From Candidatus Micrarchaeota archaeon (GTDB lineage: Archaea; Iainarchaeota; Iainarchaeia; JAADDC01), in assembly GCA_027046625.1 (NCBI GenBank), contig JALTXX010000002.1:1-23297 (forward strand): 23,297 nucleotides of DNA. The letters are read 5' to 3'. This document shows positions 1-23,297 of the stretch, piece after piece; within the stretch, counting starts at the first letter, position 1, and each line of letters begins with the position of its first letter. The position numbers and the translations under genes are program-made. The notes under the pieces are model-generated. The model was given only the letters and a program-made list of their open reading frames with translations, was not told the DNA's origin and did no database searches.

Positions 1-1
1 G

Positions 2-118
2 TTGAAGGCTCCTGTGGATGTGTTTGTAGTTCCAAAAACAAGATGGAATAAATACTACAATGTTGTGGGAACCATAGAGGAGGTAGCCTCCAGTGAAGGA
101 ATCCAGGTACTTGGATGA
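2..118 (+). CDS. C-terminal fragment of a minimal nucleotidyltransferase (MNT) antitoxin, 5'-truncated by the window
   Basis: Manual frame +2 translation LKAPVDVFVVPKTRWNKYYNVVGTIEEVASSEGIQVLG* resembles the MNT C-terminus (PVD-hydrophobic strand, ending ...EG..L). It overlaps the start of a HEPN gene. Confidence 0.7.
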   Translation: MKAPVDVFVVPKTRWNKYYNVVGTIEEVASSEGIQVLG

Positions 119-506
119 AGTAGTGTGCAGATGGGTTAAAAAGGCTGTGAATGATCTTCAGGCAGGAGAACTATTGCTTAATGAGGGATTCCTGGCAGAA
201 TCCGCCTTTCATTCCCAACAGGCAGCAGAAAAATCCCTTAAGGCTGTCCTTATATCTTTGGGTGTACGTCCGCCCAAAACACACCAGATAGAGATGTTAT
301 TAGAGCTATTATCTGAGAAGGGAGTGGATGTAGATAGTTTGAAGAGGTATGAACCGGAGATATTAAGCACGTATGCTGTGGAGTCAAGGTATCCGGATTT
401 TGAGGAGGAACCGTCTGAGGAGGAAGCGGAAGAGGCCTTAAATATAGCAAATAAGGTTGTTGAGTGGTCTCTCTCATATTTGAGAAATAGAGGAATACAC
501 TGCTAA
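93..506 (+). CDS. HEPN domain protein (MNT-HEPN toxin-antitoxin module)
   Basis: Motifs W..KA..DL..., AFHSQQAAEKSLKA, KTH.I..L and ESRYPD are typical of HEPN (COG2250-type). The start is either GTG93 (GAGGAGG upstream) or TTG111. Confidence 0.9.
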   Translation: MKESRYLDEVVCRWVKKAVNDLQAGELLLNEGFLAESAFHSQQAAEKSLKAVLISLGVRPPKTHQIEMLLELLSEKGVDVDSLKRYEPEILSTYAVESRYPDFEEEPSEEEAEEALNIANKVVEWSLSYLRNRGIHC

Positions 507-1384
507 ATCTTTACGGTATCACACACGTTAATACCCTCTCCTACTAGGCAGATCTTTATCCTAGCAGATTCATAGGGCACCTCCTTTAACGGAACGCCCC
601 AGAGAGAGCAGGTAGCACTTACGTTTGGCGGCACTTCCCACCTGTCACACCTTAGAAACGGAAGGTTTATACCTCCTATCACGTTACCTCCTACATCTAC
701 TGCGAACCAGTACGCAAAGTCACCTTTTCTGGCTGCTAATAGCTCATCCCTTAATGCATCGTATACCTGTACACTTATATTGTTCAGTCTTAGAATGCCT
801 TCAGAGGATACATTGGTAACGGTGAACCCAATCCTAATCTTTTCACATATAAAAGGAAATAGCAGGGCTGCGTTGTGATCGTGAAGCCCATCCAATACTA
901 TGGCTCCCACATTTTCGTTAACGTCGCCGCTGGGTTGGCCACTTGCCCAGAATCCTTCCCCTATCACCCCCATTTCACCTCCCGTAACATAAAACCACCC
1001 CTTGTCTGGTTCAGGAGCTCCAGGCTGTTGATATATGCCCACCCATGCAGTAGTCCATCCCCTTGACCGTAGAATCTCCTTTAGTTTGTTAAGTTGATCT
1101 ACGCTTTTCGGAGCTGCGAGGAACATTCCTCTATTCCTACAATAATAGAATGCGTCTATCCAGTTCATCCCCGTAGAGACCGGTACATAGTAATGGAAGT
1201 ACACTCCATAGGCTCCTCTAGGGACACTCTCAACGAATGCATCCATCACAACAGAGTATATCTGCCCCTGCTGGCCAGAGGTACTCTCCACCATCTGAGA
1301 AACACCCATATAGAGCAACGCCCCAATAGCTATCACTATGGCAATCAACAGCACCGTTGCCACGATGGGTGAAATACCTCTCAT
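503..1384 (-). CDS. Archaeal type IV pilin-like protein (class III signal peptide) with an inserted C-type lectin-like domain
   Basis: The N-terminus MRG/ISPIVATVLLIAIVIAIGALLY is a prepilin-peptidase cleavage motif plus hydrophobic helix. Residues ~64-182 carry CTLD hallmarks: W.DA..YC...G..LA, WVG, W..G, W..GQP, E.., .D, FICE. Confidence 0.85.
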   Translation of the reverse strand: MRGISPIVATVLLIAIVIAIGALLYMGVSQMVESTSGQQGQIYSVVMDAFVESVPRGAYGVYFHYYVPVSTGMNWIDAFYYCRNRGMFLAAPKSVDQLNKLKEILRSRGWTTAWVGIYQQPGAPEPDKGWFYVTGGEMGVIGEGFWASGQPSGDVNENVGAIVLDGLHDHNAALLFPFICEKIRIGFTVTNVSSEGILRLNNISVQVYDALRDELLAARKGDFAYWFAVDVGGNVIGGINLPFLRCDRWEVPPNVSATCSLWGVPLKEVPYESARIKICLVGEGINVCDTVKI

Positions 1385-1403
1385 CCTAACGAAAAAAAAC
1401 GAT

Positions 1404-1419
1404 GAATAAATACCTTTCG
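1404..1419 (-). promoter_or_regulatory. Putative BRE/TATA promoter of the pilin gene (near-leaderless)
   Basis: The minus strand reads CGAAAGGTATTTATT, ending about 20 nt upstream of ATG1384. Confidence 0.5.
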
Positions 1420-1440
1420 GTTGGGAATTGTTATGTATAA

Positions 1441-2394
1441 TTATCTCTTATTGACAGCCCTTCTATACAGGGGGTGTTTTCTAACCTTTTCTATGAATTC
1501 TTTCACAATGGGGCGTCTATGCTCCCCAAGAGCCTTCAGCTCTTCAATGAACTCCTTCAACAGGAGGGCCTCTTCTTCGTCTGCAATGTCTATCCCTTCC
1601 CCCCGCCTGAACTTATCCCTAACAACTATGAAGGCATTCTTTGTGGTTTTTACCTTTATCTTACCAGGATAGCTCTCCAGTCTAAGGCTTCTCAGCTCTT
1701 CAATCTTCTCTTTCAAGAGTTTCTTTCTATTTGCGACAAGTTTATACTTATCTAGGGCCTCTTTCTTTTTAATGGCCTCTCTCACGTCTATGTGAGGCCT
1801 CAAATAGTCGAAGCGGGACAGTCTGGCTGTAATACTTACCAAATCCGGCGTGAATGTTACATAAGGAAGCCCCTCCTTAGCCATCTTGATGACATTATCC
1901 TTTTGATCTTCGTATTTTGCTAGTTCTTCTAGCAAAGACCAGAAAAGACGGGATCTATACCTGTCTTTTCTGAACTTTAATAACAGCGAGGCAAGAAATT
2001 TCCTCCTCTCTGGGTCTGATAGATTTCTATGTAGGTTCATCTCTTTAATGAGTAATATCCCCACCCTTGTAGGTGTAAATTTGTGTAAACCCTCCTCTAT
2101 GAAGTGTTTAACCTCCTGTAGGTAACCCTTTAGCACAAGTTTCTTTATTATGCCCCAAAAGTGACCTACTTCATATTTAGAAGGATCCATTTCGTTTAGT
2201 GCCCTTATTAGAGCTTCCCTATGATGTTTCTGATCTATGTCTAGGTATAATCTTTTGTAAATCCATATGTTAAGAGACCTAAGAGCCTTCTCGAGGGGCA
2301 TCTCTCCTTGTTTAACCTTTCTTAGAAGCTCCTCCAGCCTTTCTAATGCTTCATCCATAAAGTCCCCCCGTAGCTGAAAAGTAACCTCTCCCAT
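1441..2394 (-). CDS. Hypothetical basic, alpha-helical protein with a two-copy internal repeat
   Basis: 317-codon ORF with K/E/L-rich composition like neighbouring genes and no recognisable family. The alternative start is ATG2358 (MDEALERL). Confidence 0.75.
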   Translation of the reverse strand: MGEVTFQLRGDFMDEALERLEELLRKVKQGEMPLEKALRSLNIWIYKRLYLDIDQKHHREALIRALNEMDPSKYEVGHFWGIIKKLVLKGYLQEVKHFIEEGLHKFTPTRVGILLIKEMNLHRNLSDPERRKFLASLLLKFRKDRYRSRLFWSLLEELAKYEDQKDNVIKMAKEGLPYVTFTPDLVSITARLSRFDYLRPHIDVREAIKKKEALDKYKLVANRKKLLKEKIEELRSLRLESYPGKIKVKTTKNAFIVVRDKFRRGEGIDIADEEEALLLKEFIEELKALGEHRRPIVKEFIEKVRKHPLYRRAVNKR

Positions 2395-2446
2395 TTATAT
2401 ATAACACACTGCTCCTTTAAATGCTCACATATACTTTTCTTACTGC

Positions 2447-2532
2447 GCGGGGGTGCCCGAGCCCGGTCAAAGGGGGCGGACTTAAGATCCGCTGGGTTAG
2501 TCCCTGCGCGGGTTCAAATCCCGCCCCCCGCA
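2447..2532 (+). tRNA. tRNA-Leu (anticodon TAA), no intron, CCA not encoded
   Basis: Acceptor stem GCGGGGG/CCCCCGC plus discriminator A, anticodon arm GCGGA-CTTAAGA-TCCGC, long variable arm, T arm GCGGG-TTCAAAT-CCCGC. TTTAAA lies ~25-30 nt upstream. Confidence 0.97.
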
Positions 2533-3491
2533 TCTAACCATGGAGTTTCTGCTTGATCTATCCTAAAGTAAGGGTTTATGGGGGTGTTTATTGGGGTTTT
2601 ATATCCGTGGGATAGGTAAAGATACCCTGTCCATGCAATCATTACCCCGTTATCCACTGCATATTTCTGGGGCACGATGTGCACCTTTGCTCCTCTTTCC
2701 TCCGCCATGGTTTTCATCATCTCTTGGAATCTTGGGCTGGCTGCTACTCCCCCTACAAGTAGCACTTCATCTTTTTCCGTGTGGGCAAGGGCCCTCTCTG
2801 CCACCTCAACCACCATGGCAAAGGCGGTTTCAAGGAGGGAGAATGCCACATCCTCCTTCGGGTACTTCTCCAATGCCCTTTCAGCCGCGGTAAGTAACCC
2901 AGAAAATGTCAGGTCACTTCCCTTTACGGTGTAGGGAAGAGGAATGTATTGTTTTGCATGTTGGGCAAGCTCAAGTAGTTTGGGAGGTCCCGGCATGGAG
3001 AGACCTAATCTCCTTGCAAAGGTGTCAAGCATGTTGCCTATTCCCATATCTAGCGTTTCTCCAAAGATCCTGTACTTGCCTCCCTCATGGGCAATGATCT
3101 GTGTATTCGCCCCTGAGGTGTATACAACTACCGGATCTTCTGCCCCTGTGAGAAGCTTTCCTATCTCTATATGGGAAAGGCTGTGGTTTACTCCGATGAG
3201 AGGAACGTTAAGGGAGGATGCAATATATCTTGCCGCCACAGCTCCCGTCCTGAGTGAGGGGCCAAGACCTGGACCTATAGAAAACGCAACGCCATCTACT
3301 CCCATATTTACCGCCTTCAATAGCGGTTTCCATCCCTCTCTCGAGAATAGATCTGCAGCTTCCCGTGGTAGGATACCCATCCCCTCTGGGGGTCGGAGCA
3401 CAACCCTCTCATCAAAAAGAATACGTCCCCTCTCATCCACTACTCCCACTCCGAAGGTGTGGGCAGTAGACTCAATGCCCAGTGTTTTCAT
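2514..3491 (-). CDS. kae1: tRNA N6-threonylcarbamoyladenosine synthesis protein Kae1 (stand-alone, not fused to Bud32)
   Basis: Motifs LGIESTAHT, GPGLGPSL, NHSLSHIEIG, GETLDMGIGNMLD, GGVAA and DNGVMIAW. The likely start ATG3491 forms an ATGA overlap with the rps27ae stop. Confidence 0.97.
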   Translation of the reverse strand: MKTLGIESTAHTFGVGVVDERGRILFDERVVLRPPEGMGILPREAADLFSREGWKPLLKAVNMGVDGVAFSIGPGLGPSLRTGAVAARYIASSLNVPLIGVNHSLSHIEIGKLLTGAEDPVVVYTSGANTQIIAHEGGKYRIFGETLDMGIGNMLDTFARRLGLSMPGPPKLLELAQHAKQYIPLPYTVKGSDLTFSGLLTAAERALEKYPKEDVAFSLLETAFAMVVEVAERALAHTEKDEVLLVGGVAASPRFQEMMKTMAEERGAKVHIVPQKYAVDNGVMIAWTGYLYLSHGYKTPINTPINPYFRIDQAETPWLDAGGGI

Positions 3492-3652
3492 TCCTTCTTC
3501 ACCGTGTACCCACACCTACCACAGTAATAGTATTCTCCTCTATCAGCCATAAACACACCTGGCCCGCACTTAGGGCAGAAGGGTCTCTCCCTTTTTATCT
3601 TATCTCCTTCAACTTTGTACAGCTTCCACTTCTTGCTCGGAGCGTGCTTCAT
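3488..3652 (-). CDS. rps27ae: 30S ribosomal protein S27ae (eS31); not in the ORF track
   Basis: Manual translation MKHAPSKKWKLYKVEGDKIKRERPFCPKCGPGVFMADRGEYYYCGRCGYTVKKE* has the CPKCG...CGRCG zinc ribbon. Conserved position between rps24e and kae1. Confidence 0.95.
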   Translation of the reverse strand: MKHAPSKKWKLYKVEGDKIKRERPFCPKCGPGVFMADRGEYYYCGRCGYTVKKE

Positions 3653-3926
3653 CCTCTGTCACCTCATTCCTCTTTCTTATATATTCTGGCTCTATAGATA
3701 AGGAATCCTTATCCTTGTAAACGTGAACCACTGCCCTAAACACATGGGAGCCTGCAGATCCCTCTATTTTCCTTACAATCACAAGGGAAGGATCCACACC
3801 AAGCTTTGCAGCTACCCCATTCTTTACATCCTTTCTGGTGGGAGTAGATTCTACCCTTATACTAACCGTTATCTCCTCCCTGTTTAGCAGGGGATTCTCC
3901 CTTCTTTCCTCTATGTTTATATCCAT
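3609..3926 (-). CDS. rps24e: 30S ribosomal protein S24e
   Basis: ENPLLNREEI, TPTRKDVK, and synteny. The C-terminal tail overlaps rps27ae by 44 nt. Confidence 0.95.
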   Translation of the reverse strand: MDINIEERRENPLLNREEITVSIRVESTPTRKDVKNGVAAKLGVDPSLVIVRKIEGSAGSHVFRAVVHVYKDKDSLSIEPEYIRKRNEVTEDEARSEQEVEAVQS

Positions 3927-3930
3927 GTTA

Positions 3931-4128
3931 TCACCTCGCTATGGCAACTGCATACTTTCCAGGATATTTAATGTTCATCAATTTTGCCATCTCGGACTTT
4001 TCAGGATCTACTACTATGAGCATGCCCCTCCAGAACTTGGTGAAGTTCTCGGAACCACACACAGGACACTTCTTTACATCCATCTCCACAAGAGCTTTGC
4101 AATTTCTGCACGCTTTAAGCTTCTCCAT
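3931..4128 (-). CDS. spt4: Transcription elongation factor Spt4 (RpoE2)
   Basis: ACRNC...CPVCGS zinc finger, W.G..IV.DPEKS.MAK, PGKYA. Follows rpoE. The ORF is open to 4137; ATG4128 has a good SD. Confidence 0.95.
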   Translation of the reverse strand: MEKLKACRNCKALVEMDVKKCPVCGSENFTKFWRGMLIVVDPEKSEMAKLMNIKYPGKYAVAIAR

Positions 4129-4666
4129 CTTCCTCACCCTCCAACCATTCCCACTTTCCTAATCCTGGTTGTCTCATAGTGAGACCGATCTTGGAATCTG
4201 TGACGGTATCTTTTAGTGAAACGGTGACGATCCTTGCCCTTACCTTGTCCTTCATGCCTACTGAGCGATTGCTTTCCTTGCCTATAAAGGCAGGTATGGA
4301 AGGATCGTACCTTACGAAGTCATCCATAATCTGGGACATGTGTACAAGCCCATCCATGGGCCCAATCCTTACGAAGAGACCGAACTCTGCCACATCCACA
4401 ACGTACCCATCTACCACCTCCTGAAGGAGGGGTTTGTAGGTTAGTACCTCGAAGGTGGCATCCACATAGACGTTGGGATCTCCAGGTATTACCATGGCAT
4501 CCCCCGTCTCCCTTACATTCACAATGGAAACAATCACACCCATATCCTCATCTACCAAACCCTCATACTCCTTCTTTAACTCTTGGAGGGCTGCTTCCTT
4601 TATGTCCTCCCCAAGGGAGGAAGGCGGAATAGCCACGGAGTCCCTCACGGTATAGAGGTAAAACAT
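4115..4666 (-). CDS. rpoE: RNA polymerase subunit E' (Rpo7)
   Basis: S1 domain FGLFVRIGPMDGLVHMSQIMDD and C-terminal IGLTMRQPGLGK. Confidence 0.97.
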   Translation of the reverse strand: MFYLYTVRDSVAIPPSSLGEDIKEAALQELKKEYEGLVDEDMGVIVSIVNVRETGDAMVIPGDPNVYVDATFEVLTYKPLLQEVVDGYVVDVAEFGLFVRIGPMDGLVHMSQIMDDFVRYDPSIPAFIGKESNRSVGMKDKVRARIVTVSLKDTVTDSKIGLTMRQPGLGKWEWLEGEEDGEA

Positions 4667-4669
4667 TCA

Positions 4670-5197
4670 TTACCCCTCCTTCTCAAACCTTTCAATGGCC
4701 GATGAAATAATATTTAGGGCCTCTTCCTTTCCCTTGAATTCTTTTACTTTTACCCACTTTCCAGGCTCTAACTCTTTGTACCTTTCGAAGAAGTGCTTCA
4801 CCCTGTTTAGAAATGCCTCTGAACAATCGGAAATATCCTTCACCTCATCCCAATAGGGATCCAGTTTACTTGTGGGTATCGCGAGAATCTTTTCATCCAT
4901 CCCCTCCTCATCCTCCATGATGAGCACACCTATTGGTCTGGCCCTTATAACTGTTCCAGGATATACCGGCTCCCTAGAGATGACGAGCACATCTACAGGG
5001 TCTCCATCCTCTGCCTTGGTTCTTGGAATGAAACCATAGTTTGCAGGGTACTTCATAGCGGTGTAGAGGAATCTATCCACAAATATTACACCCTTTTCAT
5101 GCTCATACTTTACACTACTGTCCTGAGGGATCTCCACCACCACATATATATCTTCCGGGGGGTTTTTGCCGGGCGGCAAATCCCTTAGAAGATCCAT
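4670..5197 (-). CDS. ppa: Soluble inorganic pyrophosphatase, family I
   Basis: EIP...KYE, DR.L, YGFIP.T, DGDPVD signature, DEKI and HFFE.YKELE. Confidence 0.97.
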
Positions 5198-5240
5198 GTT
5201 CTCACCCTAAGAGGTAGGTTAGGGGAAATCATTTAAAGCC

Positions 5241-5639
5241 TCAGTCCATCTCCAAATGGTTTCTCTCCCTCAGGTAGATGGTGGAGCCACCCCTCTCCCG
5301 GATACGTCTCCTAAGTTCTCTGTCGTTGGTGGCTATAATGTAGCCTTCCTCCGATAGCTTAAGAAGGATGGTATCCGTTGGTAGTGATTCGTCCACATCC
5401 AGTACCTCCACTTTTTCTAATAACTTCAACCCTACCTTTGCAGCCAGTCTCTCCTTTATACTGCCCTCTAGCATCTTCCTCAGTTCTCTGATTACTTGGG
5501 GAACTGTATATATCTTTGCCTCTGGGAGAAGCCTCCATATCTCCTCTAAAATATCTACCTTAAACTGGAAGGGAACGGTTAGCATGTTTGTATCGAGAAC
5601 AACCTTCAGGTTACCACCCCGTAACCTGTTAGCCTCCAT
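5241..5639 (-). CDS. PIN-domain ribonuclease (Fcf1/Utp24-like)
   Basis: VVLDTN, V..EL, TD..L and IATND.ELR motifs. Conserved location downstream of eif2g. Start uncertain (ATG5639 or CTG5609). Confidence 0.9.
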   Translation of the reverse strand: MEANRLRGGNLKVVLDTNMLTVPFQFKVDILEEIWRLLPEAKIYTVPQVIRELRKMLEGSIKERLAAKVGLKLLEKVEVLDVDESLPTDTILLKLSEEGYIIATNDRELRRRIRERGGSTIYLRERNHLEMD

Positions 5640-6790
5640 CTGTTGCCTATTTTTCTACTTATGGCTATTTTCATGCCTTCCTCTACTACAACGGGTTTCT
5701 TCGTCCGGAGTTCTAGAACATCTCCCCTGTAGGAGGATACAATGACAGCCGCAGGCATGGTACCTATGGCAGCAGCCATGAGTTCACCCTCTCTGAATGG
5801 GCTATGATCCACCCTTTGAACCTTCCTCTCGATGGGATGATATTCTATTGTAAACTCCATGGTAGGTTCCGGTAACGTTCCAGGCTTCCCCACGACCTGT
5901 CCCTTTAGTTTGTCAGCCTTCCCATAGAAAGGATCGATCTCCGTTCCTATGGCTATGAGTCCTCCTGGTCTTGCCTCCTCCAGCTGAGAATCTTCTGAAG
6001 CAAGAGATACAACAGTAGTAATGATAGGTTCTCCTTCAATTCCAGGACTAATCTCTATCTCATCCCCTACCCTCACCTTTCCCCTCTCTATAGACCCTCC
6101 TATAACCGCTCCCTTTATCTTCTCCGGAGGAGTGCCTGGTTTGTTTACGTCAAAGGAGCGAGCCACCCACATACGGAAGGGCTTGTTTTCATCTAGTTTT
6201 GGGGTGGGAATATACTCCTCTATGGCCCACACGAGGGCGTCGATATTTACTTTATGGTGCGCGGATGTTGGAATAACAGGCACGTTTTCATAGCCATAGG
6301 AGGATAGAAAGTCTACAATCTCCTCATAATTCTTTTTTGCTTGCTCCTTAGACACCAAATCTACTTTATTTTGCACTACAACCAAGTTTTTTACGCCGTT
6401 TATATCTATTGCAAGTAGGTGCTCCTCCGTCTGTGGTTGAGGACATGGCTCGTTTGCAGCAATTACCAGCACTGCCCCATTTAATATGGCGGCCCCCGAT
6501 AGCATTACTGTAAGGAGGGTTTCATGGCCTGGTGCGTCCACAAAGGATACCCTCCTCAATAACTCAAGGCCAGGTTTCCATGTTGGTGTGAAGGCCTCGG
6601 GAGGATCCTTGGATGGATCCCTTCCAAAGATAGCGTCTGCATAGCCCAGTCTAATAGAGATCCCCCTCTTCAATTCCTCAGAGTGGGTGTCTGTCCACTT
6701 TCCTGTTAAAGCATAGGTTAGAGTGGTCTTTCCATGGTCTACATGTCCAATCATGCCAATGTTTACCTCAGCCTGTTTGGGCTTCTCCAC
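5606..6790 (-). CDS. eif2g: Translation initiation factor aIF2 gamma subunit
   Basis: GHVDHGKT, EELKRGISIRLGY, DAPGHE, PQPQT.EH, QNKVD, RSFDVNKPG and WRL.GYG. Confidence 0.98.
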   Translation of the reverse strand: MEKPKQAEVNIGMIGHVDHGKTTLTYALTGKWTDTHSEELKRGISIRLGYADAIFGRDPSKDPPEAFTPTWKPGLELLRRVSFVDAPGHETLLTVMLSGAAILNGAVLVIAANEPCPQPQTEEHLLAIDINGVKNLVVVQNKVDLVSKEQAKKNYEEIVDFLSSYGYENVPVIPTSAHHKVNIDALVWAIEEYIPTPKLDENKPFRMWVARSFDVNKPGTPPEKIKGAVIGGSIERGKVRVGDEIEISPGIEGEPIITTVVSLASEDSQLEEARPGGLIAIGTEIDPFYGKADKLKGQVVGKPGTLPEPTMEFTIEYHPIERKVQRVDHSPFREGELMAAAIGTMPAAVIVSSYRGDVLELRTKKPVVVEEGMKIAISRKIGNRWRLTGYGVVT

Positions 6791-7154
6791 CGCCTATCAA
6801 CTCCTCAAGGGGCTTCTCTCCATGGGTTGTTATTACAAGGTTTAGTTGTTCTATATCCTCTGCTACAGTGTTTCCTCTCACCGTTTTTCTTACTCTCTCC
6901 CCCTTCTTTAGTCGCCTAACTCCTGGCCCACCGGAGAGAAGCACCTTCTTTCTGCCTGTTCCATGTACATCTGGTCTCATGGGGAAGCCATCCCTGTCTG
7001 TACCACCCGTTATCTTTGCCTTGTATCCTGTTAGTCCTATGGGGGAAAGATCTACCTCATCTCCTATCTTTAGCCCATAAAACATGGATGCCTCTTCCCC
7101 AATCTCCCTCTGAAATGCTTTGCCTGTTTTGGGATCAGAGATGACCAGCTTCAT
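6768..7154 (-). CDS. rps6e: 30S ribosomal protein S6e
   Basis: MKLVISDPKTGKA, ITGGTD.DGFPMRPD and RKTVRGN. ATG7154 lies ~25 nt downstream of a TTAAA box. Confidence 0.96.
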   Translation of the reverse strand: MKLVISDPKTGKAFQREIGEEASMFYGLKIGDEVDLSPIGLTGYKAKITGGTDRDGFPMRPDVHGTGRKKVLLSGGPGVRRLKKGERVRKTVRGNTVAEDIEQLNLVITTHGEKPLEELIGGGEAQTG

Positions 7155-7183
7155 GTTTACTATCCCCAAGCAGAAGGTTTAAG

Positions 7184-8923
7184 TTACTCTCGGCCCTTCC
7201 TTATCTCCATAATTTCCTTGAGAAGTTCTTTTGTACCGGCGGGAAACAGATCCAGGTGGCGTAATATTTCCTTTGCATGCTCCTTTGGTACATCTGAATA
7301 CAGTATATCTCCTTCCTTTATGTGTCTCCCTACCACTGCTCCCTCTATGGATATGGCTACTTCGTCTCCACCCTTTACCATATCAAGACTCCTCCCCTCA
7401 CTCTGGATACTTCTTACCCTGCCTACAACCTTCCCATCTTCCCTCATAAGAGGAGTATCTGGTTTTAGTATACCTTCTATTATTCTAACACCTACAATAG
7501 CAGGATTCGAGCGCCTGAATATATATCCTGGTAAGATTTCTAGTTTTGCCGGGATGACAAGCCGTTCCAGCAGTTCTCTTTTTTCTCTTTCGCGCTCTTT
7601 TTCCACAAACTCTTCATATAACTCTAGTAGCCTGTATATTACCCTCTCTGACAGAATGAACACATTCTTTGAGAGAGCTTCTAGCTCTGCATTCCTGTCA
7701 ATATCTACATTGAATGCCAGTATCACCCTGAGGTATCTATTTCTTACCGAATCTGCCTCTACCACGTCTCTCCTTGTAACAGGACCTATCTCTGCTTTTC
7801 TTATGGGAATATTTCTATCCTTCAAAAGTTTTACCACTGCCTCCAGTGTTCCCAACGTGTCAGCCTTTACTATTACCCCTTCTCTCTCAGATGAGAATTC
7901 TACCTCCTCCATCTCCCTTTCTATGTCCTTTTCTACTCCTTCATAGTATACATAGAAAGGGGATCCGGGGATGGCATCCTCCATGCCCGGGGCAGCCACC
8001 TTTACACCTGCTGCAGCAACCACTGAAGGAACGGGCTTAAACTTATCCCTAGGGCTTCTGATCTCATCTAGTGGTTTAGGTCTAAAGATGGCCTTTACAT
8101 AGGTTTTCCTTATCCCTTCCTTGGTGAGAAATACTACACCATCCCCTCTCTTTAGAGATCCTTGATAAAGTATGACGGTTCCCGTCTTTCCTATACCCAC
8201 ATCTTCCTTTATCTCTAGTATAACACCCTTTCCAGGTAGTTTTTCATCGAGGTGTAACCTATTCTCTAGGAACCTTTGGGATAGCCCCACAAGGTAGAGC
8301 AGTAGCTCGGGGATTCCCTCGCCTGTGACACCTGAGGTGGGTATGATGAGCACCTCTTTAGTAAAATCTCTCACCCTGTCAAACCTTTCGGAGGAAAATC
8401 CCTCTGCTGCCAGGGCAGACACTATATCATACACCTTTCTATCAAGAATTTCTACCACATCCTCTCTCTGTTTTTTGAGGGAAAGGGTGATAGGAGAGTC
8501 TTCATGGGGATTCCAGCCGGGGATTGTATCCACTTTGTTGGCTGCCACAATGAAGGGAACACGGTAGGTCTTCAGAATGTTGAGAGCCTCATAGGTTTGG
8601 GGTTGAAACCCCTTGTTTATGTCTACCACTAGTACTGCAATATCTGCAATGCTGCCTCCCCTTTTTCTGAGATTGGTGAAGGCTTCGTGGCCGGGGGTGT
8701 CTATAAAAAGCAGGCCAGGAATCTTGAAGGACACTTTGATCTTTTCAAGGAGTGGTTCTGCTATCCTCTTTATCACATCTATGGGTACCTCAGATGCTCC
8801 AATGTGTTGCGTTATACCGCCTGCCTCCTTTCTCTGAACAGAGGTTCTCCTTATTCTATCTAACAGAGTTGTTTTTCCATGATCCACATGTCCTAAAACA
8901 GTTACTATGGGCTGTCTTAGCAC
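7184..8923 (-). CDS. infB: Translation initiation factor aIF5B (IF-2), no intein
   Basis: LRQPIV..LGHVDHGKT, GGITQHIGA, DTPGHEAF, NKVD and KADTLGTLEA. Confidence 0.98.
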   Translation of the reverse strand: MLRQPIVTVLGHVDHGKTTLLDRIRRTSVQRKEAGGITQHIGASEVPIDVIKRIAEPLLEKIKVSFKIPGLLFIDTPGHEAFTNLRKRGGSIADIAVLVVDINKGFQPQTYEALNILKTYRVPFIVAANKVDTIPGWNPHEDSPITLSLKKQREDVVEILDRKVYDIVSALAAEGFSSERFDRVRDFTKEVLIIPTSGVTGEGIPELLLYLVGLSQRFLENRLHLDEKLPGKGVILEIKEDVGIGKTGTVILYQGSLKRGDGVVFLTKEGIRKTYVKAIFRPKPLDEIRSPRDKFKPVPSVVAAAGVKVAAPGMEDAIPGSPFYVYYEGVEKDIEREMEEVEFSSEREGVIVKADTLGTLEAVVKLLKDRNIPIRKAEIGPVTRRDVVEADSVRNRYLRVILAFNVDIDRNAELEALSKNVFILSERVIYRLLELYEEFVEKEREREKRELLERLVIPAKLEILPGYIFRRSNPAIVGVRIIEGILKPDTPLMREDGKVVGRVRSIQSEGRSLDMVKGGDEVAISIEGAVVGRHIKEGDILYSDVPKEHAKEILRHLDLFPAGTKELLKEIMEIRKGRE

Positions 8924-8952
8924 GCTAACCTCTTGGGAAGAAGGATTTAAGT

Positions 8953-9531
8953 TTATAGAGGCTCAAACATGATATGCTCGTCCGCTCTTTTGTAGTCGTG
9001 TAGCTCCTCTTCCTTGAAGAATAACTTTATTTCTCTCTCTGCATTTTCTGCATCGCTTGCATGTATAACATTCCTTATGCTTCTGAGGGCTATGTTTGCA
9101 AAGGGATAGTTATCTATGGAGAAGTCTCCCCTTATGGTGCCTGGAGCTGCTTCCTCGGGTGAAGTGTCCCCCACCAGTTTTCTGACAACGTATATAGCTC
9201 TCGGACCCTCCAGTACCATTGCAACTATGGGGCCGCTTGTAACGTACTCCCTCAAGTCATCTATGAGCTTGGAGGCAGCCTCATCCAAATCTTCTGGAGG
9301 GGTAAGACCATACATCTCATAACTTTCCTTAATCTTTTGTTTGATCTTCTCTCTAAACTTTGGAGTATCTCTATAGTGCTCCTTTGCAAACTCTTTGGGT
9401 AATCTCATCATCTTCATACCAACGATCTTTAGCCCAGCCTTTTCAAAGCGCGAGATTATCTCTCCTATGAGCCCTCTCTTTACCCCATCGGGTTTGATAA
9501 ATACTAAAGTACGTTGTATGACTTCCTTCAC
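8953..9531 (-). CDS. ndk: Nucleoside diphosphate kinase with a ~30-residue helical insertion
   Basis: [30 protein letters not shown] and catalytic N.IHASD. The likely GTG start at 9531 overlaps the rpl24e stop (ORF open to 9543). Confidence 0.95.
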
Positions 9532-9683
9532 CTTCTCACCCACTTAAGTTTCCTTGGATTCCTGCCCATTTCCCAGCTTCTGTAGCACTTTCTGGAGCAG
9601 AAGTAGAGTACAGTACCGTCGTTTAGTACAAACATTATTCCAGTACCCCTTGGAATAGGAGAGCCACAGAAGCTGCACTTCAT
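9528..9683 (-). CDS. rpl24e: 50S ribosomal protein L24e; not in the ORF track
   Basis: Manual translation [51 protein letters not shown]. Conserved position between rps28e and ndk. Confidence 0.96.
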
Positions 9684-9688
9684 ACCTC

Positions 9689-9895
9689 TCACCTTGCGGT
9701 AATCTCCTTCGCTTCGTGTTTCGTTGAGAGGAGTATCACAATATCTCCTACCCTTACCGGGCCATAGATGTTCCTTCTCTTTACTCTACCCTTCTCTGGC
9801 CCGTCAAGCAGCTTTACCATTACCTGGGTTACCTCACCTCTTACCCCTGTTCTTCCCAATATCTCAACTACCTCCGCAGGAGTACCCTCTTCCAT
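9689..9895 (-). CDS. rps28e: 30S ribosomal protein S28e
   Basis: [19 protein letters not shown] and [11 protein letters not shown]. Confidence 0.97.
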
Positions 9896-9899
9896 CTAC

Positions 9900-10271
9900 T
9901 CACCCCTTCTTTAGGGATGCCACAGCATCTGCAATCTCCTTTACCAGAGCTTCTGCTTTGCCTGGTTCTACAATGGCAACAGATGCCGCAGATACCTCTA
10001 TACCTGCAGCATTTCCGAGCTCCTTCTTGGAAGGAACGTACACATAGGGTATATCCTTCTCCTCACAGAGTATGGGGAGATGCATCACAATCTCCTCAGG
10101 ATCTACATCCTCTGCTATTACTACAAGCTTTGCCAGCCCTCTCTCCACCATTTTGGTGGTTTCGTTGGTACCAACCCTTACCTTTCCTGTCTCCTTTGCC
10201 AGACTTACAGCTTCCAGCACCTTCTTTGCAAGCTCCTCAGGAACCTCAAATCTTACATAAGATTTTGCCAT
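9900..10271 (-). CDS. rpl7ae: Ribosomal/k-turn-binding protein L7Ae
   Basis: [33 protein letters not shown]. Start ATG10271 is preceded by SD GGAGGTGA. Confidence 0.97.
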
Positions 10272-10292
10272 GTCATCACCTCCTTCATCGGC
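10267..10292 (-). promoter_or_regulatory. Candidate L7Ae autoregulatory k-turn/k-loop element in the rpl7ae leader
   Basis: The mRNA reads GCCGAUGA-AGGAGG-UGAUGA-C-AUG-GC, with box C/D-like GA motifs flanking the SD. Confidence 0.5.
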
Positions 10293-10369
10293 TATGATGG
10301 TATGGATGGGGAAAGATTTTAAGGGTTCCACTCCCAACACCTAATAAATCCTCCCTCCCTTTATCTTCT

Positions 10370-13300
10370 GTGGCGCGTCTCCAGAGGCTTACCCTCAAGC
10401 ACTTCAAATCCTTTAAATCTGCGACTATACCTTTATCAGAGGGATTTACAGCTATAATGGGACCTAATGGAAGTGGTAAGTCCAATATTATCGATGCACT
10501 TATTTTTGTGCTGGGAGAAGGCCGCCTAAGGATAGTGAGAGCCAACAGGCTAAAGGATCTAGTAAATATAAAAGCAAAGGATGGAGAGGCGGTTGTTTCT
10601 ATCGATATTGAGCATGAAGGGAAGACATACAATATTAGCAGAAGTATAAATAGAGCAGGAAACTCTATTTACAGGATAAATGGGAAAAGGGTTACGAGAA
10701 ATGAGGTTATATCCCTTCTTTCATCTATGGGAATCAGCCAAAGAGGTTATAATTTTGTGTTACAGGGAGAGGTGACCAGACTCATAAAGATGACGCCTCA
10801 AGAGAGGCGCCAGATCATAGATGAGATGGCTGGTGTTTCAGACTATGAACAGAAAAAGGAAGAAGCTCTTCAGAAGCTCGATGTAGTTTCCCAACGTATA
10901 AGAGAGGCTTCGATACTACTTGGAGAAAGGGAAGAGATTTTATCAAGACTGGAGAGGGAGAAAAACGATGCGCTGAGATATATGGAGCTAAAGAAAGAGA
11001 TAAACAACCTCAAAAAGAGTCTTTTAAAGAAACAAAGGGAGGAGCTGCGCTCAAGATTGAATGGAGAGGAGAGGGAGCTGAAAAGGTTAGAAGAGCTACT
11101 AACGGATATAGAAGGAAGAATTAGAAATATAGAAGAGGAACTACGCGAAAAAGAGAAAAAGGTGAGGGATTTAACGGACAAAATAACGGAAATATATGCA
11201 TCCTCGGGTGAAGGAGAATTAAATTCTATAATAAATGCTGTGGAGGGAGTGCTTAGGGAAATAGAGGATCTTGAGAGAAAGAAGGAGGAAATGGCCGCAG
11301 AGCTAACCTCCCTGGAAATAAAGGAACAGGAACTGGAGGAGGAGATACTAAGACTGAGAAAGGAACTGGAGGAGATTACCTCCAAGAGGAGGGAGAAGGC
11401 AGAGGAAGTTAACGCACTTAGATCAAGACTAAGCTCTATAGAGGATGCTATAAAGAAAGAGAAGACGGAAGCAAGTTCCATAAAGATGAGAATGGAAGAG
11501 CTTGAGCAGGCCATAGAGGAGCTAAAGGGAAAGTATTCATCCCTAAAGGAGGGGTATGGAAGGGTAGTAGGTGAGTATAATACCAAGCTATCTGTAGTAG
11601 AAAAGCAGAAGAAGCGATGGGATGAGCTAAGAAAGAAGAAGTCAAACATAGAAAAGGAGCTCAACGATCTGGAAGAGAAAAAGAGAACTATTGTGGAGAG
11701 AGAAAAATCTCTTAATGCTGAATACCAACGTCTACAAGAAGAAATAAAGTCTATAAGAGAGGAATTGGCGGAGCTAAAGGGTATGAGTGTAGCACTTAGA
11801 AATATGGGAGTGTCCCTTGAGCTTGTGGAGACACTACTTGAGGCTCAAAGAAGGGGTGAACTGAGGGGTATAAAAGGGTATGTGGCGTCCCTCATATCCT
11901 ATGATCCCAAATACAGGAGGGCCATTGAAGCTGCTGCAGGAAGAAGATTGTTCTACATCGTTGTAGAAACATTCAATGATGCTGTAGAGGCTATAAACTA
12001 TCTAAAGAGAATGGGCATGGGAAGAGCGACCTTTATTCCCCTTGACAGGATAAAACCACACCTGGCGGACGTTCCGAAAAGAGAGGGTGTGTTGGGAAGG
12101 GCTTTGGATCTTGTAAGGTATGATCCTACCCTTGAAAGGGCTATGCGGTATGTGTTTGGAGATACCATTGTAGTGGATACCCTTGAAAGGGCAAAGGGGA
12201 TAGAGGATGTGAGGGTGGTAACCCTTGAAGGAGATGTTGTAGAGCGTTCCGGAGTGTTGACGGGAGGAAGCGTAAAAGGAGAATCAGTACTCAAAGTATT
12301 TGAGTCTGAGAGAAAGAGAATAAGGTTGAAAGAGCTAGAGGAGGAGGCAAGATCTATTGTAAGGGAGCTTGAGCAGGTAAGGAAGGAGTTTGAAGATATA
12401 AGCAGCAGAATATCAAAACTCTATGCAGAAAAATCTCACATAGAGGAAGAGCTGTCGTCCTCACAGGAAGAAGACCTCTCAAAGCTAAAGGAACGGCTTG
12501 AGAGCATGGAGAAGGAGCTTACATCTATCGTAAATAGACTGAGTGATCTAGAGCAGGAGCGTGCCCTTCTTCTGAGAAGGGCAAGAAAACTAGAGGAAGG
12601 AGAATTGTTTGAAGAATATAGTAGATTAAGAAGGGAATATGAGGCAAAATTAAGGGAACTATCTGAATATGATGCTATTATTACAGAAAAGAGGCAGAAA
12701 CTTTCCTACTTGGAGGAGAGTGTTGCAGAGTTAAGGAAAAAGAAAGAAGACAATAAAATTACTATAGCACGTATAGAGGAACGCCTTAAGCAGCTAAAAG
12801 AGGAGCTTTCTAGCCTTGAAGAGAAGAGAAAGATGTTGGAAGATAAGGTAAGCAGTGCAAAGAACGAGCTGAAGGATATGTTGGAGGAGCGAGATAGATT
12901 AGAAGGGGAGATAAGAGAACTGTCAAGGGAGCTTGGTAGACTAAGAGAGGAGAAAAATGTGCACGAAAAGGAACTTATTGAAGTAAAAGCTAGAATCGCA
13001 TCCATAAGGACTCGTTTGGAGGAGGTTGAGAGAAGCTTTGAAGAACAGGAAGGAGAGGTAGTACCTCTTCCACCAAATCCAGATGATACTCTAAGGGAGA
13101 AGGAAGAACAACTGTCTTCACTGGAACCTATAAATATGCGAGCCATTGAAGAGTACGAAGAGATGAAAAAGCTGGTAGATGAGATAAAGGAGAAAATAAA
13201 GAAGTTGGAGGAGGAAAGAAAGGCAATACTAAAGCTTATTGAGGAAATAGAACAGAAAAAGAGAGAGGTGTTTATGGACACCTTCAGAGGACTTTCTAAA

Positions 13301-13717
13301 CAATTTGAAAGAGTTTACAATGAACTGGTAGGTGGAAAGGCAAGATTAAGACTTACAGAGGAAAATATAGATAAGGCAGGACTGATAATAGAAGCAACAC
13401 CTAAAGGGAAGACATTTGTAAACATGGATGCCCTCTCTGGAGGGGAGAAGGCCATGGTGGCCCTATCCTTTATCTTTGCTACAGCTATGTACAAGCCGTC
13501 TCCCTTTTATGTATTAGACGAGCCGGATCTTATGCTGGATAAGGTAAATGCAGAGCGTATGGCAAAATACATAAGGAAACTTTCCAAGAATGCCCAATTC
13601 ATCTTGGTATCTCATAGAGACGTGGTACTAAAGGAGGCAGACCAGATCATTGGTGTTTACCTCGGCCGTGACGGGAGCTCTTTGATCGAGGTGAGGGTCC
13701 CTTCGAGAGGGTCCTAA
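10370..13717 (+). CDS. smc: Chromosome segregation protein SMC
   Basis: Walker A GPNGSGKS, Q-loop, long coiled coils, hinge GRATFIPLD/TLEGD..G.LTGG, signature LSGGE, Walker B YVLDE and H-loop VSHR. Confidence 0.97.
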   Translation: MARLQRLTLKHFKSFKSATIPLSEGFTAIMGPNGSGKSNIIDALIFVLGEGRLRIVRANRLKDLVNIKAKDGEAVVSIDIEHEGKTYNISRSINRAGNSIYRINGKRVTRNEVISLLSSMGISQRGYNFVLQGEVTRLIKMTPQERRQIIDEMAGVSDYEQKKEEALQKLDVVSQRIREASILLGEREEILSRLEREKNDALRYMELKKEINNLKKSLLKKQREELRSRLNGEERELKRLEELLTDIEGRIRNIEEELREKEKKVRDLTDKITEIYASSGEGELNSIINAVEGVLREIEDLERKKEEMAAELTSLEIKEQELEEEILRLRKELEEITSKRREKAEEVNALRSRLSSIEDAIKKEKTEASSIKMRMEELEQAIEELKGKYSSLKEGYGRVVGEYNTKLSVVEKQKKRWDELRKKKSNIEKELNDLEEKKRTIVEREKSLNAEYQRLQEEIKSIREELAELKGMSVALRNMGVSLELVETLLEAQRRGELRGIKGYVASLISYDPKYRRAIEAAAGRRLFYIVVETFNDAVEAINYLKRMGMGRATFIPLDRIKPHLADVPKREGVLGRALDLVRYDPTLERAMRYVFGDTIVVDTLERAKGIEDVRVVTLEGDVVERSGVLTGGSVKGESVLKVFESERKRIRLKELEEEARSIVRELEQVRKEFEDISSRISKLYAEKSHIEEELSSSQEEDLSKLKERLESMEKELTSIVNRLSDLEQERALLLRRARKLEEGELFEEYSRLRREYEAKLRELSEYDAIITEKRQKLSYLEESVAELRKKKEDNKITIARIEERLKQLKEELSSLEEKRKMLEDKVSSAKNELKDMLEERDRLEGEIRELSRELGRLREEKNVHEKELIEVKARIASIRTRLEEVERSFEEQEGEVVPLPPNPDDTLREKEEQLSSLEPINMRAIEEYEEMKKLVDEIKEKIKKLEEERKAILKLIEEIEQKKREVFMDTFRGLSKQFERVYNELVGGKARLRLTEENIDKAGLIIEATPKGKTFVNMDALSGGEKAMVALSFIFATAMYKPSPFYVLDEPDLMLDKVNAERMAKYIRKLSKNAQFILVSHRDVVLKEADQIIGVYLGRDGSSLIEVRVPSRGS

Positions 13718-15551
13718 TCTTCCTATCTATTGCAGAGATAACGGAATTTAGCGAACCGTCATTTACCTTTTCAAGCTCCTTTCTTACTCTGAGAAGAACC
13801 TCAACTTTCCTATCCCTCTTTTTACCTCCGGATAGGGATGCAATAAGCAGTACTATTGCCAATATTAGGAGTACAACCCCAGAGTAAAACATAAGATCGT
13901 TGTTGAGCTCTTTTTTCACCACCTTCACAGAACCACCTATTTTGTACATTCTATCAATCTCTGAAGCAGCCTCCAACATTTGCAATGCAGTTCTCAGCAT
14001 CTGTATCTCCATATCCCTATTCTTACCCCTATAGGCGCCCGCAGCTTGATAATAGTAGTATCCGTGCAGCTTGTACGCCTCGGACCAGGCTCCCTTTCCT
14101 TCTACACTGTCAAGAAGGGCTTCCACTTTATCTCTCAAGACAGATTCCCTGGTGTTCTGGGCTATGTAAATACCTTTTGCAAGGGCTGCCTCCATGAGGG
14201 CCGCCGCATACCATCCCCTTTCGTATGCCATCTTTGCCCATTCCACCCTTTCCCTCACGTTGGGATTGTCCTTTATGGATAGCATATCTTCTACGTTTGA
14301 GATTACAAGCCTTGCCTGATTCTTATAGTCTCCTACAAGAGGTTCCTCCTGGTGTTTTTCCGCGTAGTCCAACAACACTTTTGCCGTTTTTAGCCAGTAC
14401 TCTGCACTTTTTAGCATACGAAGATCTGTGTTTGTAAGCGCTGTCTCTGCGCGTATGATGCGTTGTCTAGCACCTGCAAGCGCATCAAGGTTATCCCTTG
14501 TTAGTGTAATACGTTGGGCTCTTTGTCTAAGCGAGTCTAAGGTATCCTCCAGTCTCTCTCTGTACTCCTGATACACAAGGGAAGAGGTGTTTAAGATGGA
14601 AGGGTGGAGGCAGATCTCATTGAGGGTGGATACAGAAACAAGCCCAAGAAATGCATAGTTGCCTGCCGTGTATATGTAGCCCAGGTTTAATACCAATCTA
14701 GCTCTTTCAAGGTATGTCCTTGCAGACTCCCTTACTGTCTGAGAGTCCTTTTCCTCATAGAGGCACTCAAAGTTTACGGCCCTGTTTAGTTCTTCAAGGA
14801 GGCTCTCCACAGAGGAGATAAGGGGTTCTTTGTAGGATGGAGATGCCTCCTCCGGAATGAAATTTATTTCAGGTACTACTGCCTCCTCCGGAATATTCAC
14901 TTCGGGTCTTTTACCCTTAAATACTATATCCACCGCCTCTTCAAGGGTTTTTACTTCGTAAACCTCCATGTTCCATTCTTTTGCAACCTCATATATGTCT
15001 ATTGTGGTTGCACTTGGCACCCTAATACCAGGTTCTACCTCCCTTGTTCCTTCAATGCTAACATATCTCTCTCCAAAGGGGATGAGAAATAGGGTTACGT
15101 TTACCTCCCTAGCAGCTTTCAGCTTTTCGTATATGCCCCCCACCTTCCCTACGTACCCAAATCTATCTATAGTGCCTGTTGCAGAGATGTTATCTGGTAT
15201 ATCTTCTCCTCCCAGAGCTGCATATACCGCAAGAGCGATGGGCAATCCAGCAGAGGGCCCGCTTAATTCTTTCGCATTGCTCTTTATGGTAACCTTGTAA
15301 TCGTAGCTCTCAAACCGTTCTCCCCTTAAATTCACAGCCGCTCTTATAGCATTGTTTATAGACTCCTGGGTGTCAGGGCCCACAATGGAGTTTAGAGTGA
15401 GGGAAACATTGCCAGAACCGGGCAGAACCTCCACTATGAGACGGGCCGGCAACCCCTTTCCGTCCTGGGTTACTGCAAAAATATACATATCAGCGGTTGC
15501 TGCCAGTGCCATGGGAATGAGCACTATCATTAACAGCCTCCCAAAGTGCAT
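13647..15551 (-). CDS. Secreted, C-terminally membrane-anchored Lon-type (S16) serine protease lacking an ATPase domain (COG1750-like)
   Basis: N-terminal signal peptide. GPSAG (S100) and K143 have the canonical 43-residue Ser-Lys spacing, with TGTI..G.VG.VGG. A helical region and a C-terminal TM helix follow. Confidence 0.88.
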   Translation of the reverse strand: MHFGRLLMIVLIPMALAATADMYIFAVTQDGKGLPARLIVEVLPGSGNVSLTLNSIVGPDTQESINNAIRAAVNLRGERFESYDYKVTIKSNAKELSGPSAGLPIALAVYAALGGEDIPDNISATGTIDRFGYVGKVGGIYEKLKAAREVNVTLFLIPFGERYVSIEGTREVEPGIRVPSATTIDIYEVAKEWNMEVYEVKTLEEAVDIVFKGKRPEVNIPEEAVVPEINFIPEEASPSYKEPLISSVESLLEELNRAVNFECLYEEKDSQTVRESARTYLERARLVLNLGYIYTAGNYAFLGLVSVSTLNEICLHPSILNTSSLVYQEYRERLEDTLDSLRQRAQRITLTRDNLDALAGARQRIIRAETALTNTDLRMLKSAEYWLKTAKVLLDYAEKHQEEPLVGDYKNQARLVISNVEDMLSIKDNPNVRERVEWAKMAYERGWYAAALMEAALAKGIYIAQNTRESVLRDKVEALLDSVEGKGAWSEAYKLHGYYYYQAAGAYRGKNRDMEIQMLRTALQMLEAASEIDRMYKIGGSVKVVKKELNNDLMFYSGVVLLILAIVLLIASLSGGKKRDRKVEVLLRVRKELEKVNDGSLNSVISAIDRKIRTLSKGPSPRSKSSRHGRGKHQ

Positions 15552-15798
15552 GCTCTAACTCCCTCCTTCTTAGTGCTAAGAGTATAACTCCTATAAATTC
15601 TAATGCGATTATCACCGCCACTACTATGGCTACCCATGGGTGTGAAAGTATGTTCTGACTGTCAAGTATAACGGCAATAATAAGGGTGGCTAGTAGCACA
15701 GAGAGCGCCTCCATCTCCTCTCCCCAGAGGGAGAGGTAATCCACTATAAGCGTAGGTATACCTACAAACTCAGAGGGGATGTGATGCTCTCTCCTCAT
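15490..15798 (-). CDS. Small hypothetical membrane protein (2 TM helices)
   Basis: Two hydrophobic segments followed by RRR. Fills the gap between rpl12 and the protease. Start uncertain. Confidence 0.6.
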   Translation of the reverse strand: MRREHHIPSEFVGIPTLIVDYLSLWGEEMEALSVLLATLIIAVILDSQNILSHPWVAIVVAVIIALEFIGVILLALRRRELEHALWEAVNDSAHSHGTGSNR

Positions 15799-15800
15799 CC

Positions 15801-15830
15801 CAAAAATAAGAACTAATAAAAATAAAAAAC
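15801..15830 (-). terminator. Oligo-T terminator after rpl12
   Basis: The minus strand reads TTTTTTATTTTTATTAGTTCTTATTTTT just after the stop codon. Confidence 0.65.
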
Positions 15831-15831
15831 A

Positions 15832-16134
15832 TCAACCAAAGAGAGAGGCAAGACCTTCAGTGGCCTCTTCCTCCTTCTTTTCTTCCTTCTTCTCCTCTTC
15901 GGCCTTCTCCTCCTGTTTTGGTGCTTCTGCAGCTGCTGGAGCTGCAGCTGCTACAGGAACTGCAGCGCTCTGTATGGCTTCGTCGATGTTGACATCCTTG
16001 AGTGCCTCTACAAGGGCCCTTATGCGGGCTTCGTCGGGCGTAATGCCGGCGGCCTCTATTACCTTTTTCAGGTTCTCGTCGTTTATCTCCTTGCCTGCAG
16101 CATGCAGGAGGAGAGCCGCATACACATACTCCAT
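15832..16134 (-). CDS. rpl12: Ribosomal stalk protein P1 (aL12)
   Basis: [16 protein letters not shown], Ala-rich hinge and [12 protein letters not shown] tail. Confidence 0.98.
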
Positions 16135-16214
16135 CCTTTCACCTCCTAGCCAAAGAGAGAGGCAAGACCTTCAGTGGCCTCTTCCTCCTTCTTTTCTTCC
16201 TCCTTCTCCTCTTC
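15836..16214. repeat. 65-bp direct repeat (15836-15900 and 16150-16214; 64/65 identical) shared by the 3' ends of rpl12 and rpl10
   Basis: Direct comparison shows 52 identical bases, 1 mismatch, then 12 identical bases. Confidence 0.9.
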
Positions 16215-17105
16215 CTCCCCTCCTTCTTCCTCCCCCTTCTTTTCTTCTACCGGCGGGGAAGCTATTTCAACGCCTGTTACCTCCTTGGGGAGGATGGATG
16301 CCAGGGATAGGGCCTTTGCGTGTGCTGTAGAGAGTATGAGAGGTGCCGTCTCTTTTGTAAGGATTCCTGCGTTTACTGCTAGATTGACTGCCTTTCTGTG
16401 GGCATCAGAGAGCATGAGAGGTACTGTAAGTTTTGTGGGGTACCCTGCATTGTAGGATAGGTTAAATGCATGAGCAGATGCTTCCTTTATCCAGTTTAGT
16501 ACATCTTCCTCTGTAATGCCTAACACATCTTCTCTATAGAGCAGTCCATCAGCGTAGGCAGCCAATACCCTGAGATATATAACTACTGGCTTCACTCCCA
16601 TAATCTCTAGTACCTTTGCAAGCTTTTCGTCTACGATATCCCCTTTCTTTATAACAGTTATATCTTTTTCTACCTCTACGGAGCCTTTCACAGATCTTAC
16701 GGGTATTCCAGCAGCTTTTACCTCTGAGAGCATGGTTACAGGAACGGGTACGGGCCCTTTTTGTAGTGTAACGTCTACAGGAGATGGTTTGTTCGGTCTA
16801 AGCGGTGCCACATCTCTCAGAGACGTGATCTCCCTGAACAGTACTACAGGATCCTCATCTGATAAAATAACTGCGGATGGATGCCCTTCCACAAATTGGG
16901 GCAGTGGAGTCCCCTCAAGAGCTCTTACGATTACAGTGTTTTTGTATACCTTTATTATAGCCTTTCCCTTCAGTTTCTTTCTAAGCTCTTGCATCATACT
17001 AGCTGGAACTCCCTCTATGTTAGCTACCATGACCGTTCTATATTTCTTTAGCATGCCCTTTAGCTCTTCAACCTGTCTTTGTTTTATCTCTATGCTCCTT
17101 CTCAT
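16146..17105 (-). CDS. rpl10: Ribosomal protein uL10/P0
   Basis: KNT...RAL, three C-terminal A...A.NL/SL P1-binding repeats and a GLASLFG tail. Lies between rpl1 and rpl12. Confidence 0.95.
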
Positions 17106-17755
17106 GCCACTCTCACCGCCGGCCCCATGGTTGTTTTCACATACACAGATCCTATGTTTTGTTCATTTATCTTTGAAAGTACTCCTCTTATCACTGCCAT
17201 GGCATTTTCTGTTAGCTCCTCAACCTCCATCTCCCTTGTTCCTATGGGAGCGTGGACGGTGGGGAGTGGTTTGCCCTTTTTGTTGGTCAGTATGACTGTT
17301 CTCCTAAGGTTTTCCACAAGGGTTTTAACTGTTCGTATGTTTGGAGGTGCTATCACCTTGGGCATCTTCTTCCTTGGTCCAAGTACGGGACCCATGATCT
17401 TACCTACCAGTGGCATAAGAGAGGGTTCTGCTATGAAGTAATCAAATTCCTTTGCAAGCTTCTTCACAGCTTTCTTATCAAGTGACTGGAGCTCATCCTT
17501 TGTAATAATTTTATCCACGATATTTTCTTTCTTTAGCTCTGCGGCAAGAGCTTTGTCCACTATGGCAGCAATTTTTACAGGTTTGCCTCTGCCCTTTGGA
17601 AGAATGACCTCGACCTCTATTCTATTTTCTGGTTTTTTGAAATCTATATTACGGAAGTTAATGGTGATATCTACACTCTCCAAAAAATTCCTCTTCTTTG
17701 CATTTGATATGGCCTTCTCTATGGCATTCCTAAGCTGGTTTTCATCTATCTTCAT
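17102..17755 (-). CDS. rpl1: Ribosomal protein uL1
   Basis: RNF.ESVDI..N, LP.GRGK, G..LGPR.KMP and VYVKTTMGP. Confidence 0.97.
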   Translation of the reverse strand: MKIDENQLRNAIEKAISNAKKRNFLESVDITINFRNIDFKKPENRIEVEVILPKGRGKPVKIAAIVDKALAAELKKENIVDKIITKDELQSLDKKAVKKLAKEFDYFIAEPSLMPLVGKIMGPVLGPRKKMPKVIAPPNIRTVKTLVENLRRTVILTNKKGKPLPTVHAPIGTREMEVEELTENAMAVIRGVLSKINEQNIGSVYVKTTMGPAVRVA

Positions 17756-17761
17756 GTGCTG

Positions 17762-17790
17762 CCCCTCCCGCCCCTGGCGGTGCTACGGGG
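17762..17790 (-). promoter_or_regulatory. Putative uL1-binding translational operator hairpin overlapping the rpl1 SD
   Basis: The mRNA reads CCCC-GUAGCA-CCGCC-AGG-GGCGG-GA-GGGG: two GC helices around an asymmetric GA / G....A internal loop. It ends 6 nt before the ATG. Confidence 0.65.
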
Positions 17791-17812
17791 TTAAGATGGT
17801 GGAAAGGGAAAG

Positions 17813-18286
17813 TTATTTTAATGTTAGCTCTCCTTTCTCAAGGGCCCTTATTACCTCCTTAGGATCCTTTTCATCCACCTTTACACCCATAGATACGCAC
17901 GTTCCAAGCACTTCTTTTACCGCCGCCTCGAGGGATGCAGCATTCATTTGGTCCATCTTTTGTTTTGCTATGTCTACCACCTTCTCAAGGGAAATACTGC
18001 CTACCCATTCGCTTCCGGGGGAGTGAGCGCCCTTCTCTATCCTTAGTTCCTTCTTTATAAGGGCCGAAACTGGTGGGGAGCCTACCTCTATGGTATACTC
18101 CTTTGTAGTAGGGTTTACCTTTATGATGACGGGCACCTTCATGCCTGCGTACTTTGAAGTTGCCTTGTTGATGTCTGCTACCACCTTACCTACGGGCAGC
18201 CCCAGGGGGCTAAGGGTGGGTCCTATGGGGGGACCCGGAGTGGCCTTACCTCCCTCTATGAGAAGCTTCACCTCCATACTACTCAC
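17813..18286 (-). CDS. rpl11: Ribosomal protein uL11
   Basis: GGKATPGPPIGP.L.PLG, G.KVPV and GTC.SMG. Confidence 0.98.
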   Translation of the reverse strand: MSSMEVKLLIEGGKATPGPPIGPTLSPLGLPVGKVVADINKATSKYAGMKVPVIIKVNPTTKEYTIEVGSPPVSALIKKELRIEKGAHSPGSEWVGSISLEKVVDIAKQKMDQMNAASLEAAVKEVLGTCVSMGVKVDEKDPKEVIRALEKGELTLK

Positions 18287-18731
18287 CCTCCACTATCACA
18301 TTTGCCGCCTCTATGGTTACGGGTATCTTTATAGTGGCTTCAAGGGGTTCTACCGTTACCTCCTCCTTTTGAGGGTCCACCCTAAGTATCTTTGCCTTTA
18401 CACCCTTAAGGGGACCAGCCACAATTTTTACGATCTGACCTACCTTTAGCTCCTTCATGAGGGGCTCCTGTCTGAGGAGTCCTTCTACCTCCTTTACATC
18501 TATAGCCCCGGGAACCAGCCCCTTTGCGTGGGGGGTACCCTTTATGAGCCTTCTGAGGGATATCTCGTTGTCCGCCTCTACCAGTATGTATCCCTTTATT
18601 ATACCTTTTTGGCTGGGCGGAACCAGTACTGCATATATTTCCCCTGTCTTCTTCCCTTTCTCTGCCAACAGTTCTGCTACAAACTCCTCCTGTCTTGCGG
18701 TGGTTCTCACACCCCATATCATGCTATCCAC
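18279..18731 (-). CDS. spt5: Transcription elongation factor Spt5 (NusG)
   Basis: NGN domain (T...QE..VA, KGYILVE) plus KOW motif (G..V.I.AGP.KG). Confidence 0.95.
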   Translation of the reverse strand: MDSMIWGVRTTARQEEFVAELLAEKGKKTGEIYAVLVPPSQKGIIKGYILVEADNEISLRRLIKGTPHAKGLVPGAIDVKEVEGLLRQEPLMKELKVGQIVKIVAGPLKGVKAKILRVDPQKEEVTVEPLEATIKIPVTIEAANVIVEGE

Positions 18732-18885
18732 CTATGAATATGAAGTACGCAATGAGCTGGAAGATGTAACCTAGTATTCCAAGTGCTATGAAGCCTAACC
18801 CTGTTATCTTTAGCATCTGTAGAAACTCCTCCCTTGTGGGTTTTTTGGCAAGCTTCAGTATCCTAATATACTCCTGTAGGGACAT
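18724..18885 (-). CDS. secE: Protein translocase subunit SecE (Sec61-gamma); not in the ORF track
   Basis: Manual translation MSLQEYIRILKLAKKPTREEFLQMLKITGLGFIALGILGYIFQLIAYFIFIGG*. Lies between ftsZ and spt5. Confidence 0.95.
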   Translation of the reverse strand: MSLQEYIRILKLAKKPTREEFLQMLKITGLGFIALGILGYIFQLIAYFIFIGG

Positions 18886-18891
18886 TTGGCC

Positions 18892-19995
18892 TCACTCCAC
18901 AAATTCTATGTCAAGGCTAAGTTTATTCTGGGCTATATCTTTAAGTTCCTCAAGGAAGGGTATCTTACCGCCTGCGATGACCACAATGACGGATATCTGG
19001 TTCTTGGGATAATTCTCGTCTATCATGGCACCCCATATAAGATGGGCATCTGGATTTATTTTGCTTGATACCGCCTCTGCTATCATTTCGGCCTCCTTTA
19101 TGCTAAGATCTGTACCGCCTATAACATTTACGATTGCCTTGTTTGCTTCAGATATGTCTACATCAAGAAGCGGAGATGTAAGGGCATTTTCTACCGCCTC
19201 AAGGGCCCTTTCCTCAGGGGTGCCATCAAGGGAAGATTCGCCTATTCCTATCACAGCAGGGCCTCCTTTCTCCAGCACAGTTCTAAAGTCCGCAAAATCA
19301 AGGTTTACTATACCTACCTTTGTGATAGTTTCAGTAATACCCTTTATGGCGTTTGCCAGTATCTCATCTGCAACCTTGAAGGCTGCATTTAGAGGCAAAT
19401 CTGGTGCAACTTCTAACAATTTGTCATTGGGGATGATAATAATGGTATCTACTTCTTTCATAAGCTTGGAAAGTGACTTTATGGCATTTTCAAGCCTTAT
19501 TCTGCCCTCTGCCGTGAAGGGGAGTGTTACTATGGCAACTGTGAGGGCACCAAGGTCCTTTGCAATCTCTGCAATAACAGGGGCTGCCCCGCTACCTGTA
19601 CCTCCTCCCAAACCAGCGGTTACAAATACCAGATCAGCCCCCTCTATAGCCTTTCTTATATCCTCTGCATCTTCTCTTGCAGCCTGCTCCCCAAGGGAGG
19701 GATTGCTTCCAGCTCCCAGCCCCCTTGTGGTTTTCTTCCCTATGAGAACCTTCTTATCTGCCTTGGTGTGAAGAAGGTGTTGAGCGTCTGTATTTACAGC
19801 AATGAGTTCTGCACCAAATACACCCATCTCATGTAATCTGTTTATGGTGTTATTGCCTGCACCTCCAGCCCCTACAACCTTTATAACGGGCTGGGCGCTC
19901 CCTATGTATTTTTCAAGCTCTTCATCTACCACATTTTTCTTGGTTTCTGCCGCCTTTCTCGCCTTCTTGACAGCCTTTTCTACCACGGTCTTCAA
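18892..19995 (-). CDS. ftsZ: Cell division protein FtsZ (FtsZ1-type by context)
   Basis: VVGAGGAGNN, NTDAQ, GLGGGTGSG signature and NLDFAD. The probable TTG start at 19995 follows GGAGG (ORF open to 20037). Confidence 0.97.
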   Translation of the reverse strand: MKTVVEKAVKKARKAAETKKNVVDEELEKYIGSAQPVIKVVGAGGAGNNTINRLHEMGVFGAELIAVNTDAQHLLHTKADKKVLIGKKTTRGLGAGSNPSLGEQAAREDAEDIRKAIEGADLVFVTAGLGGGTGSGAAPVIAEIAKDLGALTVAIVTLPFTAEGRIRLENAIKSLSKLMKEVDTIIIIPNDKLLEVAPDLPLNAAFKVADEILANAIKGITETITKVGIVNLDFADFRTVLEKGGPAVIGIGESSLDGTPEERALEAVENALTSPLLDVDISEANKAIVNVIGGTDLSIKEAEMIAEAVSSKINPDAHLIWGAMIDENYPKNQISVIVVIAGGKIPFLEELKDIAQNKLSLDIEFVE

Positions 19996-20060
19996 GGCTA
20001 TCAACTCCTCCCGATTGCTAAATAGATGGGGCAGCAATTTTTATAAAACACTTTCGAGCC

Positions 20061-20906
20061 TTACAGTGTGTCTTCCCTCATGTGTTGTGTGGCAATCTTG
20101 TGAGCTAGCTCTAATACTTTTGGTTGCCTTTTGCCGTCCATCCAGAAGCGATCCACCAATTCCTCCGGTGGAAGCCCGTATCCCTTTGACACATAGACCC
20201 CCCTGTAGGGTTTTTGGGAGGGTAAAAGAGGTTTCTTTGCAACACCTAGGGATGGAAGGGATAGCATCATGCCTATATGAACAGCTTCTCCAGCTTTTCT
20301 TGGATGGGTAATTCCCTGTCCATCCACAAGTAGTAATCCTTTGAAGGGCTTTGCAGCCTTGTACATAAATGGAGCCTCCCTAAAAGCTAAATATGTTGGA
20401 ATATAGGGGAATCTAACCCTACCTTTCCATACTTTGTACTCCATCATCCCATCTTCCATAAGAACAGCCGCTCCATATCCATAGCATTCTTTGTACGATA
20501 CATCCACTCCTATAACGCCTTCGAAATCAAAGTCAAGGGATTTGTTCCTCCTTGCTATTTCTTCCTGGGCTCTTTGCATGTACTTAAGAATAGGTTTCAC
20601 TTGAAAATCGTTGAAAAATGCACGTTTCAGATTTACCTTCCCTCCTCTTATGGGTACTCCATCCTCCTTTAGCTTCTTTAGCTTTTCCTTAGATCCACCA
20701 AACGCATACCCTCCGATACTTCCATCGCTCATGACCACCTTGTAGCAAGGGATAGTAGGATCTCTATTCTCTGAAAGAATGGTTGCTACGGCCCTTGCAG
20801 CTATTTTATCACCCAACGCCTCTGCGATAGCCTTGTACGTGGTAACCTTTCCGGGAGGGATGGTAAGAAGGAGATGGTAAACCATAGTGTGCAGGATGGT
20901 ACACAT
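20061..20906 (-). CDS. Fusion of an O6-alkylguanine-DNA alkyltransferase-like domain and endonuclease V
   Basis: N-terminal IPPGKVTTY..IA..LG...ARAV...PCYKVV..DG..GGY. C-terminal GVDVSY, PYIP..LAFRE, LVDGQG..HPR and GVAK. Confidence 0.92.
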   Translation of the reverse strand: MCTILHTMVYHLLLTIPPGKVTTYKAIAEALGDKIAARAVATILSENRDPTIPCYKVVMSDGSIGGYAFGGSKEKLKKLKEDGVPIRGGKVNLKRAFFNDFQVKPILKYMQRAQEEIARRNKSLDFDFEGVIGVDVSYKECYGYGAAVLMEDGMMEYKVWKGRVRFPYIPTYLAFREAPFMYKAAKPFKGLLLVDGQGITHPRKAGEAVHIGMMLSLPSLGVAKKPLLPSQKPYRGVYVSKGYGLPPEELVDRFWMDGKRQPKVLELAHKIATQHMREDTL

Positions 20907-20936
20907 GTATTAAACCTTCCTGAGAATAGTTTTAGT

Positions 20937-21638
20937 ATGAAGCTGCTCCTCCATAGGAGCGGAAAGCGCATACTTGTAGAAAATAGAACCGTTATAAATA
21001 CGGAGTTTGGTCTTGTAGAGGTTAAAGACGGCCTAAGAAAGAGTAGTACGGGAGAGCTTTTCCTTGTTTCCGATCCGTGGTTTGTAGATGTGTGGAACAA
21101 CATAAAGAGAGGCCCTCAGATAACCCACTGGAAAGATCTGGGTGTGATCGTTTCTCTTACGGGAGCGGGGCCTGGATGGAGGATACTGGAGATGGGTGGA
21201 GGCTCTGGCTACTCTACACTCTTCTGGTCTAACATTGTAGGCAAGGAAGGAAAGGTTATAACCTTTGAAAACAATCCGAGACATTTTAGGATACTGCTAA
21301 GAAACGTAGAGGGTAGGGAAAACGTAGAGGTGAGGGAGGGAATCCCAGAGGTTGTCAAAGATGTACATATGGTGTTTGCCGACATTCCATACCCAGAACA
21401 CTATGTGGATGTAGCCTACGAATCCCTTTTGCCCGGAGGGTTCTTTGTTTCCTACCTACCAACAATAGAGCAGGTAAAGCGTTTGGAATCTTCTTTGGAG
21501 GGGTTTACGCAGCCTGTAGTGCATGAGGTAATTTACAGGGAATGGAAGCTTATGAATAGAACCCGTCCCCTATCCTCGGGTATTCTTCACACTGCATTTG
21601 TTGTAATAACAAGAAAAATAGGAAAGGAAACAACTTAG
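20937..21638 (+). CDS. trmI: tRNA (adenine-57/58-N1)-methyltransferase TrmI (GCD14 family)
   Basis: RGPQI...KD...I, ILEMGGGSG SAM motif, D.P.P, YLPT.EQV and HT.F. ATG20937 is preferred over 20874, which would overlap the divergent gene. Confidence 0.92.
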   Translation: MKLLLHRSGKRILVENRTVINTEFGLVEVKDGLRKSSTGELFLVSDPWFVDVWNNIKRGPQITHWKDLGVIVSLTGAGPGWRILEMGGGSGYSTLFWSNIVGKEGKVITFENNPRHFRILLRNVEGRENVEVREGIPEVVKDVHMVFADIPYPEHYVDVAYESLLPGGFFVSYLPTIEQVKRLESSLEGFTQPVVHEVIYREWKLMNRTRPLSSGILHTAFVVITRKIGKETT

Positions 21639-21994
21639 GCCTTTAGTGCCTCTGGCACGTCCTTTATCAGTACAGGTATGGCTACAGTGGCTACAAACAC
21701 TGGTATGAATGCCACTAGGAAGTTAGCTACTAACTGCCATACTGGTACGAGGGCCTGTGCAGGTGTGGTTCCTGTAAATGCTACTGTAAGTATAGCATAT
21801 GCTGCGAGAGGTGCATAAAGAGAGGCCCTCTCCTTCTCGTGCTTGATGGCGAAGCCCACTATTATACCTATCACTAGCTGTACCACCATGATCCATCCTT
21901 GTACTTCTGCACCCAGGTTCAGGAAGGGTGCCACTGCGTACACTATTGCCAGCAGCACTGCCAGGTAAAACAGGGGTCCTGCCAGCTCCTTCAT
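21635..21994 (-). CDS. Hypothetical small multi-pass (about 4 TM) membrane protein
   Basis: Hydrophobic helices. ATG21994 lies ~25 nt downstream of TATTTAAA (ORF open to 22048). Confidence 0.75.
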   Translation of the reverse strand: MKELAGPLFYLAVLLAIVYAVAPFLNLGAEVQGWIMVVQLVIGIIVGFAIKHEKERASLYAPLAAYAILTVAFTGTTPAQALVPVWQLVANFLVAFIPVFVATVAIPVLIKDVPEALKA

Positions 21995-22048
21995 GCTGAG
22001 AATGAGGGGAACCTTGTTTTTTAAATACAGCGCCTTCAACTTCGACAA

Positions 22049-22339
22049 TCAACTAAGTAAGGACTTCCAGCCATGTACGATGGCAATGGGGAGAATGTAC
22101 CACCCCATCAGCTGCCCCACCCTAACCAGATACGACACTCCTCCTACAGAACCTAGGAATATCACTGCTACTAGTATAGAAACAAGGCTTAGAAGATCTA
22201 CGGACTGGCTGTATGTTGCAAGGGCAACTATAGTACCTCCTATAAGTAAGATAGTTGACCAGACATCTACAACTCCAAAGAATGGTGCCAGGAATGCAAT
22301 TACAAAGGCAAGCATGTTAACCGTCTTCACCAGCTCCAT
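22049..22339 (-). CDS. Hypothetical small multi-pass membrane protein, probable paralog of the neighbour
   Basis: Hydrophobic helices. ATG22339 lies ~25 nt downstream of TTTATAA (ORF open to 22354). Confidence 0.75.
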   Translation of the reverse strand: MELVKTVNMLAFVIAFLAPFFGVVDVWSTILLIGGTIVALATYSQSVDLLSLVSILVAVIFLGSVGGVSYLVRVGQLMGWYILPIAIVHGWKSLLS

Positions 22340-22361
22340 AGGTATTTTTACCACCCGAAGG

Positions 22362-22652
22362 TTATAAATCTTTAATTCCCTTCAATGTACCACTCACCTT
22401 TGTGATGGGAAGAAAGGGCTCCTCCCCTATCGTTAAGGCTCCCCTTACAATGTAAACCCACTCCCTTCTTACCTCCAGTATGAGGGGATGAGATGAGATG
22501 ATCTTTATTCCAGCCATAGATGTGCCCCAACTGCCCAGTATTCTCCTAAGCTTTTCTTCTGCCCACTTTTTAGGGTCAGAAGAACCGCTTTTTATGAAAT
22601 CTACCTTTATATATCGTTTATTATCTCTCTTTGTTGGTTTTATGGGTTTCAA
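22362..22652 (-). CDS. rnp2: RNase P protein Pop5 (Rpp14/Pop5 family)
   Basis: MKP..PT.R..KRYI, LG..G...A and VSGTLK. Adjacent to an Rpp30-like gene. Confidence 0.88.
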   Translation of the reverse strand: MKPIKPTKRDNKRYIKVDFIKSGSSDPKKWAEEKLRRILGSWGTSMAGIKIISSHPLILEVRREWVYIVRGALTIGEEPFLPITKVSGTLKGIKDL

Positions 22653-23067
22653 GCTCGAACCACCTCTTTGATACAGCCATAAATGCAGAGTTGGGATCCA
22701 TACCTAAAAGGATGCCTATAGATGCTCTGTCGTGGGGAGATCTTAGCTGAGTTATGTGTTCCGCTCCGGAGGCGATGAGTATGGGCACTCTGTAAGACTG
22801 AACGAGTTTTACCCACTTTATAAACGATTCTAGGTTATCCTCCCTTATCCAGCGGGTAAAGAAGCCTAGCATAACATTATTTTGTTTTGATAACGAGAGC
22901 AACGCTCCATCTACCTTTGGGGTGAAGATAGCTCTCCATCTTCTTACCGCTTCTTTCGCATCCTTTACATCCTTCGCTATATAGACCTTCCAATCGGTTC
23001 TTACATTCCACCTTCTCAATAGTTCTTCCATCTCATCGCTCCTCTTTACTATCAAGTCCCCGTACAT
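22621..23067 (-). CDS. rnp3: RNase P protein Rpp30, shortened
   Basis: C-terminal VP.LIASGA....LRSP.D...LLG motif. Lies between a DUF54-like gene and pop5. Confidence 0.8.
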   Translation of the reverse strand: MYGDLIVKRSDEMEELLRRWNVRTDWKVYIAKDVKDAKEAVRRWRAIFTPKVDGALLSLSKQNNVMLGFFTRWIREDNLESFIKWVKLVQSYRVPILIASGAEHITQLRSPHDRASIGILLGMDPNSAFMAVSKRWFELETHKTNKER

Positions 23068-23296
23068 TTAGCATCTCCTCCAAATTTCTCAGATAAACCT
23101 CTCTTTTTGCAGGAAATGCTTCCACACTAAAGATTATCTTAACTACACCTCTTTCTGCTAGCCGGAACTTTCCTTTGTAAAGCTCTTGCTTGCTTAGCCT
23201 TATATGAAACCTACCAAACTCATCCAGCATCTCCTTATATCTCTTCCTTATAAATTCCCTATCTTCCTCTGGTAAATGCTCCATAATCCTTCTTAA
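23033..23296 (-). CDS. RNA-binding protein (DUF54/COG1325-like), 5'-truncated by the window
   Basis: G.FHIRLSKQ.LY.G and ..I.F.VEAFP motifs. The frame is open to the window edge, in the conserved position upstream of rpp30-pop5. Confidence 0.75.
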   Translation of the reverse strand, partial: LRRIMEHLPEEDREFIRKRYKEMLDEFGRFHIRLSKQELYKGKFRLAERGVVKIIFSVEAFPAKREVYLRNLEEMLNVRGLDSKEER

Positions 23297-23297
23297 T

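What the first reader, a model, noticed from the sequence alone, without database searches (positions are those of the whole stretch)
503..1384. Type IV pilin with a C-type lectin domain inserted into its head: candidate glycan-binding adhesin
Seen: a class III signal peptide (MRG/ISPIVATVLL) and a CTLD at aa ~64-182 (nt ~839-1195). The CTLD is flanked on both sides by pilin-like beta strands (YSVVMDAF before, IGFTVTNV after), so it looks inserted rather than appended. The outer CTLD cysteine pair (YYC82...FIC180) is kept. Both inner cysteines are replaced together (ENC to ENV; WNDxxC to LHDHNA). The sugar-site motif is QPS, close to galactose-type QPD. Established: CTLDs bind glycans, often Ca2+-dependently, and archaeal surfaces are heavily glycosylated. 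Inference: this may be a minor pilin that lets a probably symbiotic archaeon recognise host S-layer glycans. I do not know of a characterised archaeal pilin with this architecture.
Basis: partly seen in the sequence, partly recalled or inferred. Interest (0 to 1): 0.8.

Follow-up and report, generated by a model that had tools for sequence, protein, structure and literature searches.

The report
Archaeal pilin carrying a lectin domain
This gene from a tiny-genome vent archaeon encodes a pilus-type surface subunit with an animal-style C-type lectin domain built into its head, one of at least twelve such genes that probably let the cell grip other cells.

Summary
ORF 503-1384 (-) encodes 293 aa with three parts. 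The first is an archaeal class III signal peptide and helix (TIGR02537, 28.8 bits, cut-off 20). The second is a classical C-type lectin domain (CTLD). The third is a four-cysteine beta-sandwich.

This copy alone scores below Pfam's Lectin_C threshold (19.7 vs 22.6 bits). The family profile (collectin-11, E 4.6e-12) and the predicted fold (Foldseek prob 1.00; VIA Z 9.8) establish the CTLD. Structural alignments suggest the CTLD is inserted after the first strand of a pilin/archaellin-like sandwich.

- The gene is one of 12 full paralogues plus one fragment. This is the largest gene family in a 652-kb genome.
- All copies carry a roughly 60-nt upstream element that is better conserved than any coding part.
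- The sugar-site motifs vary between copies. This copy keeps only 3 of the 5 canonical Ca2+ ligands, so canonical glycan binding is doubtful here.
- All five tRNA-Leu genes lie beside family members.

I read it as a diversified adhesin-pilin repertoire. Assembly, ligand and expression are untested. This scan had already noted paralogues of this family on other DNA of the same genome. My literature searches found no paper describing the architecture.

The parts
503..1384 (-). CTLD-pilin coding sequence, 293 aa; stop codon at 503-505
   Evidence: It is one of 12 full-length paralogues in the genome.
1295..1384 (-). Class III signal peptide (MRG, aa 1-3) and hydrophobic N-terminal helix (aa 4-30)
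   Evidence: TIGR02537 at 28.8 bits against a cut-off of 20, aa 2-31. Model helix 6-29. This is the best conserved coding part among paralogues (76% aa identity).
1232..1252 (-). Strand bA (aa 45-51, YSVVMDA), read as the first strand of the pilin-type sandwich
   Evidence: Model strand 45-51, block pLDDT 80-84. Pilin, archaellin and FlaF alignments start at model residues 13-41 and end at 291-293. Docking of aa 31-60 on the C-domain got weak support only.
836..1210 (-). C-type lectin-like domain (aa 59-183)
878..937 (-). Ligand-site stretch aa 150-169: QPS ... E157 ... LHD. It holds 3 of the 5 canonical Ca2+-site-2 ligands, and the inner cysteine is replaced by V159.
   Evidence: Alignment to DC-SIGNR. 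Motifs vary among the 12 paralogues. Model pLDDT is under 50 in aa 119-140 and 151-157.
506..835 (-). C-terminal beta-sandwich (aa 184-293). It has four invariant cysteines (C246, C259, C279, C288) and an N191-x-S sequon.
   Evidence: Folded alone: pLDDT 89.4, all-beta. VIA matches: FlaF/FlaG 5tug Z 7.5, archaellins Z 6.7-6.9, Pyrobaculum pilus 8fk7 Z 6.3, tied with generic Ig-like domains. Invariant columns. Sequon present in 10 of 12 paralogues.
1385..1440 (-). Conserved upstream element that fills the whole intergenic space. Read on the gene's strand: TTATACATAAC (1430-1440), CCGAAAGGTATTTATTCATCG with BRE/TATA-like boxes (1400-1420), T8 tract (1392-1399), CGTTAGG, ATG.
   Evidence: Mean pairwise identity is 0.895 over 62 nt in 11 copies. 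That compares with 0.27 further upstream and 0.38-0.79 in the coding sequence. The promoter reading is inference.
93..506 (+). HEPN gene, convergent with the pilin gene and overlapping its stop codon
   Evidence: Pfam HEPN, E 1.2e-32. All 3 HEPN copies of the genome abut a CTLD-pilin gene.
2..115 (+). 3' end of the nucleotidyltransferase (MNT) partner of HEPN, cut by the contig end
   Evidence: The frame-2 translation resembles, by eye, the C termini of the two MNT genes that precede the other HEPN copies. It was not scored.
1441..2394 (-). 317-aa ORF of unknown family, co-oriented directly upstream of the pilin gene
   Evidence: No Pfam match at E <= 0.001. One paralogue lies in the same position upstream of the pilin copy at C4:31507.
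2447..2532 (+). tRNA-Leu (TAA), one of five tRNA-Leu genes that all lie beside CTLD-pilin genes

Best explanation
The gene encodes a modular archaeal type IV pilin-like surface subunit.

How it most likely works (inferred): A prepilin peptidase would cut after MRG. The hydrophobic helix would anchor the protein in the membrane or in the core of a type IV filament built by one of the genome's several assembly systems. The head is a small pilin/archaellin-like beta-sandwich. A classical C-type lectin domain is inserted after its first strand and so would point outward.

The gene is one member of a lineage-specific family of at least 12-13 genes. All share the same helix and the same upstream control element. 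They differ most in the linker, the lectin loops and the sandwich. I read the family as a repertoire of adhesin subunits by which this tiny-genome, probably cell-associated archaeon binds surface molecules of other cells.

For this particular copy the canonical Ca2+/sugar site is incomplete. Binding, if any, is probably non-canonical: Ca2+-independent, or to an altered glycan or a non-glycan ligand.

Shown: the domain architecture, the family size, the upstream element and the motif variation. Inferred: processing, assembly into a filament, outward display, adhesion and the ligand.
For: Architecture:
- TIGR02537 scores above its cut-off.
- The CTLD is supported by the family profile, Pfam on 16 of 16 members and the fold.
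- The C-domain is a confident beta-sandwich, pLDDT 89.4.

Insertion topology:
- Against the whole model, FlaF/FlaG 5tug gives Z 9.2 with 112 aligned over model range 13..291. FlaF 4p94 gives Z 8.0, 104 aligned, 41..293. The Pyrobaculum type IV pilus 8fk7 gives Z 7.9, 93 aligned, 41..293. Archaellin 9eq7 gives Z 7.5, 113 aligned, 37..293.
- Against the C-domain alone, the same chains give Z 7.5, 6.8, 6.3 and 6.7 with 81-93 aligned, and they start 13-25 residues later in the chain.
- Docking of aa 31-60 on the C-domain scored ipSAE 0.53 against a best control of 0.00, with runs agreeing in at least 85% of contacts and partner pLDDT 56-57. The tool rates this as weak support. The mark was reached by 58 of 80 solved complexes and 2 of 110 mismatches. 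At a score of 0.60 or under it was reached by only 7 of those 80, and by both mismatches that passed.

Machinery in the genome: 7 T2SSE ATPase matches over cut-off, 8 T2SSF matches over cut-off and 2 Peptidase_A24 matches over cut-off.

Repertoire:
- There are 12 full paralogues and one 5' fragment at a contig end. This is the largest of the families among about 766 ORFs.
- The 12 copies group together on a tree (99/98), apart from three copies of a same-genus species (97/93).
- The site tripeptide takes 7 forms: QPS, QPD, EPT, QPE, KPD, EPS, EPN.
- Canonical EPN/QPD + E + WND sets occur in 1 of 12 paralogues and 2 of 4 distant homologues, so the ancestor was probably a working lectin.
- The shared upstream element is 0.895 identical while synonymous sites are saturated, pS about 0.75.

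Lifestyle: the genome is 652 kb at 94% completeness. The only run holding the DNA is labelled hydrothermal vent metagenome.
Against: - No paralogue lies in a pilus operon. All sit among housekeeping genes, toxin-antitoxin-type MNT-HEPN pairs or tRNAs, so nothing links them to a particular machine.
- This copy scores under Pfam's Lectin_C threshold. It keeps 3 of 5 Ca2+ ligands and lacks the inner disulfide.
- The ligand loops of the model are unreliable, with pLDDT under 50 at aa 119-140 and 151-157.
- The sandwich's likeness to pilin heads is of middling strength. It ties with Ig-like domains of glycosidases at Z 7.5-7.7. Foldseek gave no hit at E <= 0.001. A profile comparison with short pilins of the genome and relatives was not significant beyond the helix (E 0.03, probability 1.6%).
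- The closest fold match for the pilin body, FlaF/FlaG, is not a filament subunit.
- The alignment ranges give only the first and last aligned residue, so pairing of strand 45-51 with the sandwich is inferred, not seen.
Confidence: 0.6

Rival explanations
1. The proteins are not filament subunits. They are membrane-anchored or short pseudopilus-borne surface lectins. They would work like the class III signal peptide sugar-binding proteins of Sulfolobus (the 'bindosome'; recalled, not checked here) and capture glycans or sugars at the cell surface, for uptake or for holding onto a matrix.
For: - The genes stand alone, away from any assembly operon.
- The best structural match of the pilin body is FlaF/FlaG, which are anchored, non-filament proteins.
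- A separate short pilin (144 aa) with the same MRGISPIV leader exists and could be the true filament subunit.
Against: - The N-terminal helix is the most conserved coding part across the 12 paralogues, as expected if it must pack into a common filament core.
- A scavenging receptor would not obviously need 12 diverged copies.
- No transporter genes lie next to the copies.
Confidence: 0.2
2. The lectin domain of this copy, and of most paralogues, no longer binds sugars. It would bind a protein or other non-glycan ligand, as many animal C-type lectin-like domains such as NK-cell receptors do. Alternatively it is a decaying copy.
For: - Only 3 of 5 Ca2+-site ligands remain in this copy, and 8 of 12 paralogues have just three.
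- This copy is one of 3 of 12 under the Pfam cut-off.
- CD69 and other NK-type domains rank among its sequence and fold matches.
Against: - The ORF is intact and its upstream element is intact.
- The fold-defining residues are invariant: C82, C180, WVGI, W130, W146, P151, D169.
- Crude dN/dS of 0.17-0.37 in the CTLD argues against free decay, although synonymous sites are saturated.
- Ca2+-independent C-type lectins that bind sugars exist, such as SPL-2 (6a7s) among the fold matches.
Confidence: 0.3
3. The lectin domains are diversified by a diversity-generating retroelement, as described for C-type-lectin-fold proteins of other small-genome archaea.
For: Papers describe such retroelements and CLec-fold targets in Nanoarchaeota and related archaea (PMC4372165 and PMC5006420, search listing and abstracts only; PMC7443923, passages).
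Against: - No reverse transcriptase (PF00078) was found in the 94%-complete genome.
- The domain here is the classical Lectin_C type. It is not the formylglycine-generating-enzyme subclass named in those passages.
- Divergence is spread over the whole gene and synonymous sites are saturated.
Confidence: 0.03

Closest known systems
Modular minor pilins of Streptococcus sanguinis type IV pili: PilC (concanavalin-A-like lectin module, binds glycans) and PilB (vWA module). PMC9934059, passages read.
   Same: Both have a class III signal peptide and a pilin moiety plus a bulky ligand-binding module. In PilC the lectin module turns the pilus into a glycan adhesin.
   Different: - Those are bacterial, with a different lectin fold.
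- Their module is grafted at the C terminus of the pilin moiety, whereas here a C-type lectin domain sits inside the head after its first strand.
- They are single genes inside the pil operon, whereas here 12-13 dispersed paralogues lie outside any operon.
- Binding is shown for PilC and untested here.
Animal C-type lectin carbohydrate-recognition domains (collectin-11 4yli, DC-SIGN/DC-SIGNR 1k9j, langerin, codakine 2vuz)
   Same: - The sequence profile matches (E 4.6e-12).
- The fold is shared, as are the outer disulfide, the WIGL-type motif and the position of the EPN/QPD and WND motifs.
   Different: - The inner disulfide is absent in all 12 paralogues.
- This copy has QPS and LHD in place of EPN/QPD and WND.
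- The host is an archaeon and the domain is embedded in a pilin.
Archaeal type IV pilins and archaellins, and the archaellin-like FlaF/FlaG (8fk7, 9eq7, 5tfy, 5tug, 4p94)
   Same: They share an N-terminal class III helix followed by a beta-sandwich head.
   Different: - None of those matched chains carries an inserted lectin domain.
- Likeness of the sandwich is moderate (Z 6.3-9.2).
- There is no significant sequence similarity beyond the helix.
Lectin-like minor pilins PilX1/PilX2 of the episymbiotic bacterium Saccharibacteria TM7x (PMC11623550, passages read)
   Same: An ultrasmall cell that lives on other cells uses type IV pili whose accessory pilins have lectin-like C-terminal domains. 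The authors suggest they recognise host glycans.
   Different: - Those are bacterial, with L-type and PLL-type lectin-like folds and two genes.
- The authors state that direct pilin-glycan binding was not shown there either.

Membership tests
Archaeal type IV pilin / archaellin superfamily (class III signal peptide proteins) | N-terminal class III signal peptide, with a short charged leader ending in G, followed by a hydrophobic helix | tested here: met
   TIGR02537 scores 28.8 bits against a cut-off of 20, and 13 of 16 family members match it. Pfam Pilin_N reaches only 13.3 bits against 25.2.
Archaeal type IV pilin / archaellin superfamily (class III signal peptide proteins) | Cleavage by a PibD/FlaK-type prepilin peptidase | not testable with these tools
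   Two Peptidase_A24 genes over cut-off are present in the genome. Cleavage itself needs an assay.
Archaeal type IV pilin / archaellin superfamily (class III signal peptide proteins) | Beta-sandwich head of the pilin/archaellin type | tested here: inconclusive
   Whole model: 5tug Z 9.2, 4p94 Z 8.0, 8fk7 Z 7.9, 9eq7 Z 7.5. C-domain alone: Z 6.3-7.5, tied with generic Ig-like domains. hhalign with short pilins is not significant beyond the helix.
Archaeal type IV pilin / archaellin superfamily (class III signal peptide proteins) | Polymerises into a filament made by a T2SSE/T2SSF-type machine | not testable with these tools
   Machines are present (7 ATPase matches; T2SSF matches), but none is next to any paralogue.
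C-type lectin-like domain (Pfam Lectin_C, PF00059) | Sequence match over the curated threshold | tested here: inconclusive
   This copy scores 19.7 bits against 22.6. Nine of 12 paralogues are over the cut-off in the genome scan. All 16 of 16 family members match at E <= 0.01. The family profile hits solved CTLDs at E 4.6e-12.
C-type lectin-like domain (Pfam Lectin_C, PF00059) | CTLD fold | tested here: met
   Foldseek prob 1.00, E 1.1e-5 and up, target TM 0.64-0.76. VIA Z 9.8 to 2vuz, with 33 chains at Z >= 8, nearly all CTLDs.
C-type lectin-like domain (Pfam Lectin_C, PF00059) | Outer disulfide (helix a1 to strand b5) and WIGL-type motif | tested here: met
   C82 and C180 are invariant in 16 of 16 members. 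WVGI lies at aa 114-117. The alignment to DC-SIGNR agrees.
C-type lectin-like domain (Pfam Lectin_C, PF00059) | Inner disulfide (b3 to the loop after b4) | tested here: not met
   V159 and A172 stand at the two cysteine positions. Both cysteines are absent in all 12 paralogues.
Ca2+-dependent carbohydrate-recognition domains (the sugar-binding subset of CTLDs) | Five Ca2+-site-2 ligands: E/Q-P-N/D, E, and N-D of WND. The identity of the five is recalled. Positions were mapped by alignment. | tested here: not met
   This copy has Q150, S152, E157, H168 and D169, which is 3 of 5. One of 12 paralogues and 2 of 4 distant homologues have all five.
Diversity-generating retroelement target proteins (CLec fold) | A reverse transcriptase and a template repeat nearby or in the genome | tested here: not met
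   No PF00078 match in the 94%-complete genome. Template repeats were not searched for separately.
Bacterial modular type IV pilins (PilB/PilC type) | Extra module grafted onto the C terminus of a bacterial pilin moiety, encoded in the pil locus | tested here: not met
   Here the module lies between strand 45-51 and the rest of the head. The genes are outside pilus loci. It works like these pilins but is not a member.

The most novel reading that the evidence does not exclude
The 12-13 lectin-pilin genes form a variable host-recognition system built from interchangeable cassettes.

- Every copy has the same fixed 5' block: a roughly 60-nt control element, then the helix-coding start.
- Four copies end directly against near-identical tRNA-Leu genes. 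The variable lectin-plus-sandwich part is therefore bracketed by conserved DNA, which could drive gene conversion or exchange between loci.
- The T6-T9 tract between the TATA-like box and the start codon could switch single copies on and off by slippage.

The result would be a paralogue-based counterpart of Neisseria pilE/pilS variation, or of the retroelement-diversified lectin-fold proteins of other small-genome archaea. It would let the symbiont track changing or multiple host surfaces.
Probability: 0.15. Interest if true: 0.85.

Novelty: new variant of a known kind. Interest (0 to 1): 0.66.

Why it matters
How ultrasmall archaea that live on other cells find and hold their hosts is largely unknown, and few candidate recognition molecules exist. 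Here a 652-kb genome spends its largest gene family, about 1.6% of its DNA, on pilin-type proteins that display a well-understood ligand-binding fold. Their ligand-site residues differ from copy to copy.

That gives a concrete set of proteins to express and test on glycan arrays or host envelopes. It also gives a natural series for asking which site variants still bind Ca2+ and sugar.

The case shows that the classical, largely animal-type C-type lectin domain has been taken up and expanded in one archaeal order. It was found in 4 of 215 genomes of the phylum and in none of 14 control prokaryotes. The shared upstream element and the tRNA-Leu linkage may say something about how such families are regulated and spread in streamlined genomes.

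Tried and rejected
- **CTLD-less relatives of the C-terminal sandwich.** A word-indexed search with aa 184-293 found only the family itself: 2 hits among 144 candidates. A profile of the C-domain found nothing at E <= 0.01 among 373 candidates of 58-198 aa. So 'homologues without the insert' were not found. The sensitivity is limited by the word index.
- **Profile comparison with short pilins.** The family was compared with nine short pilins of this genome and relatives. Only the helix aligned significantly (E 2.2e-10). The heads aligned collinearly but not significantly (E 0.03-0.08).
- **Foldseek on the C-domain alone.** No hit at E <= 0.001.
- **Diversity-generating retroelement.** No reverse transcriptase found.
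- **Integrated-element reading of the tRNA-Leu linkage.** blastn-short found no partial tRNA-Leu copies outside tRNA genes. Two pilin loci of the same-genus genome G004 have no tRNA.
- **Phase variation of the T tract.** Only one public run holds the DNA, and it is kept as contigs. Those contigs collapse the paralogues over 1300-1500. One contig with an extra A behind 1391 cannot be told from a T9 paralogue. Not testable here.
- **Expression.** No RNA holder is listed for this DNA.
- **Positive selection.** Synonymous sites are saturated (pS about 0.75), so the crude dN/dS values of 0.12-0.45 by region say little.
- **Scan of species-representative genomes for the family.** The scan used only N-terminal patterns. 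It returned four short pilin-like matches in Woesearchaeota, Pacearchaeota and Micrarchaeota records. The one I translated (L029) has no lectin domain.
- **Iho670.** It did not appear in my structure lists, and I did not test it.
- **Supplementary files.** These were not available. Domain tables in supplements of DPANN or pilin surveys could mention such proteins.
Full report
**What is there.** The window's first 2.6 kb reads as follows:
- the cut 3' end of a nucleotidyltransferase (MNT) gene at 2-115, + strand;
- a HEPN gene at 93-506, + strand (Pfam E 1.2e-32);
- the gene in question at 503-1384, - strand, 293 aa;
- a 56-nt intergenic stretch;
- a 317-aa ORF of no known family at 1441-2394, - strand;
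- tRNA-Leu(TAA) at 2447-2532.

Beyond these lie housekeeping genes: Kae1, ribosomal proteins, initiation factors.

**Checking the observation.** The N terminus MRG/ISPIVATVLLIAIVIAIGALLY matches the NCBIfam archaellin/type IV pilin N-terminal model above its cut-off (28.8 vs 20 bits). It matches Pfam Pilin_N only weakly (13.3 vs 25.2). Pfam Lectin_C covers aa 72-182 end to end, but at 19.7 bits, below the 22.6 gathering score. Taken alone this would be marginal. Three independent lines make it solid:
- All 16 of 16 family members match Lectin_C at E <= 0.01, best 6.3e-13.
- A profile of ten paralogues finds collectin-11 (E 4.6e-12), DC-SIGN, surfactant proteins and mannose-binding proteins among solved structures.
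- The AlphaFold2 model (mean pLDDT 68) matches CTLD structures by Foldseek (prob 1.00) and by VIA-align (Z 9.8 to codakine 2vuz, rmsd 3.5, 123 aligned; 33 chains at Z >= 8).

C82 and C180 are the outer cysteine pair. V159 and A172 replace the inner pair. QPS (150-152) stands where EPN/QPD stands. LHD (167-169) stands where WND stands.

**Inserted or appended.** The model has a helix (6-29), a linker, a strand at 45-51 (block pLDDT 80-84), the CTLD (59-183) and an all-beta C-terminal domain (185-292). Folded alone, the C-terminal domain is a confident beta-sandwich (pLDDT 89.4).

The table compares how four archaeal chains align to the whole model and to the C-domain alone.

| Chain | Whole model: Z, aligned, model range | C-domain alone: Z |
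|---|---|---|
| FlaF/FlaG 5tug | 9.2, 112, 13..291 | 7.5 |
| FlaF 4p94 | 8.0, 104, 41..293 | 6.8 |
| Pyrobaculum calidifontis type IV pilus 8fk7 | 7.9, 93, 41..293 | 6.3 |
| Halobacterium archaellin 9eq7 | 7.5, 113, 37..293 | 6.7 |

Against the whole model these alignments span the CTLD without using it. Against the C-domain alone they have 81-93 aligned residues and start 13-25 residues later in the chain. So the segment before the CTLD adds what, in real pilins and archaellins, precedes the second strand.

A docking test of aa 31-60 on the C-domain gave ipSAE 0.53 against a best control of 0.00, with runs agreeing in at least 85% of contacts and partner pLDDT 56-57. The tool rates this as weak support. 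The mark was reached by 58 of 80 solved complexes and 2 of 110 mismatches. At scores of 0.60 or under it was reached by only 7 of those 80, and by both mismatches that passed.

I therefore regard insertion after the first head strand as likely (about 70-75%), not proven. The ranges show only end points, and I could not inspect coordinates. At the sequence level the head is not significantly similar to short pilins of this genome or its relatives. No CTLD-less homologue of the sandwich was found.

**The family.** The genome holding the window is 652 kb in 18 contigs, 94% complete. It contains 12 full-length paralogues (38-71% identical to this one) on 7 contigs. A thirteenth 5' end sits at the edge of contig C1. 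In an all-against-all comparison of about 766 ORFs this is the largest family, with 12 members against 7 for the next, the T2SSE ATPases.

In a database of 5.8 billion proteins the word-indexed search found only nine other members, all matching this genome's contig lengths. An exhaustive HMMER search added four distant full-length homologues at 25-28% identity. Three of them belong to a same-genus genome, G004. Every other hit I looked up (8 of 8) was an animal multi-CTLD protein: seven from fishes (mannose receptor-like, lymphocyte antigen 75-like) and one from a krill.

Among 41 related genomes the full architecture appears only in G000 and G004. A genome of the same order has a 1,029-aa pilin-like protein with several CTLDs. 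Lectin_C was found in 4 of 215 genomes of the phylum, all in this one order, and in 0 of 14 control genomes. On a maximum-likelihood tree the 12 copies form one group (99/98) and the G004-type copies another (97/93). The expansions are therefore lineage-specific. The tree is unrooted, and I included only 3 of the G004-type sequences.

**What varies and what does not.** The helix is the best conserved coding part (76% mean identity). The linker and first strand (33%), the sandwich (36%) and the CTLD loops (42-43%) vary most. Synonymous sites are saturated (pS about 0.75; 0.51 in the helix part), so the duplications are old and dN/dS is uninformative.

The five positions that hold Ca2+ and sugar in canonical C-type lectins vary strikingly. 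The identity of the five is recalled; I mapped the positions by alignment. The tripeptide is QPS, QPD, EPT, QPE, KPD, EPS or EPN. The WND motif is WND, WDD, LHD, VHD, LDD or WVD. By my count, 1 of 12 copies has all five canonical residues, 3 have four and 8 have three. This copy has three: Q150, E157, D169. Two of the four distant homologues have full EPN/QPD + E + WND sets, so a working Ca2+-dependent lectin is the likely ancestor.

This copy is one of the three paralogues that miss the Pfam threshold. The domain is intact and constrained, but its binding mode is open.

**The upstream element.** All 12 copies and the C1 fragment carry nearly the same roughly 60 nt before the ATG. Read on the gene's strand it is TTATACATAAC, about 20 nt, CCGAAAGGTATTTATTCATCG, a run of 6-9 T, CGTTAGG, ATG. 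Mean pairwise identity is 0.895 over 62 nt in the 11 copies with enough flank. It is 0.27 just upstream and 0.38-0.79 along the coding sequence.

With synonymous sites saturated, this means strong selection on, or homogenisation of, a non-coding element. I read CGAAAGG-TATTTATT as a BRE/TATA-type core promoter with a near-leaderless start, and TTATACATAAC as an upstream site. That reading is inference.

TTATACATAAC is the most frequent 11-mer of the genome, with 33 copies where about 0.3 would be expected for a random 11-mer. Thirteen sit 43-47 nt before lectin-pilin start codons. Others include one 38 nt before a T2SSE ATPase gene and eight within C18:25.7-30.8 kb. G004's copy lacks the element.

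**Genomic setting.**
- All three HEPN genes of the genome abut the 3' end of a lectin-pilin gene, each with an MNT partner.
- All five tRNA-Leu genes, out of 44 tRNAs, lie beside lectin-pilin genes. Four abut the stop codon convergently at 0-6 nt. The fifth is the window's, 1,063 nt away.
- A pilin 3' remnant lies 8 nt from a tRNA-Ser.
- I found no att-like partial tRNA copies, so this linkage is unexplained.
- None of the copies lies in a pilus operon.
- The genome has 7 T2SSE ATPase matches, 8 T2SSF matches and 2 prepilin-peptidase matches over cut-off.
- There is also a 144-aa pilin with the same MRGISPIV leader.

**How it most likely works.** See Best explanation. In short, the protein would be processed at MRG/I, anchored by its helix in a type IV filament or in the membrane, and would display an outward-facing CTLD. 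The family would supply alternative or mixed binding heads for attachment to other cells.

Shown: architecture, family, conserved control element, site variation. Inferred: processing, assembly, display, adhesion, ligand.

The main rivals are anchored non-filament surface lectins, a non-glycan ligand for this copy, and diversification by a retroelement. The last is nearly excluded: no reverse transcriptase was found.

**Comparison with what is known.** Functionally the nearest cases are bacterial. The first is the modular lectin pilin PilC of Streptococcus sanguinis (PMC9934059, passages). The second is the lectin-like minor pilins of the episymbiont TM7x (PMC11623550, passages). Both differ in lectin fold, in having the module at the C terminus and in lying within pilus loci.

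C-type-lectin-fold proteins described in small-genome archaea are retroelement targets of another subclass (PMC7443923, passages; PMC5006420 and PMC4372165, listing and abstracts).

Five full-text searches found no archaeal pilin with a C-type lectin domain. Supplements were not available. Earlier notes of this scan (e1-920025, e1-1148743) had already described paralogues of this family elsewhere in the same genome with the same architectural reading. As far as those notes show, the family size, upstream element, site variation, tRNA-Leu linkage and phyletic spread are added here.

**Verdict.** This is a real, well-supported domain architecture and a new variant of a known kind (modular lectin pilins), expanded into a repertoire in a minimal genome. 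The function is plausible but untested, and canonical sugar binding by this particular copy is doubtful.

Noticed in passing
window 2447-2532; genome contigs C4:32373-32457, C7:53841-53925, C9:9094-9177, C12:2230-2313: All five tRNA-Leu genes of the genome lie beside lectin-pilin genes. Four abut the pilin stop codon convergently at 0-6 nt. A pilin 3' remnant also sits 8 nt from tRNA-Ser(CGA) on C16. No att-like repeats were found, so this is unexplained.
   Followed up: partly
window 1430-1440 and 32 other places in the genome, e.g. C18:25728-30815 (8 copies) and C3:21794: TTATACATAAC is the most frequent 11-mer of the genome, with 33 copies. Thirteen lie at a fixed distance before lectin-pilin genes. 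One lies 38 nt before a T2SSE ATPase gene. One pair forms an inverted repeat at C18:29715/29747. It could be a regulator site or a mobile-element promoter.
   Followed up: partly
window 2-506; C16:58361-59064; C9:10098-10836: Three MNT-HEPN (toxin-antitoxin-type) gene pairs each end against the 3' end of a lectin-pilin gene. The window's MNT is cut by the contig end.
   Followed up: partly
window 1441-2394 (-): A 317-aa helical ORF without any Pfam match lies directly upstream of the pilin gene. Its only paralogue (C4:30531-31304) sits in the same position before another lectin-pilin copy.
   Followed up: no
genome-wide (contigs C3, C4, C10, C16): Seven T2SSE ATPase matches over cut-off, and several ATPase/T2SSF pairs, occur in a 652-kb genome. 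This is an unusually heavy investment in type IV filament machines.
   Followed up: partly
L021 (G015:C49) 325-3411: A same-order genome encodes a 1,029-aa protein with a pilin-like N-terminal helix and several long-form C-type lectin domains (EPN/WND type). This is a different architecture using the same domain.
   Followed up: no
genome-wide: A set of overlapping 11-mers (ATTAGTCTGATTTGAAC and neighbours) occurs 24 times, and TTTGGGGTTGAAA-type words occur 23-25 times. This looks like a repeat array, possibly CRISPR. I did not locate it.
   Followed up: no
window 10370-13717 (+): A 1,115-aa ORF has a weak, sub-threshold T2SSF-like stretch at 11717-11857 (E 0.006). The local AT/GC skew is opposite to the rest of the window.
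   Followed up: no
window 1300-1500: In the one public run that holds this DNA, summed contig depth rises from about 9 in the unique flanks to 130-200 over the shared 5' block of the family. This fits many collapsed copies, but it is not a copy number.
   Followed up: partly
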